Shown: positions 1-64,000 of the stretch, in pieces | Layout: the number at the start of each line of letters is the position of its first letter | Numbering within the stretch: position 1 is the stretch's first letter | Origin: an uncultured Bacillota bacterium | GTDB lineage: Bacteria; Sysuimicrobiota; Sysuimicrobiia; Sysuimicrobiales; Segetimicrobiaceae | NCBI GenBank assembly: GCA_963804645.1 | Contig: CAWDRG010000009.1 | Location: forward strand, 1,024,001-1,088,000 | Reading direction: 5' to 3' | Length of the DNA: 64,000 nt | The notes under the pieces: model-generated | Seen by the model: only the letters and a program-made list of their open reading frames with translations | Told to the model about the DNA's origin: nothing | Database searches by the model: none | Made by a program: the position numbers and the translations under genes

Positions 1-1346
1 GTACCGGCAGCGAGACCGCTACTCGTCGTTTGGCAAAAGCGTTCGTCGGCGGCGACCGGAAAATTCATATATGTTGCGAGCGCGGGGACCTGCACCAGTT
101 CGTTCGTGTCGAGCCAATGCCCGGGGGCCCACAGCATGCGCCGGTCGGGGTCGAAGCGCGAATACGGAAACCCGGGTCGTGCATACACCGCATCGTCGTA
201 CAAAACCAGCCAGCGCGGATCGAACGCCCGGTCCGCCAGCGTGCTGAATGGCGCGTACGTGAGTGTAGATACGTCCCAGAGCGACGCGGCGTACCGCTCG
301 AGACCTTCTCCCAACGCACTGCGAATCGCATCCTCGCGGGTGGCACCCTTGCCCTCGCCATTGAAACTCGGACGCAGACCGTGTCCGTCGCGGTACGGAG
401 CCATGACGACGCTGCTGCAGGACGGCACGACCGCTGTGTCGGTCCCGTCGCCGTCGTAGAGCAGCACTCGCCGCACGAGCCCGGCCCGAGGATCGGCGAG
501 CAGCCGCAGCTCTTCCGGGACGTGCAGCGAGTGCGTCAATGACGCGAGTTTTGACGGACCCACTATTGCTGCGGCCCCGCCGCACGTCTCGCACCAGGGC
601 ATCGGCAGCACCGAGTGCAGCGTAGAGATTTCGTCGCCTTGGATGACGACGCATCCGTAGGCCGCGACATCGGGATAGCGAAGCGCAAGGAGCACGTTCT
701 CGGCGGCGACGCGAGCTGCAACGGGCTCCTCCAGGGCTCGCGGGTGGCTTGCGCCAGAGATTGAGTCGAACAGGCGCAGTCTGCAGCAGTTCCAGCAGGC
801 CGTGTGCATCGGGATAGCCAAAGGCCCGTAGAAGACTTCCGAGCCGTGCCTCCAGATTGGCATCGATCGAAGGCGGGCTTGGTGGATGTGTCGCACCAGC
901 CGCAGCGCATCATGAACATCCAGACCGGAAAGGTCGATGATTGCGAACGCGCTGTCCGCCGCCGTTTCGCGCGCGCGGATCCCGAACCCAACCAGGTGAT
1001 CCATCACGCGGGTCGTCAACGCGGTCTGCCGGGGCGCCCACACAGAGGCTTCGTCATCGGACGACGCGGTATGCGCGGTCTGAGCCGAGGATATCCGGAC
1101 GATATCGGCGTCCTCGAGTTGACGACCAAGAACGTCAACCCAGTCACGTGAGTAAGGAAGATCCTCCCCGCGTATCTCGCCTGCGTTCCCGAGCGCGGGG
1201 AGGACCTCGAACATAAGACCATGCGCTGAATCCTTGTTTAGGCGAAAACACCCCTTCGACGACGAAACAATCGCACCGTCGCGCGTCGCCGCTATCCGGA
1301 CGTTGGGCGCGAGGCGAATGCGATTGCTATCCGCCTCTGGCGCCAC
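1..1346 (-). CDS. Fused RRE-like + E1/ocin-ThiF-like + YcaO cyclodehydratase (TOMM/LAP C-D fusion); 3' end runs off the window
   Basis: Hand-translated minus frame, stop-free from 1394 to 1 and not in the ORF track. Motifs: FYGPLAIPMHTACWNCCRLR, HSVLPMPWCETCGG, DPRAGLVRRV, GEGKGATREDAIRSALGEGLERYAAS, FDPDRRMLW, VPALATY, QTTSSGLAAG. The start is uncertain; the first in-frame GTG is at 1346. Confidence 0.9.
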   Translation of the reverse strand, partial: MAPEADSNRIRLAPNVRIAATRDGAIVSSSKGCFRLNKDSAHGLMFEVLPALGNAGEIRGEDLPYSRDWVDVLGRQLEDADIVRISSAQTAHTASSDDEASVWAPRQTALTTRVMDHLVGFGIRARETAADSAFAIIDLSGLDVHDALRLVRHIHQARLRSMPIWRHGSEVFYGPLAIPMHTACWNCCRLRLFDSISGASHPRALEEPVAARVAAENVLLALRYPDVAAYGCVVIQGDEISTLHSVLPMPWCETCGGAAAIVGPSKLASLTHSLHVPEELRLLADPRAGLVRRVLLYDGDGTDTAVVPSCSSVVMAPYRDGHGLRPSFNGEGKGATREDAIRSALGEGLERYAASLWDVSTLTYAPFSTLADRAFDPRWLVLYDDAVYARPGFPYSRFDPDRRMLWAPGHWLDTNELVQVPALATYMNFPVAADERFCQTTSSGLAAG

Positions 1347-1530
1347 CGGCAGCGGGACCGGTTGCTCCGGCGCTTCCTGCCTCGCTGAGCACTTTCAGGG
1401 CTTTCATGAAGGTCTCGCCACACGGCTCGCATTGATTGCATTCCATGCACTGGAAGCGCCTTGCGATGATCGAACTGATGGTCGCCAGGGAGTCGACGAT
1501 CTTTTCCATATCGTACTGCTTTCCCGGCAT
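1327..1530 (-). CDS. 67-aa Cys-repeat peptide, candidate RiPP precursor
   Basis: GGAGG RBS 6 nt before ATG; CMECNQCEPC tract; Gly/Ala/Ser/Thr-rich tail; co-oriented with and directly upstream of the YcaO gene. Confidence 0.7.
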   Translation of the reverse strand: MPGKQYDMEKIVDSLATISSIIARRFQCMECNQCEPCGETFMKALKVLSEAGSAGATGPAAGGARGG

Positions 1531-1633
1531 AGGTCGCCTCCATTGGGCATGATAGTCGTCCTCGAGCGCGAAACGCTAGCTGAGCCTTTGGGACACCGAG
1601 AGGAGCACTACGAGACAAGATCGTTACACAGCC

Positions 1634-1664
1634 ATTGTGGGGATAGCGGTTGAAGGGGTCAACC
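1634..1664 (-). promoter_or_regulatory. Candidate sigma70-type promoter for the peptide/YcaO operon with an overlapping inverted repeat
   Basis: Minus strand TTGACC (1662-1657), 17 nt, CACAAT (1639-1634). Palindrome GGTTGA-N5-TCAACC at 1648-1664 overlaps the -35. Confidence 0.4.
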
Positions 1665-1992
1665 CTCAAAAGGTCAATTACGCGGTCGCGAACGATAGCA
1701 GGAACCTGCCTGATAACTATCCCGTCGCGGCGACGAAGATATCTCGCCCCTGTTCGAACCGCCGATCGGGCCCGGATAGGTGATCTTAGCGACCGTGTTT
1801 CGGCCCCGTTCGGCGGTCGGCGTCGTCGTCATCGGATTGATCCGCGAGCGGCGCGAGGCCGGTATCTCGCCGTCGGCACTCAGGCAGGAATCGTGATCGG
1901 CGCGGCCCAAGGGGATGCGCGCGGCGGTCGACCGGGTGCGGATGGGCGCCGGTCGCGCGTCGATGCGAATGATCCCTACGCGGGGTGTGCGT

Positions 1993-3384
1993 GTGGCCGA
2001 GGTCGACAGATACGATGCGATCGTAATCGGATCCGGGCAGGGCGGAAACCCGCTCGCGGAAGCGTTGGCCGGAGCCGGCCGCCGGGTCGCCATGATTGAA
2101 CGGAAGCACGTCGGTGGCACCTGCGTCAACGAGGGCTGCACCCCGACGAAGACGATGGTGGCGAGCGCCCGGATCGCGTATCTCGCCCGCCGCGCGTCGG
2201 ACTACGGGGTGCGCGCCGGCACCGTGACGGTGGACATGACGGCGGTGCGGCGCCGCAAGCGCAGGATCGTCAACCTCTGGCGGAGCGGGAGCGAGCGCGG
2301 CCTGAAGAAGGCGGCGGGCCTGGACCTGATCCGGGGGGAGGCGCGGTTTGAGGGGCCGCGGCGCGTCGCGGTGGCCCTCTCGCGCGGCGGCACGCGCGAG
2401 CTGGTCGCGGACCAGATCTTCATCAACGCCGGCGCGCGGCCGGCGCGGCCCGCGGTCCCGGGGCTCGAGACCGTCCCGGTGCTCGATTCGACGTCGATCA
2501 TGGAGCTCGGGGTCCTTCCGCGGCACCTGCTGGTGCTCGGCGGCGGCTACATCGGCTTGGAGTTCGGGCAGATGTTCCGGCGATTCGGCAGTGCGGTGAC
2601 GATCGTCCACCGCCACGGGCGCCTGCTCGATCGGGAAGACCCGGACATCGCCGACGCGATCGAGGGCGTGCTGCGCCAGGACAAGGTGAAGCTCGTGCTG
2701 GACGCCCAGACGCTGCGGGCGGCGCCGGGGCCGGGGCGGACGATCCGCCTGACCGTGCGCGCGTCAGGGGCCCGGTCGCCGCGCACGCTCACCGGCTCCC
2801 ACCTCCTCGCGGCCACCGGGCGCGTGCCCAACACCGATCGTCTCAACGCGGCGGCCGCCGGCGTCGAGCTCGATGCCCGCGGCTTCGTTCGCGTCAACGA
2901 GCGTCTCGAAACGACCGCGCCCAGCGTGTACGCGCTCGGCGACATCAAAGGCGGGCCGGCGTTCACCCACATCTCGTACGACGACTTCCGCATTCTCGAG
3001 ACCAATCTGCTGCGGGGCGGGCAGGCGACGACCCGCGACCGATTCGTGCCGTATACCGTGTTCACGGACCCCGAACTGGGCCGGGTCGGTCTCGGCGAGA
3101 CCGAGGCGCGCGCGCAGGGGCGCGCGATCCGGGTGTTTTCGATGCCGATGCGGCGGGTCGCGCGCGCGGTGGAGATGGACGAACCGCGGGGGACCATGAA
3201 GGTGGTCGTGGACGCGCGGTCCGGGCAGATTCTGGGGTGCGCGGTCCTCGGGATCTTCGGCGGCGAGCTGATGTCCCTGATCGAGGTCGCGATGATGGGC
3301 GGCCTGCCGTATACGGCGCTGCGGGATGCGACGCTCGCCCATCCGACGCTCTCGGAGGCCTTCAACAACCTGTTCGACCGCTAG
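1993..3384 (+). CDS. Class I pyridine nucleotide-disulfide oxidoreductase (RclA/MerA-like, no C-terminal Cys-Cys)
   Basis: GSGQGG FAD motif, [13 protein letters not shown] redox disulfide, GGGYIGLE, C-terminal [15 protein letters not shown] start at 1993. Confidence 0.9.
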
Positions 3385-3501
3385 GCGCACGGGCGTCCGA
3401 CAGGGCGCGGCGCGTCCGCGGCGGAACTCTTCGATGCGTGGCGCGGGCATGGGCGCCCCGCCGCGCGGGTCCGTACGATTCGACGCCCGAGGAGGCGTGC
3501 C

Positions 3502-4353
3502 GTGGCTCGACATCTCGTGTGCCTCACGTTCGACTTCGACGCGATCTCGAACTGGATCCACCGCGGCGCCGTGACCCCGACCCAGATTTCGCGCGGGGAG
3601 TTCGGGCTGGTCGGCGCCGCGCGCATCCTCGAGTTGATGCGGGCGCGGGGGATCGCCACCACGTGGTTCATTCCGGGGCATACGCTGGACACGTATCCGG
3701 AGATGTGCCGGCGCGTGCACGCGGAGGGCCACGAGATCGGCAACCACGGCTACCTGCACGAGCCGCCGGCGACGCTCACGGCCGCCGAGGAAGAGGCGGT
3801 GCTGGTCCGCGGCAACGAGGCGATCCGGCGCATCACGGGCGCCGATCCCATCGGCTATCGGTCGCCGGCGTGGGACCTGAGCCCGCACACGGTGCCGCTG
3901 CTGCTCAAGTACGGATTCACGTACGACAGCAGCATGATGGCGCACGACTGCCACCCCTACCGGGCTCGGCAGGGCGACGAGTTCGCTCCAGACCGGCCGG
4001 TGCGGTGGGGCACCCCCACGACGCTCGTCGAGATGCCGATCGCCTGGTCCACGGACGACTTCCCGCACTTCGAATACGCGCGCCGGGGGGATACGGTGCT
4101 GCCGGGACTCCGCCGCGGTGGCGACGTGCTGGAGAACTGGGTCGACGACTTCCGGTACATGGTCCAGCACGAAGAATGGGGCGTGCTGACATACACGTTT
4201 CATCCCCAGGTCTCGGGGCGGGGCCACCGGATGCTGGTGCTGGAGCGGCTGATTGATGCGCTCCGGGAGTTGGGCGCCACGTTCGTCCGGATGGACGCCG
4301 CGGTCGCGGAATTCGTCCGGTGGGAAGCCCGGCGGCGGGCCGGCTCGGCGTAG
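3502..4353 (+). CDS. Polysaccharide deacetylase family (CE4, PuuE/HpPgdA-like)
   Basis: LTFDFD, HEIGNHGYLHE, GYRSPAW, YDSS, TFHP; GGAGG RBS. Confidence 0.9.
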   Translation: MARHLVCLTFDFDAISNWIHRGAVTPTQISRGEFGLVGAARILELMRARGIATTWFIPGHTLDTYPEMCRRVHAEGHEIGNHGYLHEPPATLTAAEEEAVLVRGNEAIRRITGADPIGYRSPAWDLSPHTVPLLLKYGFTYDSSMMAHDCHPYRARQGDEFAPDRPVRWGTPTTLVEMPIAWSTDDFPHFEYARRGDTVLPGLRRGGDVLENWVDDFRYMVQHEEWGVLTYTFHPQVSGRGHRMLVLERLIDALRELGATFVRMDAAVAEFVRWEARRRAGSA

Positions 4354-4379
4354 GCGGCGCCTGATCGAGCGAGCGCCGG

Positions 4380-5441
4380 CTACCGCGCTCTGGTGATTTT
4401 GCGCAGCCCCCTGGGGTGGTCGGGATCGTGGCCGCGCGCGCGAGCGAGATGGTAGGCCAGCAGCTGCATCGGGATCGCGTACACGTGGGGGCTGAGCCGT
4501 TCGTCCGGCGTCGCGGGGACCTCGATGGGCAGGGCGGCCAAGCGGAGGACCGTCCGGTCTGACGAGCAGATGACGGTCTGCGCGCGCCGGTCCTTGAGCC
4601 GCGCGGCGAGCGAGGCGAGACCCGCCAGCACCCGCCCGGGCGGGGCGGCGATCAGCACCGGAAACCCACGGGCGATCACCGCGATCGGTCCGTGGAGGAG
4701 ATCCACCGCGGAGATCGGCTCGGCCGCCACGTAGCAGGTCTCTTTGAGCTTGAGGGCGGCTTCGCGCGCCGTCGCATAGTTGTAGCCGCGCGAGGTGACC
4801 ACGCACTCGACGATGCGGCGCCACCGGCCCGCGACGGTCCGCACCCGGTCGTTGGCGCCGAGCGCTGCCGCGAGAAGACGCGGCAGGTCGCGGTGGGCGC
4901 GGAGCAGGCGGCGATTGGCGGTCGCCTCGGCGATCAGCAGGCTGAGCGCGGTCAGCTGCGCCGTGTAGGTCTTGGTGGCCGCCACGCTGCGCTCGGGACC
5001 GGCGTGGAGGAGCACCGTGTCGTGGGCCGCGCGTGCGAGGGGCGAGTCCTCCCGGTTGGTCACGGCGATCGTGCGGGCTCCGCAGGCGCGCCCGGCCTCG
5101 AGGAACTCCACGATGTCCGGGGATGCCCCGGACTGCGACAGGCCAATGACGAGAGCCCGGCGCAGCCGCAGGCGCGCGCGGTACACGGTGAGGACTGACG
5201 GGGCGGCGAGCGAGACAGGAACGCCCCACACCGTTTCAATGAGATAGCGGCCGTAGAGTGCCGCGTTGTCGGAAGTGCCGCGCGCGGCGAGCACGACCAG
5301 ATCCGGCGGCGTGCGGCGGAGCCGCCTACCGAGCGCGGCGATCGCGGTCCCCTCCAGGTCGCAGACGCGCGCCACCGCGTCCGGCTGCTCGGCAATCTCT
5401 TGCCGCATCCACCGGCCGGGATCCGTGCGGGACGGCGGCAT
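4380..5441 (-). CDS. Double-SIS-domain sugar-phosphate isomerase/deaminase (GlmS C-terminal-like)
   Basis: EIAEQP, ARGTSDNA, SQSGASPD, VAATKTY, EAALKLKE, HGP, PRGLRKIT; no glutaminase domain. Confidence 0.9.
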   Translation of the reverse strand: MPPSRTDPGRWMRQEIAEQPDAVARVCDLEGTAIAALGRRLRRTPPDLVVLAARGTSDNAALYGRYLIETVWGVPVSLAAPSVLTVYRARLRLRRALVIGLSQSGASPDIVEFLEAGRACGARTIAVTNREDSPLARAAHDTVLLHAGPERSVAATKTYTAQLTALSLLIAEATANRRLLRAHRDLPRLLAAALGANDRVRTVAGRWRRIVECVVTSRGYNYATAREAALKLKETCYVAAEPISAVDLLHGPIAVIARGFPVLIAAPPGRVLAGLASLAARLKDRRAQTVICSSDRTVLRLAALPIEVPATPDERLSPHVYAIPMQLLAYHLARARGHDPDHPRGLRKITRAR

Positions 5442-5446
5442 GCGGC

Positions 5447-6007
5447 CTACAGGAGACGCGCCGCGACGTCGTCGGCGGTGAGTTCGATCAGCGCGCCGCC
5501 CGTCGTCCCATTGCCCATCGTGCAGTTGACGACGAGAGTCGCGCCCACGCGCTCGATCCCCGCGGACTCGTGCACATGCCCGCAGGTCAGCACGCGCGGG
5601 TGCGCGCGCTGGACCAGGTCCAGGACGTGCCGCGTGCCGATCCGGTGCCCCGAGCGCGCGAGGTCGAGCGTGCCGGCCGGTGGTTCGTGCACGACGAGGA
5701 CGTCGCACGCCGACGTGACGCGCGGGCCGCCGAACGACACGCCGTCGATGACGACGGGATCGGGGCCCGCCAATCCCCCGCGCCGGGCGATCTCCGCCGC
5801 CGCGTGGAGGCCGTCGACGTTGCCCGCCACCGCCAGCACGGGCACCGAAAACGCGCCGAGCAGGTCGAGCGCGTCCTCGCCGTGGCCCGTGTCGGTGAGA
5901 TCGCCCGGCAGCAGCACCACCGCGGGGGCGTGCTCGGCGACGAGCTCGCGCACGCGCGCGATGCGCTCGGGACGGCCGTGCAGGTCGGCGCACGCGAGGA
6001 TTCGCAC
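5447..6007 (-). CDS. Calcineurin-like metallophosphoesterase
   Basis: C-terminal part of ORF 5447..7207: ADLHG, GDLT, GNVD, HEPP, CGHVHE; GTG at 6007. Confidence 0.85.
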   Translation of the reverse strand: MRILACADLHGRPERIARVRELVAEHAPAVVLLPGDLTDTGHGEDALDLLGAFSVPVLAVAGNVDGLHAAAEIARRGGLAGPDPVVIDGVSFGGPRVTSACDVLVVHEPPAGTLDLARSGHRIGTRHVLDLVQRAHPRVLTCGHVHESAGIERVGATLVVNCTMGNGTTGGALIELTADDVAARLL

Positions 6008-6142
6008 CCGGTATCCTTCGACGCGGCCGTGCGCGGTTCTTGCGAGCACGGCCGACGGCAGGGAGCGGCGACGCGCGGCGGGAAGACCTGCCCGAGAGCC
6101 GTGTCGCGGCGCGAGCGCGATGGGCAGCGGGAGGACGTGGCG

Positions 6143-7558
6143 ATGAAGATGTACGTGGGCGGCGAGTGGATCGACAAGCGGCAGACGATACCGGTGCTCA
6201 ACCCGTTCGATGGATCGGTGATCGACACGATCCCGAAGGCGGACGCGGACGACGTCGAGCGGGCGCTCGCGACCGCGGTGCGCGGCGCCCAGGCGATGCG
6301 CCGGCTGACCGGGTTCGAGCGCTTTCAGATGCTCCGCAAGGCGGCCGACCTGCTGTTGGCACGCAGCGAGGAGTTTGCGCGGACGATCACGCTCGAAGAG
6401 GGCAAGGTCATCGGCGAGGCGCGGGTCGAGGTCACGCGGGCCGCGGAGATCATCGCGCTGTCCGCGGAGGAGGCGAAGCGGCTGTACGGGGAGGTGATCC
6501 CCCTGGACGGCGCGCCCGGCGTGAAGACCCAGATGGGCTTCACCCTGCGCGTGCCGTGCGGCGTGGTCGTCGGCATCAGCCCGTTCAACTTCCCGCTGCA
6601 CCTGGTGTGCCATAAGGTGGGCCCGGCGCTCGCCGCCGGCAACGCCGTGATTCTGAAGCCCGCGAGTGACACCCCGCTCAGCGCCCTGAAGCTGACGCAG
6701 CTGCTGCTCGAGTGCGGGGTGCCGGCGGACGGCATCCAGTGTATCACCGGCAGCGGCGGCACGATCGGGGAAGCCTTGTGCGCGGATCCGCGCGTGCGGA
6801 AGATCACGTTCACCGGCAGCCGCGACGTCGGCGAGCGGATCTGCAAGGTGGCGGGCCTGAAGAAGGTCACGATGGAGCTCGGCAGCAATTCGCCGCTGAT
6901 CGTCATGCCGGACGCGGACCTCGAGAAAGTGGCGACCGCGGTGGCCGCGACCGGCTACGCGAACGCGGGCCAGGTCTGCATCAGCCTCCAGCGCATCATT
7001 CCGCTGCAGCCGATCTACCATCAGTTCCTGGAGGCGCTCAAGCCGAAGGTCGCGGCGCTGACGACCGGCAATCCGCTTGAGGAGGCGACGCGCGTGGGCC
7101 CGATGGTGCGCGAAGAGGACGCCCGCCGCGTCGAGACCTGGGTCAAGGAGGCCGTGGCCGGCGGCGCCAAGCTCGTCGTCGGCGGTGAGCGGCGCGGCGC
7201 GATCCACTCACCGACGGTTCTCGCGGATGTGACCCGCGAGATGCGGATCTCCCGGGACGAGTTGTTCGGGCCGGCGGTCGCCGTGTCGCCCGCGGAGTCG
7301 ATCGACGCCGCGATCGCGATGGCCAACGACACCCGCTACGGGTTGTCGGCGGCGGTGTTCACCGAGAACCTGAACTGGGCGATGCGGTTTGCGCGCGAGG
7401 TCGAGGCCGGGAACATCCACATCAATTGGGGGCCCCAGTGGCGGGCCGACCTGATGCCCTACGGCGGGTTGAAGGAGAGCGGGTTCGGGAAGGAAGGGCC
7501 GAAGTACGCGGTCCAGGAGATGACCGAGACGAAGATGGTGGTCATGCACCTGCCCTAG
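6143..7558 (+). CDS. NAD(P)-dependent aldehyde dehydrogenase
   Basis: [46 protein letters not shown] before ATG 6143. Confidence 0.95.
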
Positions 7559-7656
7559 CGGACGAGCGACGGCAGTTCCGCGGTCGGGCTGCGGCCGGGT
7601 CGCGGGGGCGCCGGCGGCCGGCGATCGGCCGCAGCCCAGTGACGTAGGAGGAGTGC

Positions 7657-8061
7657 ATGCCGAAGAAGCCGCACGGGCCGACGGGGCAGGGCCCCGCGAG
7701 CGGGACCACCGTGAACGAGCATCTGGCGAACGAGCGGACGCATCTCGCGTTTCTGCGCACCGCGGTCGCGCTGATTACGTTTGGGATCACCGTCAACCGG
7801 TTCAGTCTGTTCCTGATCATCAACGACAAGCTGGCCCCGGGCTCGGGTCCGTTCATCCCGCTGTTCGGGGTGGAGCAGGTCGGGTTTTCCGTCGTGATCG
7901 TGGGCGCCCTGCTGATCGTGTGGGCCGCGGTCCGGTACCAGCAGGTCAGCCGCCAAATCGATCGCGGGGAGTATCGTTCGAATCCGAGAATGGTCTGGAT
8001 TGTGACCGCGGCAGTCCTGGTGTTCGGCGTGGCCAGCCTCTTCTGGCTGTTTCAGCGCTAG
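7657..8061 (+). CDS. DUF202/YidH family membrane protein
   Basis: [14 protein letters not shown] signature followed by three hydrophobic helices; AGGAG RBS. Confidence 0.9.
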
Positions 8062-8147
8062 GCCCGGGCGCCGCGCCGCGATATGACGGCGCCGTTTCCG
8101 ACGAGATGCGGTCGCGACACCCACCCGCGCGACATGGGAGGATGACG

Positions 8148-9119
8148 ATGCAGGCGATACGCGTGCACGAACCGGGCGGCCCCGAGGTGCTGCGGTACGA
8201 GGAGCTGCCGACCCCGACGCCAGGCCCGGACGACGTGGTGGTGCGGTTGGAGGCGTCCGGCGTAAACTACGTCGACATTTATCAGCGGATGGGTCTCTAC
8301 AAGATGGCGCTGCCGTACACGCCGGGATCCGAGGGAGCCGGGACCGTCGCGGACGTGGGTGCCCACGTGCGCGATCTCCGGGTCGGCGACCGCGTGGCGT
8401 ACTGCGGGGCGCTCGGGTCCTACGCGACGCACCACGTCGTGCCGGCCGCGCGCCTCGTGGCTCTGCCGAAGTCGATGGACAGCCAGCGGGCCGCGGCGCT
8501 GATGCTGCAGGGGATTACCGCCCACTATCTGTGTCACTCGACCTACCCGCTCAGGAAGGGCGACACCACGCTGGTGCACGCCGCCGCCGGCGGGGTCGGG
8601 CTGCTGCTCGTGCAGATGGCGAAGATGCTCGGCGCTCGCATCATCGCGACGGTGTCGACGAAAGAAAAGGCGCTGCTCGCGCGGGAAGCCGGGGCCGACG
8701 AGGTGATCCTGTACACTGACCAGGACTTTGAGGTCGAGGTGAAGCGCCTCACCGGCGGACGCGGCGTCCAGGTCGTCTATGACTCGGTGGGGAAGACGAC
8801 GTTCGAAAAGAGCATGAACTGTCTGGTCCCGCGGGGATACCTGGTGCTGTTCGGGCAGTCGAGCGGGCCGGCCCCGTCGATCGACCCGCAGATCCTTCAG
8901 TACAAAGGCTCGCTCTTTCTGACGCGGCCGACGATGGGGCACTACATCGCGACGCGCGAGGAACTGCTCGCCCGGGCGAACGACCTCTTCGAGTGGGTAA
9001 CCTCCGGACGGCTCCGTGTCCGGATCGACCGGACGTTCCCGCTGGCCCAAGCCGCGGACGCCCACCGGACGCTCGCGAGCCGGGCCACCGCGGGCAAGGT
9101 GCTGCTCCTGCCCGGTTAG
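8148..9119 (+). CDS. qor: NADPH:quinone oxidoreductase (MDR, zeta-crystallin-like)
   Basis: [41 protein letters not shown]. Confidence 0.9.
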
Positions 9120-9964
9120 GTCACGAGCCGCGGGTACAGCCGCGCGGCCAGCGCCATCAGGGCCGCCGAGAACGCCAGCAGCACCGCGAAGTCCACGCCG
9201 AGCCCGTACACGCTGGTGCCGCCCTGCACCATGAGGGCGCGCAGGCCGTCCACCTCGTAGGTCAGGGGGTTGACGGTCGCGATGATCTTGAGCCAGCCGG
9301 GCATCAGTACGATGGGATAGATCGCGTTGCTCGCGAAGAACAGCGGCATCGTCATCACCTGGCCCATGCCCATCACGCGCTCGTGCGTCTTCACGATGCA
9401 CGCGATCACGAGCGAGAACGTCGAGAACACGGCGGAGCCCATGACGATCAGCAGCAGGACGCCGAGGATGTTCAGCGGCTGCCAGGTCGCGTGGATGTGC
9501 AGCAGGAGCGCGAGAATGTACACGATCACACCCTGCGACAGCGCCCGCACGCTGGCGGACAGCGCCTTCCCGAGCACGAGCGAGACGCGCGAGATCGGGC
9601 TGACGAGGTATTTCTGCAGCACCCCCATGTCGCGCTCTCGGATCGCCGAGACCCCGTAGAAGATCGCGATGAACAGCACGCTCTGGGCGAGGATGCCGGG
9701 CGCCATGAAGTCCAGGTACGTCAGCTTGCCGGTGGGGACGCCGCGCAGGTGCGACATGACCTGCCCGAACACGACCAGCCACAGCGTCGGTTGGACCGCG
9801 CGCATGAGCAGCTCGACCGGGTCGTGCTGGAGCTTGCGGATCTCCGCGTCGGCGACGGTGAAGACGTGGCCGAGGAACGTGACGAACCCCGCCGGACGCT
9901 CAGGATAGACGGCGGGCGGTGCGGCGGGTGCGTAGGACCTCACCATAGTTTCCTCCTGACTCAT
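9116..9964 (-). CDS. ABC-2 exporter permease (DrrB-like)
   Basis: Six predicted TM segments; [27 protein letters not shown]. The start may be 9946. Confidence 0.9.
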
Positions 9965-10763
9965 TGATGCTGGCGCCGGTGAAGTGCATGAACACGTCGT
10001 CCATCGACGCGCCGGCGCCGACCTGCGTCTTCAGCTCCTGCGGCGTGCCGATCACGGCCACGCGCCCGAGATGCATCACGGCGACGCGGTCGCACAGCCC
10101 GTCGGCCTCTTCCATGTAGTGCGTCGTGATCATCATCGTGGTGCGGAACGTGTCGCGCAGCCGCAGGACGTGCTCCCAGACGGCGCGGCGCGCGACCGGA
10201 TCGAGGCCGACCGTCGGCTCGTCCATGAACAGGACCGCCGGGCGGTGCAGCATCGCCTGCGCGATCTCGAGCCGGCGGATCATCCCGCCGGAGTACTGCC
10301 GCACCAGCTGCTGGGACGCGTCGGTGAGCCCGACGAGCTCGAGCGCCTCCGCGATGCGCTGCGACCGGTCCTCGGCGCGCAGGCCGTACAGCCGCGCGGA
10401 GACGAGGAGATTTTCGTATCCGGTCAGCGCCCCGTCGGCGGAGAGCGCCTGGGGCACGTAGCCGATCCGGCGCCGCACGCGGGACGGGTCCTGCGTCACG
10501 TCGCAGCCGGCCACCCAGGCCTGTCCCGCCGTCAGCGGCAGCAGCGTCGTCAAGATCTTGATCATCGTGCTCTTGCCCGCGCCGTTCGGGCCGAGCAGCC
10601 CGTAGATCTCGCTGGCGCCGACCTCGATGGACGCCTCGTTCACGGCGATGATGTCGCCGAAGCGCTTCGTCAGGTCCACCGTGCGGATCGTCGGCGCCGG
10701 CGTCTCTCGGGGGTGCTCGTCGATCGCCGGCGTCAGGACGGCGCCCGCTTGGTCGTCTGTCAT
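9900..10763 (-). CDS. ABC exporter ATP-binding protein (DrrA-like)
   Basis: GPNGAGKS, YSGGM, FMDEPT, TTHYMEEAD. Confidence 0.95.
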   Translation of the reverse strand: MTDDQAGAVLTPAIDEHPRETPAPTIRTVDLTKRFGDIIAVNEASIEVGASEIYGLLGPNGAGKSTMIKILTTLLPLTAGQAWVAGCDVTQDPSRVRRRIGYVPQALSADGALTGYENLLVSARLYGLRAEDRSQRIAEALELVGLTDASQQLVRQYSGGMIRRLEIAQAMLHRPAVLFMDEPTVGLDPVARRAVWEHVLRLRDTFRTTMMITTHYMEEADGLCDRVAVMHLGRVAVIGTPQELKTQVGAGASMDDVFMHFTGASINESGGNYGEVLRTRRTARRLS

Positions 10764-11254
10764 CGGTCTCCATTCACCTCCGTGTCCGTGAACGCTGCCG
10801 CCAGGGCGTCGAAGTGCTGGGTGAGGCGGCGGAGGGTCGTGTCCGGGAGTAGCGCCAGCACGCCCGCCGTCCGGCGCCGTGCCGCTTCTTTGGCGCCTTC
10901 GAACTGAGTCCGCCCGGCCGGCGTCAGCCGCAGCGTGACCTCACGCCGGTTCGCCAGGTTCGTCGTCCGGGTCGCGATGCCGCGGTCGACCAGCCGTCCG
11001 ACGAGCGCCGAGCACGTCGGCGGCGTCACGCCCAGGTGATCGGCGAGCGCCCGCAGCGTGCAGCCGCGATTCCGGTAAAGGTACGACATCGCGCGGTACT
11101 GCGCCATCGTGAGCCCCGGCATCCGGCGGCGCATCTGCGAGCGGATGAACCGCATGGCGAGCGGTGCCACGTCCAGCAGCCGCGCGGCGCATTCTCCCGC
11201 CGCCCGCGACGGGACAAGCCGGGCCGGTGCGCCCACGCCCGACCGGGGAATCAT
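10760..11254 (-). CDS. MarR family transcriptional regulator
   Basis: LTMAQY, LADHLGVTPPT, LVDRG, NRREVTLRLTPAG; 4-nt overlap with the ABC ATPase. Confidence 0.9.
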   Translation of the reverse strand: MIPRSGVGAPARLVPSRAAGECAARLLDVAPLAMRFIRSQMRRRMPGLTMAQYRAMSYLYRNRGCTLRALADHLGVTPPTCSALVGRLVDRGIATRTTNLANRREVTLRLTPAGRTQFEGAKEAARRRTAGVLALLPDTTLRRLTQHFDALAAAFTDTEVNGDR

Positions 11255-11273
11255 TCGATTCGCCTCGCGAACT

Positions 11274-11320
11274 GTTTGTGACACTAACTGTATAGTAGCG
11301 CGGACGCATCCACCTGTCAA
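11274..11320 (-). promoter_or_regulatory. Sigma70 promoter and probable MarR operator
   Basis: Minus strand TTGACA (11320-11315), 17 nt, TACTAT (11297-11292). Inverted repeat GTTTGTG-A-CACTAAC (11274-11288, one mismatch) lies over the expected transcription start. Confidence 0.75.
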
Positions 11321-11336
11321 CCGGACGGACCTGTGC

Positions 11337-12455
11337 CTAGCGTCGTGCGGGGGTCTGTTCCTTGAGGGCGGCGTCCAGGGCGTCCACGATGCGCTGCATC
11401 AGCGCGGGGCGCGCCTGCGCGCCGAGATGTCCGATCCGCACGACCTTGCCCGCGAGCTGGGTCAGGCCGCCGGAGATCGCAATGCCGTGGCGCGCGCGAA
11501 GCGCTGTGATCAGGGCATTCGCCTCGATACCCTCGGGAGGATACGCGACCGTCACGGTGGGCGAGGCCCACCGTTCGTCCGCGAATGGCCGAAAACCGAG
11601 GCGCTCCAGGCCCCGCCGTAGCAGCAACTGCGCCTCCCGGTGGCGCGCGTACCGCGCATCGAGTCCCTCGGCGAGGATGCGCTCGAGCGCGCGGTCCAGC
11701 GCGAAGATGTTGTTCGTCGCGATCGTCACGGGGTACGGGTGGTGGGGCCAGATGCGCTCGTACTCGCGCCAGGTCCGCAGATTGAGATACCAGCCCCGCG
11801 GGCCGCCGGACTGCCGGTCGATGACGTCCCAGCCGACCTGGGTGACCGCGACCGGCGCGAGGCCGGGGGGCGCTTCTAGGCACTTCTGCGACGCGGACGA
11901 CACCGCGGCGAATCCCCACGCGTCGGTCTCGACGGGCATGCCGCCGAGCGACGACACCGCGTCGACCGCGACCGGGACGCCTTCCTCGCGGGCCGCGGCC
12001 GCGATCTCCTGGACGGGGTTAATGACGCCGGTCGACGTGTCGCTGTGCACTACCGCGAGCAGTCCGACCTTAGTGCGCCGCAACCACGTCCGGACTTCGC
12101 CGGGGTCGGCCGGCCGCTCCCATGGGATCGCGAGCGTCTCCACGCGGGACGAATGCGACTCCGCGATCTGCCGCACGCGGTCGCCGAAAAATCCGTTGAC
12201 GACGACCCCGACCGATCCGTCGGCGCCGATCAGCGTGCTCAGCATCGCCTCGATGCCGCCGGTGCCCGAGCTGGGCAGCGGATAGATCGAGCCCGCGGTC
12301 CGGTAGACCTGGCGGAGGCGGCCGATGAACGCGTGGTAGAAGACGAGCCACTCGTCGCCGTAGTGCTGGCGCGGCTGCTGCGCCATCGCGGCAAGCACGT
12401 CCGGTTCGACGGGGACCGGCCCGGGGATATGGAGGGCGATCTCCTTCTCAGCCAT
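11337..12455 (-). CDS. Class V PLP aminotransferase (alanine-glyoxylate/serine-pyruvate family)
   Basis: IPGPV, SGTGGIEA, HSDTSTG, DAVSS, SQKCLEAPPG, RIGHLG. Confidence 0.92.
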   Translation of the reverse strand: MAEKEIALHIPGPVPVEPDVLAAMAQQPRQHYGDEWLVFYHAFIGRLRQVYRTAGSIYPLPSSGTGGIEAMLSTLIGADGSVGVVVNGFFGDRVRQIAESHSSRVETLAIPWERPADPGEVRTWLRRTKVGLLAVVHSDTSTGVINPVQEIAAAAREEGVPVAVDAVSSLGGMPVETDAWGFAAVSSASQKCLEAPPGLAPVAVTQVGWDVIDRQSGGPRGWYLNLRTWREYERIWPHHPYPVTIATNNIFALDRALERILAEGLDARYARHREAQLLLRRGLERLGFRPFADERWASPTVTVAYPPEGIEANALITALRARHGIAISGGLTQLAGKVVRIGHLGAQARPALMQRIVDALDAALKEQTPARR

Positions 12456-12581
12456 GAACACGAGCCTCCTCGTCGCGGGATACGCGTGCCGGTTCGGTGG
12501 CGGCGGGCCGGCCTCCTGTAGGGCGGACGAAGGCCCGGGCGGCCGCCGGCCGCCCGGGCCACGGGATCGCGCCGCGCGCGG

Positions 12582-13491
12582 CTAGAGCAGCCCGACGCTC
12601 TTCAGCCAGTCGGTCGTCGCCTGGCTGACCGACTTGCCGTTCACGACCTCGAGCTGCAGCTCCTGGCTCACTTCGGAGGTGAGCTTCGGCGCCAGCGGGT
12701 TCAGCGTCGTGGCGATCGCGGGGTCGCGGTGGAGCGTGTCGTCCCGCACGATCGGCGCCGGGTGGTAGATCGGGAACAGATGCTTGTCGTCCGTGAGCAG
12801 CACGAATTTGTCCTTGGCGATCAAGCGCGCTCGTCGTGTAGCAGACGTTCACGTCGGCCTTGCCTTCCTGGACCGCGGAGAACGTCAGCGGTTCGACAAG
12901 CACCGTCGCCTTGCCGAACGTGAAGCCGTACCGGCTGTTCATGCCGGGCAGCACGTTGGGGTCGGTCTGGCCGTCCGGCGGCGTCGCGACGGTCAGCGTG
13001 GACGCGGCGGACCCGAGGTCCGAGACCTTCGTGGCGTGCAGCTGGCCCGCGCGCGCCTGCGTCGAGCAGATGCCGTAGGTATCGTTCAGCGGCGCGAACG
13101 CGAGCCACGTGATGTGGAACTGCTTCTCGTAGCCGGCCTTGACGAGCGCGTAGTCCTGCTGATCGTTGTGCGTGGACGTCAGCTTGAGCCGCGCCAGGCC
13201 GGTCGCCGTGAACTCGGGGTAAAGGTCGATCTGCCCGCTCACGATCGCGTTGTGGACGATGTCGTTCGTTCCGAGCTTCGCCTTCTCGGTGACGTCAAAC
13301 CCCGCGTGCCGAAGCAGCTGCGTATACATCTCGGTCAGCAGCTGCGCTTCGGTGTCCAGCTTGCCTCCGACCGTGAGATGCCCCATCGCGGCGGCTCCCG
13401 CCGCGGTCCAGGAGCCTCCGCCCGCGACGAGCAGCGCAATCGAGAGCGTGCACGCCGCGAAGGCGCGCAGAGCGCGAACGTATCGTCCCAT
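12582..13491 (-). pseudogene. Osmoprotectant (glycine betaine/choline) ABC substrate-binding protein, split by a 1-nt frameshift near 12823 (possible assembly error)
   Basis: Signal peptide, GGKLDTEAQLL, DLYPEFTAT and NDTY in one frame; LTDDKHLFPIYHPAPIVR continues in another. Removing one base from CTTGATC restores TTSAL-IAKDK. Confidence 0.85.
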
Positions 13492-13574
13492 CTATCGTCC
13501 CCTCCTCGTGGTGCTCGAATCGAGCCGTGTGTGCACGTGATGTCCGCGTTCCGAGCGCGGCGTGCGGGTGCGTC

Positions 13575-14228
13575 TCACCTCCGGACCGGCTCCGAGACTC
13601 CCGCAGGGGTGAGGGCGCGTTGCGCCCATCCCAGCGACAGCTCGGCGGCCATCGCGAGCAGCGTCACCGGGACCGCTCCCGCGAGGATCTGGGTCGTATC
13701 GACCTGATAGAGGCCGGACAAGATGTAGTCGCCGTACCCGCCGGCTCCAATGATCGACGCGAGGGTCGCCGTCGCGACGATCTGCACGACTGACGTCCGG
13801 ACGCCCGCGGCGACGACGGGCAGGACCAGCGGGAGCTGGATCCGCCGCACGATCTGCCACCGCGTCATCCCGCAGCCGCGGGCGGCGTCGATCATCGCCG
13901 GGTCGATGCCGCGGATGCCGGTGTACGTGTTCAGGAGGATCGGCGGGATGCCGAGCACGGCGAGGGCCACGAGCGACGGCGTGAAGCCGAGCCCGAGATA
14001 CGGAATCGCGAACGCGAGAAACGCGATCACGGGGATCGCGCGCATGAATCCGCTCACGTTGATCGCGAGGAACGCCAGCACGGGGCGCCGCGACACGGCG
14101 ATGCCGAGCGGCGTGCCGATGACGATGGCCAGCGCAGACGCAGCGGCGCACAGCGTGATGTACTGGAGGGTGTGCGCCGCGTAGGTGTTGGCGGGGTCGG
14201 CGATGAACGCGGCGAGGCGCCCTAGCAC
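13575..14228 (-). CDS. Osmoprotectant ABC permease
   Basis: PPILLNTYTG, DAARGCGM EAA-loop, IGAGGYG. Confidence 0.92.
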   Translation of the reverse strand: MLGRLAAFIADPANTYAAHTLQYITLCAAASALAIVIGTPLGIAVSRRPVLAFLAINVSGFMRAIPVIAFLAFAIPYLGLGFTPSLVALAVLGIPPILLNTYTGIRGIDPAMIDAARGCGMTRWQIVRRIQLPLVLPVVAAGVRTSVVQIVATATLASIIGAGGYGDYILSGLYQVDTTQILAGAVPVTLLAMAAELSLGWAQRALTPAGVSEPVRR

Positions 14229-14265
14229 GGCTGCGTCCTCCCGCCGCGCGGGCGCGGACGCGCGC

Positions 14266-14922
14266 TCATGCGGTCGTCACCGGGAGGCGCCCGCGGTTCA
14301 GCGCCTGCTGGACGAACAGCAGCACGACGTCGGCGGTGACGGCCAGCGCCCCGATCACGATGCCGCCGCCGAGCACCTCGTCGTAGTTGCTGTTCTGGAT
14401 GCCCGTGAAGATCAGGTCGCCGAGCCCGCCGGCACCGACCAGGGCCGCCAGGGAGGCGATGCCGATCGTGGTCACGGTCGCCACCCGGACGCCGGCGACG
14501 ATCAGGGGAAGGGCCAGCGGCAGCACGATGCGGCGCAGGATCTGGCCGCGGTCCATCCCCATCGCGCGCGCCGCCTCGAGCAGCACCGGGTCGATCCCGT
14601 CGATCGCGGCGACCGTGTTCCGGATCAGCACCAGTTGCGCGTACAGGATCAGCGGGATGATGATCGTCGTCGCATTGAGCCCGGTGAACGGGACGAGGAA
14701 GGAGAGCAGCGCGAGGCCCGGGATCGTATAGAGCAGGCCGGCGACGGTGATCACGGGCAGGTACAGCCGGCGGTACCGCGAGATCGCCACGGCGAGCGGC
14801 AGCGCGATCACGACGGAAATGAGCATGCTCGTCGCGACGATCGACAGGTGCTGCGCGACAAGATGCGGCAGGCTCGACGGGTCGGCGAGGTTGTACCGGG
14901 CGGGATCCAGCAGGAACGGCAT
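14266..14922 (-). CDS. Osmoprotectant ABC permease
   Basis: YTIPGLAL, EAARAMGM, VGAGGLGD. Confidence 0.92.
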   Translation of the reverse strand: MPFLLDPARYNLADPSSLPHLVAQHLSIVATSMLISVVIALPLAVAISRYRRLYLPVITVAGLLYTIPGLALLSFLVPFTGLNATTIIIPLILYAQLVLIRNTVAAIDGIDPVLLEAARAMGMDRGQILRRIVLPLALPLIVAGVRVATVTTIGIASLAALVGAGGLGDLIFTGIQNSNYDEVLGGGIVIGALAVTADVVLLFVQQALNRGRLPVTTA

Positions 14923-14962
14923 CGTCGCGTCTACCGGGCCGCGGCGTGCGCGCGCGCGCGGG

Positions 14963-15970
14963 TCATCGGGCGGGCGCGGGCTCGCCGCGGCGGGTGCTGG
15001 CGATGTGACGGTTGATGGACGCGAGCGTGACGAATCCCATCGGCGCGCCGCCCTCGTCCTCGACGGCGAGCGCGGCCGCGCCCGTGTCGAGCAGCGTGAC
15101 GATGGCGTTGAGCAGCGTGGCGGTCGGACGGACGCGGGGCGCCCCGTCGTGCGCGCGGCCGTCGGCCGGGCCGGGCTCGAGCGCCATGGTGACCGGCAGG
15201 TACTCGAGCTGGCGGACGATGTTGTCCGCTCCCATGAGCTGGCTCACAAACTCGTTCGCCGGGCGCGCGAGGATCTCGATCGGCGTGCCGACCTGCGCCA
15301 GGTGCCCCTCCGACATGACCGCGATCTGATCGCCAAGGCGGAGCGCCTCTTCGACGTCGTGCGTGACGAACAGAATCGTCTTGCGGACGCCGCGCTGGAT
15401 CCGCAACAGCTCCTGCTGCATGCGGCCGCGCGTGATGGCGTCGAGCGCGCCGAACGGCTCGTCCATCAGGAGCAGTCCGGGGTCCGCGGCGAGCGCCCGC
15501 GCGATCCCGACCCGCTGCTGCTCCCCGCCCGAGAGCTGCCGGGGAAAGCGTTGCCGGTACTCGCGGGGCACGAGCCCGACGAGCGTGAGCAGCTCGTCGA
15601 CGCGGCCGGCCAGACGGTCCCGCTCCCAGCCCGCGATCTCGGCCGTCACCCGGACGTTCTCCGCGATCGTCATGTGCGGAAACAGGCCGACCTGCTGGAT
15701 CACGTAACCGATCCGCCGCCGCAGGGCGATGGGGTCCTCGTCGAGGACGTTGCGTCCGTCGATCAGGATCGCCCCCGCGCTCGGCTCGATCAGGCGGTTG
15801 ACCATGCGCATGAGCGTCGTCTTGCCGGACCCCGATGTGCCGACGATCATGCAGATCGTGCCCGCGCGCACGTCGAAACTGACGGCATCCACCGCGGGTC
15901 GGGGGGCCTGGGGGTAGTGTTTCGAAACGCCGCGAAACGCGATCTTGGCCACGCCGTCCAGGCTGTTCAT
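14963..15970 (-). CDS. Osmoprotectant ABC ATP-binding protein with C-terminal CBS-like region
   Basis: GTSGSGKT, LRRRIGYVIQQVGLFPH, LSGGEQQR, MDEPFGALD. Confidence 0.93.
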   Translation of the reverse strand: MNSLDGVAKIAFRGVSKHYPQAPRPAVDAVSFDVRAGTICMIVGTSGSGKTTLMRMVNRLIEPSAGAILIDGRNVLDEDPIALRRRIGYVIQQVGLFPHMTIAENVRVTAEIAGWERDRLAGRVDELLTLVGLVPREYRQRFPRQLSGGEQQRVGIARALAADPGLLLMDEPFGALDAITRGRMQQELLRIQRGVRKTILFVTHDVEEALRLGDQIAVMSEGHLAQVGTPIEILARPANEFVSQLMGADNIVRQLEYLPVTMALEPGPADGRAHDGAPRVRPTATLLNAIVTLLDTGAAALAVEDEGGAPMGFVTLASINRHIASTRRGEPAPAR

Positions 15971-16113
15971 GCACGCCCCTGGCTCGAGCCTCGGTAAGCT
16001 GCTGGCCGTACGGTTCCTTATTATAGGCGAGGAGGGTGGCATTTGCAAAAGGCCGCGGCGCGTGCATCCGTCGGGCGGAGTTGGTCCGCCGGACGCGGTG
16101 TATAATGTCTGGC

Positions 16114-16872
16114 GTGGCCTCCGCGTTCGCACGTCCTGCGATCAGCGCCGAGCACCTGACGAAGCGGTACGGTGACACGGTGGTGGTGGAGGATCTCTCG
16201 TTCACCATCGGCCGCGGCGAGATCGTCGGCTTCCTCGGCCCGAACGGCGCGGGGAAGACGACGACGCTCGGCATGCTGCTCGGGCTGCTCAACCCGACTC
16301 GGGGCGCGGTGCGCATCCTCGACCTGCCGATGCCCCAGGAGCGGCAGCGGATCCTGGCGCACGTCAACTTCACGTCGCCGTACGTCTCCCTTCCCGGGAA
16401 CCTCACCGTGTGCGAAAATCTGTTTGTGTTCGCGCGGCTGTACGGCGTGGCGGGGGCGCGGGGCCGCATCGACCGCCTGCTCGAGCGGTTCGGGCTGGTC
16501 GCGCTGCGCGACCGCGCGGCGGGGCGGCTGTCGTCCGGCGAGGGCACGCGGTTGGGGCTCGTCAAGGCGCTGCTCAACGATCCCGAGGTCCTGTTCCTCG
16601 ACGAGCCGACGGCCAGCCTCGACCCGGACAGCGCCGACCGCGTGCGTGCGGTCCTGCGCGACATCGTGGCGGAGCGCGCGATGACGCTCTTCTATACCTC
16701 CCACAACATGCAGGAGGTCGAGCGGTTGAGCGACCGCATCCTGTTCCTGCACCGCGGCCGCCTGCTCGCGGACGGCACGCCGGCCGACGTGCTGCGTCGG
16801 TTCGAGCGGGACACGCTCGAGCGCATGTTCCTCGACCTCGCGCGCGAGGAGGAGAGCGCGTGGACGCGGTAG
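16114..16872 (+). CDS. ABC exporter ATP-binding protein
   Basis: GPNGAGKT, LSSGE, LDEPT, SHNM. Start is ATG 16105 or GTG 16114; TATAAT at 16101-16106 favours the latter. Confidence 0.92.
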   Translation: MASAFARPAISAEHLTKRYGDTVVVEDLSFTIGRGEIVGFLGPNGAGKTTTLGMLLGLLNPTRGAVRILDLPMPQERQRILAHVNFTSPYVSLPGNLTVCENLFVFARLYGVAGARGRIDRLLERFGLVALRDRAAGRLSSGEGTRLGLVKALLNDPEVLFLDEPTASLDPDSADRVRAVLRDIVAERAMTLFYTSHNMQEVERLSDRILFLHRGRLLADGTPADVLRRFERDTLERMFLDLAREEESAWTR

Positions 16873-17690
16873 CCGCGGCGGTCCCCCCGCTGCGCCGGGG
16901 CCTCAGCGGCGGCCGGATCCTGGCGCTGCTGCAGCGCCAGGTGTACCTGTACCGGCGCAGCCTGATCCGGTCGCTCGAGATCGTGTACTGGCCGCTGATG
17001 GACCTGCTGGTGTGGGGCTTCCTGAGCGTGTACGTCGCAAAGCTTCAAGGCGGCGCCGGGGCGATCGCGTTTCTCCTCGGCGGGATGATCTTGTGGGACC
17101 TGTTCTTCCGGGCCCAGCAGGCGATCTCGGTGTCGTTTCTCGAGGACATCTGGACGCGCAACCTCATCAACGTCTTCGTGAGCCCGATCAGCACCGCGGA
17201 GTTTCTGTGCGCCACGATGCTGCTCGGCGTGTTGAAGGTGGTCGTCGTCGGCGCGCTGCTCGGCGTCCTCGCGCTCGCCTTCTACGCCTTCAACATCTTT
17301 CACTACGGGCTGCCGCTGCTGCCGTTCGTCCTCAACCTGATCGCCGCCGCGTGGGGCATGGGGATCATCACGACCGCGCTCATCCTCCGGTTCGGTCAGG
17401 GCGCCGAGGCGCTGGCCTGGGCGGTCGCGTTCCTGTTCCAGCCGTTCTCGGCGGTGTTCTATCCGGTCGCGGTGCTGCCGCCGGCCGTGCAGCGCGTCGC
17501 CTGGCTCCTGCCCACGACGCACGCGTTCGAGGGCATGCGCGCGGTGCTCGCGGGGAAGCCCCTGCCGTGGGAGCACGTGGCGTGGGCGGCGGCCAGCAAC
17601 GTGGTGCTGTTCGCGATCGCCGTCGGCGTGTTCGCGTGGGTGATGCGCATCGCGCGCGAGCAGGGCCTGCTGCTCCGCTCGGAGGGATAG
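16860..17690 (+). CDS. ABC-2 exporter permease
   Basis: Six TM segments; YWPLMDLLVWGF, FLEDIWTRNL, VFYPV; GGAG RBS before GTG 16860. Confidence 0.9.
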   Translation: MDAVAAAVPPLRRGLSGGRILALLQRQVYLYRRSLIRSLEIVYWPLMDLLVWGFLSVYVAKLQGGAGAIAFLLGGMILWDLFFRAQQAISVSFLEDIWTRNLINVFVSPISTAEFLCATMLLGVLKVVVVGALLGVLALAFYAFNIFHYGLPLLPFVLNLIAAAWGMGIITTALILRFGQGAEALAWAVAFLFQPFSAVFYPVAVLPPAVQRVAWLLPTTHAFEGMRAVLAGKPLPWEHVAWAAASNVVLFAIAVGVFAWVMRIAREQGLLLRSEG

Positions 17691-17692
17691 GG

Positions 17693-18442
17693 ATGGACGG
17701 ACGCACGGCGGTCGATCGCGGGCCTCTCGAGGAGGGCGGCCGTGTCCTCGCCGGCACCTCGGGCTTCGCGTTCGCCCAGTGGAAGGGCGGGTTCTACCCC
17801 GAGGGCCTCCCAAACGACCGGTTCCTGTCGCACTACGCGTCGGTGCTGCCGACGGTCGAGATCAACGTGTCGTTCTACCGGATGCCGACATCGTCGATGC
17901 TCGCCGGCTGGGCGGCGCAGACGCCGGAGGCCTTCCGGTTCGCGATCAAGGCGCACCGGCGCATCACGCATCAGAAGCGCCTCCGCGACGTGGACGATGA
18001 CCTGCGGTGGCTGTACGAGCGGGTGTCGGAGCTCGGGCCCCGGCTCGGGCCGGTGCTGTTTCAGCTGCCGCCCACGCTGCGCCGGGACCTCGAGCTGCTC
18101 GAGCGGTTTCTCGCCGCGCTCCCGCCGCTGCCGTACACGGCCGTCGAGTTTCGCCACGCGAGCTGGCACGACGAGGCGACCTACGCGCTGCTGCGCAAGT
18201 ACCGGGCGGCCTTCTGCATCGCCGAGGACGACAAGAGCTGCGAGCCGCTCGTGTATACCGCGCCGTTCGCCTACTACCGGCTGCACCGGCTCCGGTACAC
18301 GGACGAGCAGCTGCAGACGTGGATCGAGCAGATCCGGGCCCACGCCGAGCTCCGCCCCGTGTTCTGCTACTTCACGCACGAGACCGGCACCGAAGCGGTC
18401 GAGTACGCTTCGCGGCTCCTCGCGGCGGTCCGTGGGACTTAA
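17693..18442 (+). CDS. DUF72 (YecE-like) TIM-barrel protein
   Basis: GTSGF, WKGGFYP, TVEINVSFY, ITHQKRL, LFQLPP, VEFRHASW. Confidence 0.92.
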   Translation: MDGRTAVDRGPLEEGGRVLAGTSGFAFAQWKGGFYPEGLPNDRFLSHYASVLPTVEINVSFYRMPTSSMLAGWAAQTPEAFRFAIKAHRRITHQKRLRDVDDDLRWLYERVSELGPRLGPVLFQLPPTLRRDLELLERFLAALPPLPYTAVEFRHASWHDEATYALLRKYRAAFCIAEDDKSCEPLVYTAPFAYYRLHRLRYTDEQLQTWIEQIRAHAELRPVFCYFTHETGTEAVEYASRLLAAVRGT

Positions 18443-21200
18443 CGAGTACCGCCGCAAGCGGCGGTTCGACAAGACGCCGGAGCCGCAGGGCGCGGGCCCG
18501 ACGGCGGCGGCCGACGCGCTGCCGAAGTTCGTCGTCCAGGAACATCACGCGACGCGGCTGCACTGGGACCTGCGGCTCGAGATGGAGGGCGTCCTGCGCT
18601 CGTGGGCGGTGCCGAAAGGCCCGTCGCTCGATCCCGCGGACAAGCGCCTCGCCGTGCTGGTGGAGGACCACCCGCTCGAGTACGGGGAGTTCGAGGGGAT
18701 CATCCCGGAGGACAACTACGGCGCCGGGAGCGTGATGCTGTGGGACCGCGGCACGTACCTGTGCCGCGAAGGCGATCCGGCCGCGGCGTTCCGGGCCGGG
18801 AAGCTGACCCTCGACTTTTTCGGGGAGAAGATGCGCGGCGAGTTCCACCTCGTGCGGACGAAGCGGAACGAGGGGCGCGACTGGCTGCTCTTTAAGGGGA
18901 AGGACAGTTTCGCGGCGCCGGGGTACGTGCCCACCGGGACGCGGTCGGTCAAGAGCGGCCGGCCGATCGAGGAGATCGCGTCCGACGCGGGGGCCCGCTG
19001 GCTGCCGGGCACGCCGCCGGATCCGCCGGGGCGGGCCTCGCGCGCCCGGCGAGGGCGCAAGTCCGGCGCCGCGCCCGGCGGCGACGACGAGGGCGCCGAC
19101 CCGTTTCCCAAGCCCTTTCCGCCGATGCTCGCGGAGTCGACGGAGCAGCCGTTCAGCCGGCCCGGATGGCTGTTCGAGGTCAAATGGGACGGGGTCCGCG
19201 CGCTCGCCTACATCCGCCGCCGCGGCCCGCTGCAGGAGATCACGCTCTCCAGCCGGACGCAGCACCGCCTCAACGCGCAGTTTCCGGAGGTCGTCGGCGC
19301 ACTGAGCCTCCTCGACTGCTGGGACGTGGTGCTCGACGGTGAGATCATCGCGCCCGACGACCAGGGCCGGTCGAGCTTCGCCCAGCTGCAGCAGCGCCTG
19401 CACCTCTCAGGGCCGGACGTGGCCGACGCGGTCCGCCGCATCCCGGTCGTCTACGCCGTCTTCGACTGCCTCTATCTCGACGGGCACGATCTGAGACGCT
19501 CGCCGCTTTCCGAGCGGCGGCGGGTGCTCGACGGGATCCGCCTGCCCGCCGGGGTCATCCGGACCGACGTCGTGGCGGACGACGGCCGCGCGCTGTTCGA
19601 CGCGGCGCGCCAGCACGGGCTCGAAGGGATCGTCGCCAAGCGGGCGGCGAGCCCGTACCTGCCCGGGGTCCGCAGTCCGGCGTGGCAGAAGATCAAGATC
19701 CGCCAGGCGCTCGATGCCGTCGTGGGCGGGTTTACGCGGGGGAAGGGCCAGCGGGCGCGCACGTTTGGGGCGCTGGTCCTCGGTCAGTTCGATCCCGGCA
19801 CGCACGCGCTCGTGCACGTGGGGCAGGTCGGCGGCGGACTGGGCGACGCCGACATCGCCGCGCTGCGGCGGCGGCTCGACCCGCTGATCACCCCGACTCG
19901 CCCGTTTGCCACGCGGCCGCGGACGCTCACGCCGGCGACCTGGGTGCGTCCGGAGGTGGTGGTCGAGGTCACGTACGGCGAGCGCACGCCGGACGGCGTG
20001 CTCAGGCATCCTGTGTTCGTGCGGGTGCGCGACGACGTGCGGCCCGAGGACGTGGTGCTGGCCACGAGCGCGGACACCGCGGCGGCCGCCGGGACGGCGC
20101 CCGAGCGCCTTCGCCCAGACCGGAGCGCGGCGGCGGAGGTCGGGCGCCCCGCGGCCCCGTCGGGGCTCGTGTTCACGAATCTCGACAAGATCTTCTTTCC
20201 GGAGCTCGGCCTCACCAAGGGCGATGTCGTCGAGTACTACCGGCGCATCGGCCCGCACCTGGTGCCCCACCTGCGCGACCGCCTTCTGACGCTGCGGCGG
20301 TTCCCGAACGGCATCCACGGCGACGATTTCTTCCAGAAGGACGTGACCGACGCGCCCGCGTTTGTGCGCCGCATGCGGGTCTGGTCGGATCAGGGCAAGC
20401 GGGACATCGAGTTCGTGGTGGGCGCGGACGGCGCGACGCTCTTGTGGCTCGCGCAGTTGGGCTGCATCGAGATGCACGCGTGGTTCTCGCGGATCGCGCC
20501 GGTGCCCGGGCGAGGCGCCGGGCGGCCGACGGCCGCGTTCGCGGGGTCGGAGGCGGCGATCGAGGGCAGCGTCCTCAACTATCCCGACTCCGTCGTGTTC
20601 GACATCGACCCGTTCCTCTATCCGCCCGGGACGGGACCGACGCGCCGCCACGGCGAGATGGATCCCGATTACAGCCGGCGGGGGTTCGACGCGGCGCGCG
20701 AGGTCGCGCTCTGGGTGGGCGACGCGCTCGAGGCCCTCGGCCTGCGGACGTTTCTCAAGACCTCCGGGAAGACCGGCCTCCACGTGTTCGTGCCGATCGA
20801 GCGGCGGTACACGTACGCGGAGACGCACGCGTTCGCGAAGACGGTCGCGACCTGGCTGGCCGACGCGCATCCCGACCGCGTCACGACGGCGTGGGCGGTC
20901 ACCGACCGCGTGGGCAAAGTGTTCGTGGATTACAACCAGAACGTGCGCGGCAAGACGCTCGCGAGCGTGTACAGTCTCCGGCCGGTGCCGGAGGCGACCG
21001 TGAGCGTGCCGGTGACCTGGGCGGAACTGCGCGCGGGTGTCGACCCGCTCCGGTGGACGATCTCCACCGTGTTCGACCGGCTGGCCGCGGTCGGGGATCT
21101 TTGGGCGGACATTCTGCGCGTCCCGCAGCGCCTGAACGTCGGCGCACCGGCGCCGCGCGGCGGGGCCCGGCGGACGCCGGCGAAGGGCTCCGCGGGCTGA
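18432..21200 (+). CDS. ligD: NHEJ DNA ligase D (phosphoesterase-ligase-primase/polymerase)
   Basis: EYRRKRRFDKTPEP, QEHHATRLHWDLRLE, WAVPKGP (PE); EVKWDG, LDGE, EGIVAK (ligase); TNLDK, FDIDP, KTSGKTGLH, DYNQN, YSLR (Pol). Confidence 0.96.
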   Translation: MGLNEYRRKRRFDKTPEPQGAGPTAAADALPKFVVQEHHATRLHWDLRLEMEGVLRSWAVPKGPSLDPADKRLAVLVEDHPLEYGEFEGIIPEDNYGAGSVMLWDRGTYLCREGDPAAAFRAGKLTLDFFGEKMRGEFHLVRTKRNEGRDWLLFKGKDSFAAPGYVPTGTRSVKSGRPIEEIASDAGARWLPGTPPDPPGRASRARRGRKSGAAPGGDDEGADPFPKPFPPMLAESTEQPFSRPGWLFEVKWDGVRALAYIRRRGPLQEITLSSRTQHRLNAQFPEVVGALSLLDCWDVVLDGEIIAPDDQGRSSFAQLQQRLHLSGPDVADAVRRIPVVYAVFDCLYLDGHDLRRSPLSERRRVLDGIRLPAGVIRTDVVADDGRALFDAARQHGLEGIVAKRAASPYLPGVRSPAWQKIKIRQALDAVVGGFTRGKGQRARTFGALVLGQFDPGTHALVHVGQVGGGLGDADIAALRRRLDPLITPTRPFATRPRTLTPATWVRPEVVVEVTYGERTPDGVLRHPVFVRVRDDVRPEDVVLATSADTAAAAGTAPERLRPDRSAAAEVGRPAAPSGLVFTNLDKIFFPELGLTKGDVVEYYRRIGPHLVPHLRDRLLTLRRFPNGIHGDDFFQKDVTDAPAFVRRMRVWSDQGKRDIEFVVGADGATLLWLAQLGCIEMHAWFSRIAPVPGRGAGRPTAAFAGSEAAIEGSVLNYPDSVVFDIDPFLYPPGTGPTRRHGEMDPDYSRRGFDAAREVALWVGDALEALGLRTFLKTSGKTGLHVFVPIERRYTYAETHAFAKTVATWLADAHPDRVTTAWAVTDRVGKVFVDYNQNVRGKTLASVYSLRPVPEATVSVPVTWAELRAGVDPLRWTISTVFDRLAAVGDLWADILRVPQRLNVGAPAPRGGARRTPAKGSAG

Positions 21201-21295
21201 GCGCGCCCGGCCGTTCCCGGCGACGAGGAATCTCGGGGGAGGAAGCGGAACAACGGTCGTGGCCGCGGGTGTCGGCGGCCGGGGAGGTACTCACG

Positions 21296-22252
21296 ATGGC
21301 TGAGCAAGCGCAGTGGCTCTGGTTTAACGGCGAGATCGTTCCACGGGAGCGCGCCACCGTGCACGTCATGGCCGCCACCGCCACGCGCGGCGCGAACGTG
21401 TTCGAGGGCGTGCGCGCGTACTGGAACGGAGACGAGCGCGAACTGTACATCTTCAGGAATGACGACCACCTCGCGCGGCTGCGCGAGTCCGCGAAGATCA
21501 TGCGCATGCCGATCCCGTGGTCTCCGGAGGAGCTGACCCGCGCCCAAATCGACGTCCTCCGCGCCAACAAGTACGAGGGGACCGCATGGTACCGGTTGTG
21601 CCTGTACGTCGGCGAGGGCGAGCAGACGTCGTACCCGCCGGCGGAGCCGCCGATCGGCGGCTACATCGCGACCCGCCACGCGCCGCACACCAAAGGCGTC
21701 ACCGACGGCGTGGACTGCGGGGTCAGCTCGTGGCAGCGGATCGCCGACACGTCGATGCCGCCGCGCGTCAAGGCCGGCGCGAACTACCACAACAGCCGCC
21801 TGGCGGCGATGGAAGCGAAGAACCACGGCTACTCCGGGCAGCCGATCATGCTGAACGAGCGCGGCAAGGTCTCCGAGGGCCCGGGGGCCTGCCTGTGCAT
21901 GGTCCGGCGCGGGACGCTCGTGACGCCGCCGGTGACGTCGAACATCTTGGAGTCGATCACGCGCGAGACGATTCTGGAGCTTGCGCGCGACGTGCTCAAG
22001 GTGCCGGTGCAGGAGCGCGAGATGGACCGCACCGAGCTCTACGTGGCCGACGAGGCGTTCTTCTGCGGCAGCGGGGCGGAGATCACGCCCATCAACTCGG
22101 TGGACCACTACGCCGTGGGAACGGGGAAGCCCGGTCCGATGACGCGCCGGCTGCAGGACGCCTATTTCGCGGTCACCGAAGGGCGGGTGCCGCAGTACCG
22201 GCACTGGCTCACGCCGGTCTACGCCGGGGCGAAGGTGACCGCCCGCTCGTAG
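21296..22252 (+). CDS. Class IV PLP aminotransferase (branched-chain/D-amino acid family)
   Basis: FEGVRAY, HLARL, KAGANY, EGPGAC, ILESITR, ADEAFFCG; GGGAGG RBS. Confidence 0.93.
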   Translation: MAEQAQWLWFNGEIVPRERATVHVMAATATRGANVFEGVRAYWNGDERELYIFRNDDHLARLRESAKIMRMPIPWSPEELTRAQIDVLRANKYEGTAWYRLCLYVGEGEQTSYPPAEPPIGGYIATRHAPHTKGVTDGVDCGVSSWQRIADTSMPPRVKAGANYHNSRLAAMEAKNHGYSGQPIMLNERGKVSEGPGACLCMVRRGTLVTPPVTSNILESITRETILELARDVLKVPVQEREMDRTELYVADEAFFCGSGAEITPINSVDHYAVGTGKPGPMTRRLQDAYFAVTEGRVPQYRHWLTPVYAGAKVTARS

Positions 22253-22275
22253 CCGGGTCTCACGGGTGTCACACC

Positions 22276-22305
22276 GGGGGCCGGCCGCAGTCGCGGCCGG
22301 CCCCC
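22276..22305. terminator. GC-rich hairpin between convergent genes
   Basis: Perfect 13-bp stem GGGGGCCGGCCGC, loop AGTC, GCGGCCGGCCCCC; no U-tract. Confidence 0.6.
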
Positions 22306-22324
22306 ACGTCATCCGTGTGCACGG

Positions 22325-23143
22325 TTAGCGGCGCGCGCCCACCTCGGGCCGCGCGTACAGCGCCTCGCGCCGGTGCCGGAGGGCGGGCAGCTTCTCGCGC
22401 ACCCGTGCGATCCGCTCGAGATCGACGTCGCCGATGAACACGCCCGGTTCCTCGCCCCCGTCGACGAGGGTGACGCCCATCGGGTCCACGAGCCGGCTGC
22501 GGCCGGCGAAGGTGTTGCCGACCTGGTCCGCACCCGCGACGAAGATCGTGTTCTCGATCGCGCGCGCGGCGAGCAGCGTCGTCCAGTGGTCTTCCTTCAG
22601 CGTCCCCGCGGCCCACGCGGCCGGAAGCAGCAGCACGTCGGCGCCGGCGAGCGTCACGAGGCGGGCCAACTCCGGGAACCGCAGCTCGTAGCAGACGAGC
22701 AGGCCGAACGTGCCGAGCGGCGTGCGCACGACGCCCGGCGGCTCGCTGCCGGGGACGATGCGGTCGGACTCGCGGTACCCGAACGCGTCGAACAGGTGCG
22801 TCTTGCGGTACCGCAGCAGCAGGTCGCCGCCGGGTCCGAGCAGCACCGTGGTATTGAACGCGCGCGCGGCCTCGCCCGGCGCGGTTTCCCAGATCCCGCA
22901 GCCGACGTACAGCCCGAGCGCGCGTGCCTCCGCGGCGAGGGCCGACACAAACGGCCCGTCGACGGGCTCGGCCACCTCGGCGGCCGTGACCGGGTCCTTG
23001 GGCGCGAGGAACGCCATGAACACCTCGGGCAGGAGGGCCACATCGGCGCCGCGCTGCTTGGCGTCCCGCAGCGCGCGGCGGGCGGCATCCAGATTCTCGG
23101 GCTTGCTGGGAGACGAGCCGAGCTGGCAGAGGGCGATGCGCAT
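22325..23143 (-). CDS. Carbon-nitrogen hydrolase (nitrilase family, Nit1/deaminated-glutathione amidase-like)
   Basis: LLPE, YRKTHLFDA, CYELRFPE catalytic triad; ARAIEN. Confidence 0.93.
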   Translation of the reverse strand: MRIALCQLGSSPSKPENLDAARRALRDAKQRGADVALLPEVFMAFLAPKDPVTAAEVAEPVDGPFVSALAAEARALGLYVGCGIWETAPGEAARAFNTTVLLGPGGDLLLRYRKTHLFDAFGYRESDRIVPGSEPPGVVRTPLGTFGLLVCYELRFPELARLVTLAGADVLLLPAAWAAGTLKEDHWTTLLAARAIENTIFVAGADQVGNTFAGRSRLVDPMGVTLVDGGEEPGVFIGDVDLERIARVREKLPALRHRREALYARPEVGARR

Positions 23144-23191
23144 AGGAACCTCCCGGGCGGGCCGGGTGAGAACCCGGCCGCACGTGTTACT

Positions 23192-24139
23192 TCACCGGGC
23201 CAGCAAGTCTCCCTCCCCCGGGACGGCGAGGCCCCGCGTCCGCAGGGCGAGGGCGGACGGACGGCGCGGCGCGTACGCGGCGACGATCTCCGCGCCGAAC
23301 AAGAACGTGCAGGCCAGCGCATAGATCCATGCGAGCAGCGCGACGATCACCCCGAGCGACTGGTACAGCGACGTGTAGTCCGCGACCCGGCCGATGTACA
23401 GGCCGACCAGATAGTTGATGATCTGCCACAGGATCGTGGCGATCAGCGCGCCCGGCCATGCCTCGCGCCACCGGACCGGGACGTTCGGGAGGAACCGATA
23501 GCCGACCCAGAAGACCACGAACTGCGCCACCGCGGGAAACAGCGCGGCGATCCTGCCAGCGGCCTGCGGCGTGATCGGCACGCCCACGAGCGGCGCCAGT
23601 CCGCTGAAGCGGATCAGGCGAATCGCGAGCACCGTGCCGACCATCGCGCCGATAAAGATCAGCAGCGATCCCACCATCATCAGCACGCCCACCGCGACTC
23701 GAGTAGGGAGGAAGCGGCCGCGGCTCTCGAACACGCGGTCCAGCGCGACCTGCAGGGCGCCGAAGACGCCCGTCGAGGACAGGATCAGTGTGATGCTGCC
23801 CCACCAGCCGTAGGAGCCGCGGTGGGCGTACGCGTCCTGCACCGTCTGCACGAGGATGTCGGGGTGCTGGGCGCCCCCGAGGATGCGCCCGAGGATCCGG
23901 TCGATTCGCGCGTGCGGGAAGGCGAGGCTCAGGAGGATCGCGAAGAGGACCGCCATCGGCAGCAGCGAGAACAGCGCGTAGAAGCTGATCGCGGCTCCCG
24001 AAAAGAGATCCCCGTGCGTCCACAATCCGCCGATGGCACGCCCGAACGCCCGACCCAGCCGGGGGGCGTTCAGCCACGCCCCGGGCGTCAGCCGGAGCGC
24101 CGCGGGGATCGAGGACGGGACCGCCTGGTCTCTAGCCAT
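23192..24139 (-). CDS. YihY/BrkB family membrane protein
   Basis: AAISFYALFSLLP, YRFLPN, PGALIAT, YQSLG, FGAE. Confidence 0.9.
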   Translation of the reverse strand: MARDQAVPSSIPAALRLTPGAWLNAPRLGRAFGRAIGGLWTHGDLFSGAAISFYALFSLLPMAVLFAILLSLAFPHARIDRILGRILGGAQHPDILVQTVQDAYAHRGSYGWWGSITLILSSTGVFGALQVALDRVFESRGRFLPTRVAVGVLMMVGSLLIFIGAMVGTVLAIRLIRFSGLAPLVGVPITPQAAGRIAALFPAVAQFVVFWVGYRFLPNVPVRWREAWPGALIATILWQIINYLVGLYIGRVADYTSLYQSLGVIVALLAWIYALACTFLFGAEIVAAYAPRRPSALALRTRGLAVPGEGDLLAR

Positions 24140-24218
24140 ACCCTCTATCCTTTCCCCGTCGATGGGAACACTCAATCTGAATCGGCAAGGTCCACGGAAC
24201 CGGACCGGGAGGTGCCCC

Positions 24219-25844
24219 ATGAGTAGGCGATGGTTGAGGCATACCATGCAGGCCGGCGTGTTCCTGCTTGCGGTAGCGGTGCTGCTGTCCGGGTCCTCCG
24301 CGTCTCCCGCGCCCGCCGGCGGTGACGTCGACGTGCTGACGTTTCACGGCGATCCCGCCCGGACCGGGTGGAACGCCGCGGAGCGCGCGCTGACTCCGGA
24401 CAGTGTCCACGGCGGCCGCTTCGGCAAACTCTGGACGGCGGCCATGGACGGGGACGTGTACGCCCAGCCGCTCGTCGCCTCCGGCCTCTCGGCGTCGGGC
24501 GCGACGCGCACGCTGGTGGTCGTCGTGACCGAAAACGATTCGGTGTACGCGCTTGACGCGGCGGACGGGAAGCCCGTCTGGGGCCCGGTGTCGCTCGGCG
24601 CCCCGGTCCCGCGTTCCGCGCTGCCCTGCGGCGACATCGATCCCGTGGGGATCACGAGCACGCCGGTGATCGATCGCGGGTCGTCCACGGTGTACGTCGT
24701 GGGCCTGACCACTCCGGACGGCGGTCGGACGAAGGTGTTTCGGGCGGCGGCGCTCGACTTGGGAACGGGGCGCATGCGGTCGGGCTGGCCGGTCGTGGTG
24801 ACGCCGCCGTCGTCGTCCGGACTGCACTTCGATTCGGGCGTCCAGGAGCAGCGCGGCGCGCTGGTGTTGGTCCGGGGTGTCGTCTACGTCCCGTTCGGCG
24901 GGTACTGGGGCGACTGCGGACCGTACCACGGTTGGGTCGTCGGCATCCCCGCCGATTCGCCCGGCAAGCAGGAGGCATACGCCACGCCGACCGGCCGCGA
25001 GGGCGGCATCTGGGCCGCGGGGGGCGTGTCCGCGGACGGCGACGGCAATCTGTACGCGGCGACCGGCAACAGCGATTCGAACGGATCCAACGATTTCGGC
25101 GATACCGTGCTCCGTCTGACCACGCAGCCCCTGCGCTTCTCGGGGGCGGCGCGCGACTACTTCACGCCGAGCAATTACATCGCGCTGAACCAGGACGACG
25201 TCGATCTCGGGTCGACGGTGCCGCTCGTGGTGCCGGCGCAGCCCGACGTGGCGACGCCGCATCTCCTGTTCATCGCCGGGAAGCAGGGCGTCGCCTACCT
25301 CATCAACGCCGATCAGATGGGCGGCCTCTCGAAGGGCAACGGAATCACCGGCGAGGGCGTCTACAGCCAGTGCGTGTTCGGGACGTGCCAGGGCGGCGCG
25401 CCGCAGGTCTTCTCGTCCGCGGCGTACTGGGACGCGGGGACGCGCGGGCGGTTCGTGCTCGTGCCCGGGCACAGCCGGCAGCCGGCGCCCTGCGGCGGCA
25501 CCGGGGGGGTGGTCGCGCTTCGGCTTGGGACCGCCGGCGGATCGCGCGACGCGGCGTTCACGGTCGCCTGGTGCAGTCCCTCGATGGAGAGCGCCGGGGC
25601 TCCGGCCGTCTCGAGCGCCGGCGCGGAGGACGGACTCGTGTGGGTCGTCGACACGCGCGCCGGCGGTCCTCGCGCGGGTGACGGCACGCTGTACGCGCTG
25701 AACGCGCTGACCGGCGCTCAGGTGTACGCGTCGAGCGGTGCGGACGCGCTCGGGAGCTCGCGCCAGTTCATTACGCCGGCGGTGGCCAACGGCCGCGTCT
25801 ATATCGGCGCCGGGCGCACGGTCGCGGCGTACGGCCTGCGGTAG
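24219..25844 (+). CDS. Secreted PQQ-like beta-propeller protein
   Basis: Signal peptide; TFHGDPARTG, VYAQPL, VYALDAADGKPVW, GITSTPVID, YHGW, GGIW, LYALNALTG, PAVANGRVY. Confidence 0.8.
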   Translation: MSRRWLRHTMQAGVFLLAVAVLLSGSSASPAPAGGDVDVLTFHGDPARTGWNAAERALTPDSVHGGRFGKLWTAAMDGDVYAQPLVASGLSASGATRTLVVVVTENDSVYALDAADGKPVWGPVSLGAPVPRSALPCGDIDPVGITSTPVIDRGSSTVYVVGLTTPDGGRTKVFRAAALDLGTGRMRSGWPVVVTPPSSSGLHFDSGVQEQRGALVLVRGVVYVPFGGYWGDCGPYHGWVVGIPADSPGKQEAYATPTGREGGIWAAGGVSADGDGNLYAATGNSDSNGSNDFGDTVLRLTTQPLRFSGAARDYFTPSNYIALNQDDVDLGSTVPLVVPAQPDVATPHLLFIAGKQGVAYLINADQMGGLSKGNGITGEGVYSQCVFGTCQGGAPQVFSSAAYWDAGTRGRFVLVPGHSRQPAPCGGTGGVVALRLGTAGGSRDAAFTVAWCSPSMESAGAPAVSSAGAEDGLVWVVDTRAGGPRAGDGTLYALNALTGAQVYASSGADALGSSRQFITPAVANGRVYIGAGRTVAAYGLR

Positions 25845-25868
25845 GCTCGAGGCGGCACGCGCCGCGGG

Positions 25869-26363
25869 TCAGGGGGTCAGGTTCGCGGGGATCAGGCGCT
25901 CGACGATCACGACGTCGCGCCAGATCCCGTCGAGCCGGGCGTGCCGTTCGTAGGTGCCGATCTCGCGGAAGCCGAGCGAGCGGAGCAGCGAGAGGCTCGG
26001 GACGTTCTCGGGAAACACGCGCGACACCAGTTTCCAGAAGCCGGCGCGCTCCGCTTCCTCGATGAGCGCCTGCATGGCGGCGCGGCCGGCGCCGCGGCCG
26101 CGTGCCGCACGCGCGACGTAGACCGAGAACTCTGCGATCCCCGCGTAGCACTCCCGCGGGCGGTACGTGGACGTCGAGGCGAACGCGAGCACCTGCCCCG
26201 CGTCTTCGACCACGACGATTGGATGCGTGCCGTCGAACCATGCCTCGACGTCCCGCGCGGACCGCGGGCGGGTCTCGAACGTGGCGACCCGATCCTCGAT
26301 GCCCTCGTTGTAGATCCGGGCGATCGTCTGAGCATCCTGCGGCGTTCCCGGCCGTGCGCGCAT
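25869..26363 (-). CDS. GNAT N-acetyltransferase, phosphinothricin/arsinothricin (ArsN1-like) family
   Basis: IYNEGIEDRVATFET, YRPRECYAGIAEFSVYV, RGRGAG, LDGIWRDV; GGAGG RBS. Confidence 0.88.
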   Translation of the reverse strand: MRARPGTPQDAQTIARIYNEGIEDRVATFETRPRSARDVEAWFDGTHPIVVVEDAGQVLAFASTSTYRPRECYAGIAEFSVYVARAARGRGAGRAAMQALIEEAERAGFWKLVSRVFPENVPSLSLLRSLGFREIGTYERHARLDGIWRDVVIVERLIPANLTP

Positions 26364-26435
26364 CCGTGCACCTCCAGCCCGTCCTGACACGCAAACGCCC
26401 CCGGGGGGTCCCCGGAGGCATCCTGGCCGTACTGC

Positions 26436-26444
26436 ATTGTAGCA
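26436..26444 (-). promoter_or_regulatory. Extended -10 element upstream of the ArsN1-like gene
   Basis: Minus strand TGCTACAAT; the same 9-mer occurs at 39537-39545 on the + strand. Confidence 0.45.
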
Positions 26445-26570
26445 CGGCGCGGACCGCCCGGGCCGGGCGGAGAGGCGTGCACCTTCCGGCTCCCGAACGG
26501 TGGGAGCGTCCGACGAATCGCCCGAACCGGGCCGGCGCCCGGTCAACGCCACCGCGTGGGGAGAAGAGCC

Positions 26571-26990
26571 ATGGAGATCCGTCGTGCGCACGAAGGGGAT
26601 GGTGAGCGCGTGCATCCGCTGCTCGAGCAGTTGATGCACGCGGACCGCGAGCGCCGGGGGGGCGCGTGGCGCGGCGCCCTCAAGGATCCGGACTACGCCG
26701 CCTGGGTGGCCGAGGCCGACGGCAAGGCGATCGGCTTTCTCGATCTTTTCGTCCTGGCCGACGTGGCGCACGGCGCCAACATTGCCGTGATCAATAACCT
26801 GGTCGTCGATGCGGGATACAGAGGCCGGGGAGTCGGGACCCGCCTGCTGCGGGCGGTCGCACAGCACTGCCGGGAGCGGGGCGCGGTGGAGACGCACGTG
26901 TGGACGGCGCGAGAGAACGCAGCGGCGATCCGGCTCTACACGGCATGCGGATTTGTCGACCGCGGCGTGCTGCTGGAGCTGGAGCTGTGA
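26571..26990 (+). CDS. GNAT N-acetyltransferase
   Basis: LVVDAGYRGRGVG acetyl-CoA motif; NAAAIRLYTACGF. Confidence 0.88.
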   Translation: MEIRRAHEGDGERVHPLLEQLMHADRERRGGAWRGALKDPDYAAWVAEADGKAIGFLDLFVLADVAHGANIAVINNLVVDAGYRGRGVGTRLLRAVAQHCRERGAVETHVWTARENAAAIRLYTACGFVDRGVLLELEL

Positions 26991-27021
26991 TCGGCGCGTC
27001 GGTGAGCGGACGGTCCCGAGG

Positions 27022-27789
27022 TCAGAAATAGTTGGACGTGATGCCGCCGTCCGCGACCATCACGCTGCCATTCACCCACGTGGACTCGTCCGACGCCAGA
27101 TAGAGCGCGAGGCTGACGATGTCCTCCGGCCGTCCGAAGCGGCCCATCGGAATGCGGTTGAGGCGCAACTGCTTCGCGTCCGGGTTATCGAGGAGCCACG
27201 ACGTCAGGAGCGGCGTCTCGATCGGGCCCGGGGCGATCGCGTTGGTCCGGATGTGCTTGGGGCCGAACTGCACGGCGAGCGATTTGGTCAGCGCGATGAC
27301 CGCGCCCTTGCTCGCGGTGTACGCGTCCTGGGGGACCGTGCAGCCGACGAGCGCCACGAACGACGCGACGTTGATGATCGAGCCGCCACCGCCGCGCAGC
27401 AGCTCCGGGATGCCGTGCTTGCAGCACAGGTAGATGCTCTTGAGATTCACCGCCATGACGTGATCCCACACCCATTCCTCGACGTCCACGACGGAGCCGT
27501 CGCGCTCGGGGAAGATCCCCGCGTTGTTGTAGAGGATGTCGACGCGCCCAAACGTCCCCACGCCCGCGCGCACCATCTCCCGTACCTGCGACTCGACCGA
27601 GACGTCGCAGGCGACCGCGATCGCCCGGCCGCCCGCGGCGGCGACGGCGGCGGACGTCTCCTGGACGGCCGCGGGCGCGATGTCCGCGGCGACGACGCGC
27701 GCCCCCTCGCGCGCGAACGTGAGCGCGGCGAGGCGGCCCATCGCGCCGCCCGCGCCGGTGATCACGGCCACCTTGTCGCGCAGTCTCAT
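27022..27789 (-). CDS. Short-chain dehydrogenase/reductase
   Basis: TGAGGAMG, NNAG, YTASK, PGPIETP. Confidence 0.93.
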   Translation of the reverse strand: MRLRDKVAVITGAGGAMGRLAALTFAREGARVVAADIAPAAVQETSAAVAAAGGRAIAVACDVSVESQVREMVRAGVGTFGRVDILYNNAGIFPERDGSVVDVEEWVWDHVMAVNLKSIYLCCKHGIPELLRGGGGSIINVASFVALVGCTVPQDAYTASKGAVIALTKSLAVQFGPKHIRTNAIAPGPIETPLLTSWLLDNPDAKQLRLNRIPMGRFGRPEDIVSLALYLASDESTWVNGSVMVADGGITSNYF

Positions 27790-27803
27790 CCGATGCCGCC
27801 TCC

Positions 27804-29186
27804 TCAGATCCGCTCGAAATTTCGGGCGAGTTCCCAGCACGTGACCGCTCGATCGTACTCGTGCTGCTCGAGCGCGGCCGTATGGTGGTAATGGTCCACG
27901 ACGCGGTCGCCGAACGCCGCGCGCGCGATCTCGCTGCGCCCGAGCTCGGCGGTCGCCTCGCGCAGCGTCGCCGGAATGCGCGGAAGCCCCTCGGCGTGGT
28001 ACGCGTTTCCTTCGAACATCGGCGGCGGCTCGATCGCGTGCTCGATGCCCCACAGCCCGGCGGCGATCGTCGCGGCGAATGCGAGGTACGGGTTCACATC
28101 CGCGCCGGGGATCCGGTTTTCGAGCCGGAGGCCCTGCCGCTGCCCGACGACCCGGAACCCGCAGGTGCGGTTGTCGTGGCTCCACACCGCGAACACCGGC
28201 GCGAAGGTGCCCGGGAGGTAGCGCTTGTACGAGTTGATGTAGGGGGCGAAGAAGTAGGCGAGCTGACGCGCACCGGCGAGCTGCCCGCCGAGGTAGTGGC
28301 GGCACGTCGCGGACATGCCGAGCGGCCGCGCCGCGTCGTCCCAGAAGAGGTTGCGCGCGCCCTCAGTGTCCCAGAGGCTGCTGTGGAGGTGGCAGGATGA
28401 CCCCGCGAGGTCGGCGCGCCACTTCGCCATGAACGTGACCGCGATGCCGTTGAGGGCGGCGATCTCCTTCGCGCCGTGCTTGAGCAGCGTGTGGCGGTCG
28501 GCCATCTCGACGGGGGTCGCGTAGCGCAGGTTGATCTCGTGCTGTCCCGGTCCCCACTCGCCCTTGCTGAATTCGATGGGCACGCCGGCACCCATCAGCG
28601 AATTGCGGATCTGCCGGACGAACCATTCTTCCTTGGTCCCCTGGAGGATGTGATAGTCCTCGATGTAGTGCCCGTAGGGCGTGAGGTCGTGGTACTGTTT
28701 CTCGCGGGCGCGCTCGTACGTCTCGCGAAAGATGTAGAACTCCAACTCGGATGCGACCATCGGCAGCGCGCCCATGCGCGCGGCGCGCGCCACCTGAGCC
28801 TGGAGGATCTGGCGCGGCGACTCGGCGACCGGCGCGCCCTCGTCGTCGCACACGTCGCAGAGAACGAGCGCGGTCCGTTCCAGCCAGGGCAGGCGCCGCA
28901 GCGTGGCGAGATCGGGACGAAGCTGCACGTCCTGATAGCCGGTTCCCCAGCTGGTGAGGCGATAGCCCGGAAGCGGCTCCATTTCGACATCGCACGCGAG
29001 CAGGTAACTGCATGCGTGGGCGCCGCCGGCGGCGACCTCGTCGACGAAGAACCGTCCGGTCACCCGCTTGCCCATCAGGCGTCCCTGCATATCGACCATC
29101 GCGGCGATGACCGTGTCGATGCCGCCCTGGGAGACCTCACGGGTCAGGTCGTCGAGCGTCAGCGGTCCTGCCGCGGGTTGCGTCAT
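27804..29186 (-). CDS. Glutamine synthetase-like gamma-glutamyl-amine ligase (PuuA/GlnA3-4-like)
   Basis: DMQGRLMGKR, SELEFY, KGEWGPGQHEIN, TFMAK, GSSCHLH, DNRT, ENRIPGADVNPY. Confidence 0.92.
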   Translation of the reverse strand: MTQPAAGPLTLDDLTREVSQGGIDTVIAAMVDMQGRLMGKRVTGRFFVDEVAAGGAHACSYLLACDVEMEPLPGYRLTSWGTGYQDVQLRPDLATLRRLPWLERTALVLCDVCDDEGAPVAESPRQILQAQVARAARMGALPMVASELEFYIFRETYERAREKQYHDLTPYGHYIEDYHILQGTKEEWFVRQIRNSLMGAGVPIEFSKGEWGPGQHEINLRYATPVEMADRHTLLKHGAKEIAALNGIAVTFMAKWRADLAGSSCHLHSSLWDTEGARNLFWDDAARPLGMSATCRHYLGGQLAGARQLAYFFAPYINSYKRYLPGTFAPVFAVWSHDNRTCGFRVVGQRQGLRLENRIPGADVNPYLAFAATIAAGLWGIEHAIEPPPMFEGNAYHAEGLPRIPATLREATAELGRSEIARAAFGDRVVDHYHHTAALEQHEYDRAVTCWELARNFERI

Positions 29187-29385
29187 CCGAACTCCACCTC
29201 TTCGCGGTCCCGGGTCATCCGTGACCGCCATCCGCCGTAGACTCCGTCTTGGACCCGCGAACCACCTGCTTGGGCCGGCGCGCCCACGCGGGCGCCGTCG
29301 CGGTGACCAACCCGGCGCATCACGTGCCCGGCGAAGGAGTCTTGGCGCCGTCCGCCCAAGCCTCATGCAAACGGGAGGTGGCCGC

Positions 29386-29490
29386 GTGACGCGAGACGCG
29401 CTCTTCGGCACTTGGAGACTGCTCTCAATGGAATCGGCGGACACACAGAGATGGAGTCGGCGTCGCGCGTTCGGGAGAATCCGCGGTCTC
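29386..29490 (+). pseudogene. Remnant of a lipocalin-like domain gene
   Basis: GGGAGG RBS and GTG giving TRDALFGTWRLLSME; a frameshifted FG-ENP follows and similarity then ends. Confidence 0.45.
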
Positions 29491-29647
29491 GAACACCCGT
29501 GCAGGCCGCATATTCGTGATTGGGTGAAGAGTCGGCGAAAAATCGGTGAAGAATCAGACGCAGACCAGGAGTCGTGAATTCCGGGAGCATAATTCTTTCA
29601 GCACCACGGACCGGTAGACGGCACGTCTATCTTGGAGGGGGCATAGT

Positions 29648-30772
29648 ATGGTGGAGGACCTCAAGCGGATCAGTACGTTCTTGGTCGCCGCGCTGGTCGT
29701 TCTGGCGCTTGTCTCGATCGCGGCCGCGCAGTCGCCGGCCAACCAACCAATGGGCAGACTCGTGGCCGCTGCCTCGCACGAAGGCCAGCTCACCGTTATC
29801 GCGCTGCCGCACGACTGGTGCGGGTACGCCGACGTCATTAGCAGTTTCAAGCGGAAGTACGGGATCAAAGTGAATGAGCTGAACCCGGACGCGGGGTCCG
29901 GCGATGAAATCGAGGCCATCAAGGCCAACAAGGGCAACAGCGGGCCCCAGGCGCCGGACGTGATCGACGTCGGATTGTCGTTCGGCCCATCGGCCAAGCA
30001 GGCCGGGCTGCTCCAGCCGTACAAGGTCGCGACGTGGAACAGCATCCCGAACGACCAGAAGGATGCGCAGGGGTATTGGTACGGCGATTACTACGGCGTG
30101 CTTGCCTTCGAGGTCAACACCGACGTCGTCAAGACCGTCCCGCACGACTGGCCGGATCTGCTCACGCCGCAGTACGCGAACGCGGTCGCGCTCGCCGGCG
30201 ACCCGCGCTCGTCGAACCAGGCGATTCAAGGCGTGTTCGCGGCGGGCCTGTCGGCCGCGATGGGACACGTGGACGGGGCGGCGGCCGCGGGCTTGAAGTA
30301 TTTCGCCACGCTGAAGAGCCGCGGCAACTTTGTGCCGGTCATCGGCAAGGCCGGGACGATCGCCCAGGGCGCGACGCCGATCATCCTTCGCTGGGACTAC
30401 AACGCGCTCGCGGATCGCGACACGCTGAACGGCAATCCCAAGATCCAGGTGATCGTGCCGCAGACCGGCGTGGTGGCCGGCGTGTACGTGCAGGCCATCA
30501 GCGCGTACGCGCCGCACCCGAACGCGGCGAAGCTGTGGATGGAGTACCTGTATTCCGACGAGGGGCAGCTGCTGTGGCTCAAGGGCTACTGCCACCCGAT
30601 TCGCTTCCAAAACCTCGTGAGCACCCACAAGGTGCCGGCGGACCTGCTGGCCAAGCTGCCGCCCGCGGCCGGGTACGCCAAGGCGCTGTTCCCGACGCTC
30701 GCGCAGCAGGGCCAGGCGGCTCAGGTCATCACGAAGCAGTGGGACACGGTTGTCGGGGCAAACGTGAAGTAG
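29648..30772 (+). CDS. ABC substrate-binding protein (PotD/polyamine-iron family)
   Basis: Signal peptide; IALPHDWCGY, APDVIDVG, WYGDYYG, APHPNAAKLW. Confidence 0.9.
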   Translation: MVEDLKRISTFLVAALVVLALVSIAAAQSPANQPMGRLVAAASHEGQLTVIALPHDWCGYADVISSFKRKYGIKVNELNPDAGSGDEIEAIKANKGNSGPQAPDVIDVGLSFGPSAKQAGLLQPYKVATWNSIPNDQKDAQGYWYGDYYGVLAFEVNTDVVKTVPHDWPDLLTPQYANAVALAGDPRSSNQAIQGVFAAGLSAAMGHVDGAAAAGLKYFATLKSRGNFVPVIGKAGTIAQGATPIILRWDYNALADRDTLNGNPKIQVIVPQTGVVAGVYVQAISAYAPHPNAAKLWMEYLYSDEGQLLWLKGYCHPIRFQNLVSTHKVPADLLAKLPPAAGYAKALFPTLAQQGQAAQVITKQWDTVVGANVK

Positions 30773-30827
30773 CCCCAACGGTCCCGTCGGCGGTCGGCTC
30801 CTGGTTCCGTGTGATCTCTGGCGCCCG

Positions 30828-30857
30828 CCCCGTCCCCCGGTGATCCGGGGGACGGGG
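30828..30857 (+). terminator. Intra-operon stem-loop after the substrate-binding gene
   Basis: Perfect 13-bp stem CCCCGTCCCCCGG, loop TGAT, CCGGGGGACGGGG. Confidence 0.6.
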
Positions 30858-30876
30858 TAGGGCGCAGACCGCCGTC

Positions 30877-31779
30877 ATGGCACAGCGAACCGTCCTCGCC
30901 GCCGATCCGCCTCCCGCGGCCGTCCCGCCGGTCCGGCACATCTCGTGGGCATGGGTCGGCGTCGTCCCGTTTCTGATCTTTGCGCTCTTGTTTCTCATCT
31001 TGCCCATGGGGCTCTTGATGGTGGGCGGGTTTCAAGACGCCCAGGGGCATTTCACCCTGGCCAACGTGTTCGATCTGTTTCAACCCAGCATCGTGAGCGC
31101 GTATCTGATCAGCATCAAGGTCAGCGCCGCGTCGGCGATCGGCGGGGCGCTCGTCGGCTTCCTGCTCGCGTATACGGCGATCGCGGGCGGCCTGCCCGCG
31201 TGGGTGCGGCCCACCGTTATGACGTTCTCGGGCGTCGCCTCGAACTTCGCGGGGGTGCCGCTGGCCTTTGCGTTTCTCGCGACGCTGGGGCGCGCGGGAC
31301 TCGTGACGGTGCTGCTCGTCACCCTCTTCGGCTTCAACCTCTACAGCACGGGGTTCAATCTTCTGAGCTTCGCCGGCCTCACGCTCACCTATATGTACTT
31401 TCAGATCCCGCTCATGGTGCTGGTGATGGCGCCGGCGATCGACGGGCTCAAGCCCGCGTGGCGGGAAGCCTCGGCCAATCTCGGCGCGGGCGTGTGGGAT
31501 TACTGGCGGTACATTGCGCTGCCCATCCTGTTCCCGCCGGTCCTCGGCGCGTCACTCCTCCTGTTCGCCAACGCCTTCGGTGCCGTCGCGACGGCGTACG
31601 CGCTGACCGGGAGCTCGCTCAGCATCGTCACGATCCTGCTGTACGCGCAGATTCGGGGGGACGTGCTGCACAATGAGAACCTCGGCTACGCGCTGGCGTT
31701 GGGGATGATCGTCATCACCGGCCTCTCCAACGCCGCGTACATTTGGCTGCGTGGACGCAGCGAGCGGTGGCTGCGGTGA
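30877..31779 (+). CDS. ABC permease (PotB-like)
   Basis: SNFAGVPLAFAF, YFQIP, EASANLGA EAA-loop. Confidence 0.92.
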   Translation: MAQRTVLAADPPPAAVPPVRHISWAWVGVVPFLIFALLFLILPMGLLMVGGFQDAQGHFTLANVFDLFQPSIVSAYLISIKVSAASAIGGALVGFLLAYTAIAGGLPAWVRPTVMTFSGVASNFAGVPLAFAFLATLGRAGLVTVLLVTLFGFNLYSTGFNLLSFAGLTLTYMYFQIPLMVLVMAPAIDGLKPAWREASANLGAGVWDYWRYIALPILFPPVLGASLLLFANAFGAVATAYALTGSSLSIVTILLYAQIRGDVLHNENLGYALALGMIVITGLSNAAYIWLRGRSERWLR

Positions 31780-32567
31780 GGCGGGGTCGGCTTGGATCGT
31801 GGCTCGTGATGCTGTTCGGCGTGCTGTATTTCTTCATCCCCCTGCTGGGGACGTTCGAGTTTTCGCTGCGCTACTTCCGCGGCCGCTACAGTTGGGAAGC
31901 GTACCGGATCGTGCTCGCGGACCCCCAGTTTGCCGCGACGCTCACCTATTCGACGGTCCTGGCGCTCGCCACCATCGTCGTGGGCGCCGTGCTGGTCGTT
32001 CCGACCGCGTACTGGATCCAGCTCCGGCTCCCCCGTCTGCGGCCGCTCGTCGAATTTATCACGCTGCTGCCGCTGGTGATTCCCGCCATCGTCCTTGTGT
32101 TCGGCTACCTGCGGCTCTACAACAGCGCGTCCTGGCTGCCGCTGACGGGCAGCGACCGAACCACGGACCTGCTGCTGATGTTCAGCTACGTGACGCTGGC
32201 CCTGCCGTACATGTACCGCTCGGTCGACACCGGGCTGCGCGCCATTGACGTGCACACGCTGACCGAGGCCGCGCAGAGCCTGGGTGCCGGATCGTCGACG
32301 ATCCTCCTGCGGGTGATTCTCCCCAACGTGCGGGTCGCGGTGGTGAGCGGTGCGTTTCTGACGTTCGCGATCGTCATCGGCGAGTTCACGATGGCGAGCC
32401 TGCTGGATCGCCCTGCGTTCGGTCCGTACCTGCAGCTGATCGGCGCGAATCGCGCCTACGAGCCGGCGGCGCTCGCGATCATCAGCTTCGCGATCACGTG
32501 GGCGTGCATGGGGTTCCTTCAGATTTTCGCGCGGGGCGCCGCCGGACAGGCGGCCGGGACGCACTAG
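31776..32567 (+). CDS. ABC permease (PotC-like)
   Basis: GTGA overlap with the upstream gene; LPYMYR, EAAQSLGA, GEFT. Confidence 0.92.
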   Translation: MRRGRLGSWLVMLFGVLYFFIPLLGTFEFSLRYFRGRYSWEAYRIVLADPQFAATLTYSTVLALATIVVGAVLVVPTAYWIQLRLPRLRPLVEFITLLPLVIPAIVLVFGYLRLYNSASWLPLTGSDRTTDLLLMFSYVTLALPYMYRSVDTGLRAIDVHTLTEAAQSLGAGSSTILLRVILPNVRVAVVSGAFLTFAIVIGEFTMASLLDRPAFGPYLQLIGANRAYEPAALAIISFAITWACMGFLQIFARGAAGQAAGTH

Positions 32568-32601
32568 CGACGGACCACGCCGTGCGGTGGGCGGAGGCGG
32601 C

Positions 32602-33675
32602 ATGACCTTTCTCGAGCTCGCGGATCTGCAGAAGCAATTCGGGACCACCACGGCGGTGAAACACGTCCAGCTCGAGGTTGAGCGCGGTGAGTTCGTGTCG
32701 CTGCTGGGACCGAGCGGGTGCGGCAAGACGACGACGCTGCGCATGATTGCCGGGTTCGAGCTGCCGTCGTCGGGCGCAATCCGCCTGGACGGAGTGGACA
32801 TCACGCGGACGCCGCCGAACCGGCGCCACGTCGGGATGGTGTTCCAATCCTACGCGCTGTTTCCCAACATGAACGTCGCCGCGAACATCGGATTCGGACT
32901 GAAGGTGGCGAAGCGGACCGCCGCGGAGATCAGCGGGCGCGTGGACGAAATGCTCAACCTCATCAAGCTCCCGGAGCTCGGGCATCGCTACCCCTACCAG
33001 CTGTCCGGCGGGCAGCAGCAGCGGGTCGCCCTGGCGCGCGCCCTCGCGATTCGGCCGCAGGTGCTGCTCCTCGACGAGCCGCTCTCAGCGCTGGACGCGA
33101 AGATCCGCATCGCGCTTCGGGCCGAGATGCGCGCGATCCAGCGTGAGCTGGGCATTACCACCATCTACGTCACGCACGACCAGGAGGAGGCGCTGTCCCT
33201 CTCTGATCGCGTCGTGGTCATGAACGAAGGACGCGTCGAACAGATCGGGACGCCGTTTGAGGTGTACAATTTCCCGCACACGGCGTTCGTCGCCTCGTTC
33301 GTCGGTACCCTGAACATCCTGCGCGGCCGGGTGTCCGACCCTGCGCGCGGTGCGATCGCGATCGACGGGCAGGAGGTGTTCGCGCCGAGCGGACTGGAGC
33401 ACTCGCGGCCGGGCGACGCGTGCTCGTTCGCGCTTCGTCCCGAAATCGTCTCGATCGGCGATGCTCCGGGAAACGCGAACCGGATGCAGGGCACGGTTGA
33501 GGACGTGACCTTTCTGGGCTCGATCGTGCGGATCCGGGTGCGCTTCAAAGACAACGCGATCTCGCTCGACACGTTCAGCAACCCGCGGATGTCCCCGCCG
33601 CAGCGGGGTGAAGCGCTCACGGTGAGCTTTTCGCGTGAAGCCATGCTCGCGCTGGAGGCGTCTTCCGCGACCTGA
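32602..33675 (+). CDS. ABC ATP-binding protein (PotA-like, TOBE domain)
   Basis: GPSGCGKT, FQSYALFP, LSGGQQQR, LDEPLSALD, THDQEEA. Confidence 0.95.
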   Translation: MTFLELADLQKQFGTTTAVKHVQLEVERGEFVSLLGPSGCGKTTTLRMIAGFELPSSGAIRLDGVDITRTPPNRRHVGMVFQSYALFPNMNVAANIGFGLKVAKRTAAEISGRVDEMLNLIKLPELGHRYPYQLSGGQQQRVALARALAIRPQVLLLDEPLSALDAKIRIALRAEMRAIQRELGITTIYVTHDQEEALSLSDRVVVMNEGRVEQIGTPFEVYNFPHTAFVASFVGTLNILRGRVSDPARGAIAIDGQEVFAPSGLEHSRPGDACSFALRPEIVSIGDAPGNANRMQGTVEDVTFLGSIVRIRVRFKDNAISLDTFSNPRMSPPQRGEALTVSFSREAMLALEASSAT

Positions 33676-33715
33676 CGCAAGGCACGTTCCGGCGATCGCG
33701 AGTGTGCCAAGACGC

Positions 33716-33748
33716 CAGCCGGGGGCGCCCAGACGACGCCCCCGGCTG
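33716..33748. terminator. Hairpin between convergent genes
   Basis: 12-bp stem CAGCCGGGGGCG ... CGCCCCCGGCTG. Confidence 0.6.
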
Positions 33749-33756
33749 CGACACGC

Positions 33757-35232
33757 CTACTTGCCGCGATTCTGGCACGACTGGTTCGACTGACCCTGTT
33801 GGTTTCCGCACTGCTGTCTGGAGTTCTGCTGCGGCTGATGCGCCGGCGTGTTGGTAGGCTGCCGGTACGCAGGCTGCGGCTGATGGACCGGCGTGTTGGT
33901 GGGCTGCCGGTACGCAGGCTGCGGCTGATGGACCGGCGTGTTGATAGGCTGCCGGTAGCAGCTCGGCTTGGACCGGCGTGTTGTGGCTGCCGGTACGCAG
34001 GCTGCGGTTGATGGACCGGCGTGTTGGTGGGCTGCCGGTACGCAGGCTGCGGCTGATGGACCGGCGTGTTGATAGGCTGCCGGTACGCAGGCTGCGGCTG
34101 GTGGACCGGCGTGTTGGTGGGCTGCCGGTACGCAGGCTGCGGCTGATGGACCGGCGTGTTGGTAGGCTGCCGGTACGCCGGCTGCGGCTGATGGACCGGC
34201 GTGTTGGTGGGCTGCCGGTACGCCGGCTGCGGCTGATGGACCGGCGTGTTGGTGGGCTGCCGGTACGCGCGGGCTGCGGCTGGTGGGACCGGCGTGTTGG
34301 TGGGCTGCCGGTACGCAGGCTGCGGCTGATGGGCCGGCGTGTTGGTGGGCTGCCGGTACGCCGGCTGCGGCTGGTGGGCCGGCGTGTTGGTGGGCTGCCG
34401 GTACGCCGGCTGCGCCTGATGTTGCGGAACGCCGTGGGCTGGGAGGCGATGGAGTTCGGCCGCCATCATATGGGCCGGTGCGTCCCAGTGCGGATCTCCC
34501 TGACGGACTGCGGCACTCACATACGTGCTCACATTCGCCCCCGCGTACGGGCGATACGCCGGCCGATAATAGTGCTGCCGATATGGACCCCAGTACGGAT
34601 ACCGATAGACGTGCCCGGCGGGATCACGCGAGACGAGGTATGGATTACCGTCGACCGTCACCGTACCAAGGACGATGCCGACGATCGGCAGGGCGACCGT
34701 AATGATCGCGGCCGACGCAGGATAGAATCCCGTGTATCGCCGGTAGCCGGCATGGTAGTAGTACCGGTAGTAGCCGCCATAGTAGGGATACAGGTAGTAG
34801 TGTCCGTCAGGGGCGTAGACTGCCAGGTAGAGAAGTCCCGTGACCACGACCGTTCCCAGCACGGTACCCCAGATGGGGAGCGGAGCCACGACCTGTGCCG
34901 CGACCGGGGCCACGGCGATGGGACCGGTGACGTTCACAGCCGTGGCGACGCAGCTGGTCTCCGCTAGCTGTGAGCCACACTGTTGCCGGCGCACCGACGT
35001 ACCCCTCGAGGCTGCAGAACGGCAGGTTCGTCGCGTCCACGCTCGCATACGAGTCATTTGACGCGTCAAACGTCTGCTGGCCGCTTGCCGTATTCACGAC
35101 CACGGTCCCGGACTGGCAGTCGACGGCCGCGATCGTCCCGCGCACGGCTACGGTCGATTGTGCGGACGCGACCCCGTTCAATCCGAGGAGTGGAAGCATG
35201 AGGCTCAGCGCGATAGCGATGATCGCTTTCAT
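33757..35232 (-). CDS. Secreted Tyr-rich protein with Pro/Gln tandem-repeat tail; frameshifted in this assembly
   Basis: AGGAGG RBS and MKAIIAIALSLMLPLLG signal peptide; +1 shift near 34950; duplicated Tyr-rich module; (HQPQPAYRQPTNTPV)n; after indels at about 33955-33990 it ends HQPQQNSRQQCGNQQGQSNQSCQNRGK-stop (TAG 33759-33757). Confidence 0.75.
33829..34421. repeat. Coding tandem repeat, 45-bp unit, about 13 copies
   Basis: Unit GACCGGCGTGTTGGTGGGCTGCCGGTACGCAGGCTGCGGCTGATG repeated head-to-tail with no spacers. Confidence 0.97.
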
Positions 35233-35547
35233 GAGGCACCTCCTTGCACGGCCAGTCGCTCGTGAGGCGCTGTCTTGCAATCCCCGGCGTCACCGAACGT
35301 CGGCTGTGCCTCTTTGAGGTTACCCCTCGGACATGAAAACCTAGCGCACGCCGCATGCGGAACTCGTGAAGAGCTAATGAAGAAGCCAGAGGCGACGATG
35401 ACTGCGCGATGTTCGTCGCGGTGGAGCGGGCTGAGCCGTCGACGCGTTGCGTGACGTTCCGAACAGGTGCGGCGCAGCGTCGCGCCCTCGCGGACGCCGG
35501 GCATTCACGATCCAGGGAGGGCTTTCCGGCGCGGCGAAGGAGGCCGC

Positions 35548-36792
35548 GTGACTGCGCGGGGGACGTCGTGCGAGATCAACGGCGAGCGGCTGTGGGCCGC
35601 GCTCATGGCCATGGCCGAAATCGGCGCGACGGCGGACGGCGGGGTGCGGCGGCTCGCGCTGAGCGATGAAGACCGGGCAGCGCGTGAACGCTTGATCTGT
35701 TGGTTCGAGCGCGCCGGCTTGGCGGTCCGCGTCGACGATCTGGGAAACATCTACGGGCGGCGCGCCGGGACAGCGCCGCACGAGGCGTCCGTCGTCATGG
35801 GGTCGCACCTCGACACGGTCCCGACCGGCGGCAGATTCGACGGGGCGCTCGGGGTGCTCGGCGCGCTCGAGGTGGTGCGCGCTCTCGACGATGCCGGGCT
35901 CCGGACGTGGCGCCCGCTCGAAGTCGTCTGCTGGACCAATGAAGAGGGCGTCCGGTTTCCGCCGGCCATGCTCGCCAGCGGAGTCATCTCCGGTCAGTTC
36001 ACACGGGACCAAGTGTACGCGGTCCGAGACGACGCCGGGCGCACCTTTGGCGAGGAACTGCACCGCATCGGCTACGCGGGTGCGGAGGCGTCCCGGCTGT
36101 CCGCCGCCGCGGCGTACCTCGAATTGCACATCGAGCAGGGCCCCGTATTGGAAGAGGCGGGCGCGGACGTCGGCATCGTCGAGGGCGTGGAGGGCATCTC
36201 ATGGAGCCGCATCGAGGTGACCGGCCGTGCGGCGCATGCCGGCCCGACCCCGCTCGCGGATCGTCGGGACGCGCTTCTCGCCGCATCCAGGCTGGTCGTC
36301 GCGTTCCGGGAGATCGCGGAGCGCGCGCCCGGCGTCCGGGCCACCGTGGGACGCCTCGAGGTCGTGCCCAACGCGATCAACGTGGTGCCCGGGACCGTGC
36401 GCCTGACGGCCGACCTCCGCGCGCCGCGAACGGAGGCGCTGGACGAAGCGCTCGCCGCTGTTCGCGAGGCGTGCGCGCGCACGGCCCGCGACGACGGCGT
36501 GACAGTCGAGGCCGCGGAATTCTGGCGGAGTCCGCCGACCCCGTTCGCTCCCGACGTCGTCGCGGTGATCGCCGAGGCGGCGCGGGTGCGCGGATATCAG
36601 GCGCGGCGATTGTGGGCCGGTGCGGGACACGACGCGAAGTACCTCGCGGACCGGTTCCCTTCGGGGATGATCTTTGTCCCAAGCGCGGGGGGCCTGAGCC
36701 ACAACCCGGCGGAATGGACGGCGCCGGACGCGTGCGCGAGGGGGGCCGCTGTGCTGATGGGCGCGGCGCGGGCGCTCGCGGAGCGCGCATAG
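35548..36792 (+). CDS. M20 Zn-dependent N-carbamoyl-amino-acid/allantoate amidohydrolase
   Basis: GSHLDTV, GGRFDG, WTNEEG, ELHIEQG, HAG, GAGHDA, SHNPAE; AGGAGG RBS before GTG. Confidence 0.93.
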   Translation: MTARGTSCEINGERLWAALMAMAEIGATADGGVRRLALSDEDRAARERLICWFERAGLAVRVDDLGNIYGRRAGTAPHEASVVMGSHLDTVPTGGRFDGALGVLGALEVVRALDDAGLRTWRPLEVVCWTNEEGVRFPPAMLASGVISGQFTRDQVYAVRDDAGRTFGEELHRIGYAGAEASRLSAAAAYLELHIEQGPVLEEAGADVGIVEGVEGISWSRIEVTGRAAHAGPTPLADRRDALLAASRLVVAFREIAERAPGVRATVGRLEVVPNAINVVPGTVRLTADLRAPRTEALDEALAAVREACARTARDDGVTVEAAEFWRSPPTPFAPDVVAVIAEAARVRGYQARRLWAGAGHDAKYLADRFPSGMIFVPSAGGLSHNPAEWTAPDACARGAAVLMGAARALAERA

Positions 36793-36902
36793 TATGCAAG
36801 GCACGGTCGCAGCGGCGCGGCGCCCGTCGGCGCCGAGGCCGCATCGTGGTGAGCTGCTCCGAGCGGGAGAGTCCTAGGGCAGGTCCGAGCGTACTGCGGC
36901 CG

Positions 36903-37208
36903 TCAGGGGACGACCCGGCGGAGGGACGGTATCCGCAGCAGGATGATCGCGTCCCTTCCATCCACCGCCTTCGTCTGTGACGCGGACGAGAAATTGTAGA
37001 CTCGTCCCGAAACCGGACCGCGCACACTCAAGGGTGCGTCGCCGACGTAGTGCAGGATGACGTGGCCGGGCGGGGCCGGCTTCGTCGTGCCGGCCGATGG
37101 AACCGGCCGTACCGATTGGGGGCCGCTCGGCGCCGCATCCGGATTCGACGTGCGTGCAGCCGGCGGCGGATTATTCCGCAGGGCGGCGCGTTTCTGTCCG
37201 CAGCACAT
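36903..37208 (-). CDS. Hypothetical protein with N-terminal MCCG motif
   Basis: MCCGQKR, a Pro-rich linker, then a compact beta-rich domain (LHYVGDAPLSVRGPVSGRVYNF...VDGRDA). Confidence 0.7.
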   Translation of the reverse strand: MCCGQKRAALRNNPPPAARTSNPDAAPSGPQSVRPVPSAGTTKPAPPGHVILHYVGDAPLSVRGPVSGRVYNFSSASQTKAVDGRDAIILLRIPSLRRVVP

Positions 37209-37542
37209 GAGTCGCGCTGTCCTCCGAGAGGTCGGGCATCGATGTCAGTGCGACCGGCGGCTGACCGAGGCGCTCCAGCAGGCATGCCGCGCCCGAGAGT
37301 GCCAGCCACGAAAACAGCCATAGCAGTGGGTCGCGAGTGACGAAGAGCGCCGCGGGAGCGGCGATCCACAAGCTGAGACACTGAAAGCAGTCCATCAGCG
37401 TCGCCGCCCAGCCGTGTCCCAAACTGGCTCGGATGCGCGCGATGACGTCCCCGGGTCCATCCTCGGCCGCCACCAAGTGCGTCACCCGCCACGTGGCGAG
37501 TCCGGCCAGGACGAATCGTGTCCAGAAGCTGACGTCAGCCAT
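37171..37542 (-). CDS. DUF1360-like small membrane protein
   Basis: LATWRVTHLVAAEDGP, DCFQCLSLW (CxxC) and hydrophobic helices. Confidence 0.75.
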   Translation of the reverse strand: MADVSFWTRFVLAGLATWRVTHLVAAEDGPGDVIARIRASLGHGWAATLMDCFQCLSLWIAAPAALFVTRDPLLWLFSWLALSGAACLLERLGQPPVALTSMPDLSEDSATHVLRTETRRPAE

Positions 37543-37762
37543 CGCGACGGGTGAAGAAGGCGCCGCGCGGTCCTTGGCCGCGCGTCCGTTACGGGGTGGT
37601 TCGCGCGGCGCGCCCGGTCATCCTGCGGCCGCGCCGCGTGATGCCTCGTCCCCTCCGCGCGCGGCCCGGGGCGTGCCCGCGGGGAGGAGGCGTCTTCGGG
37701 AGCGGGAACAGTTCTAGAGCAGTACGTCTGCGGGATCGTGGTCCGTGCCCCGGAGGGATCTG

Positions 37763-39100
37763 ATGGCCGCGTTTGACGCCCGCCGCATCGCCGAGGATCA
37801 CCGCGACGAGATCGTCGCGCTCGCGCGTGATCTCGTGCGGATCGACACGACCAACACCGGCGTGATGCCGACGGGGAACGAGACCGAGGCGGCGCTCCAC
37901 CTGCAGAAGACGCTGCGGGCCGCTGGCCTCGACGGGGAGGTCCACGGCCGGGTACCCGAGCGCGGCAATCTCTTCGCGTCGCTTGCCGGACGGAGCGGGG
38001 ACACCGCGCTCGTCCTGCTGTCACATACGGACGTCGTGCCCGCGGGGGATCTGAGCCAGTGGACGCACCCTCCGTTTGCCGGGATCGTCGAGGACGGGTT
38101 CCTGCACGGGCGGGGCGCGGCCGACATGAAGGGCACCGTCGCCGCGCAGGCGATGACGCTCATGCTGCTGAAGCGCCTCGGGGTGCCGCTCGAGCACGGC
38201 GTTGGGTTCGTGTGCGTGGCGGACGAGGAGGCGGGCGGCGCGTACGGCGCCGGATGGTCGGCGGCGACGTATCCGGAACGGTTCCGCGCCCGGTGCTGTC
38301 TCTGCGAGGGCGGCGGATCGTTCGTGCAGCTCGACGGGCGGGACTGGTGCCTGCTCGGCGTCGGAGAGAAGGGCCGGTACGAGGTCACGGCGGTGTTTCG
38401 GGGCCGCGGCGCGCACGCCGCCAGGCCGTGGCAGGGGGAGAACGCGTTCTTTAAAGTCGCGGACGCGCTCGCGCGCCTGCGGGACTATGAGCCCGAGCGC
38501 GACGTCGCGGCGCCGATCTTCGACACGCTCGCCCGCGCTCAGAGGCCGGTCACGGCGGCCACCGTCGACAGCGTGATCGCCCGGCTGGCGTCCTCGCACG
38601 GGCGCCTCGCCGACCACCTCCGGCAGGTCTCGCGTCTCGTCATCACCCCCACGCTCGTGTCGGGCGGGGTGAAGTCGAACAGCGTGCCGGATGCGTGCCG
38701 TCTCGTCTGCGACGTCCGCGCGTTGCCTCAACAGGGACCGGCGTACGTCGCGGCGCTCGCCGAGCGTCTGCTGGCCGGGGCCGACGTCCGGGTCGACCAG
38801 ACCGCGGTCGCCAACCAGTCGGCCGCGCCCCGGGATCTCGTGGCGGTCTTCGCCGACGCGCTGCGCGACGCGCTCGGCCGCGACGCCGACGTCGTGCCGA
38901 CCCTGAGCGGAGGGTTTACCGACTCGCGGTTCGTGCGCGAGCTCGGCGTGCCGGCCTACGGGTTCGCGCCGGGGCACCCGGAGAGCGATCCATCGAAGCA
39001 CCGCGCCCACGGGCCGAACGAATCGGTCGCGATCCGAGACCTCGTGGTGCAGACCGCGACGTACCTCGGGATCGCCCACCGGCTTGCCGCGGCGCGCTAG
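37763..39100 (+). CDS. M20/M25/M40 metallopeptidase (DapE/ArgE-like)
   Basis: SHTDVVP, GRGAADMK, ADEEAGG, GGFTDSR, HGPNE. Confidence 0.92.
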   Translation: MAAFDARRIAEDHRDEIVALARDLVRIDTTNTGVMPTGNETEAALHLQKTLRAAGLDGEVHGRVPERGNLFASLAGRSGDTALVLLSHTDVVPAGDLSQWTHPPFAGIVEDGFLHGRGAADMKGTVAAQAMTLMLLKRLGVPLEHGVGFVCVADEEAGGAYGAGWSAATYPERFRARCCLCEGGGSFVQLDGRDWCLLGVGEKGRYEVTAVFRGRGAHAARPWQGENAFFKVADALARLRDYEPERDVAAPIFDTLARAQRPVTAATVDSVIARLASSHGRLADHLRQVSRLVITPTLVSGGVKSNSVPDACRLVCDVRALPQQGPAYVAALAERLLAGADVRVDQTAVANQSAAPRDLVAVFADALRDALGRDADVVPTLSGGFTDSRFVRELGVPAYGFAPGHPESDPSKHRAHGPNESVAIRDLVVQTATYLGIAHRLAAAR

Positions 39101-39129
39101 CCGCGATCGTCACAAAGGAGGGGAGCACC

Positions 39130-39438
39130 GTGTTCACCGCGTTTGTGTTCTTCCAGACCGAGCGGCGCCGCACGCAGGACGTGGCACGGCAGCTGGCCGA
39201 AATCCCGGGGGTCGCGGAGGTGTACTCGATCACGGGGGAGTGGGACATCATCGCCGTCCTGCGCCTCAAAGACTACAGTCAACTGTCCGATACCGTGACC
39301 GGGAAGATGGTGGAGATCCCCGGCATCGTCCGCACGAACACGCATCTCGCGTTTCGCGCATACCCCCAGTCGCTACTCGAGCGGTCCTTCTCGGTGGGGC
39401 TGGAAGACGAGCCGGAGACCGGCGGCCGGGGCACGTAA
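39130..39438 (+). CDS. Stand-alone Lrp/AsnC ligand-binding domain protein
   Basis: VAEVYSITGEWDII, IPGIVRTNTHLAF; no HTH; AAGGAGG RBS before GTG. Confidence 0.88.
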   Translation: MFTAFVFFQTERRRTQDVARQLAEIPGVAEVYSITGEWDIIAVLRLKDYSQLSDTVTGKMVEIPGIVRTNTHLAFRAYPQSLLERSFSVGLEDEPETGGRGT

Positions 39439-39536
39439 GCGCGCCGCCCGCGGACCGCGCCTCGGCCGCGATCGGGTTGGGCGCTCCGCGTTCAGCGGTC
39501 CGCCGCGCCACGCACGGACGGCCCGCGCTGCGCGCG

Positions 39537-39545
39537 TGCTACAAT
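39537..39545 (+). promoter_or_regulatory. Extended -10 element 11 nt before the J-domain ATG
   Basis: TGCTACAAT; no Shine-Dalgarno between it and ATG 39557. Confidence 0.5.
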
Positions 39546-39556
39546 GGTAGCCGGCG

Positions 39557-39991
39557 ATGCGATTCCGGCCCGAAATCGACTACTACGAGATCCTTCAAGT
39601 GCACCCCCGCGCCTCCCAGGAGATGATCAAGAAGGCGTACCGCACGTTGATGGGCGAGATGCGCGGGCACCCGGATCTTGGGGGGGATCCGGAGGGCGCG
39701 AAGCTGATCAACGAGGCCTATTCGGTGGTGGGCGACCCGGATCTCCGCCGCGCGTACGACCGCGCGCGAGGCGGCCGCGACCCGCGGCCTGCCGTCGGCA
39801 CGACGCCTGCCGGGCTCGACCGCGCCGGCGCGATGTTCAACAAGCTCGTGCTGACGGCCGCGGTGGTCGGCGCCGGCATGATGCTGGCTCGTCTGCTCGA
39901 GAATCCGGCGCTGACGCTTGCCGACGCCGTCGCGATGGTCGCGGTGCTGCTGCGGATCTGGAGTCAGGCCGCGATGACCCGAGGGCGCTGA
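39557..39991 (+). CDS. J-domain protein with C-terminal membrane anchor
   Basis: DYYEILQV, IKKAYR, HPD, INEAY, RRAYD; two hydrophobic helices. Confidence 0.9.
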   Translation: MRFRPEIDYYEILQVHPRASQEMIKKAYRTLMGEMRGHPDLGGDPEGAKLINEAYSVVGDPDLRRAYDRARGGRDPRPAVGTTPAGLDRAGAMFNKLVLTAAVVGAGMMLARLLENPALTLADAVAMVAVLLRIWSQAAMTRGR

Positions 39992-40010
39992 TCCGGCCCG
40001 GGCGGAGCGG

Positions 40011-41123
40011 CTACTTCGACGACGCGGCTTGCAGCTTGGCGCACGACGCCTGAATGCGCTGGAACGCGTCCCAGGTGGCGACGTACTGCCCCCGCAGCGC
40101 CTGCTGCTGGCGCTCGATCGACTGATCGTCCGCCTCCCGCTGCTGGCGGAACTTCTCGAGCGTCTGCGCGGCCTGTTCCATGTCGGCGTAGTCGGCGCGG
40201 AAACTCGCGCGGTCCCGCGTGAGCGCGTTTGTGTCGGCGGTGAGGCGCGCCTGCACCTGGTTCATCCGGTCGTCGGCTCTGCGCTCGTAGTCGATCTGCC
40301 GGCTCAGCGCGTCGATCGCCTGCTGGTCGTGGCGGACTTTGACGTCGTCGGCCCCGGCGCGTGCGCGGTCCTGCTGGAGCGTCTGCGAGTCCCGCGTGTC
40401 CTGGGCCCGGAGGGCCTGCATCTGCTGGTCATACGCCCGGTCGTCGCTTTCCCGCTGCGCCCGCTGCTGGACCGTCGCGGTGGTCCCGGTGGTCCCGGTG
40501 CTCTGTCCCATCCCCTGGCCCGTCTGTGCGCCGACGGTGCGTGCCTGCAGGACGTACGTCCGATAGGTGCTCGCCCGCTGCTGCTCGAGCTGCTTCATCG
40601 CCTGCTCGTCTTGCTGGACCCTGGTTTCATCGGCCTGGACCCGCGCCTGATCCTGGGCGAGTGCCTGCGCGTCTTGGTCGGCCTGGGCCTTCAGCGCGGT
40701 CAGCTGCTGCTCGAGGCCCTGGAGATTCGCTGGCCCGCGAAACGCGTCGAGGTCGTGCTGGTCCCGCGCCGCCGTGGCCTCGTCCGCCTGCACGCGCGCG
40801 CGATCGCTCCGGATCGCCTGATCGTCCCGCGCCGCTTGCGCGTAGTACGGCTGCATCTCCTGTTCGATCGTCTGGTCGTCCTGCTTTTTCTGGGCGGTGA
40901 GCTGCAACAGCGACCGGCGCACCTGATCGTGGGACGCCTGATCCGCAGCTTCTTGCCCGAGACACTCTTCGAGCGCGATTTTGGGGGACGCGGTTTGCGG
41001 CTGGGTGGTAGCCGTAGTGGATCCCGGCGTCGCCGGCGTGCCGCCGGAGGCGGCGGCGCCCTGCACGCGCGCGGTCGTTCCGAGCAGCATCAAAATCGCG
41101 ACGACCGCGGGCAGCGTCTTCAT
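40011..41123 (-). CDS. Secreted Gln/Asp/Ala/Arg-rich coiled-coil protein
   Basis: MKTLPAVVAILMLLG signal peptide; long heptad stretches with internal repeats; two Cys. Confidence 0.8.
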   Translation of the reverse strand: MKTLPAVVAILMLLGTTARVQGAAASGGTPATPGSTTATTQPQTASPKIALEECLGQEAADQASHDQVRRSLLQLTAQKKQDDQTIEQEMQPYYAQAARDDQAIRSDRARVQADEATAARDQHDLDAFRGPANLQGLEQQLTALKAQADQDAQALAQDQARVQADETRVQQDEQAMKQLEQQRASTYRTYVLQARTVGAQTGQGMGQSTGTTGTTATVQQRAQRESDDRAYDQQMQALRAQDTRDSQTLQQDRARAGADDVKVRHDQQAIDALSRQIDYERRADDRMNQVQARLTADTNALTRDRASFRADYADMEQAAQTLEKFRQQREADDQSIERQQQALRGQYVATWDAFQRIQASCAKLQAASSK

Positions 41124-41236
41124 GCCAGGGACCCCCTGCGCCGCGGAGCCCCGGTCGGTTCCGCGGGGCGGGCGCAGCACCTGTTATGCCCAGATCGTGC
41201 GGCGCCCAGCCGCGTCCGCCCGTGCCGGACGAGGGT

Positions 41237-42613
41237 CTACAGCGGCGGCGCGTCCCCGGTCCACGGCGTGGCCCCTTCATACGCCGCCGCGACGCGCAGG
41301 ATCTGCAGCTCCTCGAACGGGCGTCCGGCGAGCTGGAGTCCCACCGGGAGACCGCCGCGGGTGCGGCCGCACGGGACCGCGAGGCTCGGGAACCCGAGGA
41401 AGCTGAACGGCCGGTTCATGACCGGCGACCCGGTGGACGCCAGTCCCTCGGGCGCCGGGCCCGGGGCGGCCGGGGTGGCGAGCACGTCGACGTCTTCGAG
41501 CAGCGCCCGCATCTCCCCGATGAGCCGGGTCCGCACCTGCTGCGCTCGGACGTACGTCGGAGCCGGGACCTCGAGTCCGGTTTCGATGATCGCACGCAGC
41601 TTCTCGCCGTACTCCGCCGCGCGCGTCCGGTAGCGGTCGAGGTGCACGGCCGCCGCCTCCACGTTATGGATGAGCTCGTGCGCGTCCATCCCGGCCTCGA
41701 ACGCGTCGGGCAGCCGCACGTCCCGCACCGCGAAGCCGAGTGCACGGAGCAGGTCCACCGCGCGCCGGTACGCGTCGTGCGCCTCCGGGTCCAGTCCGTC
41801 GAAGAAGTAGCGGTCCGGGATGCCGACGCGCAGCATGCGTACGCTCTCCCGCTGGGCGTCGCGATCGTCGAGCGCGGCCGCGTAGCGCGGCGGCGCGGGA
41901 CACGAGAGCGTCGCCGGGTCCCCCGGATCGGGTCCGGCGACAACCTCCAGCAGCACCGCGACGTCGCGGACGGTGCGCGCCATCGGGCCCGGGTGGTCGA
42001 GCGTCCACGCGAGCGGATGCACGCCGTGGCGGCTGACCCGCCCGAACGTCGGCTTGAGGCCGACGATGCCGCAGAACGCGGCGGGCCGGACGATCGATCC
42101 CGACGTTTGGGAGCCGAGCGCGCCCTGGCACATGCGCGCCGCGAGCGCGGCCGCGGAGCCGCTGCTCGACCCGCCCGGCGTGTGCGCGAGATCCCACGGG
42201 TTGCGGGCGGGCGACGGATCGAACGACGCGAACTCGGTGGTGTGGGTCTTTCCCAGCACGACGGCGCCCGCACGGCGCAGCCGCGCCACGGCGGTCGCGT
42301 CGGATGTTGGCACGAACCCGGCCATGATCGGCGAGCCGCACGCCGTCTCGATCCCCGTGGTGTAGAAGATATCTTTCACGCCGACGGGGATGCCGTGCAG
42401 CGCGCCGCGCGTGTCGCCGCGGGACGCGAGCTCGGAGAGGCGCTGCGCATCGCGCCGCGCGTCGTCGCGGCACAGGCGCGCCCACGCGCGCACCCGCGGT
42501 TCGATCCGCTCGATCCGTTCGAGCGTGGAGTCGAGCAGTTCGACCGGCGAGAGCCGGCCGCGGGCGATCGCGTCCGCCGCGTCGCTGAGCGAGAGCGCAT
42601 ACGGCTCACGCAT
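41237..42613 (-). CDS. Amidase signature enzyme (GatA/AtzE-like)
   Basis: LHGIPVGVKD, GKTHTTEF, PGGSSSGSAAA, GSQTSGSI. Confidence 0.93.
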   Translation of the reverse strand: MREPYALSLSDAADAIARGRLSPVELLDSTLERIERIEPRVRAWARLCRDDARRDAQRLSELASRGDTRGALHGIPVGVKDIFYTTGIETACGSPIMAGFVPTSDATAVARLRRAGAVVLGKTHTTEFASFDPSPARNPWDLAHTPGGSSSGSAAALAARMCQGALGSQTSGSIVRPAAFCGIVGLKPTFGRVSRHGVHPLAWTLDHPGPMARTVRDVAVLLEVVAGPDPGDPATLSCPAPPRYAAALDDRDAQRESVRMLRVGIPDRYFFDGLDPEAHDAYRRAVDLLRALGFAVRDVRLPDAFEAGMDAHELIHNVEAAAVHLDRYRTRAAEYGEKLRAIIETGLEVPAPTYVRAQQVRTRLIGEMRALLEDVDVLATPAAPGPAPEGLASTGSPVMNRPFSFLGFPSLAVPCGRTRGGLPVGLQLAGRPFEELQILRVAAAYEGATPWTGDAPPL

Positions 42614-42791
42614 CGCGGGGCTGCAGGCGAGGCGCGCCCGCCGGCTCGGTGTCATGCGAGACCGCCGCGCGGTGCACGGCGTCGATCCGGCGGCGTGTCC
42701 GCGCCATCTCTTCGTCAAAGAGTGCGCCGCGCTCGTCCGGCAGCGCCAGCAGCGTGCGCATCGCAGCGACGGGTGAGATGTCTCGGTCCAT
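42606..42791 (-). CDS. 61-aa GatC/AtzG-like small amidase partner
   Basis: AAGGAGG RBS; helical body with DTEPA near the C-terminus; 8-nt overlap with the amidase start. Confidence 0.65.
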   Translation of the reverse strand: MDRDISPVAAMRTLLALPDERGALFDEEMARTRRRIDAVHRAAVSHDTEPAGAPRLQPRDA

Positions 42792-43074
42792 GCGGGCGCC
42801 TCCTTCGAGCACGATCGCGGCGAGAATACGGAATCGTTGGCGCGAGGCGAAACGTCTTCCTGCCGTCGTGTGGCGATGCCGCGACGGCACCGTTGCGACG
42901 TGCGCGCCGCAGGCTGCCTGGGGGTGCGCGGGCCGTCTCGGAGGACCGCCGCCGCTCCGGAAGGAAGCATCCGGCAGGCGCGGAGAGATTTCGCGCACGC
43001 GCGGCGCGACCCGCCGCTTCGATCACGACAGACCGCACGCATCTCGATTCGATCGCCGGGGGCACAGAGGCCAG

Positions 43075-44034
43075 ATGGCTCATCACCGCCGGTTTCGTTT
43101 TGGAATTCAAGTGCGCGGCGCCGCGACCGCGCCAGCCTGGCTCGCGAAGGCCCGGGCGACGGAGTCGCTCGGATACGCGTCTTTGATGCTCCCCGACCAT
43201 TTCCACGAGCAGCTCGGGCCGATCGCCGCCCTGACGGCCGCCGCGATGGTGACCCGGTCGCTTCAACTCGGCGTGCTCGTGTTCGCGAATGACTTCCGCC
43301 ATCCGGTCGTCCTCGCCAAGGAGCTGGCCACGCTCGACATGGTATCCGGGGGCCGCGTCTGCGTCGGCCTCGGCGCCGGATGGGCGCGGAGCGATTATGA
43401 CCCCGCGGGGATAGCCTACGATCCGGCGGGGACGCGGATCGAGCGGCTCGCGGAGTCGTTGACCGTGTTGAAGGGCCTGTTCGCGGACGGACCGCTTACG
43501 TTTCAGGGTCGGCACTACCGGATCTCGCAGCTGGAGGGCCTGCCGAAACCCGAGCAGCGGCCGCATCCTCCGTTCCTGGTCGGCGGGGGTGGGCGCCGGC
43601 TCCTGTCGCTCGCCGCAAGAGAGGCGGACATCGTCGGAATCAACTCCGCCATAACCGGCGGCGTGGCGGCGCCCGGCTGGGCGCCGGACCGGACCGCCGA
43701 GGCGACCGAACAAAAAATCGAATGGATCCGGGAGGCGGCCGGTTCCCGGTTCGACGATCTCGAACTGTCGGTGATGTGCATGCTCATCGTGATCACCGAC
43801 GATCGCGACCGCGCCGCCGCCGAGCAGGCGGCGCGGTTCGGGGTCGCCGCGGCCGACCTGCTCGAGTCGCCATACGCGCTGTTTGGGACCGTGGAGCAGA
43901 TCGCGGATACCCTCCAGCGGAGGCGCGACCGGTTCGGGATCTCGTACATCATGCACCCTCCCGAGGTGACGTCGCATCCGGCGGCGTCGCTCGAGGCGTT
44001 CGCGCCCGTCGTCGCGCGTCTCGCCGGGCGCTGA
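43075..44034 (+). CDS. LLM-class (probably F420-dependent) oxidoreductase
   Basis: RFRFG, PDH, ANDFRHPVVLAKELATLD, GLGAGW, GGGGRRLL, GISY. Confidence 0.9.
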   Translation: MAHHRRFRFGIQVRGAATAPAWLAKARATESLGYASLMLPDHFHEQLGPIAALTAAAMVTRSLQLGVLVFANDFRHPVVLAKELATLDMVSGGRVCVGLGAGWARSDYDPAGIAYDPAGTRIERLAESLTVLKGLFADGPLTFQGRHYRISQLEGLPKPEQRPHPPFLVGGGGRRLLSLAAREADIVGINSAITGGVAAPGWAPDRTAEATEQKIEWIREAAGSRFDDLELSVMCMLIVITDDRDRAAAEQAARFGVAAADLLESPYALFGTVEQIADTLQRRRDRFGISYIMHPPEVTSHPAASLEAFAPVVARLAGR

Positions 44035-44104
44035 GGCGGGGCCGGTGTCGGGCCGCGCCTCACAGAGAGGGCGGCGCCCCGCCGAGGAGAAAGCCTAGAG
44101 CCGT

Positions 44105-45625
44105 ATGACCACAGTGGCCGCCGCGCAGGCGGAGTCTCCGCTCGTCCTGGCGCTCGATCTCGGGAGCTCGTCGGTCCGCGCGATCGCCTACGACCGTCTC
44201 GGCCGCGAGGTGGACGGGGCGGCTGCGCGCACCGAATACGAATGGCGGCGGACGCCCGACGGCGGCGTCGAAGCCGATCCGGACGCGCTGCTGGACGGGA
44301 CGTTCTCGGCGATCGACCGCGCGCTCGCCGCGATGGGCGCGCACGCGCCGCGCCTTCGCGCCGTCGGGATCTCGACGTTCTGGCACAACATCTTAGGGGT
44401 CGGCACCGACGGGCGGCCCGTGACCCCGCTGTACTCCTGGGCCGACGAGCGGAGCGCCGCAGCCGCGGCGGCCCTGCGCGCGCGTTTCGACGAGGAGGCG
44501 GTGCACCAGCGGACCGGGTGCGTGTTTCATCCGAGTTATCCCGCGGCGCGTCTGTTGTGGCTGCGCGGTGCGCATCCCGACGCCTACCGCGCGGCCCGGA
44601 CGTGGCTCAGCATCGGAGAGTACCTGGCGCTGCGCTGCTTCGGCCGCGCCGCGTGCAGCATCTCGATGGCGTCGGGGACGGGGCTCCTCGATCAGCGGCG
44701 GTGCGTGTGGGACGCGCCGCTGCTCGAGGTCCTCGGCCTCACCCCGGACCGCCTGTCGCCGCTCGTGGATCTGGACGACTCGTTCACGGGTCTGGTCCCG
44801 GCGCTGGCGCAGCGCTGGCCGGCGCTCGCCGCAATTCCCTGGTTGCCGGCGGCCGGCGACGGCGCGCTCGCAAACCTGGGGACCGGGTGCGTCGGTCCCG
44901 CGCAGGCGGCGCTGTCGATCGGGACGAGCGGCGCGATCCGCGTGCTCCGGCGAGGTCCCGTGCCGGAGGCGCCGGCGGGGCTGTGGATCTACCGCGCCGA
45001 CCGCGCGCGCGTGCTGCTCGGCGGCGCGCTCAGCAACGGGGGCAGCGTGCACCGGTGGCTCGTGGACCGCGCCGCGATCGTGCTCTCGGGCGACGTGGAT
45101 CGGATGCTGCGCGGGCGGCCCGCCGACGGGCACGGTCTTGTCATGCTGCCGTTTCTCGCGGGCGAGCGCAGCCCGGACTGGCCGCTCGCGGTCCGCGGCG
45201 CAATCGTCGGCATGACGCTGCGTACGGACCCGCTCGACCTCATGCAGGCCGCGCTCGAGGCGGTGGCCTATCGCTTCGCGCTGATCTGGGATCTCCTGCG
45301 CGCGGCCGTGCCGACCGTCCGTGAGATCGTGGCGAGCGGGGGCGCGCCCGCGGGGTCGCCGGCGTGGGTGCAGATTCTCGCCGACGTGCTCGGGCACGAG
45401 ATTGCCGTGTCGGAGGAGGCGGAGGGCAGCAGCCGGGGGGCCGCGCTCGCGGCGCTCGAGGTGCTCGGCACCGCGCGGGCCGAGGATCTTCCCGTCGCGC
45501 ACCGGGCGGTGTACGCGCCCGACGCCGCGCGGCACGCGCGGTATCGCGAGGCGCGCGCCCGGCAGCGCCGGATCGAGGCGGCGCTCGCCCCGCTTCAGCC
45601 TGTCGTCGGAGGGTACACACTCTAG
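44105..45625 (+). CDS. gntK: Gluconokinase (FGGY family)
   Basis: LDLGSSS, WADER, RTGCVFHPSY, SMASGTGL, GDGALAN, IGTSGA, PFLAGERSP; upstream of tkt/gnd. Confidence 0.88.
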   Translation: MTTVAAAQAESPLVLALDLGSSSVRAIAYDRLGREVDGAAARTEYEWRRTPDGGVEADPDALLDGTFSAIDRALAAMGAHAPRLRAVGISTFWHNILGVGTDGRPVTPLYSWADERSAAAAAALRARFDEEAVHQRTGCVFHPSYPAARLLWLRGAHPDAYRAARTWLSIGEYLALRCFGRAACSISMASGTGLLDQRRCVWDAPLLEVLGLTPDRLSPLVDLDDSFTGLVPALAQRWPALAAIPWLPAAGDGALANLGTGCVGPAQAALSIGTSGAIRVLRRGPVPEAPAGLWIYRADRARVLLGGALSNGGSVHRWLVDRAAIVLSGDVDRMLRGRPADGHGLVMLPFLAGERSPDWPLAVRGAIVGMTLRTDPLDLMQAALEAVAYRFALIWDLLRAAVPTVREIVASGGAPAGSPAWVQILADVLGHEIAVSEEAEGSSRGAALAALEVLGTARAEDLPVAHRAVYAPDAARHARYREARARQRRIEAALAPLQPVVGGYTL

Positions 45626-45817
45626 CGACGAACGCCGTGCGGATGCGTCGCTCCCGGCCGCCGGCGGCCGGGATGGTGCGCTAACCCTACGCCGCTCGGT
45701 TACAAGAATTTCCGACGCCGTTCGTGTGACAGCCGCCGGTCCTCGCCGTACAATATGCGGAGAGTCCTGCGGGCGCTGTGCCAGGCGCCGCGACCGTGCC
45801 GCCCCCTGGAGGAGACC

Positions 45818-47956
45818 ATGGCGATCGAAACCCAGACCCTCGACAATCTGTGCGTCAATACGATCCGGACTCTGTCGATCGACGGGGTGCAGAAGGCCAA
45901 GTCCGGACATCCGGGCATGCCGCTCGGCGCGGCGGCGATGGCCTACGTCCTGTGGACCCGCTACCTCCGCTACAACCCCCACAACGCCGACTGGCCGGAC
46001 CGCGACCGGTTCATCCTCTCCGCCGGGCACGGCAGCATGCTGCTGTACAGCCTGCTGCACCTCACGGGCTACGACCTGACGATCGAGGATCTGAAGCAGT
46101 TCCGGCAGTACGGCAGCCGCACGCCGGGACACCCGGAGCGCCACTGCGCGCCGGGCGTCGAGGTCAGCACCGGACCGCTGGGGCAGGGGGCCGGCAACAG
46201 CGTGGGCATGGCGATCGCGGAGCGGTGGCTGGCCGCCCAGTTCAACCGGCCCGGCCACCAGATCGTCGACCACCGCACCTACGCGATCGTGAGCGACGGG
46301 GATCTAATGGAAGGGGTGGCCGCGGAGGCGGCCTCGCTCGCGGGGCATCTCCGGCTCGGACGCCTCGTCTGGCTGTACGACGCGAATCTGGTCACCCTGT
46401 CCGCGACGACGTCGGTCACCTACACCGAGGACGTCGGCCATCGGTTCGAGTCGTACGGCTGGCACGTGCAGCATCTCGCCGACGGCAACGACCTCGCCGC
46501 GGTTGACCGCGCGCTGGCGGCGGCATGCGCGGCGGAAGATCGCCCGTCGCTGCTGGTGGTGCGCACGCACCTCGGATTCGGCAGCCCGCACAAGCAGGAC
46601 ACGTTTCAGGCCCACGGTGAGCCGCTCGGGGACGACGAGGTGCGCGCCACCAAGCGTGCGCTCGGGTGGCCCGAGGACAAGACGTTCTACGTCCCCGAGG
46701 ACGCGCTGCGGCACTTCCGGGAGGCGGTGCCGCGGGGTGAGGCGCTGGAGCGGGCGTGGCGGGCGCGGTTCGACGCCTACCGCGCGGCGTTTCCCGATCT
46801 GGCGCGCGCGTTTGAGCAGGCCCTCGCCGGCGAGATCCCCGGAGGATGGGAGCGCCTGCTGCCGGTGTTCAAGCCCGAGGACGGACCGCTCGCGACGCGC
46901 GAAGCGTCCGGGAAGGCGATGAACGCGATCGCGGGAGCCGTGCCGACGCTGATCGGCGGCTCCGCCGACCTCGATCCGTCGACGTACACGATGCTGCGCG
47001 GCCTGGGCGATTTCGAGAGCCCCGAGGCGGAGGGCGCAGACCTCGCACAGGGCAAGGCCGGGGGGGTGTGGGGCTACGCCGGACGGAACGTCCACTTCGG
47101 GATCCGCGAGCACGCGATGGGCGCGGCCGTGAACGGCTTGGCGGCGCACGCGGGCGTCCGGCCGTTCGGCGCGACGTTTCTCGTCTTCTCGGACTACATG
47201 CGGCCGAGCGTGCGCCTCGCCGCACTGTCCCATCTCGATTCGATCTTCGTGTGGACGCACGACAGCATCGCGCTCGGCGAGGACGGGCCGACCCACGAGC
47301 CGGTCGAGCATCTCGCGAGCCTGCGTGCGATCCCGAACCTGCTGGTGATCCGCCCGGCGGATGCGAACGAGACCGTCGAGGCGTGGCGGACGGCGCTGCG
47401 CCACACGTCCGGGCCCGTGGCGTTTGTGCTCAGCCGGCAGAAGCTGCCCATCGTCGACCGGACGGGGCTCGGCGCCGCGTCGGGCGCGGCCCGGGGCGGG
47501 TACGTGCTCGCGGACCCCGCGGGGGGCGCCGTGCCGGAGGTGATCCTGATCGCCACCGGGTCGGAGGTGTCGCTGGCGCTTGAGGCACACGCGCGCCTGG
47601 GGGCGGACGGTGTCAAGAGCCGCGTCGTGTCGCTGCCGTGCTGGGAACTGTTCGACGCGCAGCCGCAGGCGTACCGCGACGAGGTCCTCCCTCCCGCGGT
47701 GCGCGCGCGCGTGACGGTGGAGGCCGGCGCGACGCTCGGGTGGGAGCGCTACGCGGGCGACGCCGGCGTCATCATCGGGCTCGACCGGTTCGGGGCTTCG
47801 GGCCCCGGGCCGGTGGTGATGCGCGAACTGGGATTCACCGTCGACCGTGTCGTGGCGGCCGCCAGCGCCGCGCGCGACCGCGCGCGTGAGACGATGGCGC
47901 GCACGGCGAAAACGGCCGGGACGGCGAAGACGACCAAGAAGGCCAAGTCGAGGTGA
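45818..47956 (+). CDS. tkt: Transketolase
   Basis: [44 protein letters not shown]. Confidence 0.97.
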
Positions 47957-49125
47957 TCGAGATGGCCACGGGCGGGCGTCAGGCAGGTGAGAATCCGCTG
48001 CGGGTCCTGCGCGCGGCGGGGCAGAGCGTCTGGCTGGACTTCATCGACCGGCCGCTGCTGCGCTCGGGCGAGCTCGCGCGTCTGATCCGCGACGACGGGC
48101 TGTCCGGCATGACCAGCAATCCGACGATCTTCGAGCGGGCGATCGCCTCGAGCGCCGACTACGACGCCGAGATCGCGGGGATGACCGAGCGCGGCCGGAG
48201 TTCCGTGGAGATCTACGAGACGCTCGTCGTCGCCGACATCCAGGCGGCTGCGGACGCGCTCCGTCCGGTGTACGATGAGGCCCGGGGCCGGGACGGGTAC
48301 GTCTCGGTGGAAGTGTCGCCGCTGCTCGCGTACGACACCCCAGGCACGATCGAGGAGGCCCGGCGGTGGTCGTCCCTGATCGGCCGTCCGAACCTCATGG
48401 TGAAGATCCCGGCGACGGTGGAGGGGATTCCGGCGATCGAGGAGATGATCGCCGAGGGGCGCAACATCAACGTGACCCTGATCTTTTCGATCGAGATGTA
48501 CCGGCGCGTGATCGACGCCTACCTGCGCGGGCTGGAGCGGCGGGCGGCGCTCGGCGGCAGCCTCGCCGAGACCGCGTCCGTGGCGAGCTTCTTCGTCAGC
48601 CGGATCGATACCGAGGTGGACCAGCAGCTCGAGGCGCGCGTCAAGGGCGCCCGGCCCGCGCAGGCCGAGCGGATTCGCGCGCTGTTCGGCAAGGCCGCGA
48701 TCGCGAACGCGAAGCTGGCGTACCAGGCGTTCCGGGACGCGTTTGGCACGGCGCGGTTTGCCGCGCTCGCCGCCCGGGGCGCGCAGGTGCAGCGGCCGCT
48801 GTGGGCCAGCACGAGCACGAAGAACCCGGCCTACCCGGACCTCTTGTACGCCGAGGCGCTGGTGGGGCCCGACACCGTGGACACGATGCCGCCGGCCACG
48901 CTCGCCGCGTTCCGCGATCACGGCCGCGTGGCTCCCCGTGCCGTGATGGACGGGCTCGACGAAGCCCGGGACGTGGTGCGCCGCCTGGGCCCCGCCGGCG
49001 TGCGCCTCGACGAGATTACGGCGCTGCTGCTCGACAAAGGGGTCCAGGCGTTCGCGGACTCGTTCACGCAGCTGCTGGCCAGCATCGACAAGAAGCGCGC
49101 GGCAGCCGCCGCGGCGCCGCGCTGA
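47953..49125 (+). CDS. tal: Transaldolase (type 2)
   Basis: [41 protein letters not shown]. Confidence 0.96.
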
Positions 49126-49171
49126 GCGGGTCGGTCTGCGGACCACGGGGATGACGGAAGGGGGTCCATCG

Positions 49172-50068
49172 ATGAAAGTCGGATTTGTCGGGTTCGGCCG
49201 CATGGCCGGCAACATGGTGACGAGGATCCAGCAGCGAGGCCACGAGGCGGCGGTCTACGCGCGGCGTCCCGAGGTGCGCGCGGAGGTGGCCGCGAAGGGC
49301 GCGGTGCCGGCGGCGTCGGTCGCCGAGCTGGTCGAGAAGCTGGCTCCGCCGCGGGTGGTGTGGATGATGGTGCCCGCCGGTGACGCGGTGGAGCAGACGA
49401 TCGCGGACGTGACCCCGCGGCTCGTCAAGGGCGACATTCTCGTGGACGGCGGCAACTCCAACTACCACGACACGATCCGCCGGGCGGCCGCGGCGAAGGC
49501 GAAGGGCATCTCGTACCTCGACGCGGGCACGAGCGGCGGGATCTGGGGCTTGCAGGTCGGCTACTGCATGATGGTCGGCGGCGAGCCGGACGCCGTCCGG
49601 GTCGTCGAGCCGGTGTTCCGGGCGCTCGCGCCCGAGGGGGGGTACCTGCACGTCGGGCCGAGCGGCGCCGGCCACTACGTCAAGATGATCCACAACGGCA
49701 TCGAGTACGGGATGCTGCAGGCGTACGCCGAGGGCTTCGCGGTGCTGCACGCGGCGCCGTTCAAGTTCGACCTCCGCGCGATCAGCGGGATGTGGAACCA
49801 CGGCAGCGTCGTGCGGTCCTGGCTGCTCGAGCTCGCGGAGCGGGCGTTCGCCGACGATCCGGAGATCAGCCGGATCAAGGGCTACGTCGCGGACTCGGGG
49901 GAGGGGCGCTGGACGGTGCAGGAGGCGATCGATCGCGACGTCCCGGCCCCGGTGATCACGCTCTCCCTGCTGCAGCGCCTGCGCTCGCGCGAGGACGAGA
50001 ACTTCGGTGACAAAGTGATCGCGGCCCTCCGCAATCAGTTCGGCGGGCACGCGGTCAAATCTGAGTAG
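49172..50068 (+). CDS. gnd: 6-phosphogluconate dehydrogenase, short (YqeC-like) type
   Basis: GFGRM, DGGNS, GTSGG, KMIHNGIEYG, DSGEGRW, RNQFGGH. Confidence 0.96.
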   Translation: MKVGFVGFGRMAGNMVTRIQQRGHEAAVYARRPEVRAEVAAKGAVPAASVAELVEKLAPPRVVWMMVPAGDAVEQTIADVTPRLVKGDILVDGGNSNYHDTIRRAAAAKAKGISYLDAGTSGGIWGLQVGYCMMVGGEPDAVRVVEPVFRALAPEGGYLHVGPSGAGHYVKMIHNGIEYGMLQAYAEGFAVLHAAPFKFDLRAISGMWNHGSVVRSWLLELAERAFADDPEISRIKGYVADSGEGRWTVQEAIDRDVPAPVITLSLLQRLRSREDENFGDKVIAALRNQFGGHAVKSE

Positions 50069-50072
50069 CCCC

Positions 50073-51611
50073 ATGAGCTATCCCGCATCCGCACTGCCCG
50101 AGGGCGTCCGGCCCCGCCGGACCCCGGATCCGTGCGCCGTCGTGATCTTCGGGGTTACCGGCGACCTGGCGCACCGCATGCTGATGCCGTCCCTGTTCCG
50201 GCTGTCGCGCCTCGGCAGAATCGCGCCGAACTGCGCGGTGGTCGGGTACGCGCGGCGCCCCAAGACGAATGAGGCGTTTCGCGAGGAGATGGCGACGACC
50301 GTGCTCGGGGCGTCTCCGTCCGAGGCCGATCTCGCGGCGTGGAAGGCGTTCGCGCCCGGGCTCTCGTACGTGCAGGCGGAGTTCGAGGACAGGCTGGGCT
50401 ACGAGCGCCTCAAGGCGGAGCTCGACCGGCTGGACCGCGAGCGGGGCACGGAGTCGAACCGCGTCTTCTACTTGGCGACCGCCCCCGAGTACTACGGCAT
50501 CATCGTCGAGTCGCTCTTGGAGCACGGGCTCGTGACGCGGCCGCCGTCCGCCGCGTCGGTGCGGCCGTGGAGCCGCATCATCGTGGAGAAGCCGTTCGGC
50601 CGCGACCTCGCGAGCGCGCGCGAGCTGAATCAGACGCTGCTGCAGACGTTCGACGAGAACCAGATCTACCGGATCGATCACTACCTCGGCAAAGAGACCG
50701 TGCAGAACATCCTCGTGTTCCGGTTCGCGAACGGCATTTTCGAGCCGATCTGGAACCAGCACTTCATCGACCACGTCCAGATCACGGTCGCCGAGGGCGT
50801 CGGCGTGGAAGGGCGGGCCGGATTCTACGAGACGGCCGGAGTGGTGCGCGACATCATCCAGAACCACATGATGCAGCTGCTGGCGCTCGTCGCGATGGAG
50901 GCGCCGGTGGTGTTCGAGGCGGACGAGGTCCGCGAGGAGAAGGTGAAAGTGCTGCGGTCGGTGCGCCGGTATACGCCGGACGACGTCGACCGGTACGTGA
51001 TCTTCGGACAGTACACCGCCGGGCACCTCGGGGGGATCGACGTGCCGGGCTACCTGTCGGAGGCGCGCGTGGCGCCGGACTCGCGCACGCCCACGTTCGT
51101 CGCGATGCGCGTCTTTCTCGACAACTGGCGGTGGGCCGGGGTGCCGTTCTACCTCCGCTCGGGGAAGCGCATGCCCCGGCGCGTGACGGAGATCGACGTG
51201 CAGTTCAAGCGCGCGCCGCTCCGGCTGTTTCGCGACGGCGGCCGCGAACCGAATCTGCTCACGCTCAACATTCAGCCCGACGAGGGCATCTCGCTCAAGT
51301 TTGTCGCGAAGGCGCCGGGCAGCCTGATGACGCTGCAGCCCGTCGAGATGGGGTTCGAGTACGAGAAGGCGTTCGACCACGCCGAGGCGCTGTCCGCGTA
51401 CGAGCGCCTGCTGCTCGACTGCATGGTGGGTGATCCGACGCTGTTCACCCGCCGCGACGAGGTGGAGGAGGCGTGGGAGCTCCTCCAGCTTCCCCTGACG
51501 CACTGGGATACCTCGACGGCCTCGCCCCACCCGTACAAGGCGGGCACGTGGGGCCCGGACGCCGCGCGCGTGCTGATCGAGCGCGACGGGCGCCGCTGGC
51601 GGCCCTCCTGA
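50073..51611 (+). CDS. zwf: Glucose-6-phosphate 1-dehydrogenase
   Basis: FGVTGDL, EKPFG, RIDHYLGKE, RDIIQNH, WAGVPFYLRSGK. Confidence 0.97.
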   Translation: MSYPASALPEGVRPRRTPDPCAVVIFGVTGDLAHRMLMPSLFRLSRLGRIAPNCAVVGYARRPKTNEAFREEMATTVLGASPSEADLAAWKAFAPGLSYVQAEFEDRLGYERLKAELDRLDRERGTESNRVFYLATAPEYYGIIVESLLEHGLVTRPPSAASVRPWSRIIVEKPFGRDLASARELNQTLLQTFDENQIYRIDHYLGKETVQNILVFRFANGIFEPIWNQHFIDHVQITVAEGVGVEGRAGFYETAGVVRDIIQNHMMQLLALVAMEAPVVFEADEVREEKVKVLRSVRRYTPDDVDRYVIFGQYTAGHLGGIDVPGYLSEARVAPDSRTPTFVAMRVFLDNWRWAGVPFYLRSGKRMPRRVTEIDVQFKRAPLRLFRDGGREPNLLTLNIQPDEGISLKFVAKAPGSLMTLQPVEMGFEYEKAFDHAEALSAYERLLLDCMVGDPTLFTRRDEVEEAWELLQLPLTHWDTSTASPHPYKAGTWGPDAARVLIERDGRRWRPS

Positions 51612-51860
51612 TCAGCTCACGCACGGGGCGCCGCCCTGGGACGCGCGGCGGCTCATCGGGTCCGGCTACAGCCGCATGGCATGGAGACGTGGCGGGAGCC
51701 GTCTTCCTCCACGCGGCGAGTGAGCCGATCCGGGCGCGCCGCAGGCGAACCCACCGAAGGAAGGGAGTTGACGCCCCGCCGCCGCATTAGGGCTGCGGGT
51801 GGTGGAATGAAGGCCCTCGGCGGCGGCCCTGGGAAAATGCTGTCGGCGGAGGTAGGATGG

Positions 51861-52724
51861 ATGCGGATTGAAATTGTGCTTGGCGGCGAAGTGTTTCATG
51901 CCACGCTGTTCACCGATTCAGCGCCAAAGACAGCAGGCGCGATGATCAAGGCGCTTCCATTTGAGGGGCGCGCCGTGCACGCGCAGCTCAGCGGCGAGAT
52001 GTTCCGGATGTTCGATCACGCCCCGATCGACGTCGAAGACACGGAGAACCGTGAGTCCTTTCAGTACCCCGGCGAGATCGTGTATTTTCCGCCCATCAAG
52101 GAGATCGCGATTGCGTATGGGGCGGCGCGTTTTCGGGGCACCGCGAGCCCGGTGTACTTGACGCCGCTCGGGGTGATCGATGAGCACGAGATTCCCCGGC
52201 TGGCAAAGGTGGCCGAGCGGTTGCAGTGGGACGGGGCCAAGCCGATCCAATTCCGCCGCGCACAAGGTGCGCCGGCAGCGCCCGCCGTCGAGGCAGCTGG
52301 GCGCCAGATCGTACTCGACATGGATGGGGCCTCGACCGTGGCGTCGCTCCTGGATCTCGCCCCTAAGACCGTTGAGGGGCTCTGGAACGTGCTTCCGCTC
52401 ACTGGACAGGTGACCAACACGACGTGGAGCGGCCAGATGCTGCGCTTCTGGGGCAGCGATGGCAAGCGCGGGGAAGTCCCCATGAAGATCGAGGCTCCGG
52501 AACACGGCGAGGTGCTGCACTGGCCGGGGTACGTGTACTACTACCCGGGGTTACGGGGCATTCGCCTGTGCTATGGACAGGGGCAGTATAGCGGCCCCAC
52601 GAGCGTGTTGACGCTGACGCCCCTCGCCAAGCTCACTGGCGACTGGAGTGCGTTCCGCAAGAAAGCCGCAGCGATCATGTTCGAAGGCGCGAAGACGATG
52701 ACGATACGTCGTAAGGAGGGATAG
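51861..52724 (+). CDS. Tandem two-domain DUF3830/cyclophilin-like protein
   Basis: Two copies of APKT...LP...(H/N)xxxSG...PGxxxY(F/Y)P...EI/GI...YG. Confidence 0.75.
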   Translation: MRIEIVLGGEVFHATLFTDSAPKTAGAMIKALPFEGRAVHAQLSGEMFRMFDHAPIDVEDTENRESFQYPGEIVYFPPIKEIAIAYGAARFRGTASPVYLTPLGVIDEHEIPRLAKVAERLQWDGAKPIQFRRAQGAPAAPAVEAAGRQIVLDMDGASTVASLLDLAPKTVEGLWNVLPLTGQVTNTTWSGQMLRFWGSDGKRGEVPMKIEAPEHGEVLHWPGYVYYYPGLRGIRLCYGQGQYSGPTSVLTLTPLAKLTGDWSAFRKKAAAIMFEGAKTMTIRRKEG

Positions 52725-52726
52725 CC

Positions 52727-53137
52727 TTGGAATTGCAGTTGGAGCTCTCCGGGGTGACCGGCCGGGTCGCTCTGTTTGAAGACAAGGCGCCCCGGACGGT
52801 CCGGGCGCTGTGGGCGGCGCTGCCGATCGCCGATCGCGGTGTGCAGGTGAAATGGTCGGGCGACGCGTGGCGCACTGAGGGCGACTATGACATCGGCGTC
52901 ACCGAGGTGGAGAACGAGGGCCACGTGCTCGCTCCCGGGGACCTGATCTATTACCCTCGGATGAAGAAGATTGGGCTCGCCTACGGGCGCGCCGAGTGGC
53001 GGCATCCCGACCTGTCAATCGTGCTGCACGTGTCCGTGATCGGCAAGGTGACGACAAACCTCGACGCACTGATCCAGGCGAGCACGCGCGTCTGGATGGA
53101 GGGTGCCCAGCCCATTCGGTTGAGCCGTGTGGGTTAA
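52727..53137 (+). CDS. Single-domain DUF3830/cyclophilin-like protein
   Basis: APRTVRALWAALP, WSG, EN, PGDLIYYP, LAYG; AAGGAGG RBS before TTG. Confidence 0.75.
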   Translation: MELQLELSGVTGRVALFEDKAPRTVRALWAALPIADRGVQVKWSGDAWRTEGDYDIGVTEVENEGHVLAPGDLIYYPRMKKIGLAYGRAEWRHPDLSIVLHVSVIGKVTTNLDALIQASTRVWMEGAQPIRLSRVG

Positions 53138-53396
53138 CGGTCCGGTCTGACGCGGGAGGCGACAGTCCCCGCCGCTCACGGCTGCATCCCTGGGCGACGC
53201 TGTACGACAGCGGCGCCCAGAACCGTCTTCATCACCCGCGCTGCCCGGGGTTCAGCGCGCCCCGGATGCCGCAAGCCCGGCCTCGTCAAGAGTAGAAGAT
53301 CTGCCGCTCGTTGACGTGCGCGCAGCCGCTGGCCCCGACGCCGAGCGTCCCCAGCGGGCAGGTGTTTGCCGGTGGTGCCCTCCGCCTGCACGGACC

Positions 53397-54056
53397 CTAC
53401 ACGTCCCGAATGCGGACGCGGCGCAGCCACGCCTCGACCTGCGCGAGCGGACGGACCCGCGCGTACTTCTGCGCCATGTCAAACAGGTTCATCCGGTGGG
53501 GAGTGTCAGCGCGGTCGAATACGCATTCCTCCACGACGACCGTCCGGAACCGATAGTCATGCGCGTCGACCACGGAGGCCCGGACGCACCCGCTGGTCGT
53601 GCAGCCGGTGACCAGAACCGTGTCGACGCCAAGCCCGACGAGCTGCCCGGCGAGCGGAGTCCCGAAGAACGCGCTGGCCGCGGCCTTCTGATACACGGCC
53701 TCGCCGCGGCGGGGTGCGAGGGGATGGACGATCTCCGTGCCGATGCGGGCCTCATGCCGTGTGACGTCCGATGTCTTCGGAAACCCGCGTGTGTATATCA
53801 CGGGCACCCCGCGGCCCCGCGCGACGCGCAGCAGCCGCGCGATCTTGGGGATGCTGCGCCATGCCACCTCGCCGCAGCTGTTCCGAAATTTCGCGATGGA
53901 GGCGAGAATCGGCTCCGGCCGGTCCCCGGTGAAGTTGTACTCCATGTCGACGACCAGCACGGCGGGCCGCCGGCCTTCACGCGGCAAGCGCCCATAGCCG
54001 GCGCGTCTGTACACTTCGAGTTCGTCGGCCTCGATGAGTCCATCCCACGCCTGCAT
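53397..54056 (-). CDS. Isochorismatase-family cysteine hydrolase (N-carbamoylsarcosine/maleamate amidase-like)
   Basis: VLVVD, K...SAFFGT, GCTTSGCVRASVVDA, FDR, FDMAQKY. Confidence 0.92.
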   Translation of the reverse strand: MQAWDGLIEADELEVYRRAGYGRLPREGRRPAVLVVDMEYNFTGDRPEPILASIAKFRNSCGEVAWRSIPKIARLLRVARGRGVPVIYTRGFPKTSDVTRHEARIGTEIVHPLAPRRGEAVYQKAAASAFFGTPLAGQLVGLGVDTVLVTGCTTSGCVRASVVDAHDYRFRTVVVEECVFDRADTPHRMNLFDMAQKYARVRPLAQVEAWLRRVRIRDV

Positions 54057-54110
54057 TTCGCGACTCCCCTCACGATCCGCTCGTTGGGTACGGTGTGCGC
54101 CCGCGACCCG

Positions 54111-54593
54111 TCAGCACGCTGCGGCCGCCACGGGCAGGCTCAGCGGGCCCGCGGCCGCGCGTCTCGCGCCGACGTCAATCACCTGCTGCTCGATCTTCGC
54201 GTAGAGCTGCTTCCGCACGTTGCGGTCGCAGGTGGAGTTGGCGTCGTCGAGCATCTTGTCCGTGACGTGGTCGTCCGACATCCATTCGACGAACTGATGC
54301 ATGCCGCTGCCGACCGGGTGCCGGCCGAGATCCTTCCCGTATTTCTGCCATGCCGCGGGGGACACGATGAAGCCCGGCCGCTCGACGAGTACCCCCATGA
54401 CGCCCGCGTACGGCCTTTTTAGATGAAAGACGACGGTCGTCGGCCCCTGCGCCTCGCAGCTGGCCAAAAACGGCGAGGGCTGCTTGCCCTGCGGCGAGTT
54501 GTTGGCCGGGTCTAGCATGAAGTCGATGTTCCACTTCACCCACGGATTGGTCATGGGACATGCCTCGCGGGTCGATCGAATGTCCACGTGCAT
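54111..54593 (-). pseudogene. Internally deleted family-5 peptide ABC substrate-binding gene
   Basis: VKWNID, TVVFHLKRPY, HPVGSG..FVEW..DHVT joined directly to DKMLDDA...RKQLYAKIEQ; no signal peptide and the middle is missing. Confidence 0.75.
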
Positions 54594-54879
54594 CGCGTTC
54601 CTCTCGGATGATTATAACAGGCGCCTCTTGGTACCATGCCCTGCGTGGCCTCCGATAGGTGCCCGGTTACCGCTTTTGAAAAGTAGTTGCAAAGTTCCGC
54701 GGCGGGCACACCAGGATCTGGCGTACTTCGCCGGTCGATACGCCCGCATGTCGTTGAGTTCGATGTTCGGCTTACACGTCCGTGAGAGCAAACTCTGGAA
54801 CGGCGTATATCCGACGCGGTCGCTGGGACAACGGTGTGCATCGGTGTCCCCACCTGCCGGCCGCCGCGCCGTGCGCGCG

Positions 54880-55980
54880 TCAGTCGCCCAGGAGGACCGC
54901 GGACAGGGCGTCGACGAACCGGGCGTTCTCGGCGGGCGTGCCGATCGTGATGCGCGCCCAGGTCGGCAGCCGCCAAAGGCGGCCGGGCCGGATGATGACG
55001 CCGCGCGGGAGGAGACGCGTCGCGACATCGGCGGCGGGCTGCCCCAGATTCACGAGGATGAAGTTTGCCTGGGTCGGCAGATGCTCGAGGTCCATCTCGG
55101 TGAACGCCCGCGCGAGGAACGCCTTCCCGGTCCGGTTATTCTCGAAGGCGGCGTGCCGGTACGCGTCGTCCTCAAGAACCGCCAGCGCGCCCGCCTGCGC
55201 GAGCCGGTCGACCGCGAACGGCTCCCGCACCTGGTTCATCGACGCGATGAGCTCCGGATCGGCGATTGCGTAGCCGACGCGCAGGCCGGCGAGCCCGTAG
55301 ATCTTCGAAAACGTCCTGAGCACAATGAGATTGCGGTGGCGGCGCACCAGCGCCACCGCGTCGGGGAACGCGGGGTCGTCCGCCCACTCCCCGTAGGCCT
55401 CGTCCATCACGACGAGCGTGTCGTCGGAGACGCGCGCCAGCAGCGTCTCGGCCTCGGCGTGCGTGATGATCGAGCCGGTCGGATTATTCGGGTTGCAGAC
55501 GATCACGGCCTTCGCGCCGTCGGACGCGTCCGCCATCGCCCCGACGTCGAACCGCCAGCCCGCGAGCGGCACCTCGATCGGGATCGCGTCGAGCAGCAGC
55601 GCGAGCGCCGCGTACGCCGTGTACGTCGGCGCGCCGATCACCACCCGGTCACCGGCGTCCAGACACGCGAGCCCCAGGCACGTCAGCACGTTGTCGACGC
55701 CGTTCGCGAAGAAGAGATGTGAGGGGGTCACGCCGAGCCGCGCGGCGACGGCCCCGCGCAGCTCCGTGCATTCGGGATCGGGGTAGTGGTGGATCCGGTC
55801 GATCGCGTCCACGAGGGCCTGTCTGACGCGCGGCGAGACGCCGAGCGGGTTTTCGTTGCTGCCGAGCTTCACGACGTCGGCGAGATGGTAGCGTGCCTTA
55901 ATGTCCTCGGCGGAGAGCCCGGGGATGTACGGCTCGATCGCCGCGAGGGCCTTGCGCGCGAACGGACGCGGCTTGCTCAC
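54880..55980 (-). CDS. hisC: Histidinol-phosphate aminotransferase
   Basis: PYIPG, KLGSNENPLG, YPD, NPNNPTG, DEAY, RTFSKIYGLAGLRVG. Confidence 0.93.
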   Translation of the reverse strand: MSKPRPFARKALAAIEPYIPGLSAEDIKARYHLADVVKLGSNENPLGVSPRVRQALVDAIDRIHHYPDPECTELRGAVAARLGVTPSHLFFANGVDNVLTCLGLACLDAGDRVVIGAPTYTAYAALALLLDAIPIEVPLAGWRFDVGAMADASDGAKAVIVCNPNNPTGSIITHAEAETLLARVSDDTLVVMDEAYGEWADDPAFPDAVALVRRHRNLIVLRTFSKIYGLAGLRVGYAIADPELIASMNQVREPFAVDRLAQAGALAVLEDDAYRHAAFENNRTGKAFLARAFTEMDLEHLPTQANFILVNLGQPAADVATRLLPRGVIIRPGRLWRLPTWARITIGTPAENARFVDALSAVLLGD

Positions 55981-56102
55981 GCGTGCTGACTCCTTCCGTG
56001 TGGTCCGTGGTCGTGGGCCGCGGCCGGCGATCTCGTGCGCTGGCGGTGAGGCCGCGCGTTCAGGGTACCGAGAAACTGCCCCCGGTGTCCAGGCCCCGCC
56101 GG

Positions 56103-56633
56103 TCAGCGCGTCCGCGCGCGCGTGACGCCGTTCACCACGAGCTCGGCGTACCGCCGCAGAGCCGCGGCGCCCGCCGTGCTCGTCAGTCCCGCGTGCGCCG
56201 CCCACTCGCGCAGCCGCTTGTCGGTCACCGATGCCACGGCGCTGGCGTACGCGGATGCGGGTTCGGCGACGCGGCCTCCGGGCGCGTGCGCCGCGGGATA
56301 GGCCAGGCGCCGGTCGAGCGCCCGAAGGAGGCGCCGGTGCTCGGCGCTGATCTCCCGCGCGGCGGCGGGCCGGGTGGGCTCGGGGGCCCGCGGGCGCCGG
56401 ACGCCCGCGGGATGGCCGAGGAGCGCGTCGAGCGGGACTCTCAGGACGTCGGACAGACGGACGAGGTCGGACAGGGGGATTCGCCGCTGGCCCATCTCGT
56501 AGCGGTCGATCGCGCTCGGGGAGCGGTCGAGCCGTGCGCCGAGCGCCGCCTGCGAGAGACCGGCGGCCTCCCTCAGCGCCCGCATCCGCTTTCCGAGCCG
56601 CGCATAGTACTGCTGGGATGAGGTCGTTGACAT
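56103..56633 (-). CDS. XRE-family HTH regulator
   Basis: RMRALREAAGLSQAALG, IDRYEMGQRRIP, LRVPLDALLG. Confidence 0.88.
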   Translation of the reverse strand: MSTTSSQQYYARLGKRMRALREAAGLSQAALGARLDRSPSAIDRYEMGQRRIPLSDLVRLSDVLRVPLDALLGHPAGVRRPRAPEPTRPAAAREISAEHRRLLRALDRRLAYPAAHAPGGRVAEPASAYASAVASVTDKRLREWAAHAGLTSTAGAAALRRYAELVVNGVTRARTR

Positions 56634-56745
56634 TTTGTCACGAGGAACATACCAAACTATTCAGACTATTGCAAGACATCCGTCAGACTGTTCAATGACA
56701 AATTGGTGAGAATGGATTGACAAATCGTCAAGTCATCGCTACGCT
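56628..56745. promoter_or_regulatory. Back-to-back sigma70 promoters with two TGAC-N5-GTCA operators
   Basis: Plus strand: TTGACA (56717-22), 17 nt, TACGCT (56740-45). Minus strand: TTGCAA (56674-69), 17 nt, TATGTT (56651-46). Palindromes at 56628-56640 and 56718-56730. Confidence 0.75.
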
Positions 56746-56788
56746 GGGCCCAGCCGGAACGGCCCGTACCATCGCGGGGAGCGCGCGA

Positions 56789-57238
56789 ATGCGAGTGCGT
56801 CTCAAGCGTGCAGCAGTCGAGATCGTCCTGGTGCGCCGCAACCTGACCAAGACCGCGCTCGCCCTCCATGCGGGGCTCCACCGGACGCACCTGTCCGACC
56901 TGCTCGCGGGGCGCACCGCCCCCGGGCCGCAGACGCGGCGCCGCTTGCTCGAAATTCTGGGCGGTGAGTTTGACGACTACTTCGAGATCGAGGAGCGGCG
57001 CGGCCGGGCGTCGGACGAGGAGCGGGTGCTGGCGGCGCTGGAGTTCCGCCGCGGGCAGGCCGGCGCGGCGGCGGCTGAGGCCCTGCGCCGTCTCATGTCG
57101 CTGTGCGGCGCGCTGCGGGCCGGGGTCCGGCTGGAAGCGGCCGACCGCGTGTGGATCGAGAGTGAGTGGAAGCACGCGCAGGCGGGACGGCGGACCGCGG
57201 TGGCAGGCCGGCGGGGGGCCCCGCGGCGGGCGAGGTAG
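56789..57238 (+). CDS. XRE/Cro-like HTH protein with C-terminal extension
   Basis: RRNLTKTALALHAGLHRTHLSDLLAGRTAPG...FDDYFEI; GGGGAG RBS before ATG 56789. Confidence 0.85.
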   Translation: MRVRLKRAAVEIVLVRRNLTKTALALHAGLHRTHLSDLLAGRTAPGPQTRRRLLEILGGEFDDYFEIEERRGRASDEERVLAALEFRRGQAGAAAAEALRRLMSLCGALRAGVRLEAADRVWIESEWKHAQAGRRTAVAGRRGAPRRAR

Positions 57239-57243
57239 TGCCG

Positions 57244-58197
57244 TCAGTCCGGGGAGACGCCGGACTCGAGGATGGTGACGATGCCCTGGGTGGCGTCGAG
57301 GCGCGCCCGCACCCCGACCGGCAGGGTGAGATGGTACGCGCCGTGTCCGCAGGCGAGACCGTAGATCGCCGGTTTGCCGAGTGGGACGATGCAGTCGTCC
57401 AGGATCTCGCGCAGCGCTAGGCTCGGCCCCGATTCCGCGGGATAGCGGCACTCGCCGATGATGATCCCGGTCACCTGCTCGAACACGCCCGCGAGCCGCA
57501 GGTGCGCGAGCTTGCGGTCGAGCCGGTAGAGCCGGTCGCCCAGGTCCTCGAGGAACAGAAGCCGTCCCCGAAACTCCGGTTGGTACGGCGTGCCGAGCAG
57601 CGCCGTCAGCAGCGCCGCGTTGCCCCCGATCAGCTCTCCCTCGGCCTCGCCCGCGACCAGCGTCTCGATCTGGGGCGCGCCCGGCGGATTGGCGAGCGCG
57701 CCGAGCGGCTCGGGCCGCGCGACCGCCCGGAGGCACTCGAGGAAATCGTGCGGGTCCGGTTGGGACAGCGCGGTCGTCATCGGTCCGTGGAACGTGACCA
57801 CGTGGCAGTGTGTGTGCAGGGCCAAGTGGAGCGCCGTGATGTCGCTGTATCCAATGAAGACTTTGGGATGGGCGCGGATCAGGTCGTAGTCGAGCGCGTC
57901 GAGCAGGCGGTGCGCGCCGTAGCCTCCGCGGATGCACAGGACCGCGTCCACGGAAGGATCGCCGAACATCACATGGAGATCCGCGACACGGCCGGCGTCG
58001 CTGCCGGCCAGATAACCCCGCGCGTCGAGCGCGTGCTCGGCGATGACGGTGCGGAATCCCACGCTGAGCAGGCGCCGCCGCGCGGCCTCGATGTGCTGCG
58101 GGGTGGTCGCCCCCGCGGCCGTCGTCGGGCCCGAGGGCGAGACGAGCCCGATCGTGTCGCCCGGAACGAGGCGCTTGGGCTTGCGAAGTGCGGGCAT
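57244..58197 (-). CDS. LD-carboxypeptidase (peptidase S66)
   Basis: PGDTIGLVSPS, RGGYG, GYSDIT, HGP, LFLED, CGH. Confidence 0.93.
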   Translation of the reverse strand: MPALRKPKRLVPGDTIGLVSPSGPTTAAGATTPQHIEAARRRLLSVGFRTVIAEHALDARGYLAGSDAGRVADLHVMFGDPSVDAVLCIRGGYGAHRLLDALDYDLIRAHPKVFIGYSDITALHLALHTHCHVVTFHGPMTTALSQPDPHDFLECLRAVARPEPLGALANPPGAPQIETLVAGEAEGELIGGNAALLTALLGTPYQPEFRGRLLFLEDLGDRLYRLDRKLAHLRLAGVFEQVTGIIIGECRYPAESGPSLALREILDDCIVPLGKPAIYGLACGHGAYHLTLPVGVRARLDATQGIVTILESGVSPD

Positions 58198-58404
58198 GCC
58201 GGGTGTTTCGCGGGCAGCATCCCCGCATCCTCGCTGCTCTCCGAGTGGGGCCGCGAGCTGATACGCTTGAGAGGCGTCCGTGGTGCACGATAACGTATGG
58301 ACCGCGCGCTCCACGGCGCGGTGCAGATGGTATTGGCGTGGCTATCGCGAACACCCGAGCCTAGCGGTGCCCGAGGTGCTCGGGTGGACCAAAGGAGGAT
58401 GTTG

Positions 58405-59607
58405 ATGTTCAGACGTGTCGGCGTGGCTATCGTGGTCGTCGTTGCGGTGGGGCTGATGGGATGGGGGCGCCTCGGAGTCGGTCGGGCGGCGGTGCCGGCG
58501 CCGGGGTCGAGACCGGCGGTCCAGGTGGGGATGGTGTACTCACAGACCGGTGCGCTGTCCGGCTACGGCGCGCAGTTTCGCGAGGGCTTCGAGGTGGGTC
58601 TTGCGTATGCGACGTACGGCACCGGAGCCGTCGGCGGACACAAGATCAATGTCACCTGGAACGATGACGCCGGCGATCCGGCCAAGGCGGTCTCGGAGGC
58701 GAAGGATCTGATCGGGCAGGGCGTTAAGGTGCTGTCCGGTCCCGTGAGCTCCGCCGTGGCGCTTCAGGTAGCGCCGCTCGCCGCCCAGAACCACGTGCTG
58801 CTGATCTCCGGCCCCGCGGCCGCCGACGCGGTCACGGGCGTCAACCGCTACACGTTTCGCTCGGGACGGCAGACCTACCAGGACATCCTGACGGCGAAGT
58901 CGTTCGTCGGCGATCTGCGCGGCAAGAAGGTCATGGTCTTCGCGCAGGACTACGCATTCGGTCAGGCGAACGTGGCCGCGGTTCGCACGGTGCTCGGCGG
59001 CGAGGGCGCGCAGGTGAGCCAAGTGCTCGTGCCGCTGAGCGCCAACGACTTTACGCCGTTCGCGCTGCAGGTCACGCAGGCCAAGCCCGATCTGCTGTTC
59101 GTCGCGTGGGCCGGCAGCACCGCGACGGCGATGTGGCAGACGCTCGACCAGCAGGGCGTGTTCTCGGCCACGACCGTGATCACGGGACTCGACCAGCGGT
59201 CGACGTACGCGACCTTCGGGCCGGTGGCCGCGAAGATCGGCTTCCTCTCTCATTACGTCTATCAGGCGCCGCGCAACGGAGTCAACACGTATTTGGTCGA
59301 TGCGCTCAAGAAGAAGGGCGCCGTGCCGGATCTGTTTGACCCCGACGGGTTCGTCGCCGCGCAGATGATCGCGCACGCGGTGCAGATCGCCGACGGCGAC
59401 GACGTCGACAAGATGATCGCGGCGCTCGAGGGATGGAGCTTCGTCGGCCCCAAAGGGGAGCAGTTGGTCCGGGCCGCCGACCACGCCATGCTGCAGCCGA
59501 TGTTTCAGGTGAAACTGGTGAGCGCGGGCGCCGGGTTTGAGCCGCAGCCGGTGAAGACGCTGCTGCTGCAGGACGTGGTGCCTCCGGTTACGCCCTTCAA
59601 GCCCTGA
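58405..59607 (+). CDS. ABC substrate-binding protein (Leu/Ile/Val-type fold)
   Basis: Signal peptide; SQTGALS, GPVSS, SGPAAAD, YTFRSGRQ, QDYAFG, DHAMLQPM. Confidence 0.9.
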   Translation: MFRRVGVAIVVVVAVGLMGWGRLGVGRAAVPAPGSRPAVQVGMVYSQTGALSGYGAQFREGFEVGLAYATYGTGAVGGHKINVTWNDDAGDPAKAVSEAKDLIGQGVKVLSGPVSSAVALQVAPLAAQNHVLLISGPAAADAVTGVNRYTFRSGRQTYQDILTAKSFVGDLRGKKVMVFAQDYAFGQANVAAVRTVLGGEGAQVSQVLVPLSANDFTPFALQVTQAKPDLLFVAWAGSTATAMWQTLDQQGVFSATTVITGLDQRSTYATFGPVAAKIGFLSHYVYQAPRNGVNTYLVDALKKKGAVPDLFDPDGFVAAQMIAHAVQIADGDDVDKMIAALEGWSFVGPKGEQLVRAADHAMLQPMFQVKLVSAGAGFEPQPVKTLLLQDVVPPVTPFKP

Positions 59608-59612
59608 GCGAG

Positions 59613-60410
59613 GTGTCCGTCCCGCCGCGCCCGGATGACGGGGGCGCCGCCGCGACGGCGGCGGCGCCGGTCCTGCGGACCGAGCATCTCCGCTTCCATA
59701 TCGGCGGCGTCATGATCGTGGACGGCGTGTCGCTCGACGTCCGGGCGGGCGAGTTGGTGTCTGTGATCGGGCCGAACGGCGCGGGCAAGACGTCGTTCTT
59801 CAACCTGCTCTCGGGACTCTACCGGCCGACCGGCGGCCGGATCGAGCTGGCCGGCCGGGACGTGACCGGCGCGCCGCCGCCGGATCGGGCGCGCGCCGGG
59901 TTGGGCCGGAGTTTTCAGACGGCCAGCGTGTTTCCGGGGCTCAGCGCGTTCGAGAACGTGCGCCTCGCCGTGCAGCTGCGGAGCGGCGGCGGTCCGCCGT
60001 TCCGTCGGCGGCGCGCCGACCGTGAGGAAGCCGCCCAGGCGCACGACGCGCTCGGGCAGGTCGGCCTCGCGGGGCGCGGCGGCGACCGGGTCGGGACGCT
60101 CAGCCACGCCGACCGGCGGAAGGTTGAGCTCGCGATGCTGGTGGCCGCGCGGTTCGACGTGCTGCTGCTCGACGAGCCGACCGCCGGGCTGAGCGTAGAA
60201 GAGATCCCGATGGTGCTGGCCGTCATCAGAGCCGTCCACCGCGACCGGGGCACGACCGTGCTCATGGTCGAGCACCGGATGGACGTCGTCGGCGAGCTCT
60301 CCGACCGGATCGCGGTGATGCATCACGGCCGGCTGCTGAGCTATGGCCCGCCCGCTGAGGTCATGGCCGATCCCGCGGTCCGGGAGGCGTACCTCGGAGC
60401 CGCGCCGTGA
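59613..60410 (+). CDS. livG: Branched-chain-type ABC ATP-binding protein
   Basis: GPNGAGKT, RSFQ, LSHA, LDEPTAG, VEH, AYLG. Confidence 0.92.
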   Translation: MSVPPRPDDGGAAATAAAPVLRTEHLRFHIGGVMIVDGVSLDVRAGELVSVIGPNGAGKTSFFNLLSGLYRPTGGRIELAGRDVTGAPPPDRARAGLGRSFQTASVFPGLSAFENVRLAVQLRSGGGPPFRRRRADREEAAQAHDALGQVGLAGRGGDRVGTLSHADRRKVELAMLVAARFDVLLLDEPTAGLSVEEIPMVLAVIRAVHRDRGTTVLMVEHRMDVVGELSDRIAVMHHGRLLSYGPPAEVMADPAVREAYLGAAP

Positions 60411-61117
60411 CGGCGCTGCTCGAGGTGCGCGGTCTTCGCGTCGCGCTCGGCGGATCGCGCATTCTCGATGACGTCAGCTTCACCGTGCCCGAAGGCGGCG
60501 TGACGGCGCTGCTCGGCCGCAACGGCGCGGGCAAGACCACGACCCTGCGGGCGATCCTGGGGCTCGTCCCGCGGTCCGGGCAGGTCGTCCTCGCCGGTCA
60601 GGACGTGGGCCGGCTCGCCGCGCACGAGGTCGTCCGGCGAGGGATCGGGTACGTGCCGGAGAACCGGGACGTATTCAGCGGGCTCACGGTGGCCGAGAAT
60701 CTTCGGCTCGCCGAGCGCATGCCGCAGCCGCGCTACGGTCTCGTCTACGAGCTCTTCCCGGAGCTGCGCGATCGCGCCGGGCAGCGGGGCGGCACCCTCT
60801 CCGGGGGCCAGCAGCAGATGGTGGCGATTGCCCGCGCGCTCCTGAATCCGAATCGCATCCTGCTGGTCGACGAGCCGACCAAGGGGCTGGCCCCGATGGT
60901 GGTCAGGCGCGTGATCGAGGTGCTGGCCGAGGCGGCCCGGAACGTGACGGTCCTGCTCGTCGAGCAGAATCTGGAGGCGGCCCGGGGACTCGCCCGGCAC
61001 GCGATCGTGCTCGATCATGGGACGACCGCGTACGCGGGTCCGTTCGCCGCGCTGGCCGGCGACGCCGAACGCATCCACCGGCATCTCGGCGTGGCGCTCG
61101 CACCGGCGGACCCATGA
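60407..61117 (+). CDS. livF: Branched-chain-type ABC ATP-binding protein
   Basis: GRNGAGKT, LSGGQQQM, DEPTKGLAP, VEQN. Confidence 0.92.
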   Translation: MTALLEVRGLRVALGGSRILDDVSFTVPEGGVTALLGRNGAGKTTTLRAILGLVPRSGQVVLAGQDVGRLAAHEVVRRGIGYVPENRDVFSGLTVAENLRLAERMPQPRYGLVYELFPELRDRAGQRGGTLSGGQQQMVAIARALLNPNRILLVDEPTKGLAPMVVRRVIEVLAEAARNVTVLLVEQNLEAARGLARHAIVLDHGTTAYAGPFAALAGDAERIHRHLGVALAPADP

Positions 61118-62007
61118 CCACGGTCGTCCTCCTCGGGGTGACCGGGCTCGGTCTCGGCGCGCTCTATTTTCTGATGGCCTCGGGGCTCTCGCTGACCTAC
61201 GGCCTGCTGCGCGTCCTGAACTTCGCCCACGGCGTGTTCCTCACAGCGGGGGCCTACACGGCGTGGCTGATCGCGTCGCGGATCGGCGGTCCGGACGGCG
61301 TCCGCGACGCGGCCGCCGTCGCCGGCGCGATCGTGGTCGGGGGGATCCTCGCGGCCGCCGTCGAGCTGGCGCTGATCCGCCCGCTGTACCGGCGGCACAT
61401 CGAGCAGGTGCTCGCCACGGTCGGCGTGGCGCTCGCGCTCGGGGCGCTGGCCGAGGGGATCTTCGGCGCCGACGCGAGACCGGTTCCGGTCCCCGCCTGG
61501 ATGCGGGGCGTGACGCCGGTGCTGGGTGCCGCGGTGCCGAACAGCCGGTTCGTGACGATCGCCGCCGCGCTGCTCGTCCTGGCCGGTCTCGGCGCGTTCC
61601 TGCGCTTCACGCGCTGGGGGCTCGTGGTCCGGGCCGGCGTCGAGAACCGGGAGATGGTGCGGGCCCTCGGCATCGACGTGCAGCGCGCGTTCACCCTCGT
61701 CTTCACGCTCGGCGGGGTCGCCGCCGCGCTCGGCGGCGCGCTGAGCGATGGGTACTTCGGGACCGTGGACCCGCAGCGCGGGACCGCGATGCTCATCTAC
61801 GCGTTCATCGTGGTCGTGATCGGCGGGCTGGGGTCGATCGTCGGGTCGGCGGCGGCCGCGGTGCTGGTCGGGCTCCTCCAGCAGTTCGCCAACTACTACG
61901 GGTCGGTCTGGTGGGGCTTTCCGTCGGCGGGGGACCTCGCGATCGTGCTGCTGCTCATCGTGGTGCTGCTCGTGCGTCCGCGGGGGCTCGCCGGAGGCCC
62001 GGGATGA
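61114..62007 (+). CDS. livH: Branched-chain-type ABC permease
   Basis: ASGLSLTYG, LNFAHG, IGGLGS, RPRGL. Confidence 0.92.
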   Translation: MTTVVLLGVTGLGLGALYFLMASGLSLTYGLLRVLNFAHGVFLTAGAYTAWLIASRIGGPDGVRDAAAVAGAIVVGGILAAAVELALIRPLYRRHIEQVLATVGVALALGALAEGIFGADARPVPVPAWMRGVTPVLGAAVPNSRFVTIAAALLVLAGLGAFLRFTRWGLVVRAGVENREMVRALGIDVQRAFTLVFTLGGVAAALGGALSDGYFGTVDPQRGTAMLIYAFIVVVIGGLGSIVGSAAAAVLVGLLQQFANYYGSVWWGFPSAGDLAIVLLLIVVLLVRPRGLAGGPG

Positions 62008-63065
62008 CGCGCGGCCGCGTGCTGGCCGGTCTCGCGGTGGCGCTCGCGGCGGTGCCGTTCGTGCCGGCGCGCATCCCGGGGATCTTCCCGGCGCCGCTCA
62101 ACGCGCCCGGCACGCTCCAGCTGCTCGCGCTCTGCCTGGTGTTCGGCGCGGTCGCCCTCAGCTACGACCTGCTCTTTGGGTACACCGGCCTGCTGTCGTT
62201 CGGGCACGCCCTGTTCTTCTCCGCCGGTGCGTACGCCGTGACCATCGCGCTGTCCCGCTGGCAGTGGCCGCTCGTGCCCGCGCTGGCGCTCGCCGCCGCG
62301 GTGGGTCTCGTCCTGCCGCTCGCGCTCGGGGCGGTCGCGCTCCGGGTCCGGGGGATCGCGTTCGCGATGGTGACCCTGGCGTTTGCGCAGGCCGGGTCGA
62401 TTCTGGTGTACAGCAACCCCGGGGGCCTGACCGGCGGCGAGGAGGGCCTCGGACTCGTGGTGGACCGGCTGCCCGCCCAGCTCATCGGCGTGGCGAACAC
62501 CCGGTACCTGTACTGGATCGCGCTCGCGTACCTGATCGTCGCGTGCCTCGCGGCCTGGGGCGCCGTCGCCTCGCGTCCGGGCCGCATCTGGCCGGCCATA
62601 CGGGAGAACGAGCTGCGGGTGGAGGTGCTCGGGGCGCACACATACCCGTTCAAGCTGTTGAGCTTCGTCGTCGGCTGCGGGCTCGCCGCGATCGGAGGGG
62701 TCGTGTACGTCCTGCTGGTCGGGGGCGCGTCGCCTTCGATCACGACCGCCGCCCTCAGCCTGGCCCTGCTGGTCATGGTGGTGCTCGGCGGCGCCGGCAG
62801 CCTGTGGGGCGCGGTGCTCGGCGGCGCGCTCTACGAGTACCTCGACTTCCGTCTCGTGGCGCTCGCCGGGTCGTCGGGGATCCACGCGCTGCCGGCGTGG
62901 TTGAGCGTCCCGCTCGGCGAGCCGCTGTTCATCCTGGGGATCTTCTTCATCCTGCTGGTGCTGTTCTTCCCCGGCGGGATCGCGGCGGTGCCGGGCCGGT
63001 ACCGGATGGCGCGTGCCGCCGCCTCGGACGGGCGCCGGGTCCCCGGTGCGAGCAGCGCCCCATGA
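62004..63065 (+). CDS. livM: Branched-chain-type ABC permease
   Basis: GYTGLLSFGHA, FAMVTLAFAQ, TGGEEG, AIRENE, LGGAGS, PGGI. Confidence 0.92.
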   Translation: MTRGRVLAGLAVALAAVPFVPARIPGIFPAPLNAPGTLQLLALCLVFGAVALSYDLLFGYTGLLSFGHALFFSAGAYAVTIALSRWQWPLVPALALAAAVGLVLPLALGAVALRVRGIAFAMVTLAFAQAGSILVYSNPGGLTGGEEGLGLVVDRLPAQLIGVANTRYLYWIALAYLIVACLAAWGAVASRPGRIWPAIRENELRVEVLGAHTYPFKLLSFVVGCGLAAIGGVVYVLLVGGASPSITTAALSLALLVMVVLGGAGSLWGAVLGGALYEYLDFRLVALAGSSGIHALPAWLSVPLGEPLFILGIFFILLVLFFPGGIAAVPGRYRMARAAASDGRRVPGASSAP

Positions 63066-63910
63066 CCGGGGAGCGCGCGGGGCGCGAGATCGATTTCCGG
63101 ACCGGCGGCGGCCGCCTGCACGCGCTGACATGGGGCCCCGCCGCCGGCGATCCTGTGCTGTGCCTGCCCGGACTGACGGCCAATGCCCGCGGCTTCGACC
63201 TCATTTGCGAGCGTCTGGCCGCCGCCGGCCTGCGCGCCGTGGCGCTGGACCTGCGGGGGCGCGGGCGCAGTGAGGTGACGCCGCCGGGAACCTACGGGTG
63301 GGAGGCGCACGCGCGCGACGTGCTGGAGGTCGCGGCGGCGTGTGGGCCCCGGCGCGTCGGCATCATCGGCTGGTCGATGGGCGCGTTTGTCGCGATGCAG
63401 GCGGCGCGGACCGCGCCCGGGCGCATCGCCCGCACCGTCCTCATCGACGCGTGCGGGCAGCCGCCCGACGACGCGATGCCACTGATCCGCCGCGCGGTCG
63501 ACCGGCTGGGCGCGTCGTACCCGTCCGCGGACGAGTACCTCGCGCGGCTCCGGACGCTGGGGACGATCACCCCCTGGCATCCGCTGTGGGACGGGTACTT
63601 TCGGTACGAGCTGGTCACCGCCGCCGACGGCGTGCGCGCCCGCACGAGCGCCGAGGCGGTGCTGGAGGACCTAGCGTACGGAGACGCCCACGACCCACGC
63701 GCGCTGTGGCCGGCGCTCGACATGCCGACGCTGCTGCTTCGCGCCGCGCGGCCGCTGGTGCCGGACGGTCCGTGGATCGTGCCTCCCGAAGATCGCGACG
63801 CGTTCGCGCGAGCCGTACCGGGCGCCGAGGTCCTGGAGGTCGACGCGAACCACTACGGGATCGTCACGCATCCAGCGGCGCCCGAGGCGATCGCGCGGTT
63901 CTTCGGGTAG
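63062..63910 (+). CDS. Alpha/beta-fold hydrolase
   Basis: PGLTAN, DLRGRGRS, GWSMG nucleophile elbow, DANHY; ATGA overlap with the permease. Confidence 0.9.
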   Translation: MTGERAGREIDFRTGGGRLHALTWGPAAGDPVLCLPGLTANARGFDLICERLAAAGLRAVALDLRGRGRSEVTPPGTYGWEAHARDVLEVAAACGPRRVGIIGWSMGAFVAMQAARTAPGRIARTVLIDACGQPPDDAMPLIRRAVDRLGASYPSADEYLARLRTLGTITPWHPLWDGYFRYELVTAADGVRARTSAEAVLEDLAYGDAHDPRALWPALDMPTLLLRAARPLVPDGPWIVPPEDRDAFARAVPGAEVLEVDANHYGIVTHPAAPEAIARFFG

Positions 63911-64000
63911 GAGGGCCGCGCCGCGTAGCCCCGCGGCCGTCGGCGGCGTCAGTGCGAGGCAGCGCCTGCGGGCAAACCGCGCGGCGTCTCCCGTCGGCCG

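Follow-up and report, generated by a model that had tools for sequence, protein, structure and literature searches.

What does a YcaO enzyme act upon when its gene sits at the very edge of the DNA under study, and where do its partners lie? The left end of the window, i.e. the whole stretch of 64,000 nucleotides analysed here, raises this question. The preliminary description saw there a fusion of an RRE, an E1-like domain and a YcaO domain, and took it for the first enzyme of a thiazole/oxazole-modified peptide cluster, the rest of which would lie further left. The fusion is supported by profile and fold evidence, which relates it to LynD, TruD and MusD. The cluster fared otherwise: the left-hand neighbours encode an amine oxidase and an amidase, both unrelated, and the only conserved partner of the enzyme is the gene of a 67-residue peptide on its right, inside the window.

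The enzyme gene and its domains

As first described, the minus strand is free of stop codons from position 1394 to position 1 (464 codons), and every string quoted from this frame is found in its translation (IRLAPNVRIAATRDGAIVSSSKGCFRL, GPLAIPMHTACWNCCRLR, HSVLPMPWCETCGG, DPRAGLVRRV, GKGATREDAIRSALGEGLERY and TSSGLAAG). Counting from a start at 1346 places the beginning of G332 at 353, the end of Y352 at 291 and T441-G448 at 26..3, all of which coincide with the positions given before. The gene was said to have been missed by the ORF track. It does run off the window, but its concealment is an artefact of the window edge, the ORF list holding it at 3..1346 on the minus strand with a GTG start, 448 residues and an open end. 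Leftward, the frame goes on for 247 further codons (741 nt past the window) to a stop at G000:C9:1023259. The full enzyme is thus an intact ORF of 695 residues (L002:17259-19346), whose codons 1-448 lie in the window (1..1346, minus strand). This part alone matches the Pfam YcaO family far beyond chance (PF02624, E 1.2e-25, 91 bits), and the frame is real. The public protein collection already contains a 99%-identical protein of 651 residues (P0003), but with Met45 as its start it lacks the RRE beta-strands; the GTG start corrects this annotation.

The full enzyme scores 209.6 bits against PF02624 (gathering threshold 25.7), over residues 332-655 and profile positions 2-320 of 325. It also passes, barely, the model of SagD-type TOMM cyclodehydratases (TIGR03604, 222.6 bits for a curated cut-off of 219.25). 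Of the three profiles proposed at the outset these two are above their cut-offs, whereas the third, TIGR03882 ('TOMM precursor leader peptide-binding protein'), stays at 27.2 bits for a cut-off of 36.9 and covers residues 162-207 only. The thioamidation model TIGR03266 gives 78.4 bits for a cut-off of 365. According to PF02624, alignment and fold, the YcaO domain runs from residue 274 to about residue 685; its N-terminal part (residues 274-448) occupies 1..527 on the minus strand and carries the motifs GEGKG (330-334), ExxERY (347-352) and SSGLAAG (442-448). The second acidic ExxERD motif, whose presence had been anticipated, is YELIERDA at residues 460-467. Both acidic motifs are invariant in the 28 aligned family members, and the G000 enzyme keeps every invariant column of this alignment, including GEGKG, SxGxA and the CxxC pairs described below. 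There is a YcaO match, no early stop and no loss of ExxERD, the three points on which the first reading might have failed.

The E1/ThiF-like domain (residues ~97-262, at 561..1058 on the minus strand) was delimited from fold matches, invariant cysteines and an alignment to residues 174-227 of TruD. Its two CxxC pairs, C184/C187 at 786-797 and C252/C255 at 582-593 on the same strand, show no variation among the 28 aligned family members, and residues ~40-262 match the folds of MccB, ThiF, MoeB and UBA5 with Z scores of 11-12. Upstream of it, residues ~5-90 (1077..1334, minus strand) are predicted by AF2 models and fold comparison to form an RRE-like leader-binding domain, with four beta-strands (8-36) followed by two helices (38-55 and 67-79). 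When the N-terminal 101 residues were modelled alone, the best match among 48,161 chains was the RRE of PbtF (Z 9.7, rmsd 2.7, 80/86 residues), and other RRE folds followed: TbiB1 (8.2), the MccB clamp (7.4), lasso B1 (7.3), PqqD (6.6) and residues 6-95 of LynD (5.0). Foldseek puts the same PbtF domain first, with an E-value of only 0.068. The RRE, i.e. a PqqD-like winged helix, was the weakest part of the original assignment and holds, as a prediction, at the level of the fold only.

Taken whole, the AF2 model (pLDDT 86.7) aligns with LynD over 548 residues (Z 35.4, rmsd 4.2), with TruD (Z 30.8) and with MusD (Z 32.1), and Foldseek finds the same three proteins along the whole length with E-values of 1e-28 to 4e-35. 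The best sequence matches in the PDB are enzymes of the LynD/TruD/PatD type and MusD (E 5e-36 to 1e-34), with MusD (7u58) at the top. Like them, the window enzyme joins RRE, E1-like and YcaO domains in a single polypeptide, has the CxxC pairs of the zinc tetrad and lies next to its presumed precursor gene; unlike them, it is ~80-90 residues shorter, and the identity is just 17-22%. Azoline-forming cyclodehydratases typically have a Pro-rich C-terminus (PxPxP). Here the C-terminus is NPHPIA, with P691, H692, P693 and A695 invariant in 28/28 members, and the pattern is therefore PxPxA. The structural alignment reaches the C-termini of LynD and McbD, and the last 147 residues searched alone against PDB sequences had no match.

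The peptide gene and the sister clade

The 67-residue peptide (MPGKQYDMEKIVDSLATISSIIARRFQCMECNQCEPCGETFMKALKVLSEAGSAGATGPAAGGARGG) is encoded at 1327..1530 on the minus strand, and the last 20 nt of its gene overlap the GTG start of the enzyme. It is a candidate precursor, or substrate, on account of its ORF, its conservation upstream of the enzyme and its pN/pS ratio. A Shine-Dalgarno sequence read directly from the DNA, GGAGG at 1537..1541 on the minus strand, precedes the ATG by 6 nt; by eye, stretches bearing GGAG also precede the 14 orthologous peptide ORFs. Further upstream, at 1634..1662 on the minus strand, TTGACC-17 nt-CACAAT matches the consensus of a sigma-70-like promoter, a match by consensus only, with one such site found for 0.2 expected in shuffled sequences. 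Just 3' of the peptide gene no significant RNA hairpin or attenuator was found (z = -1.27), and a terminator-like site at 1285-1272 was rejected, its 5-bp stem being no better than chance.

A homologue of the peptide lies directly upstream of the enzyme in the 14 full-length orthologous loci (tblastn, E 1e-13 to 1e-20) as it does in the window, i.e. in 15 of 15 loci from several phyla, with carriers among Actinomycetota, Pseudomonadota and other lineages. Clustering of the ORFs of these loci brought out no conserved gene besides the two: no SagB, TfuA, protease, exporter, immunity gene or dehydrogenase accompanies the cassette across the 15 loci, contrary to the downstream partners that the preliminary description had envisaged. 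The flanks of the 14 other cassettes hold no SagB-type dehydrogenase, and their 96 ORFs include one weak Peptidase_S8 match (L015). Some neighbours are related to metals or oxidants, namely an RclA/MerA-like gene in the window, a cation efflux gene (L017), a haem peroxidase (L012) and a DyP (L013), and they vary from locus to locus. In one database fragment (P0255) core and follower of the peptide are fused in frame to the N-terminus of the enzyme.

The ORF evolves as coding sequence. Mean pN/pS is 0.30 over the 105 pairs of 15 copies, variable columns number 33/18/43 of 46 at the three codon positions, and the frame is the only one of six that is free of stops in all copies. With a profile of the peptide, 144 clusters are retrieved at 90% identity; at 50% there are 21 representative clusters, and these include at least two false positives, P0253 and P0257, which came from the exhaustive search and proved to be a repeat protein and a C2H2 zinc-finger protein. 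The peptide opens with ~27 conserved residues, continues with the core [C/T]MECNQCEPCG (11 residues) and closes with a conserved follower whose end is a variable tail rich in Gly, Ala and Arg. In the window the core reads CMECNQCEPCG (codons 28-38, at 1417..1449 on the minus strand) with cysteines at 28, 31, 34 and 37. The pattern C..C..CG is kept in 124 of 128 unique peptides, the exceptions being C31S (one), C37G (two) and G38S (one), and position 28 is Cys in 110 of the 124 and Thr in the other 14. Hence, positions 28 and 31 change only between cyclisable residues.

The peptide matched no NCBIfam family (E <= 0.01) and no Pfam family (E <= 1), the precursor models searched including those of heterocycloanthracin, NHLP and Nif11. 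There were no matches to PADLOC defence models and no signal peptide is evident. Look-alikes in the ESM Atlas share no feature with it, and the structural matches of its low-confidence model are generic helical hairpins. The G000 peptide ends in Gly-Gly, which might have served the E1 domain as a ThiS/MoaD-like tail; since the other 14 peptides do not share this ending, the idea was rejected.

A sister clade of enzymes offers a useful comparison. A single branch (SH-aLRT 98, from a quick tree with 31 rows) sets it apart from the clade of the cassette; it includes members from Pseudoalteromonas, Shewanella, Undibacterium and others, and has no characterisation in the literature that we searched. 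Its enzyme, the same fusion, comes after an ORF of Cys-Xaa-Xaa repeats at 23 of 26 loci and before a thiazolinyl-imide-reductase-like gene at 25 of them, as would be expected of enzymes that make thiazolines. The two clades are alike in several respects: their enzymes are 33-38% identical, with the same strand motif at the N-terminus and the same PHPIA at the C-terminus, the precursor lies directly upstream, and the first Cys block of some sister precursors (PPCNECSCGPC in L045) resembles CMECNQCEPCG. Yet, the sister enzymes are longer (~800 residues) with a recognisable ThiF domain (TIGR03882, 54.7 bits, above the 36.9 cut-off), their precursors are far larger (129-511 residues, with 18-131 Cys), and nothing like their reductase gene is found beside the window cassette. 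No homology of leaders is detectable between the clades, since hhalign covers only the 17 columns of the Cys core, with a probability of 70%.

Predicted chemistry and its alternatives

YcaO enzymes share one mechanism of amide activation with several outcomes. The outcome that we consider probable here is ATP-dependent cyclodehydration of core Cys and Thr residues to azolines, on a small, conserved and apparently unexported peptide. With three or four Cys/Thr sites and a gene adjacent to that of the enzyme, the core is a candidate substrate. Gene 2, the fusion of RRE, zinc-tetrad E1-like and YcaO domains, is translationally coupled to gene 1, the peptide. The RRE would dock the N-terminal segment of the peptide, and the YcaO domain would use ATP to activate the backbone amide preceding each core Cys and the Cys/Thr at position 28. 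Attack by the side chains would then give three or four thiazoline or methyloxazoline rings. Since the genome has no dehydrogenase (no SagB match to TIGR03605 at E <= 0.001 in the whole genome, 96.77% complete), these rings would stay azolines. Nor does the genome have a thiazoline reductase above the TIGR01761 threshold of 188.8, the best scores, 41.7 and 20.1 bits, lying away from the cassette. As no protease or exporter goes with the cassette, what results is probably a small protein, modified and kept in the cell. A predicted complex of enzyme and peptide scored 0.41, 0.00 and 0.21 for a mark of 0.32, a result obtained without controls that speaks neither for nor against binding. Against this reading, the peptide does not look like a classical RiPP precursor: the core hardly varies and the segments on either side of it are conserved too, which agrees with a small folded protein no less than with a leader-core arrangement. 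Further points against it are the low TIGR03882 score, the PHPIA ending, the lack of a conserved protease, exporter, immunity gene or dehydrogenase, the absence of leader homology with the sister clade described above, the Ala23 of the G000 peptide described below, and the likeness of the Cys motifs to metal sites.

The same pair might carry out another YcaO chemistry, i.e. backbone thioamidation, amidine formation or ATP-dependent peptide cleavage, but we regard this as unlikely. The structure of MusD that heads the PDB sequence matches is titled with ATP-dependent peptidase activity, archaeal thioamide-forming YcaOs match the YcaO half with Z scores of 32-34, and a core with so little variation points to one precise modification, not to many. 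On the other side, TfuA (PF07812) has no match in the genome, and fusion to RRE and E1-like partners is a hallmark of azoline-forming enzymes in the passages of Cox 2015 (PMC4603692) considered here. Furthermore, the enzyme is above the cut-off of the cyclodehydratase model and far below that of the thioamidation model, the sister enzymes are linked to a thiazoline-reductase-like gene, and positions 28 and 31 vary only among Cys, Thr and Ser.

One might also speculate that the small protein is no substrate at all, but a metal-binding subunit (Zn, Cu or Fe-S), a chaperone or a regulator, the true substrate being encoded elsewhere. Within the core, CxxCxxCxxC, MxCxxC (M29-x-C31-x-x-C34) and CxPCG (C34-x-P-C37-G) resemble metal-binding motifs, so that the cysteines could be ligands instead of substrates. 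The whole 52-residue body of the peptide is conserved, beyond the Cys motif, its Atlas model is a helical hairpin, albeit of low confidence (pLDDT 0.55), and a few neighbours, in the window and in L017, L012 and L013, have to do with metals or oxidants. But this is at odds with the 14 of 124 peptides that have Thr, a poor metal ligand, at position 28, with the lack of any other conserved candidate substrate gene near the enzyme in 15 loci, and with the RRE fold, whose known role is the binding of precursor peptides. In addition, the upstream ORFs of the sister clade are plainly substrate-like Cys repeats, and the metal- and oxidant-related neighbours differ between loci. We therefore hold this explanation to be quite unlikely.

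Genomic context, known systems and possible role

The cassette, which is single-copy in G000, arrived as a self-contained insertion of ~2.7 kb between two divergent housekeeping-type genes. The inserted segment extends from about -830 to +1860 in window coordinates (1..1861 within the window, from the empty site in relatives) and has a GC content of 63.3%, against 71.8% in its flanks. It is absent from all six other genomes of the genus. In three of these (G070, G067 and G069) the left oxidase gene and the right-hand neighbour of the cassette sit side by side on a single contig with 73-223 nt between them, and the site in these genomes is therefore empty. Nothing convincing was found at the ends of the insertion in the way of terminal repeats or a target-site duplication.

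The cassette could be a recently acquired passenger, silent or non-functional in this genome. Besides its absence from the relatives and its foreign GC content, the enzyme frames of two orthologous loci (L014 and L020) are broken, one DNA contig (run X2) skips 807 nt spanning the peptide gene and the 5' end of the enzyme, and the G000 peptide carries a rare Ala23 where 118 of 124 family peptides have Phe. Yet, both ORFs are intact here with all family-invariant residues, a strong Shine-Dalgarno sequence is present, as is a promoter-like site, and a contig from an RNA library falls on the peptide gene. This contig (211 nt with one mismatch, window 1358-1568, depth 2.6) is a weak hint of transcription, as the library may contain DNA; RNA-library contigs cover neither the enzyme gene nor the flanks, which says nothing about their expression. 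On balance, a silent passenger is very unlikely.

The model of a larger TOMM cluster, with dehydrogenase, protease and exporter genes to the left, is already contradicted and has next to no chance of being right: the architecture is that of a TOMM C-D fusion, but the 18 kb leftward hold an N-methyltryptophan-oxidase-like DAO gene, directly downstream of the enzyme, and genes for an amidase, an aminotransferase, an S9 peptidase and solute-binding proteins, the left-flank genes recur at none of the 14 other cassettes save one amidase (L017), the oxidase gene adjoins the right-flank gene in three relatives, and the genome has no SagB.

How does the cassette compare with known systems? Unlike cyanobactin systems it comes without PatA/PatG-type proteases, oxidase or macrocyclisation genes, neither a subtilisin protease of that type nor a macrocyclase being found beside the heterocyclase in L002. 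Cyanobactin precursors have hypervariable cassettes between recognition sequences, whereas the window peptide has a single near-invariant core between conserved flanks. Heterocycloanthracin and sonorensin are Bacillus bacteriocins with strain-variable numbers of repeats and a SagB dehydrogenase; the window peptide has a fixed set of four units and matches no NCBIfam precursor model. The repeated units of those TOMM precursors are Cys-Xaa-Xaa and are modified by a cyclodehydratase, in the passages of Haft 2009 (PMC2674419) that concern them. A possible analogy, of function only, is with the bufferins, whose enzymes belong to the unrelated MNIO family and not to YcaO. Bufferin precursors have signal peptides, and none is evident in the window peptide. 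In the relevant passages of PMC12452194 bufferins are MNIO-modified, Cys-containing RiPPs that chelate copper; the likeness would lie in a conserved ribosomal peptide bearing cysteines, their conversion to heterocycles and a role that is physiological rather than antibiotic.

The sections of Russell 2021 (PMC8442711) that bear on this question cover standalone YcaOs only. Among the main-text passages of Cox 2015 (PMC4603692) no class matches the peptide-enzyme pair, and its supplementary tables could list members of this clade. The literature that we searched contained no description of the pair. To our knowledge, nearly all YcaO cyclodehydratases that have been studied make exported antibiotics or toxins, with hypervariable cores and multi-gene clusters. 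The present case differs by its single partner peptide, which has no Pfam or NCBIfam family, by a near-invariant core across lineages and by the lack of dehydrogenase, protease and exporter. A core so constant speaks for a conserved function in the cell rather than for an antibiotic caught in an arms race. As two genes suffice and cultured carriers exist (Paraburkholderia dipogonis, L015, and Luteibacter sp. Sphag1AF, L018), both the chemistry and the phenotype are directly testable.

One may go further and imagine, as a rather doubtful extension of the azoline reading, an unexported and untrimmed protein whose fixed [C/T]MECNQCEPCG loop becomes a string of thiazolines. This product would buffer metals or oxidants within the cell, or work there as a cofactor-like module, and would be to YcaO enzymes what the bufferins are to the MNIO family. 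If so, the cassette and the sister clade, with its Cys-repeat proteins and thiazoline reductase, would together define a class of ribosomal products of protein size, polyazolines or polythiazolidines, that spread horizontally as minimal cassettes.

An enzyme gene that crosses the window edge

The preliminary description had pointed to a minus-strand frame open from window position 1394 to base 1 and read it as a YcaO synthetase of modified peptides. The frame indeed runs for 464 codons without a stop, and every peptide string quoted from it was recovered in place. The ORF starting at the GTG at 1346 (minus strand) passes beyond the left edge, and its in-window part by itself matches Pfam YcaO (E 1.2e-25). 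In the DNA fetched beyond the edge the frame goes on for 247 codons to a stop, giving a gene whose ORF translation has 695 aa (L002:17259-19346 in the source-genome locus, i.e. window -741 to 1346, minus strand). The gene had been called hidden and missed by the ORF track; it is absent from the track, but solely because it crosses the window edge. It is the only YcaO gene in the genome, which is 96.77% complete. Conservation in 28 homologues supports GTG 1346 as the real start over Met45, the ATG at window 1214, where a 99%-identical public sequence of 651 aa (P0003) begins. The Met45 start would drop residues 1-44, the conserved RRE beta-strands (window 1212-1346, minus strand).

The full protein matches nearly the whole of PF02624 (209.6 bits) and scores above the cut-off of TIGR03604 (222.6 vs 219.25 bits), whereas TIGR03882 gave 27.2 bits for a cut-off of 36.9. 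The second ExxERD motif that had been sought is present as YELIERDA (residues 460-467), and the C-terminus, where a proline-rich end was looked for, reads NPHPIA. Both CxxC pairs (C184/C187 and C252/C255) are invariant in a 28-sequence alignment, as are GEGKG, E347/E350/R351/Y352, S442/G444/A446, YELIERDA and the terminal P-H-P-x-A. The AlphaFold model of the whole enzyme, built with the 28 homologues as input, is confident (pLDDT 86.7, pTM 0.87), and LynD, TruD and MusD rank top in Foldseek over its whole length (E 4e-35 to 1e-28). VIA-align superposes LynD with Z 35.4 and rmsd 4.2 over 548 residues (model 47-694), MusD with Z 32.1 and TruD with Z 30.8. The YcaO half also resembles McbD and archaeal YcaOs (Z 32-34), and the E1-like part (residues ~40-262) resembles MccB, ThiF, MoeB and UBA5 (Z 11-12).

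The first ~46 residues fall outside the rigid superposition, and we therefore folded residues 1-101 separately (13 orthologues, pLDDT 74.6) and searched the model against 48,161 chains without a Foldseek pre-filter. RiPP recognition elements lead the list, with the PbtF RRE first (Z 9.7, rmsd 2.7, 80 of 86 residues), followed by TbiB1 (8.2), the MccB clamp (7.4), lasso B1 (7.3), McbB (6.9), PqqD (6.6) and LynD residues 6-95 (5.0). Foldseek again puts the PbtF RRE on top, but with an E value of only 0.068. Given fold matches at the whole-length, YcaO, E1-like and RRE levels, the proposed RRE, E1-like and YcaO fusion holds, including the RRE that had been trusted least. Model and alignment thus show a predicted enzyme that is intact, with all three folds and every family-invariant residue. 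Structurally it groups with LynD, TruD, PatD and MusD, and on this model it would work like these fused azoline-forming cyclodehydratases.

A small peptide gene coupled to the enzyme

Directly upstream of the enzyme gene, on the same strand, lies an ORF for a 67-aa peptide (1327-1530, minus strand) that carries CMECNQCEPCG. A GGAGG stands 6 nt ahead of its ATG; at the other end, the final 20 nt of the ORF are shared with the start of the enzyme gene. Homologues occur directly upstream of the enzyme and on the same strand in all 14 loci whose enzyme is a relative of full or nearly full length (L007-L018, L020 and L021; tblastn, E 1e-13 to 1e-20), from Thermoleophilia, Solirubrobacterales, Acidimicrobiaceae, Jatrophihabitans, Paraburkholderia, other Burkholderiales and Rhodanobacteraceae. 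They are ORFs of 59-75 aa that stop at or overlap the enzyme start. All-against-all ORF clustering of 15 loci found no other conserved gene save antisense shadows of the enzyme gene, and the flanks differ between loci (Pfam scan of 96 flanking ORFs). Hence the two genes are obligately linked and translationally coupled, and the peptide has a Cys/Thr core.

Codon-level variation shows the peptide ORF to be coding and under purifying selection: 105 pairs give a mean pN/pS of 0.30, the variable columns per codon position are 33, 18 and 43 of 46, and its frame is the only one open throughout all 15 copies. The peptide matches no family in Pfam, NCBIfam or PADLOC. Its profile retrieves 144 clusters from a collection of 5.8 billion proteins. 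The 120 clusters listed all lack Pfam domains, and their source names read "hypothetical protein" in every case but one, which JGI labels "predicted aldo/keto reductase-like oxidoreductase". When 1.84 billion representatives were searched exhaustively by HMM, only 21 matched, and at least two of these are false positives. The family is thus compact, and the peptide belongs to none that has been described.

The pattern C..C..CG is kept in 124 of 128 unique peptides; one peptide departs from it by C31S, two by C37G and one by G38S. Among the 124, only two residues occur at position 28, Cys (110 peptides) and Thr (14). Little or no variation is seen at M29, E30, N32, P36, F41, M42, L45 and G52, and the peptides end in a C-terminal tail of 2-24 residues that is rich in Gly, Ala, Arg and Glu and lacks Cys. 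One metagenomic fragment of 168 aa (P0255) has the peptide core and its follower (matching peptide residues 29-50) in frame with the enzyme N-terminal strands (matching enzyme residues 4-152); it is either a natural fusion, i.e. a Rosetta-stone hint, or a sequencing or frameshift artefact.

A horizontally inserted cassette

At E <= 1e-30 the enzyme is absent from all six other genomes of the genus and all 22 of the family, and 94 genomes of the phylum gave only two weak matches (28-30% identity). Searched at the DNA level with the cassette plus flanking sequence, three same-genus genomes have the flanking oxidase and RclA/MerA-like genes on one contig, separated by 73 (G070), 223 (G067) and 187 nt (G069), vs ~2.8 kb in the source genome. 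The other three are uninformative because their flanks lie on separate contigs or match poorly. The intervening 2,766 nt match no genome other than the source. By junction alignment the insert spans roughly window -830 to +1860. It is poorer in GC than its flanks (63.3% vs 71.8%), and no terminal repeats or target duplication were found at its ends. The cassette is thus a horizontal insertion.

On the right lies a divergent pyridine-nucleotide-disulfide oxidoreductase gene (1915-3384, plus strand), whose best models ("FAD-containing oxidoreductase", RclA and MerA) each score under their cut-offs; by comparison with the genus it is native and lies outside the insertion. Beyond it come ordinary neighbours, a polysaccharide-deacetylase-family protein (3502-4353, plus strand) and one that has two SIS domains (4380-5993, minus strand). 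The long ORF of the latter includes an N-terminal extension, rich in Arg and Ala, which is probably untranslated.

Runs labelled as peat metagenomes (word shares 0.86, 0.70 and 0.48) contain and cover the stretch, but the assembly may derive from one of them, so that this support is not independent. In sequencing run X2, a 237-nt DNA contig joins window 911 to 1719 (L004 3150-3958), skipping 807 nt that hold the peptide gene, some of the sequence upstream of it and the first ~145 enzyme codons. The contig represents either a population deletion variant or an assembly chimera.

Relatives, chemistry and role

About a hundred clusters, drawn at 90% identity, make up the enzyme family; most are metagenomic, and their identity is 45-63%. 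A scan of one genome per species gave 79 loci. Remoter relatives have a recognisable ThiF domain and the label "TOMM precursor leader peptide-binding protein". In two metagenome-assembled genomes the enzyme gene is broken into two (L014:6106-8026) and five (L020:5998-8050) ORF pieces beside an intact peptide ORF; these are either pseudogenes or long-read indel errors.

Enzymes of a sister clade, at 33-38% identity, come from Pseudoalteromonas, Shewanella, Undibacterium, Marinomonas, Endozoicomonas and other genera; they have the N-terminal strand motif in common with the window enzyme and likewise end in PHPIA. They belong to a three-gene system (L022-L046, e.g. L032:3705-8727 in Pseudoalteromonas aurantia) of a repeat protein, an RRE/ThiF/YcaO fusion of ~800 aa and a reductase-like gene. 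The upstream ORF, found in 23 of 26 loci (the remaining three lack upstream DNA), encodes 129-511 aa with 18-131 Cys in Cys-Xaa-Xaa repeats; it matches nothing in NCBIfam, and we met no description of it in the literature searched. A thiazolinyl-imide-reductase-like gene lies downstream in 25 of 26 (TIGR01761, 155.8 bits, under the 188.8 cut-off), whereas the window cassette has none. In a quick-search tree of 31 rows, a single branch (SH-aLRT 98) parts 13 small-peptide enzymes from 16 with repeat precursors. The tree omits L014 and L020, whose frames are broken, L057, which has an internal stop, and ten redundant loci of the sister clade. At the profile level the two precursor types are alike only in the Cys core (17 columns, probability 70%). 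The sister system may make polythiazolidine proteins.

We think it probable, with some reservation, that the window cassette makes azolines. The RRE would bind the N-terminal segment of the peptide; each core Cys, or Thr28, would attack the preceding carbonyl to give a hemiorthoamide, which the YcaO domain would phosphorylate or adenylate to yield azolines. The rings would stay unoxidised, as there is no dehydrogenase, and the product, a small modified protein, would not leave the cell, as there is no protease or exporter. The cassette differs in this from cyanobactin pathways, which have PatA/PatG proteases; azole-forming TOMM pathways have SagB and thioamide pathways TfuA, whereas neither a SagB-type dehydrogenase nor TfuA, nor a thiazolinyl imide reductase above cut-off, was found in the source genome.

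There is a modest chance that the same pair performs a different YcaO chemistry. In the sister clade, the thiazoline-reductase-like neighbour fits a lineage that makes thiazolines, and by homology this supports thiazoline formation by the window enzyme. That the peptide is a metal-binding partner and not a substrate is unlikely. The near-invariant core and conserved flanks of the peptide speak for a cellular function that is itself conserved; it may plausibly be that of a metal or oxidant buffer. One hint is a pattern in the peptide that resembles MxCxxC. Further hints are the RclA/MerA-like gene in the window and, near other cassettes, an animal-type haem peroxidase (L012:8391-10325), a DyP peroxidase (L013:9680-11047), NADPH-FMN reductases (L008:2655-3806 and L018:6985-7587) and a cation-efflux protein (L017:4215-5177), with an FMP-type haem-binding protein (L032:2440-3561) near a sister system. 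These neighbours are too scattered to call and could be chance.

It is very unlikely that the cassette is a silent passenger. In the one RNA-library run examined, a single 211-nt contig with one mismatch (window 1358-1568) spans most of the peptide ORF and 38 nt of leader, a weak hint of transcription given its depth of 2.6, possible DNA carry-over and contigs without ends or strand. The larger cluster first proposed, with partner genes to the left, is hardly credible: that side holds unrelated types of genes, namely, on the enzyme strand, genes for an amidase and for an N-methyltryptophan-oxidase-like DAO (NF008425, 500.8 bits) and, farther left, those for an aminotransferase, an S9 peptidase and solute-binding proteins.

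The enzyme belongs to a well-known class, and what made the gene "hidden" was merely the window edge. No description of the peptide-enzyme pair was found in the literature searched, which included Russell 2021 (PMC8442711) and Cox 2015 (PMC4603692). What lies above the ordinary is an orphan peptide that is conserved, a minimal mobile format of two genes and a sister clade with giant Cys-repeat precursors.

Follow-up and report, generated by a model that had tools for sequence, protein, structure and literature searches.

Close to one end of the window, by which we mean the whole 64,000-nt stretch of DNA analysed, a short open reading frame with four Cys-x-x triplets precedes a gene for a YcaO enzyme. 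Is the encoded 67-residue peptide a real gene product, and if so, is it what the enzyme acts on, a partner of the enzyme, or a part of it?

The small open reading frame is a protein-coding gene

1327..1530, minus strand: gene for the 67-aa peptide (ORF list, homologues, codon-position excess, reads), with stop codon TAG at 1327-1329
1537..1541, minus strand: Shine-Dalgarno sequence GGAGG (CCTCC on the plus strand), 6 nt upstream of the peptide ATG
1634..1662, minus strand: match to a sigma-70-like promoter, TTGACC-17-CACAAT, about 100 nt upstream of the peptide ATG
1..1346, minus strand: N-terminal 448 codons of the 695-aa enzyme, which continues beyond the window to G000:C9:1023259

The original prediction had placed the peptide at 1327-1530, behind a GGAGG ribosome-binding site. 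Its translation proved exact on the minus strand, starting at an ATG, and the GGAGG was confirmed, as was the 20-nt overlap with the enzyme gene, where the GTG at 1346 is the sole canonical start in the enzyme frame. The promoter is a match to consensus only, one having been found against 0.4 expected. An Rfam search of window positions 1-2500 returned no match at E<=0.1.

The differences at codon positions 1, 2 and 3 among 32 distinct homologous coding sequences amounted to 5849, 3130 and 11740, respectively. This third-position excess rules out a chance open reading frame, and the 67-aa ORF is a real, protein-coding gene. It had been foreseen that an indel might fuse this ORF to the enzyme. 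Contigs from the DNA runs of three peat metagenomes bridge positions 1272-1403 with substitutions and zero indels, and the stop codon between peptide and enzyme is kept in all 36 loci that reach it, which refutes such a fusion. A 211-nt contig from a metatranscriptome library spans 1358-1568; this single contig faintly suggests transcription of the peptide region, with DNA carry-over as a possible source.

The enzyme is a LynD/TruD-type cyclodehydratase

The full enzyme gene in G000:C9 (L002 17259-19346) encodes 695 aa and matches the Pfam YcaO family with E=9e-62. The SagD-type model TIGR03604 is passed with 222.6 bits (cut-off 219.25), and the RRE model TIGR03882 scores 27.2, below its cut-off of 36.9. 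Among solved structures, TruD, LynD and MusD are the closest in sequence. An AF2 model of the enzyme (pLDDT 82.4, pTM 0.84), whose N-terminus consists of four strands followed by helices in an RRE-like arrangement, aligns over its full length with LynD (TMq 0.66), MusD (TMq 0.63, TMt 0.67-0.69) and TruD, the identity to LynD/TruD-type enzymes being about 17-19% over the fold alignment. Invariant in 16 full-length enzymes are GEGKG, ExxER, ERD, the C-terminal PHP[IL]A and CWxC...CxxC, and in a segment of the SSGLAAG/SNGLA type S442, G444-L445-A446 and G448. In family and fold, the enzyme is a LynD/TruD-type fused RRE/E1-like/YcaO cyclodehydratase. Two hallmarks of a TOMM/LAP system are present in it: a SagD-type YcaO domain with an intact ATP/Mg site (TIGR03604, Pfam and the invariant motifs), and an E1-like/RRE partner, here fused (fold alignment, N-terminal strands and helices, CWxC...CxxC). 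Predictions of the enzyme-peptide complex scored 0.43, 0.00 and 0.21, where the mark is 0.32, and are counted neither for nor against an interaction.

Peptide and enzyme always occur together

Both families are small. The peptide yielded 20 representatives among 1.84 billion proteins and 9 matches in another search, and the N-terminal half of the enzyme yielded 14. We gathered 37 loci from soil-dwelling Pseudomonadota, Acidobacteriota and Actinomycetota, a 14-residue match without an enzyme match (L013, E=6e-4) having been excluded as spurious before all counts. By tblastn, the enzyme lies immediately downstream of the peptide in 34 of the 37. In the divergent L038, and in L034, where 41 nt are left, the N-terminal motif of the enzyme is visible by eye; L039 stops at the contig edge. 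The enzyme is therefore the next gene in 36 of the 36 loci with downstream sequence, and the proposal of a true, conserved partnership between the peptide and the RRE/E1-like/YcaO fusion holds. As in TOMM/LAP systems, a peptide containing Cys/Ser/Thr is adjacent to the enzyme and directly upstream of it.

No further gene is common to the loci, either in an all-versus-all comparison of 11 loci or in a Pfam scan of 87 neighbouring ORFs from 15 loci (L019 and L022 were also picked for this survey and held no ORF to scan). These 87 ORFs include no conserved dehydrogenase, protease, exporter or immunity gene, and the two surveys together show no conserved TfuA-like or other partner. There is no recurrent subtilase in the same set: a lone S8 match (L004) is without counterpart in 10 other loci. 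The SagB-type dehydrogenase model TIGR03605 scored above cut-off in 0 of 6 host genomes and was not found among the neighbours. The window's own genome, 96.8% complete, holds a single YcaO.

The peptide is conserved around a central cysteine motif

1450..1512, minus strand: conserved N-terminal amphipathic helix, residues ~7-27 (alignments; AF2 helix 8-31)
1417..1449, minus strand: motif CMECNQCEPCG (C28, C31, C34, C37), the peptide's most conserved segment
1375..1416, minus strand: conserved follower helix, residues 39-52, FMxALxVLxEAG (alignments; AF2 helix 39-51)
1330..1374, minus strand: variable Gly/Ala-rich tail, unconserved in alignments; its DNA overlaps the enzyme start region (GTG 1346)

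The four triplets read C28-M-E, C31-N-Q, C34-E-P and C37-G-E. A leader, a central run of four such triplets and a follower had been proposed, and the alignments bear out this layout, the tract and the two helices being the conserved parts. The N-terminal helix would serve as the leader or recognition segment. The suggestion that the S/T/G/A tail might be the real core fared differently: the tail alone is unconserved, Cys, Ser and Thr are all absent from it in at least 4 of the 27 aligned homologues, and its DNA overlaps the region where enzyme translation starts, which also argues that it is not the core. Judged from the alignments, the Gly/Ala tail is variable, apparently meaningless sequence. 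In the AF2 model of the free peptide, which is of moderate confidence (pLDDT 67), tail residues 57-67 fall below pLDDT 50.

Profile searches placed the peptide in no known family. There were no significant Pfam matches (0 families for our own peptide, and among 27 members single-member matches only, at E of at least 0.007), the best NCBIfam result was a chance-level match at E=0.036 and no precursor model, and PDB profiles matched only at E of at least 0.57. The NHLP and Nif11 leader models of NCBIfam and Pfam did not match, and neither did Fer4, zinc-ribbon or other metal-binding families reach significance in Pfam or PDB profiles. Look-alikes in the ESM Atlas were generic helical hairpins only. 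A ThiS/MoaD-like carrier with a C-terminal GG was considered and rejected: the GG end is limited to our own genome and its near relatives, the fold is helical, and the nucleotide-binding motif GxGxxG was not seen by eye in the aligned E1-like region.

A proposed substrate for thiazoline formation

The peptide is probably a new kind of substrate for the YcaO family, and we put at about even the chance that its cysteines become thiazolines. We infer the substrate role, the chemistry and the function of the product as follows. The pair would be a self-contained, horizontally mobile two-gene module of an azoline-forming (TOMM/LAP-like) RiPP type. Its precursor would have four parts, namely a leader helix, the invariant core CMECNQCEPCG, a follower helix and a meaningless tail. 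Its enzyme would combine three domains: a winged-helix RRE, an E1-like domain that is inactive and holds a Cys4 zinc site, and a YcaO domain that depends on ATP. The RRE would bind the leader helix; the YcaO domain would phosphorylate the amide carbonyl before each Cys, and the thiol would then close the thiazoline ring, giving up to four rings at -18 Da each. A SagB-type FMN dehydrogenase is required for azoles only and, since none is present, the rings would stay thiazolines. As no protease or exporter travels with the pair, the modified mini-protein may remain intracellular; with an immunity gene not conserved either, it does not resemble a typical secreted natural product. With acidic and polar residues lying between its rings, the product may serve to bind metal.

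The pattern of conservation speaks against this proposal, as do the RRE score below cut-off and the moderate confidence of the free-peptide model. Typical RiPP families have a conserved leader and a variable C-terminal core, the reverse of what is seen here, and TOMM/LAP precursors follow that rule; in our peptide the Cys tract is central and most conserved, and only the tail varies. The main alternative is that the peptide stays unmodified and acts on the enzyme as a metal-binding helical hairpin (Zn or Fe-S), either as its partner or as its regulatory subunit, the true substrate being encoded elsewhere or being a cellular protein. All four Cys are retained in 32 of 32 distinct DNA-verified sequences, C31 being invariant in a 27-row alignment as well, and residues neighbouring the CxxCxxCxxC are equally invariant, which also fits a metal site. 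The domain-like conservation of 52 residues, including non-Cys positions of the motif, counts against a substrate. The helix-loop-helix model, whose loop contains the last two Cys, the lack of a nearby protease or exporter, one source's label of a homologue as an Fe-S-type aldo/keto-reductase-like oxidoreductase, and the chance-level NCBIfam match are further points on the same side. Nevertheless, we consider a metal-binding partner fairly unlikely. The searches of metal-binding families found nothing significant, the enzyme retains a leader-binding-type N-terminal domain together with a complete YcaO site, no other candidate substrate travels with it, and the pairing of a strong start for the peptide with a weak one for the enzyme is more what one would expect of a substrate than of a 1:1 subunit. 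Moreover, some homologues lack one or two Cys. Among protein-database entries without genomic context, P0003 and P0021 have the fourth Cys replaced by Gly, P0020 the third by Gly, and P0024 the first by Gly and the third by Thr. These variants may be errors or pseudogenes; taken at face value, loss of a single Cys would be better tolerated by a substrate than by a structural metal site, and favours the former.

If the peptide is a substrate, YcaO chemistry other than full thiazoline formation has to be weighed too: partial rings, ATP-dependent backbone cleavage, or formation of an amidine or thioamide. The model for cleavage is MusD of the muscoride pathway (PDB 7u58), which shares the three-domain fold of our enzyme and, like our pair, works in a pathway without a dedicated C-terminal protease. 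According to PMC10885120, MusD has the additional activity of removing C-terminal residues by ATP-mediated hydrolysis. A module that lacks a protease and ends in a disposable C-terminal tail would suit this. However, there is no sign of C-terminal cleavage here, the tail having no conserved cleavage motif; the enzyme passes the azoline-forming SagD-type model, the cysteines are the only invariant nucleophiles near the conserved motif, and neither a TfuA-like nor another partner is conserved. Such chemistry seems to us improbable.

The peptide-enzyme junction

The two genes differ in how their translation begins. A GGAG-type Shine-Dalgarno sequence and an ATG precede the peptide in all 10 loci inspected (our own and 9 genome loci, with L012 left out), while the enzyme has no ATG, GTG or TTG start in 14 of 33 loci. 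In L012, L016 and L037 there is additionally no CTG, ATT, ATC or ATA before the enzyme N-terminus. Public gene calls shorten the enzyme at this end. The combination of a strong ATG/GGAGG start for the peptide with a weak or missing one for the enzyme argues for coupled translation, in which the peptide is made in large amounts and the enzyme in small ones.

Could the two genes instead be read as one polypeptide, by readthrough of the stop or a +1 or -1 shift, so that the Cys tract forms an N-terminal domain of the enzyme? The 14 loci without a canonical start lie ahead of a conserved and clearly translated enzyme N-terminus. Of 31 distinct lineages, 24 end the peptide with TAG, mostly as TAG-C, as against TGA at the end of 12 of 17 enzyme genes. 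In three loci the genes are in frame with a stop alone between them, and P0030, a 168-aa database fragment truncated at both ends, reads as an in-frame peptide-enzyme fusion. Recoding is nonetheless very improbable. The stop is kept in all 36 loci that reach it, the frame of the enzyme relative to the peptide varies among relatives (0, +1 and -1), no slippery sequence shared by relatives was seen at the junctions, where the codon preceding the stop varies widely, and most loci do have a canonical or CTG enzyme start. Reads of our own genome are without an indel, and a search for longer forms of the peptide found P0030 alone, which probably stems from an error-prone or decayed locus.

We also considered whether a conserved RNA hairpin presents the stop, and rejected this as a general feature. 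The junction in our own genome folds well (z = -2.07 and -2.40 in two runs); the mean z over 32 distinct junctions is -0.07, and stems of at least 4 bp surround the stop in 17 of 31 junctions compared to 42.5% of 772 control TAG triplets.

Returning to a thiazoline-bearing substrate, a more specific version may be formulated. The product would be no secreted antibiotic but an intracellular mini-protein that retains its leader and carries a fixed thiazoline/carboxylate loop formed from the four cysteines, for example for a metal or redox function, and the enzyme, whose gene often lacks any start codon, would be translated only after the peptide, at the conserved TAG, by termination-reinitiation or recoding. 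In its entirety we regard this as unlikely. If true, a high substrate-to-enzyme ratio would be built into a 2.7-kb unit functional in any host.

Comparison with known systems

The layout had not been recognized from any described RiPP class, and we likewise found no such class in Pfam, NCBIfam, PDB profiles or the openly accessible literature, in which no paper on the peptide family or on a YcaO enzyme with a CxxCxxCxxC peptide turned up.

The cyanobactin enzymes LynD, TruD and PatD make Cys-derived thiazolines without need of a dehydrogenase. Like our enzyme, they carry RRE-containing, E1-like and YcaO domains on one polypeptide (PDB 4v1t, 4bs9). The resemblance to cyanobactin pathways ends there: PatA/PatG-type proteases were not found near the pair, none of the precursor models in Pfam or NCBIfam recognizes the peptide, its core is single, central and invariant where PatE-type precursors have hypervariable cassettes, and instead of cyanobacteria the hosts are Pseudomonadota, Acidobacteriota and Actinomycetota of the soil.

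Repeated Cys-x-x triplets in a presumed core are shared with the heterocycloanthracin/sonorensin TOMMs. In those systems the repeats are Gly-rich and C-terminal, the F protein is separate, the fused cyclodehydratase is truncated at its N-terminus and a SagB dehydrogenase is present, whereas here four acidic/polar triplets lie mid-peptide and the enzyme is full-length, with its own RRE and no dehydrogenase. Cox et al. (2015; PMC4603692) may be compared. The likeness to heterocycloanthracin drawn in the original prediction consequently does not amount to membership, as the triplets are acidic/polar and central, SagB is lacking and no NCBIfam precursor match exceeds chance.

PqqA, MftA and bufferins are peptide-derived cofactors or metal-binding RiPPs with conserved cores. 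Their systems depend on radical-SAM or MNIO enzymes together with a number of other genes, in contrast to the two-gene YcaO system described here. Their likeness to our peptide lies in an invariant core across phyla and the lack of an obvious antibiotic logic.

The pair is a mobile cassette

1..1878, no strand assigned: the part inside the window of a 2766-nt insert that as a whole runs from window position -887 to 1878 (congener comparison, GC)

The insert contains the enzyme, the peptide and the upstream region only, and its GC content is 63.3% compared with 71.3-71.5% in the flanks. Three congeners do not have it at this site, and none of the other 93 genomes of the phylum contains it. The congener G070 has 73 nt in its place, and in G067 and G069 the genes flanking it are adjacent. 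The terminal repeats are short and at chance level, and annotation of 20 kb revealed neither an integrase nor a transposase. The two genes form a rare mobile cassette, which has been passed between distant bacteria of the soil.

The pathways in which YcaO cyclodehydratases are known, those of antibiotics and toxins, have variable cores and involve several helper genes. In the present case one peptide and one enzyme make up the minimal unit, with a core that is nearly letter-for-letter the same across three phyla; together with the mobility of the 2.7-kb cassette, this points to a product of fixed structure with a host-independent function. If this is true, the uses of azoline chemistry would widen towards modified mini-proteins or metal ligands. 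The pair would also offer a very small system for studies of leader and follower recognition, and its start-codon-poor, TAG-biased junction a compact natural case of translational coupling between a substrate and its enzyme. As the pair is present in Paraburkholderia dipogonis and Paraburkholderia sp. BL6669N2, both of them cultured, these questions are directly testable.

A small gene in front of a fused cyclodehydratase

The 67-residue peptide with four Cxx triplets is encoded directly upstream of a fused RRE/E1-like/YcaO cyclodehydratase, with the following elements at the junction.

Window 1327-1530, minus strand: peptide ORF, 67 codons
6 nt upstream of the peptide ATG, minus strand: GGAGG
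Window 1346, minus strand: GTG, the start of the enzyme if a canonical codon is demanded, overlapping the peptide ORF by 20 nt; the frame reads past the window's left end

The translation, the ribosome-binding site and the overlap were as originally predicted. The window lies at G000:C9:1024001-1088000 in the assembly, G000 being its own genome; with 18 kb of adjoining upstream sequence (L002) added, the full enzyme has 695 residues. The small ORF is a genuine gene. Across 32 distinct homologues at the coding-sequence level, substitutions at codon positions 1/2/3 numbered 5849/3130/11740, and differing codon pairs were synonymous in 7685 cases vs 6498 non-synonymous. An indel fusing the ORF to the enzyme had been named beforehand as a refuting condition. 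Contigs from three peat-metagenome DNA runs bridge the junction (pieces spanning 1272-1403) and differ by substitutions alone, no letter being gained or lost, so this scenario is excluded for the G000 genome. One metatranscriptome-library contig (211 nt, run X9), which covers window 1358-1568 with most of the peptide gene and 38 nt of leader RNA, gives a weak hint of transcription. Its coverage takes in the peptide gene with the 5' leader and leaves out the enzyme gene, which could reflect a short transcript that is more abundant or more stable, or chance, or DNA carry-over.

A small family of peptide-enzyme pairs

The peptide had no family match in Pfam, only chance-level matches in NCBIfam (E 0.036 and 0.15, well short of the cut-offs), and nothing above chance among solved structures. 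A word-indexed search returned 9 homologues of 60-75 aa, and profile searching across 1.84 billion representatives returned 20. Scanning of genome DNA gave 11 loci, of which L013, matching over 14 residues and lacking the enzyme, was dropped as spurious; together with 26 metagenome loci and the own locus, the set comprised 37 loci with 32 distinct core sequences. By tblastn, the enzyme lies directly downstream of the peptide in 34 of the 37. L039 stops at its contig edge, and L034 has only 41 nt left after the peptide, in which the enzyme N-terminal motif is visible in translation. The same motif is visible in L038, where a divergent enzyme copy (L038:834-1278) was missed by tblastn at E<=1e-3 yet is recognisable by its N-terminal strand pattern, VRFAASTRCMATAQGAWLTTARGNF; the family is thus wider than identity searches show. 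When the N-terminal 330 residues of the enzyme served as query, 14 proteins were returned and no more, which makes the subfamily of the enzyme no larger than the family of the peptide. By record title, the genome-locus hosts are Paraburkholderia dipogonis, a Burkholderiales MAG, an "uncultured proteobacterium", Terriglobales, Acidimicrobiaceae, Thermoleophilia, Solirubrobacterales and Jatrophihabitans. In two cultured Paraburkholderia strains, NCBI labels the peptide "hypothetical protein".

Conserved and variable parts of the peptide

Alignments divide the peptide into four parts.

N-terminal segment: consensus MPxxFEIExxxDSLATISxIIFxRL, conserved
Central motif: CMECNQCEPCG, conserved
Follower segment: FMxALxVLREAG, conserved
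Tail: 8-30 residues, Gly/Ala/Glu/Arg-rich, unconserved

Of the layout originally proposed, conservation covers the N-terminal segment, the (Cxx)4 tract and the helical follower, and leaves out the Gly/Ala part. All four cysteines are kept in 32/32 DNA-verified peptide sequences. A few database proteins depart from this: P0003 and P0021 have C4 changed to G, P0020 has C3 changed to G, P0024 has both C1 to G and C3 to T, and P0026 is degenerate. The AF2 model (pLDDT 67) has helices at 8-31 and 39-51, a loop at 32-38 and a disordered tail. The original prediction had allowed that the S/T/G/A tail might be the real core. We reject it as a general core: it is unconserved, it lacks Cys, Ser and Thr in at least 4 of 27 homologues, and its DNA overlaps the enzyme start region. 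The GGTGG/GGAGG strings there give GTG codons and SD-like sites, and the Gly/Glu/Arg-rich composition of the tail follows from their serving that region.

A 252-aa database protein (P0027) contains four tandem repeats resembling core plus follower, FCYCHDCGGAFWKSLSILRWA, matched by the profile in four stretches (E about 1e-9). This protein may be related to the motif, as a repeated form of it, or may merely look alike.

The enzyme and its probable chemistry

The enzyme matches Pfam YcaO (E=9e-62) and TIGR03604, the thiazole/oxazole-forming SagD type (222.6 bits vs a cut-off of 219.25), and scores below the cut-off for the leader-binding domain TIGR03882 (27.2 vs 36.9). Among solved structures, TruD, LynD and MusD are nearest to it in sequence, and its AF2 model (pLDDT 82.4, pTM 0.84) aligns over the full length to LynD (TMq 0.66), MusD and TruD. 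At the N-terminus the model places four short strands (residues 9-36) and then helices, an RRE-like arrangement. Sixteen full-length sequences, 36-59% identical, all keep GEGKG, ExxER, ERD, the CWxC...CxxC pair and an SSGLAAG/SNGLA-type segment in which S442, G444-L445-A446 and G448 are invariant. Equally invariant is the C-terminal PHP[IL]A; a Pro-rich C-terminus is typical of azoline-forming YcaOs. The G000 genome (96.8% complete) encodes this one YcaO and no SagB-type dehydrogenase, and five other host genomes likewise gave none above the cut-off.

An all-against-all ORF comparison found only the peptide and the enzyme common to 11 loci. Pfam on 87 flanking ORFs from 15 loci (L019 and L022 were also picked and had no ORF to scan) revealed unrelated neighbours, with no recurrent dehydrogenase, protease or transporter. 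One metagenome contig (L030:15-3241) carries two radical-SAM genes immediately before the peptide gene and in its orientation, an arrangement absent from every other locus.

We give about an even chance to the peptide being the substrate of the enzyme. The RRE would bind its N-terminal helix, and the cysteines would be cyclised to thiazolines that would stay unoxidised. This reading is the most economical one, since a leader-binding-type domain is intact, the YcaO is a competent azoline type, one peptide with four invariant Cys is strictly co-inherited, and there is no other candidate substrate. Some other YcaO reaction on the peptide, for instance cleavage like the ATP-dependent one described for MusD in PMC10885120, is a further rival that we consider unlikely. 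Three features argue against a textbook RiPP: the central and invariant core, non-Cys residues included, the conserved follower helix, and the absence of a protease or exporter travelling with the pair. The product could accordingly be a modified mini-protein that stays inside the cell and possibly serves as a metal ligand. There is also room for the main rival, in which the peptide is an unmodified Zn or Fe-S hairpin acting as a subunit; we hold this rival to be somewhat unlikely. The chemistry is probably conventional.

The enzyme places the system among the azoline-forming fused cyclodehydratases. Its precursor and its gene content agree with no described class tested: heterocycloanthracins and cyanobactins differ in both, the peptide does not fit NHLP/Nif11, and, unlike LAP systems with a dehydrogenase, the pair has no SagB-type enzyme. 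The open-access literature searched, Cox et al., 2015 (PMC4603692) and PMC10885120 among it, gave no description of the pair. Out of the ordinary are a central core that does not vary, a minimal and mobile unit of two genes, and an unusual translational junction.

An odd translational junction

The conserved N-terminal strand of the enzyme, [FIL]-x-[FL]-[AG]-x-x-[VL]-R, starts 1 nt after the peptide stop in 21 of the 33 loci examined. Of the 33, 25 have the enzyme in the +1 frame with respect to the peptide, three (L003, L005, L006) in frame 0 and five (L007, L008, L011, L012, L037) in frame -1. In 14/33 loci (11 distinct lineages) the stretch from the preceding in-frame stop to this strand has no ATG, GTG or TTG, and L012, L016 and L037 stay startless even when CTG, ATT, ATC and ATA are allowed. 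Public gene calls accordingly shorten the enzyme at its N-terminus, to 651 aa in G000 for example, yet the residues left out show sequence conservation and make up the model's first strands. The peptide start is strong in all 10 loci listed for start-site comparison, and such a start followed by a poor enzyme start fits a substrate made in excess over the enzyme.

TAG ends the peptide gene in 29 of 36 loci and in 24 of 31 distinct lineages (16 of these 24 being TAG-C), and the binomial significance of this excess is overstated because the lineages are related. Enzyme-gene stops are TGA in 12, TAG in 3 and TAA in 2 cases (n=17), and TAG ends 33% of long ORFs in the G000 genome. A hairpin around the stop, examined by RNA folding, does not account for the bias. 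Our preferred guess is termination-reinitiation with relaxed start-codon choice. Programmed recoding into a peptide-enzyme fusion is possible but very unlikely, as the peptide stop is kept everywhere, enzyme frames differ among loci, and no slippery motif is common to them. The sole "fusion", database protein P0030, is a piece that lacks both of its ends.

A mobile two-gene cassette

The peptide occurs in 1/94 genomes of the window's phylum, G000 itself, with 0/6 in congeners, 0/22 in the family, and in 1/201 sampled Paraburkholderia species. The own locus is flanked by FAD oxidoreductase and amidase genes on one side and a pyridine-nucleotide disulphide oxidoreductase gene on the other. In three congener genomes (G070, G067, G069) these flanking genes lie next to each other on a single contig. 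In the comparison with G070, whose flanks are 87-88% identical, 2766 nt in G000 (window -887 to 1878; G000:C9:1023113-1025878) correspond to 73 nt. The segment has a GC content of 63.3%, vs 71.3-71.5% in the flanks and 68.6% genome-wide, and shows no terminal repeats or mobility genes. Its absence from G070, its low GC, the adjacent flanks in congeners and the rarity in the phylum together indicate that the pair is a horizontally acquired cassette. A Burkholderiales MAG (L005) and a Terriglobales MAG (L006), bins of different phyla, have identical core-coding sequences and near-identical junctions, which reflects either a very recent transfer or a binning error.
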